NCBI GenBank assembly: GCA_051599415.1
Contig: AP039707.1
Location: 186,001-250,000, forward strand
Source: Savitreella phatthalungensis
Lineage: Eukaryota
Direction: 5' to 3'
DNA length: 64,000 nt
Part shown: positions 1 to 64,000 of the stretch, piece by piece
Layout: each line of letters begins with the position of its first letter
How positions within the stretch are numbered: the first letter of the stretch is position 1
Translations under genes and position numbers: made by a program
Notes under the pieces: generated by a model
Database searches by the model: none
The model's input: only the letters and a program-made list of their open reading frames with translations
What the model was told of the DNA's origin: nothing

Positions 1-2006
1 GCCAAATGAAGAGAGAAAGGGACCTGGCTGGCACTGAACCAATAGAACGTTATAGCTGAAGCGCAGACCTCAATGCTCGATCGTGGATGCTTAGCCGAGC
101 TCCTGGTCGGTTTGCGTGTCACGAATGAGCGCAAGCACGAGTAACAAGTCGTAGCTGATCGGCTGTAGCTACTATGAGGAGTGAGGGTGGTGCGCTGGCT
201 TGTGATGAGCACGGGTCCACTAGATCCCGTTTGACTGGTCAAGCCAGCGGAAAAGAATCCTGCGCGCGAGAGAGAGAAGGGTATGACCTCCAGTGAAGTG
301 TCCTGTCAAGTCGATCCTTCCAAGCACAGAGAGTGTGAATGGAGCGCTATGCTTGGGCTTGTTCAGAAGCACTCGGTACACAGACTACAAATCCTTCCGA
401 GCGGTTTACCCGGCCGGCGCCTGCTCTCTACAGAAGATATGACGACCGTATGTTACCTTGATGTCAAAAGTTCCCACTTCACCCGGATCACCAGAGAGAT
501 CCAGGGGTTATAGACTTTAATGCTTTTGAGGGTAGTGGAATCGTGATGATTGGCACATGGAATTCCTCTCAAGACGGCTAATGAATTGTCCTACTGTGTC
601 CATGTACAGTTGACGCCATTACACGCACACGGCCACCAGATACCGTGAAGGAACATAAACTTCATCAGCTTCCCCATCTTGAGGGTATGCTGAAGCACTA
701 GCGACAGCTATCAGTATCCATTCTCAGTGAATAGATAACTCTATGATATTGACCGCAGGCCAGGTGAGCTGGAAAGCAGGAGAGCATTTAAGTTAGCGGG
801 TAGGTGGTGATCGAGTGGTATGGTTGACAGGATGCACGCGCACACAGATAAGATGATGATTGGCTAATTTCTATGCTTCAATCAGGATCTGCTAACCCGG
901 GCTAAATTTTAAAAAATATCCAATAAAATACACGTGCTGTTGACGCACATAGATCCATGGATCTAAGAGACAAGAAACAGGACGGAAGGCATACGCCGGA
1001 CGTCAGAGTAGAGTGTGTTGAGATGATGAGATGTATGCACAGAAGGGAGATGATCCCCCTGAGCAAGATTGTCGGTTTAGTACGATGCTTTTGAGTTATT
1101 TTTCACAGGGAGAGGATGTCACGACTCAATGAATTGATGGATTCAGAACGGAAATGTGTATGGTACACGTGCAGAAATCATGGTCAAATGATGCCATCAA
1201 TAGCTCAGCAATGATATACTCATCGATAATGCACACGCACACATACAGATGACATAACGTAGACTACTCTCAGGGGCAGAACTCAAGGAGGCATCCTTGA
1301 GCCTCCATAGTCATACACATACCTGCAGGCAACAATGGATTCAGAAGAAGAAAGTGCGCGTGTGAGACTGTACGTCTCGCCGTAGCAAGATAAGCTTCAT
1401 GAAGTGACCAGGCGAGCCCCAGAGTACGTCACTGTAGCTGGCACATTCCAGTAAATCAGACCATTCCGGCAGGACGTCAATCTGCTTGCCCCTTATCCTC
1501 ATCTGATGACTTAGGCTTGCACTAGCCGCTGATGATGATGCTGACGATGGAATTGACAAGTCGAGAGGCCAAATCACCGCCATCATTGTTCGACATGCGG
1601 TTGAACCACTCTGCTTCGGTACAATACTGCGTGCATCGGACATGCAACAGTCCTTGGTCGTGCATTCACTCGAGTCGAGTCCCAGTCGAGTGGTCCGGTT
1701 CAATGCTCATGAATGCATGATCTGATTACTTGGGTCGATATCTTGCATCATTGACAATTCGACAATTCAATTCCAGAGCTCGACCTCATCCGACAAACAC
1801 GTGCAGCTCTAGCCTGACCAAAATCCGTGATCGACCTTCATCACGTGTTAAGGCAACCAGATTCAGGGCTGTATACTGTCATGACGGCTTCTATGCACAG
1901 GGTCATCATGAGCAAGTCGCGTAGCCCTGTACAATCCTCACACTTCTAGAGGTACAGCAGCCATCTGTTCGGAGAGACCTACAGCCTTGTTTGTCGAGGC
2001 ACTCAG

Positions 2007-4214
2007 ATGCACGCAGCTCGCACGATCGCGACACAGACGGTCCGATCAGCTCTCCGGCGCAAGTGCTATCGTGCCTTCCCGATCAACCGATCATCACTCT
2101 CACCATGTCCAATACACGCCTTTCATACAACTGCCTCAAGAGAATTTGCATTCCGCTGGTTCAAACGTCCTTCTGAGGACCAGTCGGTTGTGGATCGTCG
2201 TACATGGCGTCGGACGCTCAATGCTGGCCGTCGACCCGATTCCCAGCTTGCGGAACACGATGCTGAACTCCTCCTTGCGGTTCTGAATCGTCCAGAGACA
2301 GGCCACCGATACCTGTCCTTTGAGGATCTTCTGGAAGCTCTGCAGCTGAGCACACGTCAGACTTCTGCATTGCATGCGTCTCTCTCGGCACAGCTCTACT
2401 CGACCTTGCTCACACGCTGGCATGAGGCAGTTGAAGGTACTGATGCAGAGACTGTAATTGCCCATATCGCTCCGACCTTGATACATCACCTCGCTCTGGC
2501 GGGCGAGAGTCATGCGGCTTTGACGCTGTGTGCGGAGATTTCGTCAAAGCAAAGCGCTGCCTCAGATTTGTGGGTCAGCCTCCTGCAGGGATACAAGGAC
2601 GCAGCAGACATCGATGCCTACATCAAAGCTCGCGAGTATATGCTATTACACGCCGTACCGATGACGACCAATCTACTCAACCTTCATCTGCAGCTGTGCG
2701 ATGCAGGCAAGCTGTATACTGATGCAATCGAGCTGTACAATCGGGCAGAAGTTGCCAAGGATACACGCACGCGCAAGGCTGTTCTCGACATCGCCCTCAA
2801 GACGCGCGACTGGTCGTTGGGCGAGAAGGTGGTCCAGGATGTCCGCAGGCATGACGTGACTGATGACCCATATGACGCATATCCTGCGCTACTGGCCTGG
2901 CTTGCCGGAAAGGGCGTCTCGATGGAAGAAATGACGCAGGAGATCAAAACGATGCGCGATGCAGATGTCGATTTGTCGACTGAGATCATGGACGGAATGC
3001 TCTATGGCGCGACGCTGACGGAGCAATGGCAGGCTGTCGAACAACTGTGGGATGCTCATGCTGCTGACTTGCTCCCTTCTGCTCGTACGCTGAGCTTGCG
3101 AGTCGCCGCAGCAGTCATGGCTCACGATTTACCACTTGCGACGCAGGTCTACGCGACGAGCAAGTCCCATGCGTTGCACGACCAGCTCGATTCGCTATCC
3201 CTGCAAGCACTTCTGGCTGCTGAACTCGCAGGTGACCGCTCCGCCAAGAACAACACGCTGGTTGACGAGATCTTAGGCACCCTGATGGTACGTGTTCCGT
3301 GCCCAATAACGCCGCTGTCGCTACGAATCCTTGTGCCGAAGCTCATCGCCGCGCAGGGCCATCTGAAATTAGACGAGATCCTACGACTGTGCAAGCAGAC
3401 GCGCGCTGACTGGGATTCCGCCGCAGTCATCTCCCTCATCATGGACGAGGTCGCTGTGGCGAAAGACGCGAAAGCCGTAATAAACTTGCACACAATGCTA
3501 CGTCGGTGTTTCGCTGAGGAGCGCGCATTCGATCTCGACGTCAGACACAAGTTACTCGATAGACTCGGTCAGCTCGGCGCAGGCAAACAGATGGGCGATC
3601 TATTCCAACAATTCCTCAAGGCATCTGCGGGCGCTGACGCCCCAGCTCACGGTCGACCGGACTACACAACCTACCTGCTGATGCTGAATGCAGCGACGGA
3701 GATGCGCGACCTGCAGCTCGTCAGGCGCGTCCACATGTGTCTGCGGATGGACGTTGTCAGCATTGGCGATCGTCCGGGCGAGCACACTGCCGTGCTGAAT
3801 CGGCTGATGAAGGCGTATGCCTACTGCCTGTCGCCGTCGTGCCTGGACGTGTGGGAGCAGCTGTGTATCGGGGGCGATGGCCCAGACCACGCAGCAGTCT
3901 CGATCATCCTCGACGCCTGCAACCACATGCGCGTTCCGCAGCGGGGACAGCACATCTGGCGCACCCTTCACAGAACACACTTCCAATTCAACGACAACAA
4001 CTGGGCTTCAAGAATCGAAATGCTCACGCGAAACGGCCTCATCGACGAAGCCTTCGAATCACTTGACCAAGGTATTCTGCTCGACCAACACGCAATTGGC
4101 GAACGCACACTGTCGACCTTGTGGAACACTGCAGGTGGCGTCAGACAGCGGACGGATGCATGGGCGCGAGAGAACCTACCAGCCGTTTGGGATCGTCTGA
4201 TGAATCGAGATTGA
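2007..4214 (+). CDS. Mitochondrial PPR-like alpha-helical repeat protein (CIA84-like)
   Basis: 735-aa ORF with an Arg-rich N-terminal presequence and degenerate PPR-like units (LWVSLLQGY, PDYTTYLLMLNAA, VLNRLMKAYA, PDHAAVSIILDAC, NNWASRIEMLTRNGLIDEA). Confidence 0.65.
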   Translation: MHAARTIATQTVRSALRRKCYRAFPINRSSLSPCPIHAFHTTASREFAFRWFKRPSEDQSVVDRRTWRRTLNAGRRPDSQLAEHDAELLLAVLNRPETGHRYLSFEDLLEALQLSTRQTSALHASLSAQLYSTLLTRWHEAVEGTDAETVIAHIAPTLIHHLALAGESHAALTLCAEISSKQSAASDLWVSLLQGYKDAADIDAYIKAREYMLLHAVPMTTNLLNLHLQLCDAGKLYTDAIELYNRAEVAKDTRTRKAVLDIALKTRDWSLGEKVVQDVRRHDVTDDPYDAYPALLAWLAGKGVSMEEMTQEIKTMRDADVDLSTEIMDGMLYGATLTEQWQAVEQLWDAHAADLLPSARTLSLRVAAAVMAHDLPLATQVYATSKSHALHDQLDSLSLQALLAAELAGDRSAKNNTLVDEILGTLMVRVPCPITPLSLRILVPKLIAAQGHLKLDEILRLCKQTRADWDSAAVISLIMDEVAVAKDAKAVINLHTMLRRCFAEERAFDLDVRHKLLDRLGQLGAGKQMGDLFQQFLKASAGADAPAHGRPDYTTYLLMLNAATEMRDLQLVRRVHMCLRMDVVSIGDRPGEHTAVLNRLMKAYAYCLSPSCLDVWEQLCIGGDGPDHAAVSIILDACNHMRVPQRGQHIWRTLHRTHFQFNDNNWASRIEMLTRNGLIDEAFESLDQGILLDQHAIGERTLSTLWNTAGGVRQRTDAWARENLPAVWDRLMNRD

Positions 4215-4509
4215 TAGAAATCCTACCGTGTACAGGCGCTGTCAGACGACATACAGAGCCCAATGACATTGATGATGACGATGACCAGCAGTGTCACAGA
4301 GCGAGTGTCCTTGTCCGCCGGTAATTTTGTACGTACACGTGCTCTTTTCGGTAGTGGCCGTAGTGCGGTCGGCTAAATTACCTTGAAATTCTCCCCACGG
4401 ATTGGATGTGACGTACGTTTTGAGCGACACTCGACTCCGTAGCATTGTACGGCAGGATCGAGCATAATTGCACACGACCCAAACACTTTGCCAGAAGCAT
4501 CAAACAGCC

Positions 4510-5668
4510 ATGGCTCCTCTACCGAAGACGATGAAGGTCGTCAACGTACGCATCTCTCCAGATGTCTGCATGACCGCTCGATACTGACATGACCGCTCGC
4601 TAGATCCGGGATGGGAAAGGCCCCTTGTCACACCTCTATATCGACGACACATACGCGTTCCCTGACCCTGCTGCCGTCCAAGCGTACCAGGCATCCGCCG
4701 GCCAGGGTGACTCTGCTCACGTGGTCGTGGTCAAGGTGGCGTACTTTGGGCTCAACAGGATGGATATCCTCCAGCGGGAGGGGAAGTACCCGCTGCCTCC
4801 GCAGGCCGGTGAGATCATGGGCGTCGAGTTTGCCGGTGTGGTTGTGTCGGAGGTGGGTGAGAAGGAGGATGGTGGGGTCGAGGTTGGGGATAAGGTGTTT
4901 GGGCTGGCGTACGGTGGCGCGTATGCGCAGTATATCGCTAATCCCGCGGCAATGTGCTGCAGGGTGCCAGAGGGACTGCCGATCGAGGTCGCTGCTAGTC
5001 TGCCGGAGGTCTGGTTCACGGCGATCCAGGCGTTGTACCTCGTAGGAGGGCTCGAGGACGGGAAGGGCGAGAGGGTGCTGGTGCATGCTGGAGCGTCGGG
5101 CGTGGGGTTGGCGGCACAGTACCTCGCGCGCGCCGCAGGGTGCGCCAAGGTGTATGCGACCGCCGGCAGCGAGAAGAAGCTGGAGCTGTGCAGGCAGGCT
5201 GGTGCGACCAGGGCGATTAATTATCGGACAGAGCAGTACGATGAGGTCATTTTGGACGATCTTGGTAACACGGAGGGGAAGGACGCGATCAAGGGCGTCG
5301 ATCTCATTCTCGACTTCATCGGAAAGGACTACTGGGCTAAGAATATCCGTGTGTGTGCGCGGGACGCTAGAGTAGTCTACCTTGCGTTCATGAGCGGTAA
5401 TGTCGTCGACAAACTCGACCTCGCACCACTCTTGCTGAAGCGGTTGCGGGTCCAGGGCACCTCCTTACGCTCCCGCACACCTCAGTACCAGCAACACCTG
5501 CGCGACCTCTTTCTCGAGAAGGCCCTGCCGAAGATCGTCAGCGGCGAGTTTGTCTCTCACATCGATAAGATCTTCGACTGGGAGGATATCGCGGAGGCGC
5601 AGCGCCGGATGCAGGAGAATGCTGGCGACGGCGGCAAGATTGTCTGCCGTGTCAGCCACGACGACTAG
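4510..5668 (+). CDS. NADPH:quinone oxidoreductase (zeta-crystallin/PIG3-like MDR family), 2 exons
   Basis: Exon 1 is 4510-4545 (MAPLPKTMKVVN). Intron 4546-4603 reads GTACGC...TACTGAC...CTAG. Exon 2 is in frame with the 4625 ORF. Motifs: FGLNRMD...REGKYP, GVEFAG, VLVHAGASGVG, GTSLRSR, GKIV. Confidence 0.9.
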
Positions 5669-5690
5669 CCTGGCCTGGCTTTACCTGGCA

Positions 5691-7193
5691 TCATAGCTTC
5701 AGGTCCTTTAGCTCTACATTCGGCAATCGATGGAGACCTACCAGATAGAGTTCTGTGGACTCCTTTCGTGATGCTTCCGGCTTGACTGTGTGGACGCGCT
5801 TGAAGAGCTGCTTAATGCGATTTCGTATTTCCTCCGTCTCCCTGCCGTCGAAAAGCTTGCAGACGAAGTGTCCGCGTGGCTTGAGGTGATTAGCGGCAAA
5901 GACGAGGGCAGAGTCGCACAGATCGATTGACGCAGCGTGGTCAGCATAGCGAGAACCGGTCGTGTTGGCCATCATGTCGCTGAGGACAACGTCGACCAAT
6001 TTCGGTCTCAATCGCTCAATCTCGCTCGCGCTCGATTCCATTGCGGATACAGTAGTGGCTGACTCAGCCTTGTCAAAATCGATCGACGATTGCCCGTCGG
6101 CGTGCAGAGTCTTGTCAGTCACTGTCTTGCCGGACGCGACGACTCCATCAATCGGTGCGATTTCATCGCCAGCTGGAGGTTCGTCTATTTCGTCTTCGGT
6201 GGCCGGAGATATTGGTGGGGTCGATTGTGGTTGCGGTGACGTGGGTGCTCGACCGACGTGGATAAAGAGCTCGCCTGAGTCTGGCGGATTGGACTTGGCA
6301 AGCGGGGTTTCCTGCTCTGCAGGAGATCTGGATGGTATGTGCGCGAGCTCGAAGACACCGGAGCGTGCACTGTTGACGAGATCGATGTAGCTCGCGCCTT
6401 CTTCTTGCTCCTCAAGCAGCTCGGCATCTTGCTGCGCAGCCTCACGAGCTTCCTGTAGAAGTGCCTCCTCCTCAGCCTTCTTCGCCCGACCGCGCTTCTT
6501 CTTCACCGGGTTGCCCTCAGCATCGACCTCAGTCAACCGAGGACCCGAAGCTCGCTTCTTCGTGGTTGTAGTTTCTAGGTTCGTGGTTGCAGTGGTGGCT
6601 GCAGCCGCAGCTGCGGAAGCCTCGGACTCTGGATCGAGTGTCGAAGGAGCGTACAGACCCTTTTCATCCTCTCGTAGCGGGACTTCCTGCGGCGCGTTTG
6701 CTGCCTGCTTGCCGCGAATGAGTAAGGGTAGTCGTCTGCCGCGCTGTGGGTCTAAAAGGTACTGGACGACGGCGATGTGTGTACGGCGCGAATTGAAATT
6801 GGCCTGGATACTTGAGGTTCCCCGAGGAGGTACGACGGGCAGAAGGTCTACGCCGAGCACACGTCCGCGTGGACCAACTTTCGAGAGTGCTACTTGTGAC
6901 CAGGCACCCGGGGCGAATCCGAGATCCAGCACCGTTTGACCAGGCCGGAAGAGCTTGTACTTGTCATTCAGAGCTAGTAGCTTGTATGCTGAGCGGGCCA
7001 ATAGCTGTTCTGACTTGGCACTGCGAGAGTGTGGATCACGCGTTGCTCTCTGTAGCCATCGTTTAGATGATGAGCTCGTAGCATATTGACGTGTCGAAGC
7101 GTGAGAGCATGTGCACGGGAGTTTGACACGTCTACAGGCAAGCTGAACAGCTCTACTCAGAGCTGTGAGATGGTCTCCAAGGGATGGTAGCAT
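5691..7193 (-). CDS. MRM2: Mitochondrial LSU rRNA 2'-O-methyltransferase (FtsJ/RlmE family)
   Basis: Motifs SSKRWLQR..RD, ARSAYKL, VLDLGFAPGAWSQV, VDVVLSDM, GHFVCK and KPEASRKESTELY. First in-frame ATG is at 7193 (the track start 7253 is GTG). Confidence 0.88.
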   Translation of the reverse strand: MLPSLGDHLTALSRAVQLACRRVKLPCTCSHASTRQYATSSSSKRWLQRATRDPHSRSAKSEQLLARSAYKLLALNDKYKLFRPGQTVLDLGFAPGAWSQVALSKVGPRGRVLGVDLLPVVPPRGTSSIQANFNSRRTHIAVVQYLLDPQRGRRLPLLIRGKQAANAPQEVPLREDEKGLYAPSTLDPESEASAAAAAATTATTNLETTTTKKRASGPRLTEVDAEGNPVKKKRGRAKKAEEEALLQEAREAAQQDAELLEEQEEGASYIDLVNSARSGVFELAHIPSRSPAEQETPLAKSNPPDSGELFIHVGRAPTSPQPQSTPPISPATEDEIDEPPAGDEIAPIDGVVASGKTVTDKTLHADGQSSIDFDKAESATTVSAMESSASEIERLRPKLVDVVLSDMMANTTGSRYADHAASIDLCDSALVFAANHLKPRGHFVCKLFDGRETEEIRNRIKQLFKRVHTVKPEASRKESTELYLVGLHRLPNVELKDLKL

Positions 7194-7519
7194 CACCTGA
7201 AGAGCAGGTAGACTGCTGTACTGAACCTGGCTGAAGTGTGGTTGTGCATTCACCAGTCTTGTTTAGGTTCATCAGTGCACGTGAATAAATGCACGACAGT
7301 CCTTGGACTGACTCTCAAAGAATGCAGGAGATCCAGCATTGGATGAGTAGACAGAAACGCAAGATGATGACTTTGAAAGGGGTTCATGCTACGTACACAT
7401 AGCTACTTGGCTCTTTCATGTAGGCTAATGACCCTGCTCGCCTTCAGAGATAGCTATCTTCTTCTTTTCTCCTCTAGATTTGAACTGCTGGAGCACATCG
7501 AGCTCAGGTCGAGACTACC

Positions 7520-8473
7520 TCAGATGAACTTGCCGGTCTTCTTGACTCTTGCATCGTTGTTGTCGTTGTTGACGTTGAGGAGGAGTGTGTCTGAGTCGAG
7601 AAGGACTCTGTTAGATCCCTGTGAGATCAAGTGAGCGATCTCTCTTGCAGTCTCTAGCTTCTTCAGCTCAACGTATTGTGGCTTGTTCTTCAGGGCCTCA
7701 CCAATCAGCTCTGCAGAACGAGCTTCACCCTGAGCAATGACGATCTTCTGCTGCTTCTCCTGACGAGCGCGGTCGACGACGAAGGCCGCACGCTGGGCGT
7801 CCTGCTGAGCCACCTGCTTCGACTCTACTGCTGCCGTGAACTCCGGTGAGAACTGGACATGTGTGAGGGAGACGTCCTCAAGCAAGATGTTGAAACGAGC
7901 TGCGCGACGTGCCAAGTTGTCGCGGACCAATCTTGCGACGCGCTCGCGCTGTGTGATGAGCTGTGATGCATTGAACTGAGCAACCACAGATTTGAGGACC
8001 TCGTTCACGATCGAGGGCAGAACGCGTTCGTCGTAGTCTTCACCGAGCGTGCGGTAGATCTGCGGCAGTTCTGCGACGTTTGGCCGTGAGAGCACTCTGC
8101 AGGTGATGTTGACCATCTGGAGGTCCTTCGTGCCTGTCAGAGAGGCGACGTTGCGTGGCCGTGCACGGACGTCGTAGTCGACCACACTCTCGAACCACGG
8201 CAGCATCAAATGCGTTCCTTCGTTGAAGATCTCCGACTTGACTCCTGTCAGACGCGAGTATTTGATTGCACGGTGACCACCATCGACGTTGAAGATGGCG
8301 TTGTTGACGATCAATGCTCCTCCACCAAGTAGAACTAGACCACCGACTCCGGCAAAAAGCCCTGCAGGAGGCTGGCCGCCACTGCTGCCGCCGCCTGCAT
8401 TGCCAGCTGTCCGGACACGCTGAAGAGCGCTCTGGAACTGGCGGAATGCCGCCTTGCCCTGAGGTGTATTCAT
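7520..8473 (-). CDS. PHB2: Prohibitin-2
   Basis: NVDGGHRAIKYSRL, TGTKDLQMVNITCRVLSRP, YDERVLPSIVNEVLKSVVAQFNASQLITQRE. Confidence 0.96.
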   Translation of the reverse strand: MNTPQGKAAFRQFQSALQRVRTAGNAGGGSSGGQPPAGLFAGVGGLVLLGGGALIVNNAIFNVDGGHRAIKYSRLTGVKSEIFNEGTHLMLPWFESVVDYDVRARPRNVASLTGTKDLQMVNITCRVLSRPNVAELPQIYRTLGEDYDERVLPSIVNEVLKSVVAQFNASQLITQRERVARLVRDNLARRAARFNILLEDVSLTHVQFSPEFTAAVESKQVAQQDAQRAAFVVDRARQEKQQKIVIAQGEARSAELIGEALKNKPQYVELKKLETAREIAHLISQGSNRVLLDSDTLLLNVNNDNNDARVKKTGKFI

Positions 8474-8927
8474 CTAAGGGACACTGCGAGTAATCCGATA
8501 CAGGAATATGACTCCGACTTGAGCTTAGGTTTGTCTGACCTTGAATGCGAGTAAGAGCAAAGCTTGCACTACAGCCTGAGTAAGCTTGTCCTAGCAGAGG
8601 GTGAGGAGCTTTAGAGAGAGCACTGGAGAGGAAGTGAGTATAAGATGGAGTGTGCGTAATCGTCGCTGACAGAGAATCTCAATCACGTGTAATTGGTTTG
8701 AATCCTCGAATGCACAAACTGACGCCCATATGCACACACCAGAAACACCCAATGGTACCATACAGTCTGCTTGACTGGCCGACGCCACTCATCGTTCACT
8801 CGCTCCCTCATGATCTCCTCCTGTTGGCCTCGTGAGGCTATGCCCCTGAGGGATACTACTGAATAGACCCTCTAGAATGACATGCAAATGTTTATGATTC
8901 AGATAGCTAAGGTGGGAAATCTGTCTA

Positions 8928-9875
8928 TCATAGGAACAGCTTGAATGGGTAGCCACCGTTTTTCTGCCGGAAGAGCTGGATGAGGAATGAGTAGACAAAG
9001 AACTGGACGAGTACCCAGACACTGACGAGCATGGCTTGCGTGTTGCGGTTGCGGATTCTTGGGACTGCAACTGCGAGGGAGATGACTGAGAATGCGAGAA
9101 GACCGTAGATACCCCCAACGATGTACACCTCTGCGCCAAACTGCTCGGTGAAGCCGCCGGCGATGTACGGTCCATCGGGTCCTCCCTTGTACGGAGAGTG
9201 ACGTACCTGTGTGAACATGTACCCACCGTTGAAGATGAGGATGAGGGCGATGGTCACTAGCGCCCAGAAATGCCGAGACGTCAAAATCGGGCCGGCCAAT
9301 CTCCAGATCACAGCTCCGCCAACCACGATCCCCACAATCGAACCTGCGAACCGTCCAGCCTTCGCGTAGTCAAATGAACGCTTCACCTGGAGCTGCCGCC
9401 CACCAAGCGCATCCCGCAGAAACTCTGCAGCAGCATCTGCATTTGGACCACGGGAGAAGTCGTACCTTCTGGGTTCAGCCTCTTCTAGGGCGTGAGGACC
9501 GTCTGTGGGTGGGAAAACCCATAGGTTTGGTGCGTTGGCGAGCTTGTTGGCTGCAAATGCGTTTCTAGCGGCGTCAAAATCAGCGTAACCGAAGTGGACA
9601 GGCGCAAGGCCGTCCTTCGCAAATGACGACCTCGCAGAGGATGACAGAATCTTGAATTCTGGCTCGAACAGCTGGCAGAAGTGGCAACCGAACTGATCAG
9701 CAAGGGTTGTGAAAAGGACGACCGCCCAATAGTCTCGTTTGGCAGGTACAAAGTCCTTATAGTTGTTGTTGGTGATGGTGGTGATGCCATTGGAATCTTT
9801 CTTGAGCGTCATCTTGGCTGACACCGTGCCAAGACATGCCGTCAGCAGGCTAGCTATCAAAAGCCGTACCTGCAT
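8928..9875 (-). CDS. OST3: Oligosaccharyltransferase subunit OST3/OST6 (gamma)
   Basis: Signal peptide, thioredoxin-like CHFC motif, four C-terminal TM segments and a terminal KNGGYPF. Confidence 0.9.
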   Translation of the reverse strand: MQVRLLIASLLTACLGTVSAKMTLKKDSNGITTITNNNYKDFVPAKRDYWAVVLFTTLADQFGCHFCQLFEPEFKILSSSARSSFAKDGLAPVHFGYADFDAARNAFAANKLANAPNLWVFPPTDGPHALEEAEPRRYDFSRGPNADAAAEFLRDALGGRQLQVKRSFDYAKAGRFAGSIVGIVVGGAVIWRLAGPILTSRHFWALVTIALILIFNGGYMFTQVRHSPYKGGPDGPYIAGGFTEQFGAEVYIVGGIYGLLAFSVISLAVAVPRIRNRNTQAMLVSVWVLVQFFVYSFLIQLFRQKNGGYPFKLFL

Positions 9876-10092
9876 GACGATATTGACAGTGAGACACTGA
9901 TTAAGCTGACTTGACTCTGTCTGGCTTCTTCAACTTCAAGCTACAGACGTGTCGCGCTGAGGCAGTCCGCGAATCCAGGAAGATGCGCTCCTGGGTTTGT
10001 GATTGATCGACCATGCACGTGAAAAACGACCACATGCAGAAATGACACTACCACAGCACAACCTACATCTACAGGGGCGTCATTGGCCGGCT

Positions 10093-11265
10093 ATGCCAAG
10101 TAGGAGTCGTGCGTTCGGCGGTGCTAGTGGCGGCGTTGGCGTCGCCGAAGATGATGATGATGTGGACGGAGTTGGGCAAGTCCAGGCAATCACAGAGTTC
10201 TCCTTAGAAGCTCACGCGGAGGCAGAGGCTGCCAGGAAGCTGAAAGAGACACCGATCGTCGCCAAGCAAGCCAACACAATCCGCTATCGACCGGTAACAG
10301 CGACGGACACACAGGCTCTGGGGCAAGGTCGCTCGGCTGCTGAAATTGAAGCTGAAGAACGTGCGGGACAGGGCAGCTATGGCCTGACCGAGCGTACTGC
10401 TGCAGCAATTCCCGATGAGCCTCAACACGGCACCACGACAGTCGCTTCGCAGGTGACGAGAACTAGTAACGGAGGTGGGCGAACACTTCACATGCGTCCG
10501 GCTGCGAGAGACGCAAGTCATCCTGACTCTGCTACACTCGACGACTACGCTGCAATGCCCGTCGAGCAATTCGGGCTTGCCATGCTGCGCGGCATGGGAT
10601 ATGTGCCACCGAAAGAGGACTCGAGTGAAGATTCGGGGGATGAGTATCAAGGAGACGGGCGGGAGAAGAAGCGTAGGAAGTCAGGTAAAAGGGACGAAGA
10701 AGAGAAGAAAATCAAGCGCAGACCAGACTTCTTAGGGCTCGGGGCGAAAGAAGAGCCTTTGCCAGTCCCAGAACCAGGCGAGCGCAAGCCGACTGAAGAA
10801 GAGCAGCGGAAATTGGACGCTGAGAAGCGTCGGCAGGCTCGGAGCTTTTTACCACTGATGAAAGTCGATCGTCAAACAGGGAAGCGGATTGTTGAGGACC
10901 GTAGTCAGGGGGACGCACCTGTGAGAAGTGACCGCTCAGATAGTCAGGAGACTGGGCGAAGCAGAAATGATGACCGGGACATTCGACGGCGACGCGAGCG
11001 ATCTTATTCGCCACTCCGGTCTAGTGGTGATGGTCGGGCAGGACATAGTCGCGGACGACGCGACTCCGGCCGGCGACGCCAGAGAGAGCGAGAGACTGAC
11101 GACAACCGGAGGAATTCTGAACGGGAGAGAGACAAGCACTCTCGCAGACACAGAGATGACTATGATAGATACGCACGAGACAGACACGACAGGCATGAGA
11201 GATCCAAGCGCAGCGAGCGCGACGACAATCCAAGGGAACGAAGACAGAGCGGACTGTACAGATAG
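10093..11265 (+). CDS. SPP2: G-patch splicing factor Spp2-like, with an R/D/E-rich tail
   Basis: Spp2-type G-patch DDYAAMPVEQFGLAMLRGMG...RRPDFLGLGAK. Start is uncertain (ATG 10042 or 10093; the track start is TTG). Confidence 0.8.
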   Translation: MPSRSRAFGGASGGVGVAEDDDDVDGVGQVQAITEFSLEAHAEAEAARKLKETPIVAKQANTIRYRPVTATDTQALGQGRSAAEIEAEERAGQGSYGLTERTAAAIPDEPQHGTTTVASQVTRTSNGGGRTLHMRPAARDASHPDSATLDDYAAMPVEQFGLAMLRGMGYVPPKEDSSEDSGDEYQGDGREKKRRKSGKRDEEEKKIKRRPDFLGLGAKEEPLPVPEPGERKPTEEEQRKLDAEKRRQARSFLPLMKVDRQTGKRIVEDRSQGDAPVRSDRSDSQETGRSRNDDRDIRRRRERSYSPLRSSGDGRAGHSRGRRDSGRRRQRERETDDNRRNSERERDKHSRRHRDDYDRYARDRHDRHERSKRSERDDNPRERRQSGLYR

Positions 11266-11459
11266 GATAAGCCATATGAACGGCAGAAAGGTCGATACGA
11301 TTACAAATGGTAGCATAAGCTGAAGGCGCATAGTTGCGGCGTCATTACTACTATGAAGGACATGGTCGTGAGTGTCCGTTTTGTGGATTGGGCGTCAAGA
11401 TGCTAATAAGAATGCTGTGGGCATAAGAAAAGGAGAAAAGAAATGTGGTCGTCGATTGA

Positions 11460-12611
11460 TCAGGTTGCGCATGCGCGGAGACTGCAAAAGTTGAGCATCA
11501 GTGCCAATAGGCCGACGATGACGCTGACCAGCATAAGCTTGCTGGGCAGCAGATCGTCGAGCCATGATTCTGCCGGCGGTGATGTCAGAGTTTGCGTGTC
11601 ATTATGCATGCTGGCAAGGACAGACGCCTCGAAAGATTCCAAAAGTTTGCGAAGTGAGTCATCGGTGTCAGCGTGATCTCGAAGGGCCTGTGCAGCTTCC
11701 AACACGTCAGAGGTCGTCTGTTCTCGCACCAGAGGTGCTCGTGGCGGTAGTTGTGGCTGATCGAGCATACGGGCGTCTGGTAAGCTCTGCTCCGGCGTGC
11801 TGTAGACTTCCGACAGCAAGGAAGTCGAGACTGTGACTGGCGTCATCGGCCGCGAAAGATCATGCAAATCCAATGCTGAGTCAATCCGAGTTTTATCGAT
11901 CTCATCGGGAATTGCCTTCCGGTCGCCATTTTCAGAGTGGACGCGTTCGGAGCCTGAAGATGCTAATGCACTTCGTGCATCAGAGAGAGACGTCTCGAGC
12001 AACGCGGAGAGCCTTCGAAACGAAGCCTCCTCATCACCATCAGCAGTGTCTTCAGCGACGTCAGCTTTCATAAGTGATTTGCCACTGGTGGTGTCCGTGC
12101 TAAGACTGGTAACTCTCCTGTCAAATAGTTGCTGCTTCACAGGTGATATTGAGCGTGTTTGGCCAGGCTTGCTGCGTCTGCGAGCACGAATCGCATCAAG
12201 CTCAGCTTCGACTTGCAACGCCTGGCTAGTCGGCGATTTTCCTAGATTTCGGGGCAGCGAATAATTACGCATATGTCGAGACTTCGCCACGGGAGATGGC
12301 GAGGGCGACATCGATTCAGGTGTCGACAACAAGCTTCGCAGATCTCTGAGCTCTTTCAGTAAGTTGTCCCTGTTGATGTTGTCTGCCGCTGCGGTGGAGT
12401 CGAGCGCATCAAGTTTTCTCGCCAGCGCGATGCGTACACGCTGTGCTGAGATTTCACTTGTACCCGATCCCGATGCAGGTGGCGAAGTCAGGGAGAATGA
12501 GCGGGCGGACGAAGGTGTGCTTGGAATACCAGCAAATTGGCGCGCGGCGACCCAGGATCCAGCTGACTTGCTGCCGACTGTGTCGCCTGTCTGCACCAGC
12601 ACAGCAGGCAT
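11460..12611 (-). CDS. Hypothetical Ser-rich, coiled-coil protein with a C-terminal TM (probably tail-anchored)
   Basis: 383-aa ATG ORF with a hydrophobic stretch LMLVSVIVGLLALMLNF near the C-terminus. No family recognised. Confidence 0.65.
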   Translation of the reverse strand: MPAVLVQTGDTVGSKSAGSWVAARQFAGIPSTPSSARSFSLTSPPASGSGTSEISAQRVRIALARKLDALDSTAAADNINRDNLLKELRDLRSLLSTPESMSPSPSPVAKSRHMRNYSLPRNLGKSPTSQALQVEAELDAIRARRRSKPGQTRSISPVKQQLFDRRVTSLSTDTTSGKSLMKADVAEDTADGDEEASFRRLSALLETSLSDARSALASSGSERVHSENGDRKAIPDEIDKTRIDSALDLHDLSRPMTPVTVSTSLLSEVYSTPEQSLPDARMLDQPQLPPRAPLVREQTTSDVLEAAQALRDHADTDDSLRKLLESFEASVLASMHNDTQTLTSPPAESWLDDLLPSKLMLVSVIVGLLALMLNFCSLRACAT

Positions 12612-13035
12612 GTCTAGAAAGGTGACTGAGGAGGTTAGGAGAGCGTCATGATGAGCTGAAGATGCGCTGCGGCACTGACAAGGTCTTCTGACATGTCCTC
12701 GTGACTTGGACGTCAGCCGTTGGGAACACTATCACGTGAGATTTGTTGGATTCCATGTCGGAACTCTCGGGAACCCCTTGGAAGCAGAATTCTGCTGCCT
12801 GCTGCACGCCACGAATTTTGAATGAAGGGTATGGCTGTGCAAATGACGTCAATCGTACATCATCACCTTCAAACGCCTCGATGACCATCACGTACCACGA
12901 CAGAATCTACCAACCCAAACGTCACCATCATCCTTCGATCTTCGGACACCCACACACGACACCACAGTCTACAAGAAGGGAGTCACGCCTGTAATCTCGA
13001 GAATCAATTGAATATTCGATCTTTCATCTAATACT

Positions 13036-13434
13036 ATGTCGAACCAGGTCAACACTGAGGGACTCGACCAGACGTCGAACGACACCTATGTTCAGAACAA
13101 GGTGAATGCCGGCAACAAGAATGCTGATGGAGGTAGACTTGCCACTGACACCATCGACGGACCTGACTCGAACAATGGCGCTGTCGGAAACAGCGGGAAC
13201 TCGCTTGTGGATGATCTGATCGCCGGTGGACCGGAGAAGGACTCGTTGGCCAACATGGCCGCTAGCGGTGAGGCTCAGAAGAGCGACTTGACTCACGGCA
13301 AGACGACTGTGGAAGGCAATCCATCGGGCAACCCATCGAGCGCTAGTGTCGGTGGCAACTCATCCATCACTAACCAGGAAGGCAACATCAACGCCGACCT
13401 GAACCACGGACCTGGTCGCCAGGGTCGCGTCTGA
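13036..13434 (+). CDS. Small hydrophilic Gly/Asn/Ser-rich protein (hydrophilin-like)
   Basis: 132-aa ATG ORF with C-ending codon bias like the highly expressed genes here. No Cys, Trp or Phe. Confidence 0.65.
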   Translation: MSNQVNTEGLDQTSNDTYVQNKVNAGNKNADGGRLATDTIDGPDSNNGAVGNSGNSLVDDLIAGGPEKDSLANMAASGEAQKSDLTHGKTTVEGNPSGNPSSASVGGNSSITNQEGNINADLNHGPGRQGRV

Positions 13435-13590
13435 GATTCCTAAACCACAGGTATTTGTGAAAGCATGAGAGCAGGTCAATTGGACAAGCTAGGGCCTGGA
13501 TGAAGGGAGAACACAAAGAAAACGAAAGGAGAGGTGATACGAGCTCGATTGCACAGCATAAGCATAACGATGATTCGAATAGTTGGGTAG

Positions 13591-16080
13591 TTAGCTACGA
13601 ATCAGACATTCACGTCGTATAGCTTCTACCTCTTCCGCTGACAGCTTGACAAGTCCTAGCTCTTCGATCAGACGATGTGATGACCCTCCTTGTAATTGTT
13701 GCTGTGAGTCTTGCTGTGCAGTCGCTTCAGCCTCATCGTCAGCTTCCCAGGTGAGGACGCTGCACACCTCGCGGCAGCGCTCGAATCGCTGGCGAATTTC
13801 CGCATCGGCTGAAGGATGGTACTGTTTCTGGAGTGGCTGCTTTGCAATTTCTGGGGTTGTGTAGAAGGCGATGTCGTCGACGGTCGCCTGGAAGCGAGGG
13901 ATCGAGGAAGCTTCAGCGATACACGTCTTCACGATCGACGAGATGTCGCGGTCGAGCCTGATGGCGCCAAGCTCGTTGCAGCGTGTGCCGACGATCCGCT
14001 TCTCCAGCACGCGGACGAACGCGCGCGTCGACAGGCGCAGCAGGAGATCGAACCCTGCTGGCGAGAGACCGTGGTGGGTCGATTTGGCTGCCATGATGGC
14101 AGCGGCTGACGTCGCAGGTCGGCCTGGTCGAAGTGGCGCAAGGATGGCTTCCCACCCGGCAGAGAATCGTCGACCGACTTCTCCACCAGCTGCTGGAGTC
14201 CCCTCTGCGGCCGATCCGAGCTCCTCAAATTGCGCAGCGCTGAGGACGTACGAGATGCCGTTGAAGGTGTCGTTGACCAGTGGACGGACTTTGTTCTTTA
14301 TGTGGTGGTTGTACAGCGCGTTGATGCCTTCCTCTAGCGCGCGTGAGAGACGCAGCCGCACGGTATGAAGTCCTTCGAGCGCACGCACGCATGATTCATG
14401 GGGTGAGTCAGTAGGGAGATCGCGCGAGAGTCGAGCCAGGTCGTGACCTGCAGCATGCTCGACCGCGATCTTGTCGACGTACTCAGCAGCCAGTGCCACC
14501 GCGTTCAACAACTCCACATACACCTGACGATCACGCTTCTCCGTCTCCTGTGCTGCAGCTGCTCGAGCCGCCCCGCCTGGACCTCCGACGACCAACCCGC
14601 CAGCACCCCTGAGTGCACCGATCCCGACACCACCTCCACCAGCACTCTGCTGCATGCGCGATTGCGCGTCCTGGAGACGACGACCGATCATACCTGCGTA
14701 GTCCTGCTCGATGATGCGGCGGACGGCGGCGAACGTGCTGGTCACTGTCTTCGGTAGACCTGTTGCGAGTGCGCGTGATGTGACTTTTCTCAGGATGAAC
14801 ATGACATCGTCCACTGTCGACGAAACGCTGTATGCCGTTTCCTCATCTTCGTGCTCGACCAGCGTCTCCAACTGGAAGGCACGCTCGACACTCCGCCGCA
14901 TGAAGTATGACTCGAGCGTTTCGTACGCTGGCTCACACATCTTCGCTACCAGATTCCCCAGCCCGCTAGCCAGGATGAAGGGAGCTTCCTTGTCTGTGGC
15001 GAGACGTCGAACGAAGTCTCGGTAAAGAGTGAAGCGCGAGCAGCAGACGCTCAGTTCCGTCAGCAAAGCGTCAAGCTGTTTCGAATCGACCTCGCGTTCA
15101 GCTGGTGGTGCAAGACCGCTTGCAGGACCGGATGTCGTGGATGTTGACGATGCATTGACCGACATGAAGGCAGATACGAGGAAGGAAAATGAGTAAGTCT
15201 TGACTTCAGCTACTTTGCCTTTAACCCCCCGATCCTCAAACATCGTCTGGAGGATTCGAATTCCCTGACGATCGCACTCGACCTGAACCCGGTCGAGGAC
15301 TCGGTCGATATTGTGGCCGTAGAATCGATGGATCAGCGGAGCATGCATGTCAAGCAGCTTGGCGATGTGCTCAAACAATCCCGTGAGCAAGCCGGCGTAA
15401 AGCATTGTGGACGGACCAGCAGCGACGTGGAGTGCAGACTCGGCACGCTCAGCAATGATGCCCGAGACGAACTCCGCGTAGAGATCGAGACCTCTGTCTG
15501 GACGATGAATCTGTGGGAATAGTTTGAAGAAGCGGGTGATCTGTTGGAGGTCGCGCTTATTCGCTGCCGCCTGGAACTCACGCTCGAATAGGACCAGGAG
15601 CGAATCTGCGGCTTCGCGGACTGTCTGCATTGGTTCCAGGGGTGCTTCGGCCGTCGGCACCATCTGTATGGCGAAGCCACCGCGAGCAATGTCATCTGGA
15701 ACTGCGTGAGCGCGTTCTATATGCTCTGCAGCAGTTTCCCAAGCACGCGACTCCATAGCTTCGTGAAGACCTCGCACACATCGGCGTAACTCCTTGACCT
15801 CGTCCACATGGTGTAAAGTCTGCTTGACGCGGGACTGCTCTGCGTCGAGCTTGCGAACGCTCGACGATATCCGCTCTGCCGTAGCTGCAGCTCCATCGAG
15901 TGACGATAGCAGAGCAGATGCACCGACCTGCAGTGAGCTGGTGGTTGCTCGCAGCAAGTTGAGCTTTGAGAGGTCGCGAGACAACTGGGAGCTGGACGCC
16001 AACAGCCGATCTACGTCGTTTGCCAGTGCTGACTCCCGGAGAGAGAGCTCCTGGAGCTGCCTGTAGACCTCAGTCGTCAT
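13591..16080 (-). CDS. COG4: Conserved oligomeric Golgi complex subunit 4
   Basis: AERISSSVRKLDAEQSRV, ITRFFKLFPQI, SSTVDDVMFILRK, NELGAIRLDRDI. Likely start ATG 16080 (alternative 16167). Confidence 0.92.
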   Translation of the reverse strand: MTTEVYRQLQELSLRESALANDVDRLLASSSQLSRDLSKLNLLRATTSSLQVGASALLSSLDGAAATAERISSSVRKLDAEQSRVKQTLHHVDEVKELRRCVRGLHEAMESRAWETAAEHIERAHAVPDDIARGGFAIQMVPTAEAPLEPMQTVREAADSLLVLFEREFQAAANKRDLQQITRFFKLFPQIHRPDRGLDLYAEFVSGIIAERAESALHVAAGPSTMLYAGLLTGLFEHIAKLLDMHAPLIHRFYGHNIDRVLDRVQVECDRQGIRILQTMFEDRGVKGKVAEVKTYSFSFLVSAFMSVNASSTSTTSGPASGLAPPAEREVDSKQLDALLTELSVCCSRFTLYRDFVRRLATDKEAPFILASGLGNLVAKMCEPAYETLESYFMRRSVERAFQLETLVEHEDEETAYSVSSTVDDVMFILRKVTSRALATGLPKTVTSTFAAVRRIIEQDYAGMIGRRLQDAQSRMQQSAGGGGVGIGALRGAGGLVVGGPGGAARAAAAQETEKRDRQVYVELLNAVALAAEYVDKIAVEHAAGHDLARLSRDLPTDSPHESCVRALEGLHTVRLRLSRALEEGINALYNHHIKNKVRPLVNDTFNGISYVLSAAQFEELGSAAEGTPAAGGEVGRRFSAGWEAILAPLRPGRPATSAAAIMAAKSTHHGLSPAGFDLLLRLSTRAFVRVLEKRIVGTRCNELGAIRLDRDISSIVKTCIAEASSIPRFQATVDDIAFYTTPEIAKQPLQKQYHPSADAEIRQRFERCREVCSVLTWEADDEAEATAQQDSQQQLQGGSSHRLIEELGLVKLSAEEVEAIRRECLIRS

Positions 16081-16394
16081 TGAGAACGTGTCATAGAGTA
16101 CAGTGCGTTGTTGATCTTGTGCACGTGAATGATCGATGTGTGAAGACCCCAAGATGTATAAATTCATATGTACGCGATGAAGCGTAACCCTGATTCAATT
16201 TATGCAGCACATACGGAATGCAGAACGCAGAACGCCGCCTCTTGAGGCTAACGAAGAGTACCAATGCCCATTGATGGTTCATCAATGCAATGTGAAAGCA
16301 GGAGAAGAAGACGAAGATACGGAAACGCGTGCTGATGCAGTGATAGTCATTCTAGTATACACATACTTATGCTTTGAACATTCGTTGGGCTTCT

Positions 16395-17225
16395 TTACAC
16401 GGTGTCGTCGTGGATGGACACGACGTAGCCTTTGCTCTCAACAACGCCTCGTGACTTGACGACGGCAGTGAATTTGCAGACCCACCGTGGCAGCCAGTGC
16501 TTGTCCTCCGATAGCTTGTACTCGGCCAAAAGGTCGTTGAGCGTTGCAGCAGGAAGCATGTCGCTGGCGTCTCCGTGGGTGTACAGCTTGATACCACGAC
16601 CTTTGGCAAATTGGACAAGATCTCGTGGCATGACGCAGCAGTCTTTCAGGTTGATCTGGTTGACGTGTGGCTGTGTGAGAGATGCCTGGGTCGCTGCATC
16701 GCACAGCTGCTCGAGCTTGCGAGCTGAAAATTCGGCAATACCAAGGGCCCTTGTTGATCCACGTGATTGAAGGTCAGCGCCAATCCTGTAGGCCTGGATG
16801 ATGTCCGCAAGCTCATTGTCGTCGAATGCGTCTGTATCATCTGCATCCAGAGCTATGCCAGGGAAGCTGAGGATGTATAGATCGACAGAGTCCGTGCCGA
16901 GACTCCTGTTGACTGCTTGTAGCGCTTCCTCCACTGCTTCGCCTCTGCATTTACCCTTGCACTCTTGAGTGAAGAAGATTTTGGCTGTGATTTCATACTC
17001 TGAAGCCTCGTCTTTGAGCTTGCATGAGGTTGGATCAGGTCCGTTCTGAGGACTTTGAGGTTGTGGTGGCTGGTTATTTTGGTTGGTCAGAGATTTGTTG
17101 CCTGTAGAGAATGCGTATCTGAGTGCTGTGACGAGCTCGTTGTTGCTCTTCTGGAGGGAAGCGTTTGATAATGGTAAACCTTGTCCTGCTCTGAGAATGT
17201 TTGGGGTGGAGATGAGTGACCGCAT
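16395..17225 (-). CDS. GCLM: Glutamate-cysteine ligase modifier (regulatory) subunit, AKR fold
   Basis: LISTPNIL, YEITAKIFF, LGIAEFS, VNQINLKDCCVMP, THGD..DMLP, WVCKFTAVVKSRGVVESKGY. First ATG is at 17225. Confidence 0.85.
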   Translation of the reverse strand: MRSLISTPNILRAGQGLPLSNASLQKSNNELVTALRYAFSTGNKSLTNQNNQPPQPQSPQNGPDPTSCKLKDEASEYEITAKIFFTQECKGKCRGEAVEEALQAVNRSLGTDSVDLYILSFPGIALDADDTDAFDDNELADIIQAYRIGADLQSRGSTRALGIAEFSARKLEQLCDAATQASLTQPHVNQINLKDCCVMPRDLVQFAKGRGIKLYTHGDASDMLPAATLNDLLAEYKLSEDKHWLPRWVCKFTAVVKSRGVVESKGYVVSIHDDTV

Positions 17226-17563
17226 GGCGTTGGGGGAGTGAAGATCACTTGGTAGCTCTAGTGCTTGACTGTTGGCGAGCAAGGATGAGAGCGCTCACAG
17301 AGCTTCCGCTGATCTGTTGATTGAGAACAGCGAGTGAGTGAATGAATGGGTAAGATGAGTGAGTAGGATGACTGATGGTTGAACGGATGGACGGTTGCTT
17401 AGGAATATAGGATATGCGTATACGATGATGTGACTGTGATCACGTGGAAGCCGTTGCATCATCCTCGATCTCAAATATAATATTGTTTTTTTAAAATCAC
17501 ATGCAATTTAGAACTGTGATCCCCTGAACAAAATAAAACGGAAAATTATTCACCATCATTCAA

Positions 17564-17612
17564 CTGCATCTGCTGCATCTGCTGCATCTGCATTTGCATC
17601 TGCATCTGCATC
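17564..17612. repeat. Imperfect tandem array of (T/C)TGCATC units in the GCLM-crtI divergent intergenic region
   Basis: ctgcatctgctgcatctgctgcatctgcatttgcatctgcatctgcatc contains six GCATC plus one GCATT. Confidence 0.85.
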
Positions 17613-17851
17613 CCCATGTGCATGTGGAAGGGATAAAGTCTGATTGACTGATGAGGGAAATCCAAATCGGAAAATATTATATCATACACTACGCCCAAAC
17701 ACGTACATGTAGACCCAGTTGTGGATATATGTACAGTCTGTGCCCTTCATCAATCTAGCTAGCTCCATATTGCCATTTCAGATTCATCGTCTCATCTACT
17801 CATTCATCTCCCATCTCGTCAGTCGCGCAACCAGTCTCGCTGTGCTGTAAG

Positions 17852-19558
17852 ATGAAGGCAGTCATCGTTGGATGTGGTGTAGGTGGTGTAGCGACCGCAG
17901 CTAGGCTTGCACGTGCAGGCATCCAGGTCATCGTGCTCGAGAAGAACGACTTCAACGGTGGTAGATGCTCTCTCCTCTATCAAGATGGCTATCGCTTCGA
18001 TCGCGGACCCTCATTCTACCTCATGCCCAAGACTTTCGAGGAGACTTTCGATGACCTAGGCGAGGACATTCACGAGTGGATCGACCTCCGCAAGTGTCCT
18101 ACAAACTACATTGTACATTATCACGATGGCAAGACGTTAGAGCTCTCGACAGATTTGACACGGATGCGGGAGCAGCTAGAGCGCTTCGAGCCAGGCAGCT
18201 TTGAGCACTACCTCCGCTTCATGAAGGAGGCGCATATTCACTACGACATGAGCGTCAACATGGTGCTCAAGAACAATTTTGAAACCATCTGGCAACTACT
18301 CACCCTCAACAACCTGGTCAAGGCATTCAAGCTTCATGTCCTCAACAAGGTCTACAGCAGAGCTTGCAAGTACTTCCGCAGCGATCGGTTACGTCGTGCA
18401 TTCACATTCCAGTCGATGTACATGGGCATGTCTCCGTTCGATGCACCTGCCACGTACAATCTGCTGCAGTACACGGAACTCGCCGAGGGTATCTGGTACC
18501 CGATCGGCGGATTCAATACCGTTGTTCAGTCATTAGAGAAAATTGCGAAGAAGCACGGCGCTGACTTCCGATACAATTCAGAGGTCAAACGAATCGTGAC
18601 TGAAGGCAAAGTGACCAAAGGCTGTGAGCTGACGGACGGTACTTTCGTGGAGGCAGATATCGTGATCTGTAATGCGGATCTCTTGTACGCTTACAATGAG
18701 CTTCTACCAGAGTCGTCCTATGGAAAAAGTCTAGACAAGAAGAACCTCACTTCAAGCTCAATCAGCTTCTACTGGGGTCTTGATCGAAAGGTCGAAGGTC
18801 TGAATGCACACAACATCTTCCTCGCAGAACATTACCGCGAGTCCTTCGATGACATCTTTAAGAAGCTATCACTACCAAAGGACCCGTCCTTCTATGTCAA
18901 CGTTCCGTCCCGTATCGACAAGACAGCCGCACCTGACGGCAAGGACGCCGTTGTCGTGCTTGTGCCCGTCGGCTGGATCTCTGACGCGAAGGGACCACAA
19001 GATTGGCCGCTTATGATCGCGCGGGCACGTGCATTTGTGCTCGAGACGTTATCGCGTCAGCTCGGGATTGAGGACTTTGGGTCGCTGATCACGACAGAGC
19101 GTGTTTCTACGCCGCATGACTGGGCAGCAGATTTCAACTTGTACAAGGGCGCCATCCTCGGCCTCTCTCACGACATTCTCCAGGTGCTGTGGTTCCGACC
19201 GGGGACAAAGCACGCAACCTTGAAGAATCTCTACTTTGTCGGAGCTTCCACGCAGCCAGGGACCGGCGTGCCAATCGTCATGTGCGGTGCCAAGCTCACG
19301 GCCACCCAGATCCTGCGCGACTACAAGGTCGCCGCACCACCATCCAGGAGTGCGGTCGAGAGTGGTCAGGTCGCCAGTCCGAACGAGAAGCATCTCCCTC
19401 CACCCCAGCTCTCCGCCCTCGACATCCTCCGCGAGCGACAATCGACCTTAGCCAACTTCTTCTTCCTGCTCGTCATCCTTGCATTCATCACTAGCGCTTC
19501 ACTTCTCCCGCGTTTTGTAGACCTTCCTCAAGTGGGATTTCTCCCGCGCCTAAAGTAG
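17852..19558 (+). CDS. crtI: Phytoene desaturase (CrtI/Al-1/CarB)
   Basis: FAD motif VIVGCGVGG, GGRCS, RFDRGPS, FQSMYMGMSPFDAPATY.LLQYTE, GASTQPGTGVP, and the fungal C-terminal hydrophobic anchor. Confidence 0.95.
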   Translation: MKAVIVGCGVGGVATAARLARAGIQVIVLEKNDFNGGRCSLLYQDGYRFDRGPSFYLMPKTFEETFDDLGEDIHEWIDLRKCPTNYIVHYHDGKTLELSTDLTRMREQLERFEPGSFEHYLRFMKEAHIHYDMSVNMVLKNNFETIWQLLTLNNLVKAFKLHVLNKVYSRACKYFRSDRLRRAFTFQSMYMGMSPFDAPATYNLLQYTELAEGIWYPIGGFNTVVQSLEKIAKKHGADFRYNSEVKRIVTEGKVTKGCELTDGTFVEADIVICNADLLYAYNELLPESSYGKSLDKKNLTSSSISFYWGLDRKVEGLNAHNIFLAEHYRESFDDIFKKLSLPKDPSFYVNVPSRIDKTAAPDGKDAVVVLVPVGWISDAKGPQDWPLMIARARAFVLETLSRQLGIEDFGSLITTERVSTPHDWAADFNLYKGAILGLSHDILQVLWFRPGTKHATLKNLYFVGASTQPGTGVPIVMCGAKLTATQILRDYKVAAPPSRSAVESGQVASPNEKHLPPPQLSALDILRERQSTLANFFFLLVILAFITSASLLPRFVDLPQVGFLPRLK

Positions 19559-19732
19559 AAGTCTCAAATCTGACGTCCGGGCACGTCACGCACGTGTCTC
19601 GCTTACGAAGCCTCTCAGGTGGTTGACAACGATTCACTATATCTTCATCAAAGGAGAATACTATTTAATGTCCATTTGTGTGGTCATGTGAAGTGATGTA
19701 TTGTGTGAGTATCCTCTAGTCATGTCTCTTCG

Positions 19733-20971
19733 TTAGACTGGCGTGGCTTGTTGCGCATTGGTTGCCGTTCCAGCGGTATTGGCACCAGCAGCGGTAGCAG
19801 TGGCTGCATCGATATCGAGCTGACGCGTCATCTGAGCCATACGTCGCTGCATATCGATCAGCGCAGCTTGGTTGTTCGGGTCGAATCTGGCGGCGGCTGC
19901 TGGAGCTCTAGACTGTGAATCGGTCGTGGCTGCAGCGCTGCGAGGGAATAGAACCCAGCCATCGTCGGTGATGGATGCGCCCTGGAGTCTGCCGCGGGCG
20001 GAAGCCTGGTGGAGCATTTTTCGGACGTCGTCAGGGGTACCGAGGTGGCAGCCGTTGGCGAGGTCGCCGATGCTGATACTCGTGTACACTCGAGCGATGC
20101 GGATCGCGCAGTGCATCGGCACACTTGCGATCGCCTCCGTCACAAGCCTCTGCGCTCTGTTCTCAGAAAAGCGTGCCATGTGTGTTGCCGCAACGCGCTG
20201 CAGTGCGGCGAAGGGCTCTTCGTCCGGGCCGAGTGTCGTCGGTATCGGCGTGGTTAGATCGGCTGTGTCGGGGGAAGTGAAGTTGAAGATCGAATTCGCA
20301 GATAAGTGATCTTGTGCTGCCGGAGGCTTTGGAAATACGGCGTCGAGAACGCGCGCAAATGCTTCAGCGAGCTCGTCGTAGGGCTTCGCGAGCACTTGCA
20401 GCGACCGTGTGAGTGTCTGCGACATTCCCTCGGGCGGTGTGGCACGCCCGTGCTCGAGCAGTCCGACGAGCACGTACATCTGGTACGCCTCGACCTGAAT
20501 CAAACTGCTCGCCTCACCCCCACAGATGAGAACGAGAGAAAAGTAGAACAAGGAGGTCTGGCGATCGCCACAGCTCGCCAAGCAGATCGCCAGATAGAAG
20601 TGGTATTCTAGGTGATCTTGAGGGACGAGGTGGTGAGCTGCTGTCGACATGTAATCTGTCGGTCGCGGGACAAGCTCATTGACTGCGTACTCATAAGCCC
20701 TTGTCATACAGCACATCTTTGCGAGCGGCGCATGCAAAGGTGTCAAGCTGCCTGCAGGGTAGCGGCCGATCGCGGCGGATAGGACTTCAACACAGAACTG
20801 TGGAGCAAGTAACTTACATGCTGAATCGATAACAAGTCTGAGAAAGGTTGCTTGTTCTTTTCTAACACTCCCAGGATCGAATGCGGCCAGATAGTCCGTG
20901 ATTAGGGTCGAAGCATTCGGATCGCTACCATTCAAGGCAGCCACAACTGTATTCAGGTCTGGCGCCGTCAT
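19733..20971 (-). CDS. CSN3: COP9 signalosome subunit 3-like (PCI domain)
   Basis: SLTPLHAPLAKMC, LEYHFY, SLIQVEAYQMYVLVGLLEHG, KPYDELAEAF, RVYTSISI. First ATG is at 20971. Confidence 0.75.
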   Translation of the reverse strand: MTAPDLNTVVAALNGSDPNASTLITDYLAAFDPGSVRKEQATFLRLVIDSACKLLAPQFCVEVLSAAIGRYPAGSLTPLHAPLAKMCCMTRAYEYAVNELVPRPTDYMSTAAHHLVPQDHLEYHFYLAICLASCGDRQTSLFYFSLVLICGGEASSLIQVEAYQMYVLVGLLEHGRATPPEGMSQTLTRSLQVLAKPYDELAEAFARVLDAVFPKPPAAQDHLSANSIFNFTSPDTADLTTPIPTTLGPDEEPFAALQRVAATHMARFSENRAQRLVTEAIASVPMHCAIRIARVYTSISIGDLANGCHLGTPDDVRKMLHQASARGRLQGASITDDGWVLFPRSAAATTDSQSRAPAAAARFDPNNQAALIDMQRRMAQMTRQLDIDAATATAAGANTAGTATNAQQATPV

Positions 20972-21308
20972 TGATCCTTCTAGCCGAGCATATGTCAAAG
21001 TCAGCCACTCTGAACTATTGAGAGGTCACCTTCTTGACCCAGATCGTTGTGTAGAGCGAGTGGCGCTGGAGTAGGTGCGTATATAAGGCGGATAGCAGGT
21101 GAAGGGTCAACTTGATTGTCAAGCGTCCTGCATCCGATCGTGATTGACCGATCAAAGTTGATCTGATCATCCATTGAATTGATCACGTTACGCTGCAGTA
21201 ACGCAACGAACCACAGTATACAGTATACAAAGCACAAGGGGGTGCCTGAAGACAGAGCACCCACGGATCTAGCACTGTTGCCTTCCCTTCTCCACTAATC
21301 CCTTCAAG

Positions 21309-22820
21309 ATGAGCAAGCGGAAGCATGACGAGACAGATGAGGAGCGACGCATTAGAAAGGCAGAGAAAAAGGCCAAGAAGGAGGCTAAGCTGGCCAAGAA
21401 GGCACAGGAGGACGGCGGCTCCAATGGTGGCGCCACTCTAAATAAGCTGTCAAAGCCAAAGGCAGCAGCCACAAGCTCTTCATCCACAATGATACCTACG
21501 TCTTTGTCCTCAGCCGGACAAGCATATCTCGACAAGCACCAGATCAAAATTGAAGCGGCAAAACAGCTCGAGCCTTTGACCGCTTTCAGTGCATTGAAAG
21601 TTCATGCTGACATTTCCAAGGCGTTGTCACGGTTCAAAGACCCATCGCCAATTCAGGCTGCGTCATGGCCATATCTTTTGTCCGGACAGGATGCTATTGG
21701 CATCGCTGAGACCGGGTCCGGCAAAACCTTTGCATTCGGCGTCCCTGCTGTGCAGAACATTCTGCAGGCGAGCACAGGTGCAAACGCCCGCAAAGTCATC
21801 TCCGTACTCGTCGTCGCGCCGACGCGAGAACTTGCGCTGCAGACGAACGAGCAGTTGAACATCCTTGGCGAGAGCACCGGCATCAAGTCGGCGTGTATCT
21901 ATGGTGGTGCTTCGAAGGACGGACAACGTAAGGAGCTGAAGAAAGCATGTGTGGTCGTCGGAACTCCCGGTCGAATCAATGACATGATTGACGATGGCTC
22001 GCTGGACCTTTCGAAAGTGCAGTACCTCGTTTTGGACGAGGCAGATCGGATGCTCGACACCGGCTTCGAGCAGGACATTCGCAAGATCATCGGGACAACG
22101 CAAACCGAAGGCAGACAGACATTGATGTTCTCGGCGACTTGGCCAGAAAGCGTCAGGAAGCTAGCCGCAAGCTTCATGCGCAATCCCGTCCGCATCACGA
22201 TCGGCTCCCAGGAGTTGTCTGCCAATGTCCGCGTTTCTCAGTCGGTTGAGGTCGTAGAGCCCCGCGACAAGGAGTTCAAGCTCCAGAGCATCCTAAAGAA
22301 GCACCACTCAGGGAAGAATAGCGAGGACAGGATCTTGATCTTTGCTCTGTACAAGAAAGAGGCAGCACGTGTGGAGAGCAACCTGAGATACAAAGGACAC
22401 AACGTGGTCGGCATTCATGGTGACATGTCACAGGCACAGCGTGAGAGCGCTCTAGCTCAGTTTAAGTCGGGCACTGCACCTCTTCTCGTGGCCACTGATG
22501 TAGCCGCTCGTGGTCTCGATATTCCTAACGTCAAAATGGTCATCAACCTGACCTTCCCGCTCACGATCGAGGACTACATTCACCGAATCGGCCGTACAGG
22601 TCGAGGCGGTCAATCCGGAGCTGCTCTGACCCTATTCACAAAGGAGGACAAGCACCATTCCGGCAGTCTGATAAACGTTCTCAAACAGGCCAATCAACCT
22701 GTCCCAGACGATCTGCTCAAGTTCGGAACGACCACCAAGCCGAAAGTCGACATCTACGGCAGACGGACTGACGTTGATCAGGAGCCGATGAAGGCAGCTA
22801 CGAAGATCACCTTTGACTGA
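21309..22820 (+). CDS. DBP3: DEAD-box RNA helicase Dbp3
   Basis: Lys-rich N-terminus, AETGSGKT, DEAD, RILIFALYKKEAARVE, HRIGRTGR, C-terminal KITFD. Confidence 0.95.
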   Translation: MSKRKHDETDEERRIRKAEKKAKKEAKLAKKAQEDGGSNGGATLNKLSKPKAAATSSSSTMIPTSLSSAGQAYLDKHQIKIEAAKQLEPLTAFSALKVHADISKALSRFKDPSPIQAASWPYLLSGQDAIGIAETGSGKTFAFGVPAVQNILQASTGANARKVISVLVVAPTRELALQTNEQLNILGESTGIKSACIYGGASKDGQRKELKKACVVVGTPGRINDMIDDGSLDLSKVQYLVLDEADRMLDTGFEQDIRKIIGTTQTEGRQTLMFSATWPESVRKLAASFMRNPVRITIGSQELSANVRVSQSVEVVEPRDKEFKLQSILKKHHSGKNSEDRILIFALYKKEAARVESNLRYKGHNVVGIHGDMSQAQRESALAQFKSGTAPLLVATDVAARGLDIPNVKMVINLTFPLTIEDYIHRIGRTGRGGQSGAALTLFTKEDKHHSGSLINVLKQANQPVPDDLLKFGTTTKPKVDIYGRRTDVDQEPMKAATKITFD

Positions 22821-23088
22821 GCGCGCGAACGAGCCACTGTATCCCGTACTTTACTTGTACGTGCTTTGGTTGCGCGACAATGGCTCACTCGTCCGTGCTC
22901 GCTCGATGTAAATACACTCAATACATTTTTAGATTTGCTAGAGTAGATTTCTATGACGTACGGTATACCAGATACCGTTGCCCTTCCCCGCGCTAAATTT
23001 ACCTACAACGATAAGCAGATCCTGAAAGTCGAGGTGGGTGCTTCAAAGGACTGTAATCGCCATCGATAACATCACGGATGACCGGTTG

Positions 23089-24231
23089 ATGGAGCTTCCG
23101 TCGACGCCGAAGAGCGACTGCGATGATCTCGCCCATCACCTGAAGCAGTCTGTGAGATCAACGCCCTTGCCAACGGTCGTGCCACACGCATCAGCCGCGA
23201 CGTTGTCGCCAGCCCTGACGTCAGCGAGCGCGAGCGATCACGATGACGAGCATGACGAGACACCAGCCACGCTGGCAGGATCACTGTCGGACGTATCTCT
23301 GCATCGGCCGATGTGCGGGTTGCGCGCTGGGTTGCTCGATCAGATCGCGAGCGAGCTGCACCGAATACTGCGCGCGCGGGTAGCGTGGTTCCCACTGAGT
23401 GCGCGAGATGTGCGTGCGCATCTACACTACGCGCTTGTGCGAGCGCACGAGCACGAAGGGTTCTACCTTCCCCCGTGGGTGTGCGATGCCCTCCGCCAGC
23501 TCCGTGCACCCACAGACAAGCACCCACAGCCTGAGCTAGGCGATCCAGTAACGCCGCCGCCAAAGGTCGCCATGGCATTGGAGCGGCTGGATGAGGAGTG
23601 TGTGAGGCTGTCATTTGGCTCTCTCGAGTTGTGCCCGGACATGCTGTTATGCGGCGGCAGGGTTTACGCTCAGAGGGAGGTCGGGCCGGAGCGTTTGCGA
23701 TATGCACGCTGGCTTGGGGAACAGGTCGCTAGACGTCCCGATGACACAGAGTTGTTTATGTATGAGCTTCCTATACGCCTGCCCGTCGAGGTCCTCGACC
23801 AGATCGTGCGGCTGAAGCCGACGCCGAGCATTCGGCTTGTGTGTAAAAGGTTTCGCGACGAAGGCGATGCCGCGCTCGCCGCTCTACTTGCGCGCACAAA
23901 GATTCACACTGAGGTGCGCATCTTCAATGGCTACCACTACCTCGAGGATCCACGGATTTTCGATGCGGCGAGGAGTGGATCTGATCCTACAATCGCTAAG
24001 GTATCATCTGCAGATCTTCGTTTGCCGCGGCTGTATGTGTCGTTCGCCACCACGCTCCCGAAACACTTTGCCATCAATCGCGTCACGGACTTTGCAGAGA
24101 TGATGCTAATCGACGAAGAGGCACTCTCCGTCGCCAAAATACCGAACAAGTCCATCGCTTCTCACTTCCTCGTCGGTGAAGATGCACGGTCACTCCTCGT
24201 GCCGGCATACATCATCGCCCGCCTCGCCTGA
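23089..24231 (+). CDS. Hypothetical protein with an internal F-box-like motif
   Basis: Long ORF containing LPVEVLDQIV...IRLVCKRFR. First ATG is at 23089. Confidence 0.55.
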   Translation: MELPSTPKSDCDDLAHHLKQSVRSTPLPTVVPHASAATLSPALTSASASDHDDEHDETPATLAGSLSDVSLHRPMCGLRAGLLDQIASELHRILRARVAWFPLSARDVRAHLHYALVRAHEHEGFYLPPWVCDALRQLRAPTDKHPQPELGDPVTPPPKVAMALERLDEECVRLSFGSLELCPDMLLCGGRVYAQREVGPERLRYARWLGEQVARRPDDTELFMYELPIRLPVEVLDQIVRLKPTPSIRLVCKRFRDEGDAALAALLARTKIHTEVRIFNGYHYLEDPRIFDAARSGSDPTIAKVSSADLRLPRLYVSFATTLPKHFAINRVTDFAEMMLIDEEALSVAKIPNKSIASHFLVGEDARSLLVPAYIIARLA

Positions 24232-24349
24232 CCGTTACTGCGGTCGTCACGAACAAAGCATCTAAGCATCTCATTTCATATATCATATCATCTGTATATC
24301 AACATGAACGATCATCACTCTCATATTGCGCTTTGGCTTAGGATCGTTG

Positions 24350-25693
24350 TCATTTTGGGAAAAGTGCTGCAAGGACGTGGTTAGCAGCACGCTCGCCGGA
24401 GATGTAGGCGCCATGGGCTGTTCCAATCGCGTTTCCGCGCACGTCTGCATGCTCGCCTGCGAACCACATGAAATCGTCGATACACGTGTTAGCAAGGAGC
24501 GTGCAGTCAGCAGGAGTATCGAGCTGGCCTACAGGCGCATGGGAGTATGAGCCTCTTGCGAATGGATCATCCAACCAGTTAGTCATCTCTAGTCCCGTGA
24601 TGGATTCGCCGGAGTATCCTGGCATGCGTTCCAGGTACGGCTGCACAAAGGCCTTCCGCTCTGCGTCTGTCATCTTACGCAGCTTGGCGGCCAGGTCGTC
24701 GGCAGAATACAGGAGCAATCCTGATCTTACTGGAATCAGGTCGATCAACGGGTCTTGACAGAAGCTGAAAATGTCGCTGTCGAGCGGATAACGTGATACC
24801 TGTGCTTGCGGAGCGCCGGACTCCCAGAATCTTCGAGAGACCTGGATGAACATCTTCTCAGCCGTGCCAAAGCCTATTCTCTCGATGGCGCCACGCACAG
24901 CCTCCGGGGCATCGAACTCAATACTTCCATGCTTAAGCACGCCCAGAGGCACAGCAAGGATGACAGCATCGCAGAGAACCGTGCCCGCTGCGTTATCGGC
25001 GACGTTGTGATAATGCACGGCACCGCGCTCGATCTTGTGCACGACGCAATTATGCTGCACTTGAGTGTCAGCTGCAACTGCCTCGAGGATTCGCGAGTAG
25101 CCATTCCAGACGAGTGGTTCGTCGCCAGGCCATTTTTCCTCGACGATATAGTTGCGGAGGCTCTGCTTCGAGATGTCAGTCGCCGTGATACTGGTGTAGA
25201 AGTTGATCAGGCGGTGCGCCAGGCGCTTCTCGAGTGTCGACAGCTTCTCGTTGGCGTCAATCTGATTGCGACAAAAAGAACCAAAATCCGCATCCTTGTC
25301 AATTGTATCGTGCTGCTCACGCGACAGCTCGACAGCCTGTGCGCTAAGCCCAAGGACGAATTCCATGACATGTGTAGACTCCTTGGCTCGCAGCCACCGC
25401 TTCTGTTCGGGATCATACAGCGCAGCAGCCTGAGTTTCACGCAAGTCTGCGTCTACACGCTCCGCGATTGGGGTCAGTGGGTTGTCCTCTGTGCCGTGAA
25501 TCCAGCTCGCGCCGTGGTCACTGCCGGTGGAGGGACATGTGTAGATCCGCCCACCGACTCGATCTCGTGCTTCAAGGACGACGATGCGCATCATCTCACG
25601 CAATTTTGAAGCGATGACTCGAGCGCGCAGAACGGCCGCAGCACGCAGACCGGCCATGCCAGCGCCTACAATGACCACTGTCCTGACCTGCAT
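24350..25693 (-). CDS. Flavin-containing amine oxidase (polyamine oxidase/FMS1-like)
   Basis: VIVGAGMAGL, VLEARDRVGGRI, GASWIHG, AVPLGVLK, WLDDPFARGSYS, FAGEH, GTAHGAYISGERAA. Confidence 0.9.
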   Translation of the reverse strand: MQVRTVVIVGAGMAGLRAAAVLRARVIASKLREMMRIVVLEARDRVGGRIYTCPSTGSDHGASWIHGTEDNPLTPIAERVDADLRETQAAALYDPEQKRWLRAKESTHVMEFVLGLSAQAVELSREQHDTIDKDADFGSFCRNQIDANEKLSTLEKRLAHRLINFYTSITATDISKQSLRNYIVEEKWPGDEPLVWNGYSRILEAVAADTQVQHNCVVHKIERGAVHYHNVADNAAGTVLCDAVILAVPLGVLKHGSIEFDAPEAVRGAIERIGFGTAEKMFIQVSRRFWESGAPQAQVSRYPLDSDIFSFCQDPLIDLIPVRSGLLLYSADDLAAKLRKMTDAERKAFVQPYLERMPGYSGESITGLEMTNWLDDPFARGSYSHAPVGQLDTPADCTLLANTCIDDFMWFAGEHADVRGNAIGTAHGAYISGERAANHVLAALFPK

Positions 25694-25717
25694 TGCTGCT
25701 GCTGCTGCTGCTGCTGC
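25694..25717. repeat. (GCA)8 microsatellite immediately 5' of the amine oxidase ATG
   Basis: tgctgctgctgctgctgctgctgc on the + strand abuts the CAT at 25691-25693. Confidence 0.9.
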
Positions 25718-26384
25718 TCAAGGACTTTGACAGCTCGTGATAAGAATCGACTCTGCAGTTTTTGGTCCTCAGTAAGAGCGATCCTAGGCCGTTATTAGGA
25801 AGACAAGAATAGCATCGTTGATCGAGTACAAGCGAGAGTGCGTACGAACAAGGTGGTGTAGATGGTCGGTGACGTATAGCCTGGCGGTGTGCATCCATCA
25901 GTTGTGTACTGTGGCTGCACGTGAGTTTACTTGGCGCCCACTCTACGCTGCATCCATGATCATTCGATCACGTTTGAGGTGAATTCGTGAATCCTGTCAA
26001 CTGGTTCCTCCGATATTCGCCGCTATGCACAGATGCATCCATACACATATGCATACTCTCAACTCTATTCTCACTCATCAAAGCCATATTGATACAGTGC
26101 ATGACAAGTGTCGTGACGCACAAAAGGTGTACTTCCATCCTCTAGTCGCCAGGCGTCTGCAGAGTTCGCTCGAACTCCTGATTTGTCGCGCCAAATCTTC
26201 GACGCTTTCCCGTCTGGAGGCCCCGAAGCTAAGCTCTTTGCTCAATTTCCTGTCGCTTCACGTCAAACCCCGATTCCAGCGCAATGTATCGGTGAGACCA
26301 GAGTAGAGGACGAATCCTGAAGCGAAAGCCGACTTGCAAACGCTCGCAAGTTATCGGACCGCTTGATTCCCTGACTGCACCCGA

Positions 26385-27395
26385 ATGCCAGATTCTGCAG
26401 CAACAACAAAAACAATGTCAACCCAGACGGCAAGTACCGCATCGAAGGCATCTTCGACCGGCGGTGCAGCTGCGGCTGGCTACGCTGTCGCTGCTGGCAA
26501 TGGTCTCAGCAAATTGGTCCATTCTGCCTTCTTCACAAATTTCATTGCTGGCGGCATGGCAGGTTGTGTGTCTCGGACGGTGGTGTCACCACTCGAGCGC
26601 ATGAAAATTATCTTCCAGATCCAGACACCAGGTTCCCACAACTATAATGGCGTGTGGGCCACGCTAGTAAAGATGTGGAAGGAGGAAGGATGGCGCGGGT
26701 ACATGAGAGGGAACGGCTCAAATTGTCTTCGAATCTTTCCCTATAGTGCCATTCAGTTTGCGTCATATAACGTCTACCGCCCATTCTTCTTGGCAGAGGG
26801 CGAAACAGAGCTAACGGTCGGAATGAGACTGATAGCGGGTGGCATTGCTGGAATCACTTCAGTCGCAATGACGTATCCGCTCGACATCACCCGGACACGG
26901 CTATCACTCCAGTGCGCAGACCTGTCCATCTCCCGCACAGAGACACCTGGTATGTGGGGAACGATGAAGGACATCTTCAAGAACGAAGGTGGATTTATGG
27001 GACTATATCGCGGCATCATGCCTACGATATACGGCGTCGCCCCGTATGTTGGCCTCAACTTTGCAGTTTACGAGTCTGTGCGGAAGCGTTTCTCCACCTA
27101 TGAAGGAGGAGAGCCAACAGCGATGGAGAAGCTAGCCGCTGGTGCGATTTCTGGTGCCGTGGCACAGAGCCTGACCTATCCATTCGACGTCCTGAGGAGA
27201 CGATTCCAGGTGAACACGATGATGGGCAATCCTTACTCGAGTACATGGCACGCCTGCAAAGTCATCTTTGCAAGAGAAGGTATCAGAGGATTCTACCAGG
27301 GACTGGCTGCCAACCTGCTGAAGGTGATACCGAGCATGTCTTCGTCTTGGCTGACATTTGAGATGACTCGATCATATATGACCAAGTATCTTTGA
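26385..27395 (+). CDS. Mitochondrial carrier (SLC25A42/YPR011C-like)
   Basis: Three Px[D/E]xx[K/R] repeats (PLERMK, PLDITR, PFDVLRRR), plus GNGSNCLRIFPYSAIQF and GVAPYVGLNFAVYE. Confidence 0.92.
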   Translation: MPDSAATTKTMSTQTASTASKASSTGGAAAAGYAVAAGNGLSKLVHSAFFTNFIAGGMAGCVSRTVVSPLERMKIIFQIQTPGSHNYNGVWATLVKMWKEEGWRGYMRGNGSNCLRIFPYSAIQFASYNVYRPFFLAEGETELTVGMRLIAGGIAGITSVAMTYPLDITRTRLSLQCADLSISRTETPGMWGTMKDIFKNEGGFMGLYRGIMPTIYGVAPYVGLNFAVYESVRKRFSTYEGGEPTAMEKLAAGAISGAVAQSLTYPFDVLRRRFQVNTMMGNPYSSTWHACKVIFAREGIRGFYQGLAANLLKVIPSMSSSWLTFEMTRSYMTKYL

Positions 27396-28378
27396 CAGAC
27401 GCTTGGTCGAGGCGGAGATTGGCACGCTCGCTTGAAGGGGAGCTAAAGAGAGCATACGTAACTACAAGTAGCAGTAGTAGAACGCAAGGACACGAGTGAT
27501 GACTTATAAGGGGGAGGACGAGCAAGGATTTCCGCCTCGTGTTTCTGTATATTGATCAATGTCCAGCAGAAGTGGTACAGGTCGTTGGTACCAGGATGTG
27601 TGCACTTATATTGACAGATCATGCCAGCAGGAAGTTTGAAGGTACGGACAGAATCACAAGTGAGCTGGCAAGTTGCCCTTTGGACATCATCATCATCAAG
27701 CCGCCAAACAGTAGTTGGCGTCCAAAACTCACCTCGAGATCAATAGCAGCATAAATCGACTTGGGTGCATCTGACGAGTCGAACACAGAACAGCGTGATT
27801 GATCAATCTGACATGTCAAATAATATATGTACAGAGTACAAAGAAATTGCTGACCCGTGGCTGATAGATACGCAGGCTGATTCTACCACCTGTTCTGAAG
27901 ATGTCTCTGAAGATGTGTTCAATGCACGTTTATGTTGATTGACGTCGGAGAGATTCAATGAGAGACAAAAAAGCGATCAGTAAGTCCGAGTGTGTGAGAA
28001 AATTTTCAGAGGTTACAAGAATTTGATTCCTGTGGGTTACCATAAATTGAAGAGAATAATTGTGGCTGGAATTGCCCATAATTCTGCTGTAATTCGATCC
28101 TGCTTCAGACCTTGATTTACCAATAGATAAGTCAATCAGGGATATGTGGACGAATTGAAGGGTCATTGATTTCTATCACTAATACTTACTATAGTAGGTA
28201 CCTGTTTCATAGTGGTTGCTCAAATTTTACTATTGCACTCTCACACTTGGTCCCTTTCTCTCTTCTCTCTCTCTCTTCCTCACAGCCTCTCTCACTAACA
28301 CACTTACCCGTAGAGACGTAGGGAAGCAGGGCAAGCGAGTCAGTTAGTCAGTTTGACTAGTCGATCACTCACCAACTT

Positions 28379-28398
28379 ACTCACTCACTCACTCACTC
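28379..28398. repeat. (ACTC)n microsatellite in the CT/CA-rich region upstream of RPL18
   Basis: actcactcactcactcactc. Confidence 0.8.
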
Positions 28399-28670
28399 TC
28401 TCAGTCGAGTTAGCACTGCACTGCAACCGAGCACGCACGCACACACTCAGCCAGCCAGGCAGCCAAACCACAGCGGCAGGTTACGCTCGCCAACCCTCTG
28501 GCTGTGTCTCTCTCTCTCACTCTCTGAGGATTGTATAGTCCAGTCCAGGCGCGCTCTCTCCAACGTACTGCAGTCTACTAGTCCTCTACCTTCGCCTTCC
28601 GCTCGTTCATTCCCACAAGAAGAAGCGTATCCACTACACAAGCTGTTCATACACTCGCGACAAATCAACC

Positions 28671-29240
28671 ATGGGTATCGACCTCGACAGACACCACGTC
28701 CGCAAGGGCGCACGGCAGGCACCAAAGTCGGACAACGTCTACCTGAAGTTGCTCGTCAAGCTGTACCGTTTCCTCGCCCGCAGGACTGACTCCAAGTTCA
28801 ACAAGGTCATCCTCCGCCGGCTGTTCATGTCCAAGGTGAACAAGCCACCTGTGTCCGTGTCAAAGCTGGTCCAGCACCTGTCTGACCCGAAGGACAGCTC
28901 GAAGGTCGAGCGGACCGTCTGCGTCGTCGGCACCATCACCGACGACAACCGTCTGCTCAACCTGCCGAAGCTCTCGGTCGCTGCCCTCCGTTTCACAACC
29001 TCTGCCCGCGCACGTATCCTCAAGGCCGGCGGTGAGTGCCTGACCCTTGACGAGCTCGCCCTCAGACACCCTACCGGCTCGAACGTCGTCCTTCTCCGCG
29101 GCAAGAAGAACAGCCGTGAGGCAGTTCGTCACTTCGGCATGGGACCTGGAAAGCACGCAGCTCCTTACGTTCTTTCCAAGGGACGCAAGTTCGAGCGTGC
29201 TCGTGGACGTCGTGCTTCCCGTGGTTTCAAGACCAAGTAA
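28671..29240 (+). CDS. RPL18: 60S ribosomal protein L18 (eL18), intronless CDS
   Basis: [45 protein letters not shown]. Confidence 0.98.
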
Positions 29241-29586
29241 AAAATCACACAAGAGATCCAAGCCCACGCTCGGAGTCAAAGACTCACTACCAACCTGCGT
29301 CCTTCTCCAAAGTGGCAAGAGCGACGAACAACACGACGAACTCGACACCCTCTCCATCTCTGTCCTTTTCACACACAACTTTCCTCGCAAGTGCGTCGAG
29401 CGACAATTGCACTTCGCACATAGCATCACCTCAATACACAATCATGTTGACGATAAAAATTTCTTACAAAGATCCTTGCTCCAGCGTGCGTGTACATATG
29501 TGTGTGTATTTGGTGCTATGCCATTTTGCTTTCATTGCTCATCAACGAGACTGTTTTGTCCAGTCGTCCTTCTACATAGACTGACG

Positions 29587-31215
29587 TTACCTGTCGCGCC
29601 GTGAGATCAGCTTGTTGCGCCCGATGTTGTGAGCGAATCGCGGGTCTGGCTGGCGTGGACGTCCGGCAGGTTTGCCGTCTCTGTCGTCTTCGCCGGTGCC
29701 GTTGCCGTTGCTGACGACCGGTGGTGAAGCAGATCCTGTAGGGAAGTTGCCGTTGGCGGAAGGTGGCGGGATGAACGGCATGGGCGGAGGGAAGCCCGGC
29801 ATAATCGGCGGCATCATCATCATTGGCGGCATCATGCCGAGCATGGCAGCCGGCGGCATCATCATCGGCATGTCGCCTGGCATGCTCGGTGGTGGAGGAA
29901 TCTCGCTGTTGCCAGACGCTTGCGCCATCGCGGCCATCTGCTGGAAGAGCATCATCTGCTGCATCATCTGCTCAGGCGTCGTTCCAGCCTCCTTGGCTGC
30001 GGCAGCCATGATGTCCTCGGGACTCTGCTCCTCTTCCTCCTCATCATCCTTCCTCTCTTCCTCCTCGTCTTCCTCATCACGCCCACGTTTTGTGCCGCGA
30101 TACTCGTTGTCGTATTTCTCCACCTTCTCGCGGATCTCTGTGGCCGGCACGAGCCTGTCGAGCAGGATGTCCTTCGTCTTGCAAAACGGACATACGAAAT
30201 CCGATTCGAGCAGAGCAGCTTGGAGACACTCGTCGCACGCCATCTTGTCGCAGCAAGGTACCTTGACAGCATCCTTGGCGACCTTACCACAGATCGAGCA
30301 AGCGATGTCTTCGAATCCTTCGGGCAACGCCGCCTTCTCTTGCTCGCGCCTCGCGAGCGCGGACTGCTCTGCCGAGCGCTGATATGTCTCCCACGACGCA
30401 GCGTCCGGCACAAACACCACAGATTCACCTTCGGCCGTGACCATCACGCCGTTCCCGGCATCCTCCACAGGCTTGCCATCAGGCCCCACGGCGACCGTCC
30501 CGTCTACAGACACACCTGCGGTGTCTGCGTCGATCTTCTGGAGCTGGCTTCGCGGGATGCCTGTAGTCCGTTTGACGCGCTTGCGGTTGTCAAAGTTCTC
30601 ATCGCCGTTCGTCGGACAAGCTTGGATCCAGTGTCCTTTCTCGCCGCACCGGTAGCAAATGTAGCCAAGCGGCGGCGGTCGATCAGGCACAGGTCCAGTA
30701 GGCCGGGTCTGACCGGTTCGGAAGACCGGCCTGGCAGCGGCCATTTTATCCTGGGTCATCGCCCAGTCTGCCGACGTCGCTGCCAGCATTGCACGGATCG
30801 CTGCATCCTCCGACGAGCCTGCAACCGGAGGCGGCGGTGGCGGAAGACCGAGTGCCGATGGCGCTGCGGATGGTGCGCCGCCTGTCGGACCGTCTCTCTC
30901 GCGCCGTGCAGAAATCTGGACCGGGTTGCCAGTGACGTAACGAGCTGCACTGCCCCTGCCTGGACCTCTTGCTGGAGGTCTGCGAGAGACGATCACACTC
31001 GTGCCACGAGGCACCACCTCTGCATCATCGTCGTACGTCTGCTTCGTGTCTGCATTGGCCACGTGCAAGTCAAAGTCCTGCCCGTTCCCGAGCTTCTCAA
31101 GGTTGATGATATCGCGCTTGAGATCAAACACGGCGAGACCTTGCGACGATCCATCAAAGACAATCTTCGAGTAGTCCTTTTGCGACTTGAAGCGGTAGAA
31201 GACGGACGAGGCCAT
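29587..31215 (-). CDS. MPE1: Cleavage/polyadenylation factor Mpe1 (RBBP6): DWNN, zinc knuckle and RING
   Basis: MASSVFYRFKSQK (DWNN), YICYRCGEKGHWIQACPTN, KRTTGIPRS, and the RING CSIC...PCC...CDEC...CPFC. Confidence 0.93.
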   Translation of the reverse strand: MASSVFYRFKSQKDYSKIVFDGSSQGLAVFDLKRDIINLEKLGNGQDFDLHVANADTKQTYDDDAEVVPRGTSVIVSRRPPARGPGRGSAARYVTGNPVQISARRERDGPTGGAPSAAPSALGLPPPPPPVAGSSEDAAIRAMLAATSADWAMTQDKMAAARPVFRTGQTRPTGPVPDRPPPLGYICYRCGEKGHWIQACPTNGDENFDNRKRVKRTTGIPRSQLQKIDADTAGVSVDGTVAVGPDGKPVEDAGNGVMVTAEGESVVFVPDAASWETYQRSAEQSALARREQEKAALPEGFEDIACSICGKVAKDAVKVPCCDKMACDECLQAALLESDFVCPFCKTKDILLDRLVPATEIREKVEKYDNEYRGTKRGRDEEDEEEERKDDEEEEEQSPEDIMAAAAKEAGTTPEQMMQQMMLFQQMAAMAQASGNSEIPPPPSMPGDMPMMMPPAAMLGMMPPMMMMPPIMPGFPPPMPFIPPPSANGNFPTGSASPPVVSNGNGTGEDDRDGKPAGRPRQPDPRFAHNIGRNKLISRRDR

Positions 31216-31789
31216 CTTCACGAGATGGAAAGCGAAAGCGAAAGCGAAAGGACGCAGGCGAACAGGAACGAGAGCAAAAACAATTTAGTGATTCGTATAA
31301 GGGGACTGTGATCTCGAAAAGTATGCGAGTATGGAATACAACACTCTTGCGATAAATTCACGCAGAGCCGAACAGAAGTCAAGTGTCGTACGACAGAACG
31401 AGCGTCGTGTGGCCGGGATTGTGATGTGCCGGTGTGTGTCTTCTTCAAAGGATTTCCTGTCCAGATTCCGATCAGATTTACGTCTAAATTGATACGCTGC
31501 GGGATTGTTGAAGTATTTCTTAGATCAAATTTGCTGGTGTGGCGTGTTCTCGAGTGAGCCTGAGTGAGCCTGCAAGATGCGTCTTGAAAAGATGCGCGAT
31601 CGATAAAAGCAACTGCATAGAAAAGGAGAGAGGGAGAGAGAGGTCGAGGACAGACTGGCGTTCATCTGCTGGCTTGCCTTGGAACTTATATAGACGACAT
31701 GACGGGAAAATCATAGTGAATTATCATCGTAAGCTAAGCGTAGTGCTACGGGGAAGAGTCGAACGCGCCCTGATAGGCAGGTTGTTCAA

Positions 31790-34700
31790 TTAAAGCGAGA
31801 GGATGTAGCCAGCCACTTTGTCAAAGAACAGCTGGAAAACTGAAATGATGATGAACAAGCAGAAGCATGGCAACCAGAAGAAGGTCATCATCGTATCAGA
31901 CTTCTTCTTCGAGCGACGCGCTTGCTCTCGAAGTTCCTCTGGAGTCATCTGTTCGATTCGACCTTGGGATCGAAGGGGCACTGAGCGCCGCAGAAGCCAG
32001 GACCGGGTGGCGCCGGACGCAGAGTCGCCATCGCTCGAACCGTGACCCTCCCGGGAGCTCGCTACAGCTGCGGTGATCGCGTCTGCCCGGCTGCTGCTTC
32101 CCTCAACGATATGTGGTAGGTCGCGCAGGATCGGGATGCTGGCCGTGGCTTCTTGATAAGATGGCGGCGCAGAGAGATGTGACACAAGACTCTGCAGCCA
32201 GGTCCCATCGGTGGTCGAGGCCGTTCCTTTGACGGGAATAGTCTCATTTGACTCGGTCACTAGTCGAGAGGGTGCCGGAATGATCGCCTGGAATGCGGCA
32301 ATGCTTTGTGGCATCTCGATCTGGGAAAGACTCGACGGCTTGAAGATGTCCGGTATCGATGGAGTGCTCTGAAGAGTCTTCTGCAGCCAGGGCGGTGCAT
32401 TCGCAAGGAGATCAAGCCAGCTCTGCTGCAACTGTGTCAAATTCCGTGCAGTGCGTGAAGATGCCGACGAGGTCTTTGGCTCAGACCGATCGGTCATCCG
32501 AGACCCACACCGAGCCTTGTTGACATTGAGCTTTGCACTGAACCGAATCAAATCTGCTGCTAGGCCGTCCGCGCTCTCACCCAAATCTGCCGCGCGTCCA
32601 ACACTCTTGCTACGTCGCCGACCGGCGCGATCCTCTGTTTGGCTGTTGCGGCGTGAGGACCTCTCTGGCGACGCAGCACGACTATTCGGTTGCGTGATGC
32701 TGCGATGGTGATGCAGTTCGCGGCTACGACTGAAGTCATCATCTGTGGCGGTGAGGGTGTGCACAGAGTCGACGCTCGCTTCAGATCCGCAAGCACTGGT
32801 GCGCGACAATCTTCGCTGGTGTGCATGCGACTGGGCCTCCTCCGCTGACCATGGATCGACGATGGCAAGGAGCTCGACATCGTCGTGGTGCGAGGCAATG
32901 TCGTACGCTGTGCGCCCGTCACAGGTGAGCAGTGAACAATTGGCGCGAGCCTCGGCTACCAGGATGGCTGCAATGTCATTGTTTGAGGCGCTCGCGGCCA
33001 GATGCAAGGAGGTATAGCCATTGCGGTCGCGGACGTTTGCGCTTGCGCCCATATCGACCAGATCCTGAACAAGGTCCGTGTAACCTTGAAGTGTGGCCAG
33101 ATGCAGGAGCGTGTGTCCGGACTTCGATCGATGGGAAATGCGGAGCGGATGAGATGACGCGACTTCGCCAAGGTAGCGCATGCATGCGCAAAGCATCTCT
33201 TCCAGGTCATCTGACTCGTCGACGCCGAGGGCCGCACGCAGGCGCGAAACGGGGACATTGGACATGTTTGCGTCGACCATATGCGTCGGTGCGCTTGAGC
33301 CACATATTCGCAAAGCCACATCCCGGGCATTTTCCAGTCTGCCACTCGTCTTCAAACCGATCACCTGAAGCGCAAGCTCCATCAATGCACGGTCTGTCTC
33401 GTCGACATAGGTAAAGTGCTTGACAGCAGTGTGCTGCAGGTGAGTGGGGAATTCTTTGAAGGAGACCATGACTGGTCCGGCATTCATCGCAGGTGGAAGG
33501 ACGCAAACCATGGTCGTTGCGCTCCAGCAATGAGTCGGCACAGCAGGGACATCGCCAAACATAGCAGTCAAGCCGGGATAGAAACCGGAGCCGAGAATCG
33601 TCACTTCAATGCCGCCACGCAAGGGCCCTTCAGCAGGGATCAGTCGACTAACCGCGGGCGGCTCCGCATATCCAGACGAGCTGTGCACTGCGTGCATCGG
33701 TGCAAATCGTGGATCAACGCTGCCGGCTAGTTCCGCATGTCTAGCGCGCGGGCTCAACGAGAATCTGTCGGCATCCTGTATGACATTTGGCGAGGTCAGG
33801 CCGCTGGGTAAGTGCTTGAGCGACTGTGTCGGCGACGATATCTCGGAGCCATCCTCATGCACGTTCATGAACATCATGAGCGAATCCTGTGATGGCGAAC
33901 GCTTGACCTTCTTCTCTTCAGATGATTTGCGATATGGTCCACCTGCAGACTGCGGGTACGGGGCAATCTGTTGTGGCTGCGGGACATGAGGCGAGGCTCC
34001 GGTCGGCACGCGCGTCATAGACAGGGAGCTTGGTACCTTTGCAAGCTTTCCATTGCTGCTGGTGGAAGTTGGAGCGATCAGAGAGTCGGACTTGCGCTTG
34101 CGTGATGAAATTGGTCCCGGAGTCGATGCTGAAGGTAGATTGAGCTCGGTCGATAGACAAGATGCCACTGGAGGGCCCATGTATGCAGGTCGAGGCGGGA
34201 AGGGCGCGCCCGTCACGGTGGTAGTCTCCTCGCGTTGCGTCTTGTCCACCTTGCCAGTGGTTTTGTGGTCGTCAGTGATGAGAATTATGTCTGATGTCGT
34301 ACTCGCCAGCAGGGCTCCTGTCGCATCGCGAAGATTGATGATAACACGGAAACCATCCTTTTCCTTGTGATGACGGCAATAGCAAGTGACGCGCATCGGA
34401 GCGAAGGCGTGACCTGCGCTCAATTCCAGTAGCTCAGGGCAATTGAACACCATAATCTTGCGTTCCTCATCTGGTAGCGGTGTCAAATCCTGTGCATCTC
34501 CAATCGAATTGCTTGTGTTGAAACCATCTCGCTTCATGGGCAGATCTTTCTTGCGCTGGGCACGCTTACGCTCACGCACAATGCAGCCAGGACAAATCGT
34601 CACCTCCTCAAATGGCTCCGAGCTTTTGACGACTTTGCAATCGAGAAAGACGATTTCGTGTGGATTGATGGTGCTCGGGGCATCTTTGCGATTCTTCACC

Positions 34701-35470
34701 TTCAACTTTTCCTTTGCCATTGTCCAGGTCGGCAATTTTAGCCACCTGAAGCGATCAAAGGCTGGAGCGATCGAGTGCCGTCCATGTGCGTCCACGACGA
34801 TCTCCTGTAGCTGAATTCCAAGTCTTATCTGCGTCTCAACGCGCGACTTGGTGGGGATTCCCATGAGATTTAGACGCAGCATTGGCTGGGTGGACGTGGC
34901 GGAGAACGATGCTGGGCCAGCAGCAACGTTGGACGAGACAGATGGCAGTGGTGCGCATGGCTCGTTTGCGGCTTTTGCGGGGGTCGACATATCAGCGCTG
35001 CCAGGCATGTATGGCTGCGCACTATCCATCGACGTGCGCGTCTCAGTTGCGGGCGGCGTGGGCGGCATGATGAGGTCATCGGTGTGACTCTTCGTATCGT
35101 CACTGATATATGACGAGAGCTGTTCGCTTGTCCGCAAGAGCTCGTCACCATGCGCGATTGAACCTGCTGAATCGTTCGCGCCGATATGGTCTGTCTCGTC
35201 TGTGCCGTCATTACTCACAGAGGGCGATGCATCTTCGGAGTCCGGAGATGAGACGCTCGTGGAGTCCTCGAGAAATGACGCAAAGCTATCCTCAAGCACG
35301 CCTTCGGTAAATCCTGCACCGTTCTCGACATTCGCCATACCTAGTTGGTCGTCGATGAAATCCTTGAAGAAGTCGTTCATCGCTGCGGATGGAAGCATTG
35401 CATCTGCAGAGGGCATTGATGACTCGTGAAGTGATGCGTCACTTGCAACTGTGGATGTATGGTCCGTCAT
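31790..35470 (-). CDS. MGA2: Membrane-bound transcription factor Mga2/Spt23 (IPT/TIG, ankyrin repeats, C-terminal TM)
   Basis: PTKSRVETQIRL, CIVRERKRA, RVTCYCRHHKEK, ITDDHK, RLIPAEGPLRGGIEVTILG, ankyrins GHTLLHLA and GYTSLHLAA, and the TM MMTFFWLP. Confidence 0.93.
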   Translation of the reverse strand: MTDHTSTVASDASLHESSMPSADAMLPSAAMNDFFKDFIDDQLGMANVENGAGFTEGVLEDSFASFLEDSTSVSSPDSEDASPSVSNDGTDETDHIGANDSAGSIAHGDELLRTSEQLSSYISDDTKSHTDDLIMPPTPPATETRTSMDSAQPYMPGSADMSTPAKAANEPCAPLPSVSSNVAAGPASFSATSTQPMLRLNLMGIPTKSRVETQIRLGIQLQEIVVDAHGRHSIAPAFDRFRWLKLPTWTMAKEKLKVKNRKDAPSTINPHEIVFLDCKVVKSSEPFEEVTICPGCIVRERKRAQRKKDLPMKRDGFNTSNSIGDAQDLTPLPDEERKIMVFNCPELLELSAGHAFAPMRVTCYCRHHKEKDGFRVIINLRDATGALLASTTSDIILITDDHKTTGKVDKTQREETTTVTGAPFPPRPAYMGPPVASCLSTELNLPSASTPGPISSRKRKSDSLIAPTSTSSNGKLAKVPSSLSMTRVPTGASPHVPQPQQIAPYPQSAGGPYRKSSEEKKVKRSPSQDSLMMFMNVHEDGSEISSPTQSLKHLPSGLTSPNVIQDADRFSLSPRARHAELAGSVDPRFAPMHAVHSSSGYAEPPAVSRLIPAEGPLRGGIEVTILGSGFYPGLTAMFGDVPAVPTHCWSATTMVCVLPPAMNAGPVMVSFKEFPTHLQHTAVKHFTYVDETDRALMELALQVIGLKTSGRLENARDVALRICGSSAPTHMVDANMSNVPVSRLRAALGVDESDDLEEMLCACMRYLGEVASSHPLRISHRSKSGHTLLHLATLQGYTDLVQDLVDMGASANVRDRNGYTSLHLAASASNNDIAAILVAEARANCSLLTCDGRTAYDIASHHDDVELLAIVDPWSAEEAQSHAHQRRLSRTSACGSEASVDSVHTLTATDDDFSRSRELHHHRSITQPNSRAASPERSSRRNSQTEDRAGRRRSKSVGRAADLGESADGLAADLIRFSAKLNVNKARCGSRMTDRSEPKTSSASSRTARNLTQLQQSWLDLLANAPPWLQKTLQSTPSIPDIFKPSSLSQIEMPQSIAAFQAIIPAPSRLVTESNETIPVKGTASTTDGTWLQSLVSHLSAPPSYQEATASIPILRDLPHIVEGSSSRADAITAAVASSREGHGSSDGDSASGATRSWLLRRSVPLRSQGRIEQMTPEELREQARRSKKKSDTMMTFFWLPCFCLFIIISVFQLFFDKVAGYILSL

Positions 35471-37420
35471 GTGGTGTTCACAGGTGCGGTTGGCGAGTTA
35501 GATATGCCAGAGACGGATAGAATCAGCTTCGGGACACAGCCCCTAAAGCCGTAGATTCAGCCGCGATTGGCGATTGAAGTGGCCGCTGGGAGGCTTGCGC
35601 ACGGACCTCTGAGCTTTTTCGCCAGACTAAAGATGAATGACCTGACTCTGTCGCGCCAAGAGCCTCGGGTCTTCAAATACAGTGCATCAGTCGCGTCAGA
35701 AAAGAGATGCAATGAGAGTGTGTATCGCACACAGGTTATGCGCTCGTATGTCTTCACCTTTGTATCTCACTCTGTGAGCTTATGTTCAAATGTAGCAGAG
35801 GATGAAGGAGGGCGCGTCTCTGGCCCAGGCGCTTCGTGTCGCCTAACAGGTCTGCAGGTTAGAGGTTTGAGGTTTCCATTTGCTAGCTGGATTTGAGTTG
35901 AAAGGTGAAAGAATTCATACACCAAAGGGTCTGATTCATACACTACAGGGAATCCGCTTCTCCGAGGCTATACACAGTGAAAGATGGCTATCAATTTTAG
36001 CTGCATGCATGACTATGACTGCAGCCAGCTCTACTTGGAGTAATTTGTCCTTGAATGAGCCTCTCAATCGAATTCTATTGGACTGCATAGATTTGAATTA
36101 GATTGAATTTAATCGAGTTAGAATTGGAATTCAAGGAGTGAATTGAACAACACAGATATACTTCGAGTAATGAGAACCAGCTGGACGTTCACCTCCTCCG
36201 GTTCATGGATGATTGAATTAGTGTATCCAATCAAAATTTAGCTACGCATCGCCTCACCTCCCCCATTATTTCCAGACTGGTGGCGCATCCCAGAGTTCAA
36301 ATTGATTGCACCTGGATGCACGTTCACGTTTGGAATTGACCCACATATCCGTGTCAACGCACAGAAGTAGGCCCAGTCCAAGTGTGCAAAGGCCCGTGCA
36401 CATCAAAGCGGCTGCATCCATGCATGCAACGAAGTTATTGAAGCAAAGCCCTTAAGGGTGATTTCCACTAGGCCAATTAACAAGATTAATTTGGGAGATC
36501 CATGGGACTGGCCTCAGTGTGGAACAAGCAAGATCCATATATAGACATCACATAGATGATATCTAAGTCATATGCGTACATGCTTCAGTTCAATCCTCTT
36601 GTTCCTCTACAAAGTAATACTGTACACATAGTTCCATGATTTATTCTGGACTTCAGGCTGATGAAGGTCAAATGCACCGCTCGTCTCAATGTTCTGCTTT
36701 GAACACGTTGACACAATCAAGTGGATCATCCTTCTTCAGCCTGTCCACGGAGCGGAGTTCCATACCCTTTCGAATTATTCGTCCCAACAGCGGTTCTAAC
36801 ACAGGTCAAATCGAAAAATTCTCAGAAAAAAGCTCCGGATGAGCGTATGATAAGGCCCATGTCGTCTGCCTCGGACAGCACTAACCATTCACCCTCTTTT
36901 TGAATCAGCTACAGTGTGAGCGGTGCCTGCGCCCCACCCTGTACACTTCTCCAAGTATGAGCTGATGGAGATCGTCAAGACGGTATCAGCTTATCTCGGT
37001 GAGCTTGAAGCGAGATACATTTCTGACTTCCACCTTATCTTTTTGAACTTGGACTATGGGTGCATGTCTGACTGCCGAAGCATGCGGATAGGCGCAGTAT
37101 AAGAAGGCTCGCCTGTTCATCTACTTTTGCAGGTGCGATATCGATTCTCTGGCGGATCAGTCAATGTGTCGCGCCATCACGTGAAGCTCGTGCTCAGAAA
37201 TAAGTCCAGTCTCCGCAGATTCGTACATACACGCCCACACATACGTACACTGGAAGTGTATGTGTGTCCGAGCGCGTACCATGTGGCTTGCAGGAATAGC
37301 CAACTGAATAGTGCTACCAAGTGCCATGTACCCACACAAAGTCATCCCACGAAGCCACTACGCAAGTTCTATTGCTTCAAACGTTTCGTAATCACATCGA
37401 CATAGTCACATGTCCAATCA

Positions 37421-37941
37421 TTAGTATGAGGTCCTATGCAGCATGACTTCAAGCGGCGGACCTGCTGGCTTAGACTTGACTGACATGGTAAGCATGCACC
37501 ACTCTACTTCCGAGACATTAGACACAATCGAAAGACTTTGATGCGTGCTCGTGCGTCTGATGCATCGGAAGGACAGTACCCACGCTTTCGATTAATTACA
37601 CATTTCTAACAATCTATCGACTTACCACACCGATGCAGAGCTCTTTCGGAATCCGACAGAACTCTCGTGTACGCTGTGCAAACTCGATAGTAACTTGCGT
37701 TCTCCTGTATTGGGTGAGCTTTCGATATTCTTCTTCCAGATGAAAGATGTGAGTTGACTAGTTGACACGATTCTTTTAGAGTTTCGTTGGAATCATTGAT
37801 AAACTCGGTTGGTGGTATGATAGTGATGGAAGACATATCTAGACACTTCAGCCGCGGGCTAGGTTTTCCTGATAGACAAGCGAAGACGAGTATCAGGGCG
37901 ACTCGAATAATTGTCCTGACGATCGACACAGCTGATATCAT
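37421..37941 (-). CDS. Candidate small secreted Cys-containing protein (possibly 2 exons)
   Basis: ATG ORF with a signal-peptide-like start (IIRVALILVFACLSG). A GTAAGT donor at 37625 and an AAG acceptor at 37585 would extend it by about 55 codons to TAA at 37421. Confidence 0.35.
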
Positions 37942-38718
37942 TCATATTGATTTCGCACGTAAGAGCAATATTTCAGGCAGTGGCGCCGAGCTTCGATATT
38001 CCAGGTATTCGGTCTAGCTCCGAATGACGCTCAGGCTTATCCACACACGCCTCGATATTTCAAGAGCGTCAAGAATACCTTCGATGTGGGTAGCGCCCCC
38101 TCGGAGGGCCACGACTTAGGACTCGTACGTTTTTGCTCGGGCAGAATGCAAGACTCCGCACGTCGTCGCCGTCCCAAACCGAGCTAAGAAGAAGCATGTA
38201 CGTCTTGACTGGACCCCCTTGTGATTAGGCGATAGTCTCGCCCTGCTACAATCACAGGATCTGGTCAGAGTCTTCTTAGCGATTGTGCATGCGACTTGAG
38301 TTCCCTTGCATTCGAGATTGAATCAAATGCAGTCTGAGTCAGGTGAGAATTGGTAATAACATGAAGTCGTGTGGATCTTCTGCGGAGCCGAGCCAATGCG
38401 ATGCCCGCGGGTGCAAGTGCTGACCTGGGGTTGAGTCTATCTGAAACCCCACGTATAATGTATGATCTGCATCTTCGTAGCTAGATTGCCTTGTCCTGAT
38501 GAAATTGGCCGAGCTTGACATCATGTGAGCCAGTTCACACAGGCACTTTTGCAAACGAGCCGATACTCATACACGTTCGACTAGACACAAGACGCCTACC
38601 TTCCTATCGCGGCGCAAGCTGCGTATCAGCATCAGCATTATAAGAGACGGTACTATCGAGCGCGCGCAGTCTCTAGGTTACGTTTGATGATTTGAAGGCC
38701 TCAGACACGATCCTTCCC

Positions 38719-39223
38719 ATGCTCGACTTTCTTAGTCGCTGGACTGCTGCTGTTTGCTCAACCGGCGCAACGTTGAGCAACACCCCATTGGTGTTTGAGC
38801 CCGAGATGGAGGACATAACAATTCTGGTATGCAGGTGCTGTGGTGGTATGTGAGCATGCATCGTCGCGTTCCCAGCAGTCGAGGCTGACTCTGCAGCGCA
38901 TCTTTCGCAGTCCGCTGCAATAATGTCCAAGGCCTTCACCGGTCGGTACGGCAGGGCAGTGCTTGTACGCACGACGTCGAATGTCTCCGTCACTGGCCGG
39001 TCGGAGCGAGTATTGTCGACAGGATCGCATGTCGTCGGTGATATTGCTTGTCGTGGGTGCGACACCATCATCGGCTGGAAGTAGTGAGCTACCCGATCAA
39101 GCAGCATGCATTGCCTTACTGACGTGTAGCATGGCGTGTCCGGCTAGTCAAGTGTACAAACAGGACAAGTTCATCCTCGAGGAGCACTGCATTCGTAAAC
39201 TCAATTCGAGTTGGCTCGAATAA
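38719..39223 (+). CDS. Yippee/Moh1-family zinc-binding protein, 3 exons
   Basis: Exons 38719-38845, 38897-39083 and 39130-39223. Introns read GTATGT..GCTGAC..CAG and GTGAGC..TACTGAC..TAG. Spliced product: CRCCGAHL...MSKAFTGRYGRA...TGSHVVGDIACRGCDTIIGWKY...SQVYKQDKFILE. Confidence 0.88.
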
Positions 39224-39909
39224 AGTATGACTGCGAGACTCGCGAGTGGTATCGAAAATCGGCGGAGGCAGACAGCCCACTGGAATTTCTGTGGCATCGA
39301 ACATCGAGTATCATGGTGATGTTGACGGCCGATTGTCACTGCTAAAGTGTACAAGTCAACTGAACGAGTGGCTTCCAACACCATGGCCACCCTGATGATG
39401 GCTAGTCATTTGTACACCTTTTTCCAAGTACTGTAACGAGCGTCTACATCAATGGCTGGCCCTGAAGCTTTCTTCTGTGCAAGCGATTTTGCATGACACT
39501 TCCACGGGCCTGCTCACATTAGATTTCCTGTTTGTAACTTAACTGTACTCTTTCTATTTACCACATTCTAGATCGAAATTTTCACTGACGCCAGATGGGA
39601 ACAATCACTCCAGGATAATAGTCAGTCAGAGTCAGGGTCAGGCGCATGGTCCTTTGCTGAGGTGGATCCTAGCTAAACCCGCGCAACCAGCACCTCACAG
39701 TGGTAACGCAACGGCAAGTTCTGACTCCACTACCGGTCAGCACAGTCAGACATAGTCGCTCCAACGCGCTGAATCTCACGACTCAAGGACGCGGATTCTG
39801 ATTCGCTCGGCTGAAGGAGCGCACGACAGTTCGTATTGTAGAACATTTCAGATCGAAGCGACAGATTTTACACTGGTCCAAGGCGACACGTTCAAGCTGA
39901 AGTATAAGA

Positions 39910-41128
39910 ATGTCTCATCAATTTTACAACCAATTACTCATGTCGAATCCTGAGGGTGCCTCGCGCACCTCCTCGACTTCGAAGAAGACCAAGGCGCCTT
40001 CCAGTCGGTCAGGCTCTGGCCGTGGGCTCGCCAAGCCGGCCAAGCGTGCAGGACGCTCAGCCAGAAAGCAAACCCAGGACGCTGATGAACAAGATGAGGA
40101 CGTCTTCGTGACGCATCAATCCATCGTTTGCCAAACAGCTTCTGGATCAAAGTTCTTCTACCGCTCGGCGCCCGACGCCGGCGGCCAGTGCTGGGGGTGA
40201 GGTCGCATCATCGGCAAAGACCCATGCCTCGTCGTTCAAGATGAGCGACGTTGGCAGGGCCGCGAACGTACCGATGTCACTGCGTGAGAGGCATGACATC
40301 ATGGGAAGTCGCGCAACATCTGCAATACTGAAAGCCCCAAGCCGAGAGGTCTACGGCTTCGAACAGCAGCAACAAGAGACAATTCGTGGCTGGTTCGCTG
40401 CAGCGCTCAAGCTCCGCGTGCCTGCTGCTGGCGCAATTCAGGATACTCTCGTCGTCCGGGAAGAAGGCACAGTCACAGTGTGCGGCGCAATTGTAGTACA
40501 CGGTGGTGTATCGACGCTCTACCTCATGCCGGCCACAGCCTTTGAGCCTGATTCTGCGATCCTGTCGTCGGCGCTTGCGTGCCCTAAATTGACAAGCATA
40601 TCCCTGCGCTCAGACGACATGCACGCCTATTTTGGCACGCCAGGCGTTCTTCAACGGGCGGAAGAGGACACAGCCTCTGTCTCGAGCAGCGAATCCGACT
40701 ACGGAAGCGTCTCGACGACGGCAACGACTCAGCTTCACTCGCCTGTATTGGCGGCCTACAATTCGCCCGTCAAGCGTGCATTGAGAGCGAGTGTGAACGA
40801 TGGCGACTCTGATGACACGCCTGGCGAGTCTTTGGCCGCGGTAGGCCCAGGTAGCTATTCGACGCAAGGTCTTGCTCTGAAACAGCGTCTGGTGGCACTG
40901 CTCGATCTTGCCATCGACTGTCTAGCATGCTCCAGTCTGTGCTTGTTCATTGACCGACGCGGTCTGGACGCCAAGCAGCTCGCCTCACTGGTCCGCGATA
41001 TGTCTTGGGTCGGGTTCAGCTCAACGCTGCCGGCAAAAGTTCTGCACCGATTGCCACTCGCAAGAATCACAGATCCGAGCATGACTACGATCGACGAGGC
41101 ATTTGTCCCTCTTTTCATGGAGCTTTAG
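39910..41128 (+). CDS. OAZ1: Ornithine decarboxylase antizyme, expressed through a +1 programmed ribosomal frameshift (ORF1 39910-40200; ORF2 read from 40199)
   Basis: ORF1 ends KFFYRSAPDAGGQCWG-UGA. The +1 frame is open from 40199 (EVASS...) to 41128 and carries the antizyme core LKQRLVALLDLAIDCLACSSLCLFIDR...LVRDMSWVGF. The fused product is about 405 aa. Confidence 0.9.
40192..40259 (+). promoter_or_regulatory. Antizyme +1 frameshift site (UGG GGG UGA G) and downstream stem-loop
   Basis: Stop at 40198-40200. Hairpin at 40221-40259: CCC-A-TGCC-T-CGTCGTTCA-(AGA)-TGAGCGACG-TT-GGCA-GGG. Confidence 0.75.
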
Positions 41129-41199
41129 CGCCACATTCTCGTAGGAATTCATTCATTCTCTGTAATTTAAGTTGCGATCTCGACCTATGTCTATGATGC

Positions 41200-42669
41200 C
41201 TAGGCAATGTAGGTCGAAGCCGATACGTTGCCAGACTTTGCCGTCCACTTGACGTGGATGTCCTGGCCCTCGGGATAGCGCTTGGAAGCGAACTGGGGAA
41301 GGATACGGAAGGTGTGGGCACCGAAGTAGTCGCGCTGGGCCTGGAGCAGGTTGGCCGGGAGCTGCTCGGTCGTGTAGCCGTCGTAGAACGACAAGGCAGT
41401 CGACAAGGCTGGTGCGGGAATGCCCATGAGAGCAGCCTGCGAGACAATACGACGCCATCCGGGCTGCGCCTTCTCGATTGCATTCTTGAAGAAGTCATCG
41501 AAAAGGAGATTCTCAAGCTCCGGGTTCTTCTTGAAGGCAGAGGTGATGTCGCCCAAGAACACAGAGCGAATAATGCAGCCACCGCGCCACATCAAAGCGA
41601 TGCCGCCGAAGTTGAGCTTCCAGTTGTACTCCTTAGCTGCGCCACGCATGAGCATGAAGCCTTGTGCATACGAGATGATCTTGGAGGCGTATAGAGCCTG
41701 CTCGAGGTCATCGATGAGCTGCTTCTTGTCTCCCTCGAACTTGGGCGTGATGGGCACCTTGCTCAGGGCCTTCGAGGCGCGCACACGCTCGTCGCGGATG
41801 GCCGACAGGCAGCGAGCGAAAACAGCCTCGCCGATGAGAGTGACCGGCAGGCCAAGGTCCAGAGCATTGATAGCGGTCCACTTGCCGGTACCCTTCTGGC
41901 CTGCGGAGTCCATAATCTTGTCGACGATTGGCGTTCCGTCGTCCTGGTCCTTGAAGCGAAGGATATCACGGGTGATCTCGATTAGGAACGAGTCGAGAAT
42001 GCCCTTATTCCAGCTCTCGAAAACGTCTGCAATCTCATCGCAGGACATACCAATCGACCGCATGATGGAGTATACCTCGCAGATCATTTGCATGTCACCG
42101 TACTCGATACCGTTGTGGGTCTGCTTGACATAGTGACCGGATCCCTGCTGACCGACCCAGTCGCAGCATGGCTCACCGTCTGCCTTGGCGCAGATGGACT
42201 GGAAAATGTCCTTCACATGTGGCCAGGCCGCGTCAGAGCCGCCGGGCATCATCGAGGGTCCGTAACGAGCACCCTCCTCGCCACCGGACACGCCGGATCC
42301 GATGAAGTAGAGACCCTGCTTCTCCAGGTAGTCAGCACGACGGTTTGAGTCAGGGTAGTGGGAGTTGCCGCCGTCAATGATGATATCACCCTTCTCGAGA
42401 TGCGGGATAATCATCTCGATAAAGTCGTCGACAGCGGATCCTGCCTTGACCAGGAGGACGACGCGACGTGGGGTCTTGAGGTTCTTGCAAAGTTCCTCGA
42501 TTGAGTGTGCACCGAAGATCTGGGTGTCCTTTGCCTCATTCTCCAGAAAGTGGTCGACCTTTGAGACGGTGCGGTTGAACACACCGACCTTGAAACCGTG
42601 GTCGTCCATGTTGAGAACGAGGTTCTGGCCCATAACGGCCAGACCAATGAGACCGATATCGCACGACAT
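41200..42669 (-). CDS. GND1: 6-phosphogluconate dehydrogenase, decarboxylating
   Basis: DIGLIGLAVMGQNL, GVSGGEEGARYGPS, HNGIEYGDMQ, QKGTGKWT, QAQRDYFGAHT. ATG at 42669. Confidence 0.98.
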   Translation of the reverse strand: MSCDIGLIGLAVMGQNLVLNMDDHGFKVGVFNRTVSKVDHFLENEAKDTQIFGAHSIEELCKNLKTPRRVVLLVKAGSAVDDFIEMIIPHLEKGDIIIDGGNSHYPDSNRRADYLEKQGLYFIGSGVSGGEEGARYGPSMMPGGSDAAWPHVKDIFQSICAKADGEPCCDWVGQQGSGHYVKQTHNGIEYGDMQMICEVYSIMRSIGMSCDEIADVFESWNKGILDSFLIEITRDILRFKDQDDGTPIVDKIMDSAGQKGTGKWTAINALDLGLPVTLIGEAVFARCLSAIRDERVRASKALSKVPITPKFEGDKKQLIDDLEQALYASKIISYAQGFMLMRGAAKEYNWKLNFGGIALMWRGGCIIRSVFLGDITSAFKKNPELENLLFDDFFKNAIEKAQPGWRRIVSQAALMGIPAPALSTALSFYDGYTTEQLPANLLQAQRDYFGAHTFRILPQFASKRYPEGQDIHVKWTAKSGNVSASTYIA

Positions 42670-44561
42670 GCTGATCAAAGAAGATATGAAAGAGAAACTC
42701 TTTGGCTCACTTTGTCTTGACTTTTCACAGAGTCAGACGTGCTACTCTCTGCCAACGGAGAAGGTGCTCGACTGTACGGCAATACCGCTGCGATAGCAAA
42801 TCGTTGCGTTGCGATGCGATGGGTCAACTGCGTTGCGTAGTGGTAGTGGAACGTTTGCAGTTCGTCTGGGTGCACGCAGCTTGCCTTGCTTGCGAGTCCA
42901 CCCTCCTCGTTCCACAGCAATCGGATTAAATTCGCTTGCCCACCTGCCCGCCTGACTGACTGGATTTTCATCCGTAACTCTTCCAATCTGAACAACGTTG
43001 TGAAATTCAATCAGCTTATTCCCTCTCAGATTTGACTTCGGCGAAAGAGCGATCTGAGGGAGTTTGGATTGGTCGATTGATTCCGCGCAATGACAAGTTT
43101 CTACGGGATTGTCATCATCATCACCATCATCATCAATCAGCATAGCATACTATTGCTCACTTATCTGCGTGACACAGCGCCTAGTAATAGTCAATTTTGA
43201 ATGCCACCAAATAGTAGCAACAGGAGAAGCAGCAGATGCAGCAATTCCCGACTGACCACATGAGGATCGCTATCATCTTCATTTAGGAAGTCTTTGAATA
43301 TTTACTTCAATTATCGATGCAGTGGGCACTGCTGCATGCGTCCATGAAAGACGTACTGAATACTCCGACTTGCTCTGAAGCCCGGCTAGTTGACACCTGT
43401 AAAGCCTTGTACCGTCTCCATCATCTTGACATGAGAGAGTAGAAAATCTGGTCTGTGTGTTCAAGCTTTACGGAGTTTCCCTGCGAGTGTTCAAAATTTC
43501 GAAGAGGTCAGCAGTCTTGATCTACTTCAGACATGTTATCTGTTGGGATGTCCGGATCCCAAGGGAATTTCCTGTAAATTCTTCAATCTGCAGCTGCAAT
43601 CAACTTCACTTGCTGGAGGAGGATTTATTTCAACCACAGATGCAGAGCACAAATCTTACGGTGCATGCCCCGCGAGCTATAAGGTTGCTCAATCGCCGAA
43701 CGATCCGAACCAGAATGGCATGCACAAGATGATTCACAGGGACACAGCCGGAATCTCTGACAGTTGAAATGTGCTTTAGTCGATATTGTGGTCCAAAGAA
43801 TACACATGTCACTAGCTATCGATAGGCGCTGTATGAATCAACAAGTGCCACTTTGTCGCGTTTCCGACCTTTCTACAACGAACACCTCTGCCGGCGGTTC
43901 GTGGACGAAGGGTGAGCGAGAAAGTTTGTGCTGTACGTCCTTGGCGAACCTGGTTTGTCGGAGATTGATGCTCGCGCATGGCAGCGGGAATCTTGCGTTC
44001 CGATTCTTGAGCACAATAGCTACCGGTTCGCTGCTTTTGTCGTGTTAATCCATAGAGTCATTCCGCGCGTATTGGAAGACGAGAGCTCAATGGAAGGCGT
44101 GCAAATACGCTGCACCTTTGGCAGTTTCGTTCTCCACGTGTTACACTGGGTTTAGTAGCCAGAGCAAGCTCTGTAGACTACGCCACCTGGGCCACACAAT
44201 GGAAGATATCGGACTGATCGAGTCCTGAAAATGCTCGAACTTCGTTTGGCCGCGAAGGTGCCTAATCGATCTATCTAACCTCAAAGTCTCCCTAGAACCC
44301 TTTTCTTCTTTCTTCAATTCAAATTTACCTAGGCTATATCTATTTCTCTGCCTCCGTATTCTGTCGGAACGCGAATCCGACCGTTTTAGTTTGGCGAAAA
44401 GCTATTGAAGGAGGAAAATTGAATTGGACTTCGTCAGCATGATACTATGAAATAATATAGTAGTGCGCAGAACAATAATTATCTCCCTCAGAAAAGTTTC
44501 TTAATTTCACTAGAAGCGATCGCACTTCTCCAATCGTTAGGAGCTGGAACCAGCGAGAGCC

Positions 44562-44591
44562 AGAGAGAGAGAGAGACACACACACACACAC
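44562..44591. repeat. Compound (AG)n(AC)n microsatellite upstream of ATP2
   Basis: agagagagagagagacacacacacacacac. Confidence 0.9.
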
Positions 44592-44734
44592 GCACAGCGA
44601 GAGAGTCTCTGAGCCATAGCCAGAGCGACGACAACGACGACGACCATCACCACCGTCGTCCTGCACAATCTTGGCTACTCCCAGGAAGCACGTTCTCACC
44701 TGCCACCAAGTTCACCGTCATCAGGTTTACTTAA

Positions 44735-46345
<1,611 letters not shown>

Positions 46346-46400
46346 GACAAAAGACTGTTTTTTCTCCTCTAGAGAGGCCCAAAATGCTATGCATTCAAAG

Positions 46401-47319
46401 CTACGTTAAAGCTACGTTACTGTAGACGTCGAACCTGCGTTGTGTGGTGACCGGTATACTAAGTCGAACCTCGCCCAGTCGGCCAGGCTCCAGGTCGGCA
46501 TAAATGATTTCCTCTCCCGTGCCAGCCTTTGAGATCACCTGTCCGTTGGGGTCAACGACGGTGGAATGTCCCCATGCATGGTAGGTAGCTGACATATCGC
46601 GCGCTGGCGAGCACATCGCCACGTAGATCTGGTTATCGACTGCGCGAGCTCGTGCGAGCAGCTCCCAATGCAAAGGTCCTGTCGTCAGGTTGAAAGCACC
46701 GGGGTAAATCATGGCAGCACAGCCACTCCGAGCTGCAATCTGACACATTTCCGGGAACCGCACGTCATAACAGATGGCTATGCCGACACTACCGTAGGGC
46801 GTGTCGATTTTGGTCAAGCTGTTGCCAGGACTCAGGCACTCGCTCTCCTGGAATTTGATCTTGCCGGGAACATCAATCTACCGTCAGCGTATGCGACACG
46901 CAATGCGATACTGTACTTACGTCAAATAGGTGTACTTTGCGATGAATTCCGACGAGCTCCCCCTTGTCGTTGAAAGAGAGACTTGTGTTGTAGAGCTTCC
47001 CCGTATCTTTGGATCGCTCGGGTATCGAGCCACCGATAAGCCAGACGCCATTGTCTTTCGCCATTGATTGGAGCGCATGATACGATTCACCAGGCGGATC
47101 GATGGTTTCTGCATAGTCGTCAAAGTATTGAGTGCCGTAAGGTGAGTTGAAGCATTCCGGAAGCACAACAACCCGAGCCTTGCCTATGGTTGCAGCCTCG
47201 GCCACGCGCAGAGCAGCATTTTTGAGGTTGGTGAGCTTGTGGCTACCTGTCGCCAGCTGGATGAGCCCGACTCTGAAGGGCTTGAAGCCCTTAGGAATGA
47301 GCGACGCTGCCGTGGGCAT
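46401..47319 (-). CDS. NIT3: Omega-amidase (Nit2/NIT3 nitrilase family), 2 exons
   Basis: Exon 1 is 47319-46921. Intron 46920-46878 reads GTAAGT...GCTGAC GGTAG, and splicing restores [20 protein letters not shown]. Also [33 protein letters not shown]. Confidence 0.93.
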
Positions 47320-47484
47320 GGCTTCCAATCAAACGACCTCGATGTCTTTCGTCGCGAATTGGCTTTCGCCGCGTTTCAACGTTGCCCGTGCATCACGATC
47401 AACGGCATAGAGTATACGTGATTGACAGAAATAAATGCATTTAACGCGATGAATGACAGTCCTTCAGACGCGTCGCACTCCAAG

Positions 47485-48534
47485 ATGTCTGACTCCCTGG
47501 ATGAAACGTTGACGCGTGCTGCGAAGGCATATGCGGACGAGGCCTACGACACTGCTGCAGACCACTATGCTCGCGCCTCGGAACTACTGACGGAGCAGAA
47601 TGGAGAGGACTCTCCGGATAACGCTGATGTGCTCTTTCTCTACGGACGCGCACTTTTCCAGATTGCCAAGCGGCGCAATGAGGTGCTCGGAGGGGCAGTG
47701 CGCGGAGGCGGCTCTGGCAAGGATGTGTCACAACTGCTCGCCGCCGCTGTGCCAGATGCAGGCAAGGCTCCTGCCAAAGATACAGAAGAGAATCGGGAAT
47801 TTACCTTCGGAGGCGATCTAGAGGAAGAGGAGGAGCAGCCGGAACTCGCGAGCGACCTACCTGTGGACGCCGAAGACGATTTTGAGAATGCTTGGGAAGT
47901 GTTAGATCTGGCACGTATCAGTTTCCAGAAGCAATTGGAATCAAAAGACTCAAAGTACGATGACAAGAGCGGCGTGCGGAAACGAATTGCAGAGTCCTAC
48001 GATCTCTTGGGTGAGGTGTCACTCGAGAACGAGAACTTTGACCAAGCTGCCGCGGATCTCAGAGAGGCTCTACAACTGAAACTCGATATCTACCCAGCAG
48101 AGCACTCTGAGATCTCAGGCGGTCATTACATGCTCGCGCTCGCGCTCGAATATTCGACAGGCGACAAAGCCCGTTCTGAGGCTGCGAGACAGGTCGAACT
48201 TGCTTGCGCATCATTCCGGAAGCGTTTGAAGCAGAATGAGATGACGAGCCGCGAACGACGAGATGAGGAGGAGATGCTTAAAGAGCTAGAAGTCAAGCTC
48301 AAGGAACTCAAAGAACCTCGCCAGGTCCTGGACAAACAGCAAGTCGCCGAGCTTTTCGGCCTTGGCGGTGCTTCAGCAGGCAACTCTGCCACTCAGGCAC
48401 TCCGTAATCGTGTCGCTGACGCTCTCAATACATCAAACGACCTCTCAGGCCTCGTCCGGAAGAAGGAAAAGAAACGCTCGGCCAATGAGCTCAGCTCGAC
48501 AGATGAGAGCGAGAAGAAGCCAAAGCTGACTTAA
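47485..48534 (+). CDS. sim3: NASP/Hif1/Sim3 SHNi-TPR histone chaperone
   Basis: NADVLFLYGRALF, acidic insert, DDFENAWEVLDLAR, LGEVSLENENFDQA, C-terminal NDLSGLVRKKEKKR NLS. Start is ATG 47449 or 47485. Confidence 0.88.
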   Translation: MSDSLDETLTRAAKAYADEAYDTAADHYARASELLTEQNGEDSPDNADVLFLYGRALFQIAKRRNEVLGGAVRGGGSGKDVSQLLAAAVPDAGKAPAKDTEENREFTFGGDLEEEEEQPELASDLPVDAEDDFENAWEVLDLARISFQKQLESKDSKYDDKSGVRKRIAESYDLLGEVSLENENFDQAAADLREALQLKLDIYPAEHSEISGGHYMLALALEYSTGDKARSEAARQVELACASFRKRLKQNEMTSRERRDEEEMLKELEVKLKELKEPRQVLDKQQVAELFGLGGASAGNSATQALRNRVADALNTSNDLSGLVRKKEKKRSANELSSTDESEKKPKLT

Positions 48535-48590
48535 GGTGACATACATGTGACCGCATCGAATATGATAACCATCATCATCGGCTTGACCTG

Positions 48591-49298
48591 TCAGGCCGGA
48601 CATCTGCCGAAAAAAAGGCTGAGGCACATCGTGACAAAGCTAGCAAACCCAACGGGCACGACGCAGAAGATGCATACTTCCAACAGATTGACGAATCGAT
48701 CGTGCTCCTCATCCTCGAGCTCGTGGTCTGGCTCGTCTCGTGCCGATCGTTCTGCACCAGAAAGTCTTCTCCGTGGCCGTTGCCGTGCGATGTGCGATGT
48801 CAGCCAGTCCTGAATGATGTATGCCATCGTCAAGAGACAGGAGATGAGAATCCAAGCTGGCAAGAGAAGATTGAACCGCTTTGCTGTGCCTATCATGAAG
48901 TGCGTGATATAATAGTTGAACGCATCCAAGGTCAAGAGGCGCACAAGACACGCGCGAGGTCCATAGTTAAACATCCAGCGCAACATCAGACCATCTGTGA
49001 CACTGAAAGATAGGTAGCTCGCCACGCAGCACCACAACAGCGCAGCCGCCGGCTGCCAAGGGTACTCCGGGTTTCGGTACGCTTCAATGTCAAGTAGATA
49101 GCGCGAATCCCAAAGCAGCCGCGGTAGCCAGACCAGGGCTGCATACGTCGATAGTGACTGTCGTCAGTATTCGATATAGACTTAGGCGACGTCATATTGC
49201 TCGCAACGACGACTTACGCGTGCCGCGAACAGCGGAATTCCATATTTCTCGTCATATCCCAGGTTTCGACATAGCTTGAAGACGTTGGCGCCAAAGAA
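48591..49298 (-). CDS. EOS1: EOS1-like membrane protein (multi-exon; 5' end unresolved)
   Basis: Exon 49298-49218, intron 49217-49158 (GTAAGT..TACTGAC GACAG), exon 49157-48591. A further intron lies at 49342-49299. Product: GIPLFAARSLST...WCCVASYLSFSVTDGLMLRWMFNYGPRACLVRLL...LLLPAWILIS...ASFVTMCL. Confidence 0.7.
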
Positions 49299-49582
49299 CT
49301 AAGGTCAGTCACATCACCATGAGACCATGGGACGCTACATACTGTGTAAGTGAGCCGCGCCAGGTTGCCGGGAGAAGAGGCTGTCTTTCAGGGCTGTAGT
49401 ACGCTCTCCGTACTATGTATGGTCGGAGTGGTAACTTCTCCACAAATCCCTAAATCTAGTGCTCGACTCGAATCTCGTGAATATCTGCACGATAAATGAT
49501 GGGACAGGCAGGCACTGCGGCGGTACACAACTATTAGGTACATCGCGGCTTCTTCAGTGTAAGCAATCTATGTCCTGCGGTA

Positions 49583-51181
49583 ATGTCCGTACAGCCAAAC
49601 TACGGTTCCTCCTATGGCCTGGGGCCTGAACTTGACCTCAGCGACTTCAACACGGTCCTTACAATTCTCGGCGCCTTCATCGGAGTGCTTGGACTGATTT
49701 CTTATGTAGTGAAAGAGCGACTCTACATCTCTGACAGCCTGGTCGCAACATTGCTAGGCATTGCCTTCGGTCCTGTCGCGGCCAATTTCGTGCGACCCGC
49801 CAGCTACGGTAATGAAGATAGGATCACTCTGCCATTCACGCGACTCGTCATTGGCATCCAGCTAGTCCTTGCAGGCATTCAGTTGCCTTCCATGTACATC
49901 ATCAAGCAGTGGAAATCTATACTGATGTTGATCATCCCAATCATGACGATCAAGTGGGTGGTCTCGGCGCTCGTTATACGCCTGGTCTTTCCAACTCTGA
50001 GCTACCTAGAGAGCCTTGTCATCGGCGCTTGCATCACTCCAACTGACCCGATTCTTGCAAATGCCATTGTCAAGGGCAGATACGCAGAGAAGTACGTGCC
50101 GGAACACCTGAGGGACATCATTTCCGCGGAAGCCGGCGTCAATGACGGATTTGGCTATCCTTTCCTATTCCTCGCAGTCGCCTTGCTCAAGGTCGAAAGT
50201 CGTGGTGCAGCGATTGCAGACTGGTTCGTTCATGTTTGGTTGTACGAGATACTCCTGTCCGTAATCTACGGTGTTGCAGTCGGGCTTGTTGCTCGGAAAC
50301 TTCTCCAGCTCTCGCTGCACCACAAGTGGGTCGACCAAGAGTTCTTCCTCGCTTACTTCCTGTCACTCTCTCTTTTCGTGCTCGGCACTTGCGGACTCAT
50401 AGGCACAGACGACCTGCTTGCGGCATTTATCGCCGGTAACGCGTTCAGCTATCTCGACTTCTATCGCGATCAAACTTCGGACGATTCCCTGCAGACGACG
50501 CTCGACACTCTTCTCAATCTCAGCATCTTTTTCTGGATCGGCGCCACAATGCCATGGGAAGCAATGAAAACCATTGACCCGGGCTGGCGTCTGGTAGTCG
50601 CTGTCCTCGCAATTCTTGTGTTCGGACGTCTGCCATGGATACTTGCGATGTGGAAATTTATTCCCGAAGTGCGTAGCTGGAAGGATTCTCTCTTCGCCGG
50701 CTGGTTTGGCCCCGTGGGTGTGGGTGCGATCTTCTACGCTCAGATCGCGCTACCATACTTTGCGGATGACACGAGCTACATTGCTCTCTACCAGCACATC
50801 AAACCTATCGTCTACGCCACGGCGCTCGCCTCGATCACGGTACATGGCATTACCGTGCCAGTCATGCGGCTCGGCGTCAAAGCTCCAGCTGGCTTTATGT
50901 CTCTCACAAAGTCATTCACAAGATGGACGGCGCCGCCCGTGATGCTGCCCGTGGCCGGCCCTTCGGGTCCGCCGTCGGCTGCTGTCAGCCGCAGGCCATC
51001 TCTTGATCTCGTCGAGGTGAGACGACAAGCAGCCCTTTCACATCCGACAGCATCTGACGTTGTGCAAACCCGTTCACCTGGAGGGCCGACAATAAAATTT
51101 GTTTCTGCGCATGAGGCGGCGACCATGTCGACCTTTGGCCGTCGTCACTCGCAACCGCATGACGCTGCTGAAGAAGTATGA
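49583..51181 (+). CDS. NHA1: Na+(K+)/H+ antiporter, Nha1/Sod2 family
   Basis: KERLYISD, ACITPTDPILANAIVKG, AEAGVNDGFGYPF, GTDDLLAAFIAG, FAGWFGPVGVGAIFY. Confidence 0.9.
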   Translation: MSVQPNYGSSYGLGPELDLSDFNTVLTILGAFIGVLGLISYVVKERLYISDSLVATLLGIAFGPVAANFVRPASYGNEDRITLPFTRLVIGIQLVLAGIQLPSMYIIKQWKSILMLIIPIMTIKWVVSALVIRLVFPTLSYLESLVIGACITPTDPILANAIVKGRYAEKYVPEHLRDIISAEAGVNDGFGYPFLFLAVALLKVESRGAAIADWFVHVWLYEILLSVIYGVAVGLVARKLLQLSLHHKWVDQEFFLAYFLSLSLFVLGTCGLIGTDDLLAAFIAGNAFSYLDFYRDQTSDDSLQTTLDTLLNLSIFFWIGATMPWEAMKTIDPGWRLVVAVLAILVFGRLPWILAMWKFIPEVRSWKDSLFAGWFGPVGVGAIFYAQIALPYFADDTSYIALYQHIKPIVYATALASITVHGITVPVMRLGVKAPAGFMSLTKSFTRWTAPPVMLPVAGPSGPPSAAVSRRPSLDLVEVRRQAALSHPTASDVVQTRSPGGPTIKFVSAHEAATMSTFGRRHSQPHDAAEEV

Positions 51182-51222
51182 TAAAAAAAGATAGAATGGA
51201 GCAAGTCTAGAATCTATGAAGT

Positions 51223-52497
51223 CTACGCCTTGACTGGGCGATTCATCGCACCATCAGCGTTAGCGCCGAGCCCGTGCACGTTGTGATAGAAGACGACGTC
51301 TCCTTCGTCATCCACCCATTGGCAGGTGCGCGCAGCGCGGAACAAGGCCACAAAGAAGTTTGTTTCATCGCGCTGGTAGTGGTTACCCATGACCTTGCGG
51401 ATGTGAACGGTAGCCTCGTCAGCATTGTAGAATGGAATGCGAGCGATGAGGTGATGGCAAACATGAGTTTCGATGATGCCATGGAAAATGTGACGGCCGA
51501 CGAAACCGAGCTCGCGGTCGATAGTGGCAGCTGCGCCACGCGCATAGTTCCATTCGCCCTCGCGGTAGTGGGGAAGAGCCGGATCAGTGTGCTGTAAGAA
51601 GGTGATCATAACGAGATTGTTGTTGACGACGAGATAAGGCAGAATGTAGTAAAGGATGACTGCAGCCATGCCAAAGCGCTGTTTAGCGAGGTACAGGCAG
51701 CCGAGGGCAAAGGCGAGGCCGATGTCAGAGAGCAAGATCTCGAAGCGCTGTTCGGGCTTGAAAAGGGGCGAGAGCGGCCAGAAATGGTTGACCTCCTTGG
51801 TCGAGTGACCTTCATATTTCTGCCCAGTCACGTTCATGAGCAGATACGCGGGCCAGCCTCCGATCTGCTGCTGCACAAGGTGCCAGGCAGTCGCAATTGG
51901 CGTCTCCTCAACGAGTTCGGCGAAGCGCGATTCGTCGGCCGCATGCTCAGGGAATTTTGCTGGGTCACCGCCGCACGACTGAATTTTCTGAGAGCGCGTC
52001 TTCGGCACAAAGACGGTATCTTTGCCGAGATTGCCTGTCTGCTGATGGTGACGGTGGTGGGAGAACTTCCAGGAAAAATATGGCACGAGAAGCGCTGAGT
52101 GGAGAATGAAGCCGACGGTGTCATTGAGTTGCTTCGATGGAGAGAATGCCTGGTGTCCACATTCGTGAGCCAGAACCCAGAGACCGGTGCCCACGCAACC
52201 TTGAACAACGGCGTAAGCGAGCCAGGCCGCGGCACGCAGTGGGAAGCTGGGCAGGAGGTGGATATAAGTCGCAGCGTAGCCAATTGCGAGCACAAGGACG
52301 AGATCGCGAGCAACGTAAGAGAGGGAGCGAATGGCGCTGCGCTCAAAGCAGTGCTCTGGAATGGCATCATAAATCTCCTTCATAGTGTAGTCTGGCAGCT
52401 TGAATTCACGTCCATACGTGTCATAGAACGTCTTCGCTTTGTCCACCACAGTGGCGGAACGCTGCCGAGCTTGCTGTTCAGCGGTGGAGGTAGACAT
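51223..52497 (-). CDS. FAD2: Delta-12 (omega-6) fatty acid desaturase
   Basis: His boxes HECGH, HHRHH and HVCHH, plus AIPEHCFERS and ITFLQHTDP. First ATG is at 52497. Confidence 0.93.
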   Translation of the reverse strand: MSTSTAEQQARQRSATVVDKAKTFYDTYGREFKLPDYTMKEIYDAIPEHCFERSAIRSLSYVARDLVLVLAIGYAATYIHLLPSFPLRAAAWLAYAVVQGCVGTGLWVLAHECGHQAFSPSKQLNDTVGFILHSALLVPYFSWKFSHHRHHQQTGNLGKDTVFVPKTRSQKIQSCGGDPAKFPEHAADESRFAELVEETPIATAWHLVQQQIGGWPAYLLMNVTGQKYEGHSTKEVNHFWPLSPLFKPEQRFEILLSDIGLAFALGCLYLAKQRFGMAAVILYYILPYLVVNNNLVMITFLQHTDPALPHYREGEWNYARGAAATIDRELGFVGRHIFHGIIETHVCHHLIARIPFYNADEATVHIRKVMGNHYQRDETNFFVALFRAARTCQWVDDEGDVVFYHNVHGLGANADGAMNRPVKA

Positions 52498-54104
52498 GAT
52501 TGATGTTGTCCACGACAAATAGCGTCTTGAAATGTCGATAGGCAAGGACCGCCTTTTGAACTTTCCAAAAATCACGTACAATATCGGGTTTTGCGGAAAT
52601 CTTCCCTTCCCTCTCTCTCCTCATTTGTTCCACTTTTGATCAGGGGTCGCGGTTTAAAGTTTGATCTCGCCCATGCATTCGATCGACCTACTCACTACAG
52701 TGAGTATACTTATCGAATCAATAAGTTGATTCAGATTTTCCATTTGATCCGAAGCTACCAATTTCAGATCATAGTGGCGGTTTTACGTCCGGGCTGCCAT
52801 ATGCATGTAGGTATGAGTGCTCTGTGGCAAGATCAAATTTCTCGCAGGGTTAGTTCTCGATGGTGTTCGCAATTGAGCTACAATCTGCTTCGCCTCGAAA
52901 TATCATAGGCCCCCTCAAAAAAGGGCTCGATATGATTGACTTTCCTATTCTAATGCAGCGCCAATCGTGTGTGCTGAGTGTCCGATCGAGCCGATGGATG
53001 GAAATTGTAGGGATATAGAAAATTCAAGAAATACAGAGACTTTCAATACAATGCACGGAGCAGAATTGAACCTAGCTTGTTGAGTAATCTATTGCGAGAT
53101 CACGTGCATGGAATCTTTTATTGACTATACAATATATATGGTAAAATTTGCCCTCTTATCGATAGGCTGCTAGCCACAAGATCAAGTCTTAGAAGTTTTT
53201 CGATTCACAAAATTGAATGCATGTGATTCGCATCGGCCGCAGAAGTATGCTTTGGATGGCTAGACCTAAGGATTGGCGATCTAGATGAATATTGGCTGAT
53301 CAATTCGGAAATCTGGCTGATGATCAGCCTACCTGATTTGCCATACAAACCTGTCCGAGCATCTTCCCGACCCAAAGTCAAACGTGTCATCTGACAAAAC
53401 ATTGATATGATCCCCGTCTGGTCAGAATTGGACTTTTATCCCTCAAATTCTTATTAGCCAGAACAACCATAATGTCAACAACCATTCATATCCTGATTTG
53501 AGCGTATTTGACGGCGGGGCACCAAGTAAAATGACCTCTCTGAGATTCCAATTGCCTAGCCAATCGGTGGCTTGACAGTTCAAATTCGAGTCTCATGGCA
53601 ACACAGGCATCAGAGAACATGCGCAGGATTTTTTACGATAGCCTGTCATAGGCCGATCCAAACACTCGGATCGGATATCCTTTGATCCCGGAGGACCAAG
53701 AGATCTGCGCAACCCTGGGAGGAGGACATGGTGTCTTTTGCTTTGATTGAACACGGGCCCGCTTCCGCGGAGTCTCTTTGGCTCTAGAGCCCATTTGAGA
53801 TGCCAAATCTGTATCAGGTAAGGCGGCCTTCTCTTCTGCTCGCCGGATGTCTGGTCGCGGCATGAGCCTGAGCCACCAGTAAAAGATGTGTGTGCATTGT
53901 AACCATGCGACGGTGCTTTGATTCCAACATGACATATAGACAAGTAGACCAAACATTAAACCCGAAGAAGGAATCGCGTCGCCGACTGCGTACCTCCTCC
54001 GTGACTCAAGCTTAGACCTTGCGAGCGACTCTTTCGAAAAGGTTTCTCGCTGGAGGGGCATTGTGTGACATGCAATACTGGAGCCTCTGCGGAGAATAAA
54101 GACC

Positions 54105-55397
54105 ATGCCCCCAAGGAGATCTGAATTGGATGCGCAAGCGTACATCTTCGAGGTCAGGCAGCAACCACGTGCCGCACGCGCATGCGGCAATGCCAACAAA
54201 CCTGACAGACGACCGATAGACCCTGTGATCGTGCTTCAACTCGTGCCGCGCTATGAGGGTCAGGCAGCTAGGAGGCTATGCCGTGCCACGATGGCGTGTC
54301 ACGCCTGTCTGCTGTCGGCTGACACCACAAGTCAATCAGAGGATGAGACAAGCAGAACGCGACTAACAAATCTCTTGACAGGAACAACGCTTGCATCAGC
54401 ATCTTTTCTCAAAATTGCTGACAATGACGACCGGCGCGGCGCATTCTTTGTCTTCGGAGATCTGAATGTTCGCACTGAAGGACGCTACAGGCTACGATTC
54501 GAAGCTTTCGAGATCGGATCCGAAAGAGCAACACACTTGGCGAGCTGTGTGTCGGACGTTTTCACGGTGTATGCAGCCAAACGATTCCCGGGCATGTCCG
54601 AGAGCACGGAGCTTTCGCGGCATTTCGCCGGACAGGGCCTAAAGATCCGCATACGACGTGATGTTCGAACCCGAAAGGAGGACTCAGCAGATTCGAAAAA
54701 TCTGCACTTTCACAGTAATCGACGAAGTCACGCATCGCAGCTGTCCAGCTCAAAAACACCTCACACTGATGATGTGCGTTCGACTGCGCAGGTCGGTTCC
54801 TTCGACGCAACCGGCCGATATTCACAGCACAGTGTAGATTGGCGGACTCACACTCCACAATCTGCGTCTCAGTCGTGGCCCCAACAGTCCGTGCTGACAG
54901 ATAGACCTCCACCAAGCATGCTTCCACCACCGCTGATGCAGACTCAGAACGCGAGCAACATGGCTCAATCGCACCAGCAGTCTGGGCAAGTAGCGCTGCC
55001 AATAGCGGCACCGTATCCGCATAATATGTTTTCTCGATTCGGTGCGTCTTCAGGCGGTCCTCTGATCCCGCTGAATGAGGCCTACCGGCGACCGCCATTA
55101 CTGAATTTTGACGCGCAAATTTCGTGGCCGATGCCTAAGCCAGACTCTCAGAATCCTGGTGGCTATCTCGCCAATCACAACGTAAATAGCCACGACGCGG
55201 GTCGAAGAGACTTACTGGGGAATTACTCTCCAGCTGCGCAGCAGCAGTCGCATCAGCAGCCTTATATGCAACAATCTACCCTATCTTTGAGTCAGCATCC
55301 ACAGCAGCTTCAGCCGCCACCTTTGCACCTGCAAAACCATAATATGAATCACAACAGATATGACTGGCAGCACGACAAGTCGGGTAGCACTCAATGA
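54105..55397 (+). CDS. Velvet-domain regulator (VosA-like architecture: N-terminal velvet domain plus Q/P/S-rich tail)
   Basis: EVRQQPRAARACG, DRRPIDP, GAFFVFGDLNVRTEGRYRLRF, SDVFTVYAAKRFPGMSESTELSRHFAGQGLKIRIRR. Confidence 0.9.
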   Translation: MPPRRSELDAQAYIFEVRQQPRAARACGNANKPDRRPIDPVIVLQLVPRYEGQAARRLCRATMACHACLLSADTTSQSEDETSRTRLTNLLTGTTLASASFLKIADNDDRRGAFFVFGDLNVRTEGRYRLRFEAFEIGSERATHLASCVSDVFTVYAAKRFPGMSESTELSRHFAGQGLKIRIRRDVRTRKEDSADSKNLHFHSNRRSHASQLSSSKTPHTDDVRSTAQVGSFDATGRYSQHSVDWRTHTPQSASQSWPQQSVLTDRPPPSMLPPPLMQTQNASNMAQSHQQSGQVALPIAAPYPHNMFSRFGASSGGPLIPLNEAYRRPPLLNFDAQISWPMPKPDSQNPGGYLANHNVNSHDAGRRDLLGNYSPAAQQQSHQQPYMQQSTLSLSQHPQQLQPPPLHLQNHNMNHNRYDWQHDKSGSTQ

Positions 55398-56060
55398 AAG
55401 CATTATCAACTTCACCGCGCTTTCCACTCATGAGCAGATATAGCCAGCGCTCGTGGACAGATCTGCGCATAACGTCATCAGTAGAAATCTCGAGCCTTGT
55501 GTGCCAGAGCGCTTCAAGTCTACTCTGTACAGTGTATGACAGCGCGTATATGGCGATCTAGTCAATGACGATAAGACCAGTGTATATTTGACTATCATAG
55601 AACACGAGGATGGTTGAGGCGAAAATACCCCTAGTCTGTAAAGATACGTCCAATGCTGAATGTTTCCAGACAGTGCGACTCAGAATCGAGAATTTTGGGA
55701 GTTCTCATTTCCCAATGTTGCAATGCTCAATGTCCGCGAAATCCAGACTGATGATCGCGAATGTCCGGTCCGCTTGCACGTCACACGTTCAGACAGTCGT
55801 CCGAGGTCGTTTGATGTCGCATGCCGGGGCCGTCCATAGTCTTGTTCAGCCACTCGTGGCGCACGATGCATAATTCCAATATAGCAGCAATATGTGCAAC
55901 CTAATAGGTCCGGACAGATGCACATCCTGGCTTTTCCCGTCAAAACACCACGTTAGAAATCAACTTGAAGAATCGCGTTTCTGCTCGTGATCTTATCTAC
56001 TGAGCTGTTCACATCGTCACGCTCTCGTTACGCTCTAGCCCGCGATTATCGTTCGAAGTC

Positions 56061-56750
56061 ATGGCTCAGGGCTGGTTTAGCGGACTCAAGCGCGCATGGT
56101 CCGAAGCCCTTGCGGAATTCGAACAGAGCTCGCGAAGGGATGGCCGCGACCATACGAGGATTCGCAAAGAGCTAAGGACGCGATCAAAACCGCGCGCGCA
56201 AAAGACCGCTCCCGCCACGACAATCCTCAGCGAGAGTTTCCTCTCCACCTACGACGATGGGAAGTCTGATGAAAGTAGACTCAGACTTGAGCTGAGGACT
56301 GCAAATGAGATCATATCGCGTCTCGAACAGCGTGTCGAGCAAGCTGAGCTTCAAGCGTCAGCCTACAGAAACGAATTGCTTGCGCTACGCAAGCGCCACG
56401 AGATCGATGCACCGATTGCTAAGCCAGCCAAAGTGGACAACTCAACTAACAGTGTGAATGTCGCGTATGATAGCGACACAGACAGCCGCGCCAATGCTCC
56501 CGACCTAACTAACGAAGATGATGCTCCAGCGGATTCCCCCGGGATGGTAGCATCCGCGGTCTCTCCAGAGGCGGCTCCACCTCCGGTGTCTCCGAGCGCA
56601 GCGTCAACTGCGGACGCGCCACAGGCGGACATGACTTTGCGCGACGCGCGTAATAATGCTGACGTCTCGGCTGACGATTCTGCTCTGCTCGAGTTGAGCC
56701 CGGTCAAGCTAGACTACAGCCGCTTTTCCGCGACTGGCGATTCTCGTTGA
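56061..56750 (+). CDS. Hypothetical coiled-coil, low-complexity protein
   Basis: 229-aa ATG ORF with the heptad stretch LRLELRTANEIISRLEQRVEQAEL. Confidence 0.55.
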   Translation: MAQGWFSGLKRAWSEALAEFEQSSRRDGRDHTRIRKELRTRSKPRAQKTAPATTILSESFLSTYDDGKSDESRLRLELRTANEIISRLEQRVEQAELQASAYRNELLALRKRHEIDAPIAKPAKVDNSTNSVNVAYDSDTDSRANAPDLTNEDDAPADSPGMVASAVSPEAAPPPVSPSAASTADAPQADMTLRDARNNADVSADDSALLELSPVKLDYSRFSATGDSR

Positions 56751-56902
56751 CTGTGATTGGTAGATCAGCAATTGAATTGATCGCTCTGATAAGCGCATGG
56801 CCTGTTATCGGATCGATTCATACATAGCTTAAATCGGCACACGACCCTGTAACATTTGGAACTAGACGCGTAGGTCATAGCGCATTCATAGTCCATTGAG
56901 GG

Positions 56903-57814
56903 ATGGGCGCGCACCATCTGCCAAGGGGCTGCGCTGCGACAGATGCATTCGGGCACAACGTCTCGCGCATCGTCGAGCGCCTGACAGGTGAATGTGTCTA
57001 TGGTAATCGGGCTCTTTTCAGCTGGTCAGTCGGATGGATGAGTCTGGCCTGCTGGCTCCAGGCGCAGATTCCACAGGTATTGCTCAACATACAGCGTGGA
57101 TCGGCCGAGGGAATTTCTGCGAGCTTTCTGCTAATCTGGCTCGTCGGCGACATCGCAAATCTAGTGGGATGCATCATGACTGAGCAGCTGCCCTTTCAGA
57201 CCTTACTAGCATTGTACTACTGCTTCGTCGACTCTTGCTTGGTGGTCCAGTACGTATGGTACACATTAATGCGCCAACAGGCACCCCTGATCGACGGTAT
57301 CGAGCCGCGCGGCACACACGGCGCAGGGCTTTCGCGGCTCAGAGGCAGTTTTTCGTCCCTCTTCAAAGCTGCAATCATACCGGGCGCTCATGCTGCGCCT
57401 CTCTTCGCGCCGATACTCGATCTCTACACCCTGGGAACGGCTGCATCATGGCTGTCATCTGTTCTTTATCTAACATCGCGCGTGCCGCAAATCCGCCTTA
57501 ATTGGCAGCGGAAGTCCACATTCGGCACGAGCATCTTGCTTTTCACGGCCGCGTTTTTCGGTAACTTGTGCTATACATTGAGCATCCTCACGAGCCCATA
57601 TGCGTCAAGTGAGTACGGGCAAAGTAGCGACGAGATCCGCGGTTTCCTTTTCGCCGCGCTTCCTTTCTTAATCGGCGCCTCAGGGACGCTTGTATTCGAC
57701 GCTGTGATAGGGGCTCAATGGTTGATCTATCGTCCGCGCGGCCAAGGACGAATCTTAACGGCCGAACGTCTCTCGTACGGTACATTTGCTGATGTCGATT
57801 GGATCTTGTCATGA
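56903..57814 (+). CDS. PQ-loop vacuolar cationic amino acid transporter (YPQ/PQLC2 family)
   Basis: Two PQ loops (AQIPQVLLN..SAEGIS; SRVPQIRLN..KSTFG) and multiple TM segments. Confidence 0.88.
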   Translation: MGAHHLPRGCAATDAFGHNVSRIVERLTGECVYGNRALFSWSVGWMSLACWLQAQIPQVLLNIQRGSAEGISASFLLIWLVGDIANLVGCIMTEQLPFQTLLALYYCFVDSCLVVQYVWYTLMRQQAPLIDGIEPRGTHGAGLSRLRGSFSSLFKAAIIPGAHAAPLFAPILDLYTLGTAASWLSSVLYLTSRVPQIRLNWQRKSTFGTSILLFTAAFFGNLCYTLSILTSPYASSEYGQSSDEIRGFLFAALPFLIGASGTLVFDAVIGAQWLIYRPRGQGRILTAERLSYGTFADVDWILS

Positions 57815-57865
57815 GTATCTCGAATAGAAATGAATGAATGAGTGATCAAATAAATGAGGTGTATT

Positions 57866-59632
57866 TTACACTTGTCGCCGTGACTCTATCTGTCCGCCAA
57901 CGATGACTTCCTCCACGAAAACATCTGTCTTTTCATCCCAGCTGAACTTCACCAGATCTGCACTGAAAGACCTCGGAACGATACAATACACCACTTCGAG
58001 AGGCACATCGAGTGCCGTTGCCTGGTGCGGCGTAAGGTTGAGGAAGTAGGAGAGTAAGATTCGGGAAATCACGCGGTGAGAGATCATGAGAATGTGATGC
58101 GCGGCACGTTCCGTCTCGACGATGATTGGATTGAGACGATGAACGACGTCAAGATAAGACTCGCCGGCAACGCCGGGATATCGGTAGTGCAATTTGTCTG
58201 CTTGCCGACTGGCAAATTCGCGCGGGAACTGCTGCTGAATCTCAGCATATGTCATCCGCTCCATGATACCGCTGTTGATTTCGTCCATGATTCTGAAGGA
58301 TTTCACGTCGTAAATGGCTTCGTCAAAATCCATGGCACTGTCCTTCGAGCGAGATAGCGAAGAAGTCCAGACCGAGAATGACTTCTCGGCTGGCGGCAAT
58401 TCATGGTGATAGTAACCATCACGGGGTGTTGGGTTCTCCGTCCAATGATCGAGCTCGTTCGGAATGATACGTGGATGCGAACGCCACTGTTCCAGCTGGT
58501 GCTGTCGGAAGCGCAAACGCTGCTCGTCAACCAGCCGCGCAAGAGCAGCCGCATACTTCCGCCCGCGTGGAGTGAGAGGAGCATCGCCGCCGATCCTGCC
58601 TTCCACATTATCTTGCGACTCACCGTGTCGAGTGATGAAGATCAAGCGCTCTGCGAGATTGAAGTTCAGAAGGAAGCCCACAGCCTGGCTAGCAAGAAAG
58701 CCCATGATGTTGTGTGAGATGATCTTCTTGCCAACATTGATCATCTTACAAAAGCTGACGTTGTCTCGTTCTTCCTCTTCGCCAATCGTCTCGTAGGCAC
58801 GCTCATAATTGCGCACCCTTGCCTTGAAGTCCTTCAAAGCGACCACCGGATTCATGTCGCGATAGTCCGGTCCTCCTAGTTTGAGCCGCATATTCGCCTC
58901 GAGCAACTCACTGTCCGTACAAATACTCTCAAGGTAGAGAACTTTGAGATCGGCCTCGACTGCTATTCGTCGATTGATGGCATTTCTGCGCGACCGAGTG
59001 CTGTTCGTAGCATCAAATATGCCTACTGTCCCGTCCTCATGCACGATCCAATGCACAAGACTCTCGAGCGTCTCCATGGCGAGCTTCTCTCGCGTCTGCC
59101 TGGCACTCTCGTTATCCACATCGAAGAAATCTGCGTCCTGCTTCGCCTGCACGTTCCGCCGCCGCCTATCACCACAATTGAATATGCGACATTGGTGTCC
59201 TTGCCAATTGAAATACCTTGCGAGCTTTTTAACGATGTAGGATTTGCCGCGTGCAGGAAGGCCGACCATGACAATAACAAGTTTTGACGCCGTCTGATGG
59301 ACGGCACCATCTGGACTGATCTTCGAGCGCGTCACGCCTGGGACGGCTAGCGTCTGAGCTCGTGGCAACAGTCTAGGTGAGTTTGGAGCGGTCTGCGCAG
59401 GCGTCGCAGAGGTCGACCGCGTCGCCGGTGTATCGCTCGCCCTGCTTGTCAAGTTATGTTCACGAGTTAGGGCAGTCTTCTGAAGGAGGAAACGCGTGTG
59501 CTCGATCGCATCATCATTGGTCGGCGGAGAAAGCGAGACATTCGATGATGCACGCCGATGATGCCGCTTCACTATCGGACGATTGTGCATGCCGGGAACC
59601 AGAAAGTCCGAAGGCGTAGCAGGATGGCTCAT
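57866..59632 (-). CDS. PFK26: 6-phosphofructo-2-kinase/fructose-2,6-bisphosphatase (Pfk26-like)
   Basis: IVMVGLPARGKSY, IFDATNST, ITRHGES, RYPGVAGESYLDV. Confidence 0.92.
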   Translation of the reverse strand: MSHPATPSDFLVPGMHNRPIVKRHHRRASSNVSLSPPTNDDAIEHTRFLLQKTALTREHNLTSRASDTPATRSTSATPAQTAPNSPRLLPRAQTLAVPGVTRSKISPDGAVHQTASKLVIVMVGLPARGKSYIVKKLARYFNWQGHQCRIFNCGDRRRRNVQAKQDADFFDVDNESARQTREKLAMETLESLVHWIVHEDGTVGIFDATNSTRSRRNAINRRIAVEADLKVLYLESICTDSELLEANMRLKLGGPDYRDMNPVVALKDFKARVRNYERAYETIGEEEERDNVSFCKMINVGKKIISHNIMGFLASQAVGFLLNFNLAERLIFITRHGESQDNVEGRIGGDAPLTPRGRKYAAALARLVDEQRLRFRQHQLEQWRSHPRIIPNELDHWTENPTPRDGYYHHELPPAEKSFSVWTSSLSRSKDSAMDFDEAIYDVKSFRIMDEINSGIMERMTYAEIQQQFPREFASRQADKLHYRYPGVAGESYLDVVHRLNPIIVETERAAHHILMISHRVISRILLSYFLNLTPHQATALDVPLEVVYCIVPRSFSADLVKFSWDEKTDVFVEEVIVGGQIESRRQV

Positions 59633-60149
59633 CTTCTCGACGTTGCAAGTTCTGACCCATAATTTTTTGTGATGATCAGGTCAATTGTATCGGGATCACT
59701 CAAATCTGGTCTTGAACACTAGAAAGCACGTGCAGATTGCGAATCACTGATTTACTGGATATCGAGTATACTCAAACACATGCGTACCCGTCTCCAAAGG
59801 CGTAGCGGCAAAGGCGGCTTTCGAAGGCCATAATCAGTTGCAGGTGATGGGCCGCCTGCATATATTCGTGAGCGACCGGCTTTCCCGGTTCTCGGCTTGT
59901 ACTACTTTACTCAAGGATCTTCGTCGCTGCGCTGCTGAAGAGTGGGATATCCGGGGTTGACCAATCACATTTCAGTTCTTGCCTCGAATCCTCGTCATAC
60001 ACCCCGCGCTGATTGGCTGTACATTCGAATTCCGCCAAAGCCGCACTTCCTACGGGGCAAGACTTGAAGCCAGCATCAGGCCAAGTCGACTATAAGAAGG
60101 CAAGTATGTTCCTCATCAATTATGGTATTAACGTCAAAGCCATAGTGAG

Positions 60150-61364
60150 ATGTTTTCACGCACAGTACAAAGATCCGCTCGCAATGCAAGGAGTTTCACT
60201 GCTGGCCGCCCAGCCAGCATGAAAGTGCTCGGCGTGTTCTACAAAGGTGGTGAGCATGCCAAGGAGCAGCCGAAGCTTCTCGGCACAATCGAAAACCAGC
60301 TGGGCATTCGAGAATGGCTCGAGTCACAGGGACACGAATACGTTGTCACCGATGACAAGGAAGGATCCAGTTCTACTTTCGACAAAGAGCTCGTTGATGC
60401 GGACGTTATCATCACGACTCCATTCCATCCCGGATACATCACTCGCGAGCGTATTGCAAAGGCTAAGAACCTGAAGGCTTGTATCACCGCCGGTATCGGT
60501 TCTGACCATGTGGATCTGAATGCGGCAAACGAGCGGAAGATTGGTGTATACGAGGTTACGGGCTCTAACGTCGTGTCTGTGGCTGAGCACGTCGTCATGA
60601 CTATTCTCGCTCTCGTTCGTAATTTCGTGCCTTCACACGAGATGATTGTGAATGGCGACTGGGAAGTTGCAGCCGTTGCGAGGAACTCATACGATCTCGA
60701 GGGCAAGGTGGTCGCTACTGTTGGCGTCGGACGTATCGGTGAGCGTGTGCTCCGTCGGCTGAAGCCATTCGACTGCAAGGAGCTGCTCTACTACGACTAC
60801 GCATCCCTGCCCGCCGATGTCGAGAAGGAGCTGGGAGCCCGCCGCGTCGAATCTCTGGAAGAGATGGTTGCACAGGCAGATGTTGTCACCATCAACTGCC
60901 CTCTGCATGAGGGCACGAAAGGTCTGTTCAACAAGAACCTTCTCTCCAAGATGAAGAAGGGCGCCTGGTTAGTCAACACGGCCCGTGGCGCTATCTGCAA
61001 TGCCCAGGACGTCGCAGATGCCGTCAAATCAGGTCACTTGGCCGGCTACGGTGGCGACGTCTGGCCATACCAGCCTGCACCAAAGGATGCTCCTTGGCGG
61101 TCGATGTTCTACAAGGACTCGCAGGCACAAGGCGGCAACGCCATGACACCACATATGTCAGGTACTTCCCTCGACGCGCAGCAACGTTATGCAGCAGGCA
61201 CGAAGAAGATCCTGGACAACTTCTTCAAGAAGCAGGCCCAGACACCAGCTGATGTGATCGTCGAGAACGGTGATTATGCTTCAAAGGCATACGGACAGCG
61301 TGATCAGCTGAAGGACAAGGTTGCTGGATTCCGCGGTTACGACGAGAAGAACAAGCGTGGATAA
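60150..61364 (+). CDS. FDH1: NAD-dependent formate dehydrogenase with an N-terminal mitochondrial-type presequence
   Basis: [59 protein letters not shown]. Confidence 0.96.
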
Positions 61365-61380
61365 GTAAGCATTTAAATTT

Positions 61381-63948
61381 TCATAGTTGTGGACGAATGA
61401 GAATCTGCTTTGATGATGCTTCGACTTCGAGTTCAACGTCGAGTGTATGTGAACGGCAAATCGGCATTGTCAAGAAACCAGAGGAGATTGGTAGGAAGGT
61501 ACTTTCGATGGAGGCCCCGGGATGCAATTCCATTGATTTCTGCGTGACCAGCATCCACTGATTGATGTTGTACTCGATGTCCACTTGAATGACTTTTTCC
61601 AGGTTTCCCTTTACAGAGAAGCAGATACTGCCGACGTCGCCTTCAAACCAGTCCTGCTGTTTGACAGTGGCGTCGATGACGATAGTGATGCGCGGACGAT
61701 GAGATTGGTACTTGATCACTTCGGTCATCGTACTGTCACGGCAGCCAAAGATTTCCGCCCTCCAGAAGTCGGCATGCTCGCGGAGAGAGTCGCGCAGTTG
61801 TTTGGGAACATCCAGTTCGAGACTTAGCTCGTGGTCCTGCCGAGCATTGTACTCGAGCCGTGGCCAGACATTTTCCAATACGACCCGCGCCTCGGCATAT
61901 CCATCAGGGACCACCAACTCATCTCGCAAGGTCACCTCGACTGTGATCTCGTCCTCGACCGATTTAAGCTTGTGTCCAAACTTCTCGGTCGGTCTGAGGA
62001 GCGTCTCCCCTGTCCAAATATTTTCCCGAGCCACGATTTTCAGCAAGCGAAGAGGCCTGTTGCTGATGTTCGATATCAGTATGTACAATAGGCCAGGCGA
62101 GCAGTCCTCGATCTCAATCCTCAGCGCTGATCTTGCTGGATTATAGTGCGCCTGCTTGACCTGCGAATCTGGGAGCTCGAGCGTCGTAAATATTCTGGAT
62201 TGGAGGGCGATCGCGTGAAAACGATCGACAATTTCGAGTTGCTCGGAGATCACGTTCATAGAATCACTCTTAAGGTCCACGTATCTTAGATCCGCGTTTG
62301 GACGACGCCTGGGTGGACTCAGAAGGCACTTAGGAACGCCGGGTGGTAGAACCAGCGTGAAGGCGGGCTCGTTGAACCTGTGGTCGAGCTCGAGCATGCC
62401 CAATTGAACCTTGAGGCTTCGAGCTTCAACCGGACCCTCGACGTATAGGTTGCAGCTTAATTCGATCGTTTGCGAAGAAGACACAATGTTGGTCGAATCC
62501 GTATACTCGACGGGTCCAAAATCACCGCTATCAAGGATTAGCGTGAGCTGCGCCGGTCCGAGAGGCACTCGCCACGCTGACTCTAGGACGACGGCAAGCC
62601 TACCCGATCGAACTGTCAACGTGATAAGACAGTGGTCCGCGAGCTCCAAAGTGCAATGAGATTGGCGCAGGTAATTAGCTGCCCGCAAGGCAAGCGTCTT
62701 ATCCGAATCACTTACAAGTCGTGCTGCCAGCTCTTGGAGCTGAGTAGATTGGCCCAGGCCGTCGAGTAGCTCGAAAGCCGTACGGCAAGACAGAGTCTTG
62801 GTACGTCCAGACATGGCACGAGCCACCAAAGTAGTAATTCGTTCTCTGCTGGTGGATATTGATTCATTCTGACCGGCCTTGCGGAGCAGGGCTGCCTGAG
62901 CACTGTCCGTCGTCCGTCTGCGCGCTGCATACTTGGCATCAACCATGACAAGCTCGAGATTCGCATCCGAAGGCTCATGTTCTAGGAGCACTGTACTCAG
63001 ATCGAGTCGTGCAGCTGCAAAATCCTCATTGTAAGAGGTATCATCAGCTCCCGCGAGCACTTCTTTGATATAGCGCACAACCCAGTGACATGCCTGCTCA
63101 TATGACAATGGTGATGTACCGGCGCGCACGCACGTGAGGAATGCTGGCAGGCAGGCCGCTGCATCTTTCAAGGCGTCCGCTTGACATTCGCGCTGTCGAT
63201 GCCATATCAGTCTGCGGGTCAAGTTACGTAGACGGTTGATAAGACCATTCCCAGGAAACGCGAGCGGACTTGAATCTAGTGTGGGCGGATCGCTTGGGAC
63301 GATGTCTCCGTCCAGCAAGCCATCCAAAAGGAGCGAGAACCTGATCGCGACCTTAAGCTGACTGTTTTGTGCCGCTGCCATACACAGCGCGTCTAGTTTG
63401 GCTGGCTCAAGCGGGACCTCGCGCATGCGGCGCTCTAGCTCTGAGAGGGCCCCCGCGCGCATGGAGCTGAGAATGGCGTTCCATTCCATCGGACCCATCG
63501 ATTCAGATATCTCGTGCAAGCTAAGATCTGATATAGTCCCGTAGTCTGTGCGGCACTTTTCAAGAAGCGTAGTCCGAGATGACAGCAGGCGCGATGCGCG
63601 CTTCTGCGACTTTTGGACGCGTCCATTGACGAGCAGGATCCTCGGACATCCAGGCGCGTCCGCACGTCGAAGCCAATCCTCGATCGCACTTTTACCACGG
63701 ATTTTGTACTCCTCGTCTTCTACAGCAAGAGTGAGTACATTGAGAACGGGCGATTCGAATGCCCCGAGCGTGCGCCTGGGTACAAGACGACTGTCGATGG
63801 CCTCAAACTCGAGAGAAGCTTGGCCATCGACGCCGAGGTCTCTCAAACCTTCTGGCCAGCTAAAATCACGAAGAGGCGCGTATCTTGTAAGCGCATCGCG
63901 CAGCAAACTGTATCCTCCGCCGTCGTGCACGCTCACCGCCAAGCGCAT
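61381..63948 (-). CDS. TRS130: TRAPP II subunit Trs130/TRAPPC10-like (divergent)
   Basis: 855-aa ORF. N-terminal APLRDFSW...EEYKIRGKSAIEDWL...TLLEKCRTDY and C-terminal FLPISSGFLTMP resemble TRAPPC10 motifs. Confidence 0.55.
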   Translation of the reverse strand: MRLAVSVHDGGGYSLLRDALTRYAPLRDFSWPEGLRDLGVDGQASLEFEAIDSRLVPRRTLGAFESPVLNVLTLAVEDEEYKIRGKSAIEDWLRRADAPGCPRILLVNGRVQKSQKRASRLLSSRTTLLEKCRTDYGTISDLSLHEISESMGPMEWNAILSSMRAGALSELERRMREVPLEPAKLDALCMAAAQNSQLKVAIRFSLLLDGLLDGDIVPSDPPTLDSSPLAFPGNGLINRLRNLTRRLIWHRQRECQADALKDAAACLPAFLTCVRAGTSPLSYEQACHWVVRYIKEVLAGADDTSYNEDFAAARLDLSTVLLEHEPSDANLELVMVDAKYAARRRTTDSAQAALLRKAGQNESISTSRERITTLVARAMSGRTKTLSCRTAFELLDGLGQSTQLQELAARLVSDSDKTLALRAANYLRQSHCTLELADHCLITLTVRSGRLAVVLESAWRVPLGPAQLTLILDSGDFGPVEYTDSTNIVSSSQTIELSCNLYVEGPVEARSLKVQLGMLELDHRFNEPAFTLVLPPGVPKCLLSPPRRRPNADLRYVDLKSDSMNVISEQLEIVDRFHAIALQSRIFTTLELPDSQVKQAHYNPARSALRIEIEDCSPGLLYILISNISNRPLRLLKIVARENIWTGETLLRPTEKFGHKLKSVEDEITVEVTLRDELVVPDGYAEARVVLENVWPRLEYNARQDHELSLELDVPKQLRDSLREHADFWRAEIFGCRDSTMTEVIKYQSHRPRITIVIDATVKQQDWFEGDVGSICFSVKGNLEKVIQVDIEYNINQWMLVTQKSMELHPGASIESTFLPISSGFLTMPICRSHTLDVELEVEASSKQILIRPQL

Positions 63949-64000
63949 ATGTCATTGATTTACGTACGCGTTTTTTAGAAAGACGAAGTGCGGTTTGGAA

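Follow-up and report, generated by a model that had tools for sequence, protein, structure and literature searches.

The 64-kb window (the whole 64,000-nucleotide stretch of DNA that was analyzed) contains, on its plus strand, an ODC antizyme gene of a fungus, antizyme being the brake on polyamine synthesis. The gene is laid out in two overlapping frames. Direct reading and a codon model place ORF1, of 96 codons plus UGA, at 39910..40200 (+); it ends in ...GGQCWG, and a further in-frame AUG, at 39940, lines up with the ORF1 start Met in five relatives. The +1 frame is open from 40112, after a TGA at 40109-40111, to a TAG at 41126-41128, and both frames can be read without interruption in the overlap at 40112..40200 (+). 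As read after a shift at the ORF1 stop, and as supported by the codon model, ORF2 (40199..41128, +; 309 codons plus TAG) is the antizyme body. When TGAG is read as a single step, a stop-free product of 405 amino acids results (P0001), which passes from one frame into the other at ...QCWG-EVASSAK.... This is the arrangement by which antizyme genes are recognized: two ORFs overlap in part, the second lies in the +1 frame, and the shift takes place at the stop of the first. In about 97% of known antizymes, according to the accessible text of PMC1874602, that stop is UGA. The earlier note had joined the two ORFs by a +1 shift at TGC TGG GGG TGA G, and direct reading of 40189-40201 bears this out.

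The codon model, for which 27 long ORFs from the window served as the training set, preferred the ORF1 frame before the site (-4.046 per codon, versus -4.205 and -4.185) and the ORF2 frame after it (-4.003, versus -4.174 and -4.225); the codon statistics thus change frame at the shift site. The public protein model consists of ORF2 only, from Met 40241 (295 amino acids, with PF02100 precomputed), and the public gene model of the antizyme in this genome is truncated. The gene, which had been described as hidden, is better called half hidden: ORF1 and the frameshift are indeed missing from the public model, but ORF2 from Met 40241 was already public.

The earlier note had taken the downstream frame for the antizyme core, and the ODC_AZ profile (PF02100) matched that frame with an E value of 1.6e-10 (41.3 bits against a cut-off of 24.2). 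The match covers P0001 residues 322-378 (40874-41044) and only positions 41-95 of the 114 in the profile; it is partial because an insertion splits the domain, and relatives without the insertion match profile positions 12-114. The insertion is a Ser/Thr/Asp-rich stretch of about 104 residues that is predicted to be disordered (40550..40861, +). It separates the N-terminal half of the antizyme fold (40361..40543, +; ORF2 residues 55-115, pLDDT mostly 69-92, included in the alignment to 4zgy_B) from the C-terminal half (40862..41125, +; pLDDT 90-96 in most blocks), which holds the Pfam match. In the AlphaFold model, for which the mean pLDDT is 61.6 and that of the core about 90, pLDDT falls below 50 over residues 118-221, except at 148 and 207. 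An insertion of a similar kind was found only in P0003 and is absent from P0005, P0009, and P0011.

Human AZ1 chains took ranks 1-3 when the model was compared with known structures by VIA-align (4zgy_B, Z 8.4; 5bwa_B, Z 8.0; 4zgz_D, Z 7.9), with rmsd values of 3.4-3.9 over 90-106 aligned residues and a model range of 55..309 for 4zgy_B. GNAT folds scored at most 6.8, below the AZ1 chains by a moderate margin, and we regard the modeled fold as a moderate match to AZ1 (Z 8.4, rmsd 3.9 over 106 residues). Foldseek returned no match in the PDB at E ≤ 0.001. A family profile searched against the PDB matched antizyme 1 chains only (4/4 matches, E 0.003-0.007). Nine matches were obtained in a full HMMER search, the best foreign one being 40% identical, and ODC_AZ was present in seven of the eight relatives scanned; the eighth, P0007, was a repetitive false match and was rejected. 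With ORF2 as the query, a word-indexed protein search returned nothing beyond the window's own protein. The best Protein Atlas score was 0.89, which is below the guide value of 0.9 and serves only as a lead to Ascomycota-dominated antizyme clusters. Membership of the fungus in the Taphrinomycotina, the group named in the earlier note, was not confirmed: in a 6PGD tree the lineage falls outside the sampled Ascomycota and Basidiomycota clades and is unplaced, and the best named 6PGD match, at 78% identity, is from Cystobasidium minutum. Closer 6PGD sequences, P0036-P0038, are 89-93% identical.

The shift site, UGG GGG UGA G, lies at 40192..40201 (+), as defined by direct reading, alignment with 13 relatives, and reads. 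A run of five Gs (40193-40197) supplies the P-site codon, GGG (40195-40197), and the ORF1 stop follows at 40198-40200. A metagenome scan yielded 23 loci for comparison, all more distant than P0003, P0004/P0011, P0005, and P0009. Nine were dropped, either for introns within the match (L008, L009, L012-L014, and L016) or for a truncated or implausible ORF1 (L006, L019, and L023), leaving 14 with a readable site; L018, identical to L017, was omitted from the alignment, which thus holds 13 metagenomic fungal antizyme loci and the window. In its 63 ungapped columns, the TGA of the window occupies the column of the ORF1 stops of the other loci, which, like the codon statistics, speaks against a chance arrangement. 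TGAGG and five upstream G columns are invariant, making 10 invariant flanking columns, and the P-site triplet is the sole part that differs: TCC in six loci, GTT in six, CCC in one, and GGG in the window. A +1 shift at the ORF1 stop is needed in every one of the 14 related loci whose site could be read; none of them has GGG, which is seen in this single genome only. GGG is also the rarest Gly codon in the 27 long ORFs (91/873). No tRNA genes were found within the 64-kb window.

A run of only four Gs, as the earlier note had pointed out, would make the ORF continuous. Five Gs are present in Logan contigs of both covering read sets, runs X1 and X2 (word depth 48 and 1462), without an indel, and these contigs show 0 differences and 0 gaps relative to 39700-41165. 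The two read sets were assembled independently of each other; they are not fully independent because they come from one sample, possibly the source of the assembly. Runs X3 and X4 represent a strain that is about 98% identical and cover parts of ORF2 only; none bridges the site, and one 44-nt contig, which ends at 40195, has 5 mismatches.

Seven P-site codons appear in Table 1 of Ivanov & Atkins 2007 (PMC1874602), and GGG is not among them. No description of a GGG-UGA antizyme site was found in the literature searched. The accessible parts of PMC4505036, PMC5009743, an eLife 2026 paper, and a 2025 preprint likewise describe no such site, and the string GGGUGA occurred in the antizyme literature only within unrelated oligonucleotide or rRNA strings. 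As far as these sources reach, the suggestion that the site is undescribed has held up. Nothing was found in the literature searched on antizyme frameshifting in Taphrinomycotina. The assignment of GCG and CCG to filamentous ascomycetes in the earlier note was mistaken; in the available text of PMC1874602 these codons belong to yeasts related to S. cerevisiae, and UCC and CCC to filamentous ascomycetes. Eleven yeast P-site codons are mentioned in the accessible text of PMC12719033. Of the P-site codons screened in an E. coli cell-free system, the homopolymeric ones, GGG among them, were the most slippery class (bioRxiv 10.1101/2025.10.02.679949, available in part). When the first codon was replaced within the human OAZ1 context, in human cells, a wild-type-like +1 signal was obtained with UUU alone, according to the accessible part of PMC7297798, and GGG is therefore not generally a good antizyme P-site codon.

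Putative recoding elements flank the site on both sides. Upstream, the last 15 codons of ORF1 (40153..40197, +) encode FFYRSAPDAGGQCWG, a nascent-peptide-like 5' element in which three aromatic residues occupy -15 to -13, two glycines form a pair, and Trp stands at -2. It is in register with the relatives, where L001-L005 have FHYSSTxADGAQWRS, and the ORF1 tail of U. maydis is QQQSTTLSTVVKWWS. Among 35 published basidiomycete ORF1s (34 Agaricomycete and 1 Dacrymycete), the tail, as read by eye from supplement 2 of PMC4505036, is mostly YYYSTTFSGGPGWRF, with the variants STA, GAQ, and WCF in some. The aromatic triplet, the Gly pair, and the Trp are common to the window, the related loci, and the 35 published ORF1s, always in the same register. 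Judged by sequence, the window thus appears to have the hallmark of the 5' element of Dikarya antizymes (nascent peptide plus module A), namely a conserved peptide at the C-terminus of ORF1 whose register to the stop is fixed.

Downstream, two adjoining stem-loops were predicted by single-sequence folding. Stem-loop 1 (40221..40259, +) starts after 20 unpaired bases past the stop and encloses the Met codon at 40241-40243; folded alone (40219-40261), it has a free energy of -24.5 kcal/mol and a z score of -5.24, with 0/200 shuffles as stable, and it also appears in the centroid of a longer fold. Stem-loop 2 (40262..40312, +; -18.6 kcal/mol, z -2.87, 1/200 shuffles as stable) carries the apical loop GUGAGAG at 40284-40290, a motif also found in loci L001-L005, L010, and L011 and in the box that is conserved in Pezizomycotina. 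Published stem-loop start positions in mushroom-related fungi are 17 and 19 nt. An Rfam search of 39700-41300 gave no family at or near threshold, only three chance-level rows with E values of 0.54-8.8.

We think it probable that the antizyme is made by slippage into the +1 frame at GGG-UGA, and this is the account that we consider most likely. Ribosomes would start at the AUG at 39910 (or 39940) and read ORF1 until GGG occupies the P site and UGA the A site, at which point a fraction of them would enter the +1 frame. Peptidyl-tRNA-Gly may slip by +1, from GGG to GGU, keeping its first two base pairs, while termination at UGA-G is slow; the upstream nascent-peptide/mRNA element and the two adjacent 3' stem-loops may assist the slip. 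Shifted ribosomes would then complete the 405-residue antizyme, joined as ...QCWG-EVASS... with the junction peptide SAPDAGGQCWGEVASSAK. By analogy with every studied antizyme, the shifted fraction would be expected to rise with free polyamines, forming a negative feedback loop on ODC. We infer the frameshifting itself, together with its direction, efficiency, and polyamine dependence; ODC binding, inhibition, and degradation targeting are putative activities of the product, as in other family members. GGG would extend by one codon the P-site repertoire of a system whose shift sites were already known to be diverse.

The direction of the slip deserves particular attention. A tRNA-Gly that reads GGG would be left with a mismatch at the wobble position after a +1 move to GGU, but would pair again perfectly on the G run after moving by -1 or -2. 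The GGG-to-GGU slippage proposed in the earlier note is right in that the P-site codon is GGG on a G5 run, but it is only one option, and the perfect -2 re-pairing had not been considered. It is conceivable, although we think it rather improbable, that the productive event at this same gene and site is a -2 slip, in which peptidyl-tRNA-Gly would move from GGG 40195-40197 back to GGG 40193-40195 and GGU (40196-40198) would then be read as an extra Gly. The product, ...QCWG-G-EVASS... in the ORF2 frame with the junction peptide SAPDAGGQCWGGEVASSAK, would be in the frame that a +1 shift also reaches, the five Gs that it requires at 40193-40197 are seen directly, and a mammalian antizyme cassette in S. 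cerevisiae underwent more -2 than +1 shifting (PMC1874602, in the text available). Natural antizyme shifts characterized in the examined portion of the literature, however, are all +1, and a -2 event needs a larger movement of the mRNA. A -1 slip, equally well paired, reads VRSHHRQRPMPRRSR and then a stop, ending after 15 codons. With the same low probability as the -2 slip alone, G5-UGA may act as a three-way slippery stop, with an imperfect +1 outcome, a perfect -1 outcome that is a dead end with a 15-codon tail, and a perfect, productive -2 outcome that adds one Gly; antizyme would then be produced mainly or partly by -2 shifting. This would be the first natural antizyme to use -2, and polyamines would tune the partition among the outcomes.

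Explanations that need no ribosomal frameshift are less likely still. If ORF1 were simply an upstream ORF, the 295-residue antizyme could be initiated at its own AUG, and an in-frame AUG does exist at 40241, where the public model starts. We consider this unlikely: five AUGs lie upstream of it between 39700 and 40240, the AUG is buried in stem-loop 1 (-24.5 kcal/mol), and the ORF2 frame is open for 43 codons before it. Moreover, ORF1 has a conserved tail in the correct register, and relatives with classic shift sites have the same TGAGG context and the same E-V after the shift. Removal of the stop by a short intron that joins ORF1 to the ORF2 frame is highly unlikely, even though GTGAGG at 40197 is a passable 5' splice site and five AG acceptors (40245, 40257, 40290, 40308, and 40341) would restore the frame. 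A CTRAY or relaxed YTNAY branch motif is found in 0/5 of these candidate introns, whereas CTGAC stands 6-7 nt ahead of the 3' YAG in each of the two real introns (51 and 49 nt) that lie 1 kb upstream. Introns are sparse in the window, 63% of which is taken up by 27 uninterrupted ORFs; an intron here would delete stem-loops sited as in published fungal antizyme mRNAs, and relatives keep TGAGG in contexts that cannot be split. Just as doubtful is the idea that the extra G is an assembly or sequencing error, the true ORF being continuous (TGG GGT GAG), or a recent mutation that, in this strain, inactivated a now decaying gene. Homopolymer runs are error-prone, and both covering read sets come from a sample that may have given the assembly; on the other hand, the contigs of the two runs agree, the stop aligns exactly with those that end ORF1 in the relatives, ORF2 is intact with coding statistics, and the +1 requirement in all 14 readable loci lies at this very position. 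The least probable alternative is slippage of RNA polymerase on G5, which would generate a fraction of G4 transcripts encoding the fusion directly. Apart from the homopolymer itself, nothing speaks for it; five Gs are short for productive transcriptional slippage, which would also leave the stop codon and the flanking translational signals unexplained.

Antizyme frameshifting is the textbook case of the ribosome as a small-molecule sensor, and arguments over which P-site codons support +1 recoding, and whether through occlusion, re-pairing, or scarce tRNAs, have drawn on its shift sites. A natural GGG-UGA on G5 would widen this set by a codon of another sort, a purine homopolymer that is also the window's rarest Gly codon. 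Because the +1 and -2 products differ by one glycine, the site itself offers a way to tell the direction. What is predicted here to be one and the same GUGAGAG-looped 3' element goes with different shift codons in distant fungi. Should GGG give no frameshifting, the gene would be a rare case of an antizyme made without recoding, which would also be informative.

Several known systems resemble the window in part. A homopolymeric P-site codon directly before a slowly decoded stop is shared with "slippery run plus shifty stop" sites such as CCC-UGA. There, an inosine-bearing tRNA-Pro can pair fully with CCU after leaving CCC, whereas GGG to GGU in the window leaves a wobble mismatch and G5 also allows perfect -1 and -2 re-pairing. 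CCC-UGA is listed as a natural antizyme site in the available text of PMC1874602. Mammalian antizyme 1, with its UCC-UGA-U site and 3' pseudoknot, has in common with the window the protein family, the fold, and a frameshift at the ORF1 stop; it differs in the P-site codon and in the 3' stimulators, for which the window has no Rfam match.

The cassette of the Basidiomycota (Coprinopsis cinerea and other Agaricomycetes, Ustilaginomycotina, and Pucciniomycotina), as given in the accessible parts of PMC4505036 (Yordanova et al. 2015) and PMC1874602, is like that of the window in its +1 overlap at a UGA stop and in the end of ORF1, where three aromatic residues at -15 to -13, a Gly-Gly, and a Trp are found. 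Two adjacent 3' stem-loops, predicted in the case of the window, would begin about 17-20 nt past the stop in both, and the loop of the second is GUGAGAG or GUGACAG. In a comparison by eye only, published Pucciniomycotina and Ustilaginomycotina sequences show the same GUGAGAG loop as the window. The P-site codon is GGG in the window and UUU in Agaricomycetes, UCC, UUU, and GUU being listed for Basidiomycota (PMC1874602, Table 1), and ORF1 ends in Gly rather than in Ser as in U. maydis. The base after the stop is G instead of the C of the published basidiomycete sequences, and stem-loop 1 is much longer in the window. The stem-loops of the window are single-sequence folds, while the published basidiomycete structure is backed by covariation, according to the part of that work available. 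The window protein is closer to metagenomic and Ascomycota-type antizymes than to those of Basidiomycota.

The early-diverging Pezizomycotina and metagenomic relatives (L001-L005, L007, L010, L011, and L015-L022, together with Sphaerosporella, Rhizina, Pyronema, and Drechslerella proteins) share with the window the invariant TGAGG, the upstream G columns, the E-V after the shift, and a downstream GUGAGAG, and their ORF1 tail, FHYSST..GAQWRS, is the counterpart of the window's tail. They differ in having UCC-, GUU-, or CCC-UGA where the window has GGG-UGA, in an ORF2 N-terminal region of a different type, and in the placement of GUGAGAG, which in this group is located inside the ECERL coding box, some 110 nt downstream.

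The sequence at 40189-40201 of the forward strand reads TGC TGG GGG TGA G, in which a run of five Gs (40193-40197) directly precedes TGA (40198-40200), the stop of the upstream antizyme frame, ORF1. ORF1 (39910-40200, +) encodes 96 aa ending in ...SAPDAGGQCWG, and the +1 frame (ORF2, +) has no stop between 40112 and the TAG at 41126-41128. Taking the stop and the next G as a single step yields a stop-free product of 405 aa (...QCWG-EVASSAK...; P0001); the site, frames and fusion by which the earlier note had joined the two ORFs could all be read. In a codon model trained on 27 ORFs of the window, ORF1 was the preferred frame over 39910-40197 and ORF2 over 40199-41125. In the public protein collection, the locus is represented only by a 295-aa ORF2 product from Met 40241, taken from an NCBI record, with PF02100 already precomputed on it; therefore, the antizyme domain is annotated, and ORF1 and the recoding are absent from the annotation. 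The description of the gene as hidden thus holds for ORF1 and the recoding and fails for the domain.

The antizyme core proposed for the downstream frame was confirmed by the Pfam ODC_AZ profile (E = 1.6e-10; 41.3 bits versus a cutoff of 24.2; profile positions 41-95 of 114). Among 1.84 billion representatives, a full HMMER scan detected nine proteins at E ≤ 0.001, the closest foreign one being 40% identical, and seven of the eight foreign matches are themselves ODC_AZ proteins. The eighth, P0007, is a repetitive false match. Insertion-free relatives match ODC_AZ positions 12-114; in the alignment, the window protein carries a Ser/Thr/Asp-rich stretch of ~104 residues between its N-terminal strands (residues ~55-115) and its C-terminal half (222-309). 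AlphaFold, run on a shallow 8-row alignment, gave a mean pLDDT of 61.6, with the two halves mostly at 86-96 and the insertion below 50. Foldseek returned nothing at E ≤ 0.001 for this model. VIA-align placed human antizyme 1 at ranks 1 to 3 (4zgy_B, Z 8.4, rmsd 3.9, 106 aligned; 5bwa_B, Z 8.0; 4zgz_D, Z 7.9) and rat AZ1 at rank 5 (Z 6.8), with GNAT acetyltransferases at Z ≤ 6.8, and a profile of the family alignment retrieved only antizyme 1 sequences from the PDB (4/4; E = 0.003-0.007). We conclude that the gene is genuine and belongs to the antizyme family, and that it needs the predicted recoding at the G5-UGA site.

We considered whether an artefact, an intron or a separate start codon could account for the two frames. 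Logan contigs from two runs of one sample (word depths of 48 and 1462) cover 39700-41165 with no differences and no gaps; therefore, five Gs are present in the reads, as the earlier note had them. This rules out an error of the assembler; a mutation specific to the strain is still compatible with it, as the assembly may itself derive from that sample. Low-depth contigs from two runs of another study (X3 and X4) carry a ~98%-identical ORF2 variant over 40515-41193, a span that lies outside the shift site; it has nine single-base differences, most of them in the disordered insertion, and one turns the stop TAG into TAA. For splicing across the site, the only reasonable 5' donor is GTGAGG at 40197, from which five frame-restoring acceptors would define introns of 49-145 nt; none of the five has CTRAY or even YTNAY, and an intron here is very unlikely. 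The local splice consensus comes from a Yippee-like zinc-finger gene 1 kb upstream (38760-39223, +), both of whose introns (38846-38896, 51 nt; 39081-39129, 49 nt) carry CTGAC 6-7 nt upstream of the 3' YAG; Pfam Yippee-Mis18 matched its exon 2 alone with E = 0.0017, below the cutoff. The window is intron-poor, with 63% covered by 27 uninterrupted ORFs. Independent initiation at AUG 40241 would have to bypass five upstream AUGs, and this AUG lies inside stem-loop 1 (40221-40259).

The two-frame layout around the ORF1 stop recurs in related loci. One metagenome scan gave 23 loci, 14 of them with a readable ORF1 that ends inside an open ORF2 frame lying at +1; the other 9 were dropped as interrupted, truncated or implausible. 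The site reads UCC-UGA-G in six loci (L001-L005, L011), GUU-UGA-G in seven (L010, L015, L017, L018, L020, L021, L022) and CCC-UGA-G in one (L007). When the window and 13 loci (L018, identical to L017, was omitted) are aligned over 63 columns without gaps, 10 columns are invariant, including TGAGG and five upstream Gs, and a further 7 are at least 90% conserved; the shift classes differ in three P-site columns only, with GGG in the window alone. The E-V after the shift is common to the window and the relatives. The last 15 ORF1 residues, FFYRSAPDAGGQCWG, match FHYSSTxADGAQWRS of L001-L005 position by position and also align with the published tail YYYSTTFSGGPGWRF, present in most of 35 ORF1s whose last 15 codons were read (34 Agaricomycetes and 1 Dacrymycete; supplement 2 of Yordanova et al. 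2015, PMC4505036). According to the accessible text of that paper, the upstream part stimulates the shift through the nascent peptide in its system; the U. maydis tail appears in an accessible source as QQQSTTLSTVVKWWS. The stop-codon shift site thus occupies a position homologous to theirs, flanked by the usual elements, and GGG at an antizyme site is seen in one genome.

Downstream, the centroid fold of 40195-40330 has two adjacent hairpins. Taken separately, stem-loop 1 (40221-40259, +) folds at -24.5 kcal/mol (z = -5.24; none of 200 shuffles reached this stability) and stem-loop 2 (40262-40312, +) at -18.6 kcal/mol (z = -2.87; 1 of 200 did), the latter with a 7-nt loop, GUGAGAG (40284-40290). 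No matching Rfam family was found at this 3' element. For mushroom-related fungi, the accessible text of Ivanov & Atkins 2007 (PMC1874602) describes two stem-loops without a spacer, of which the first begins 17 nt downstream of the stop and the second has a loop that is largely invariant; that of Yordanova et al. 2015 gives 19 nt and extends the structure to Ustilaginomycotina and Pucciniomycotina. By eye, supplement 3 of the latter has GUGAGAG between complementary arms in Puccinia, Phakopsora, Uromyces, Melampsora, Ustilago, Sporobolomyces and Coprinopsis, and GUGACAG instead in Leucosporidium, Microbotryum and most Agaricomycetes. The window stem arms differ in sequence from those of all these Basidiomycota mRNAs, yet still pair, which is what covariation would look like in a single-sequence fold compared by eye. 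GUGAGAG is also carried by the Pezizomycotina box GGAAGARUGUGAGAGRUCUUUYUGYGA, as given in the accessible text of Ivanov & Atkins 2007, and lies ~110 nt downstream of the stop in L001-L005, L010 and L011. It recurs 3' of antizyme shift sites, in different reading frames, in three settings: in the window gene, within the ECERL box of Pezizomycotina-type relatives, and as the loop of a hairpin in published Basidiomycota mRNAs. This recurrence suggests one ancient RNA-level motif common to Dikarya.

A 6-phosphogluconate dehydrogenase (6PGD) gene (41200-42669, -) is convergent with the antizyme gene; their ends are 71 bases apart (41128-41200), so their 3' UTRs, unless very short, must overlap. 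Its best named match is 78% identical. In a 34-row tree, the window 6PGD and three metagenome proteins (89-93% identical) group as a separate long-branched clade (100/100) that falls outside both the Ascomycota (95/92) and the Basidiomycota (94/98) sampled, placing the window in a lineage without a close named relative in the protein collection. Antizyme clusters dominated by Ascomycota came up as a Protein Atlas lead, with scores under the guide value. The gene-dense window is interrupted at 35500-38750, between an SPT23/MGA2-like gene and the Yippee-like gene, by ~3.2 kb without an ORF of at least 115 aa (GC of 44-50% versus a window mean of 53.5%). The window also encodes two flavin amine oxidases, which may be polyamine oxidases, at a distance of 15-22 kb from the antizyme gene (17852-19558, +, and 24350-25693, -; Pfam Amino_oxidase, E = 3e-30 and 9e-47).

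Beyond the homologous shift site and its flanking elements, we infer the mechanism. While UGA-G occupies the A site, the peptidyl-tRNA-Gly paired to GGG could shift +1 onto GGU, where a GGG-reading tRNA would form two G:C pairs and a mismatch at the wobble position. The five-G run would also allow this tRNA-Gly perfect re-pairing at -1 or -2; a -2 shift would enter the same frame as +1 with one added Gly, and the -1 frame ends after 15 codons. If tRNA-Trp slipped +1 while GGG was in the A site, the protein would be identical to that from +1 at GGG, so the product would not identify the slipping tRNA. GGG is the rarest Gly codon in 27 long ORFs of the window (91/873), which fits models, in the accessible text of PMC12719033, where a scarce or near-cognate P-site tRNA favors +1 shifts. 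An E. coli cell-free screen, in the accessible part of preprint 10.1101/2025.10.02.679949, assigned the highest frameshift probabilities to homopolymeric P-site codons (AAA, UUU, GGG). In the human OAZ1 context, according to the accessible text of PMC7297798, UUU was the sole replacement of UCC with a wild-type-like +1 signal, which speaks against a general slipperiness of GGG at antizyme sites.

GGG is missing from the P-site codon listing in the accessible text of Ivanov & Atkins 2007, as is GGG-UGA from the accessible portions of Yordanova et al. 2015 and a 2016 review. A full-text literature search, whose reach ended short of supplementary and book listings and RECODE, returned no GGG-UGA antizyme site; the novelty proposed for it stands within the literature searched, and a prior listing is possible. 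Its significance would grow if the -2 route or a polyamine-tuned partition on the G run were true. The window cassette belongs to the fungal recoding type known from Basidiomycota and, in part, from Pezizomycotina, and the gene varies this well-known system by its G5-UGA site.
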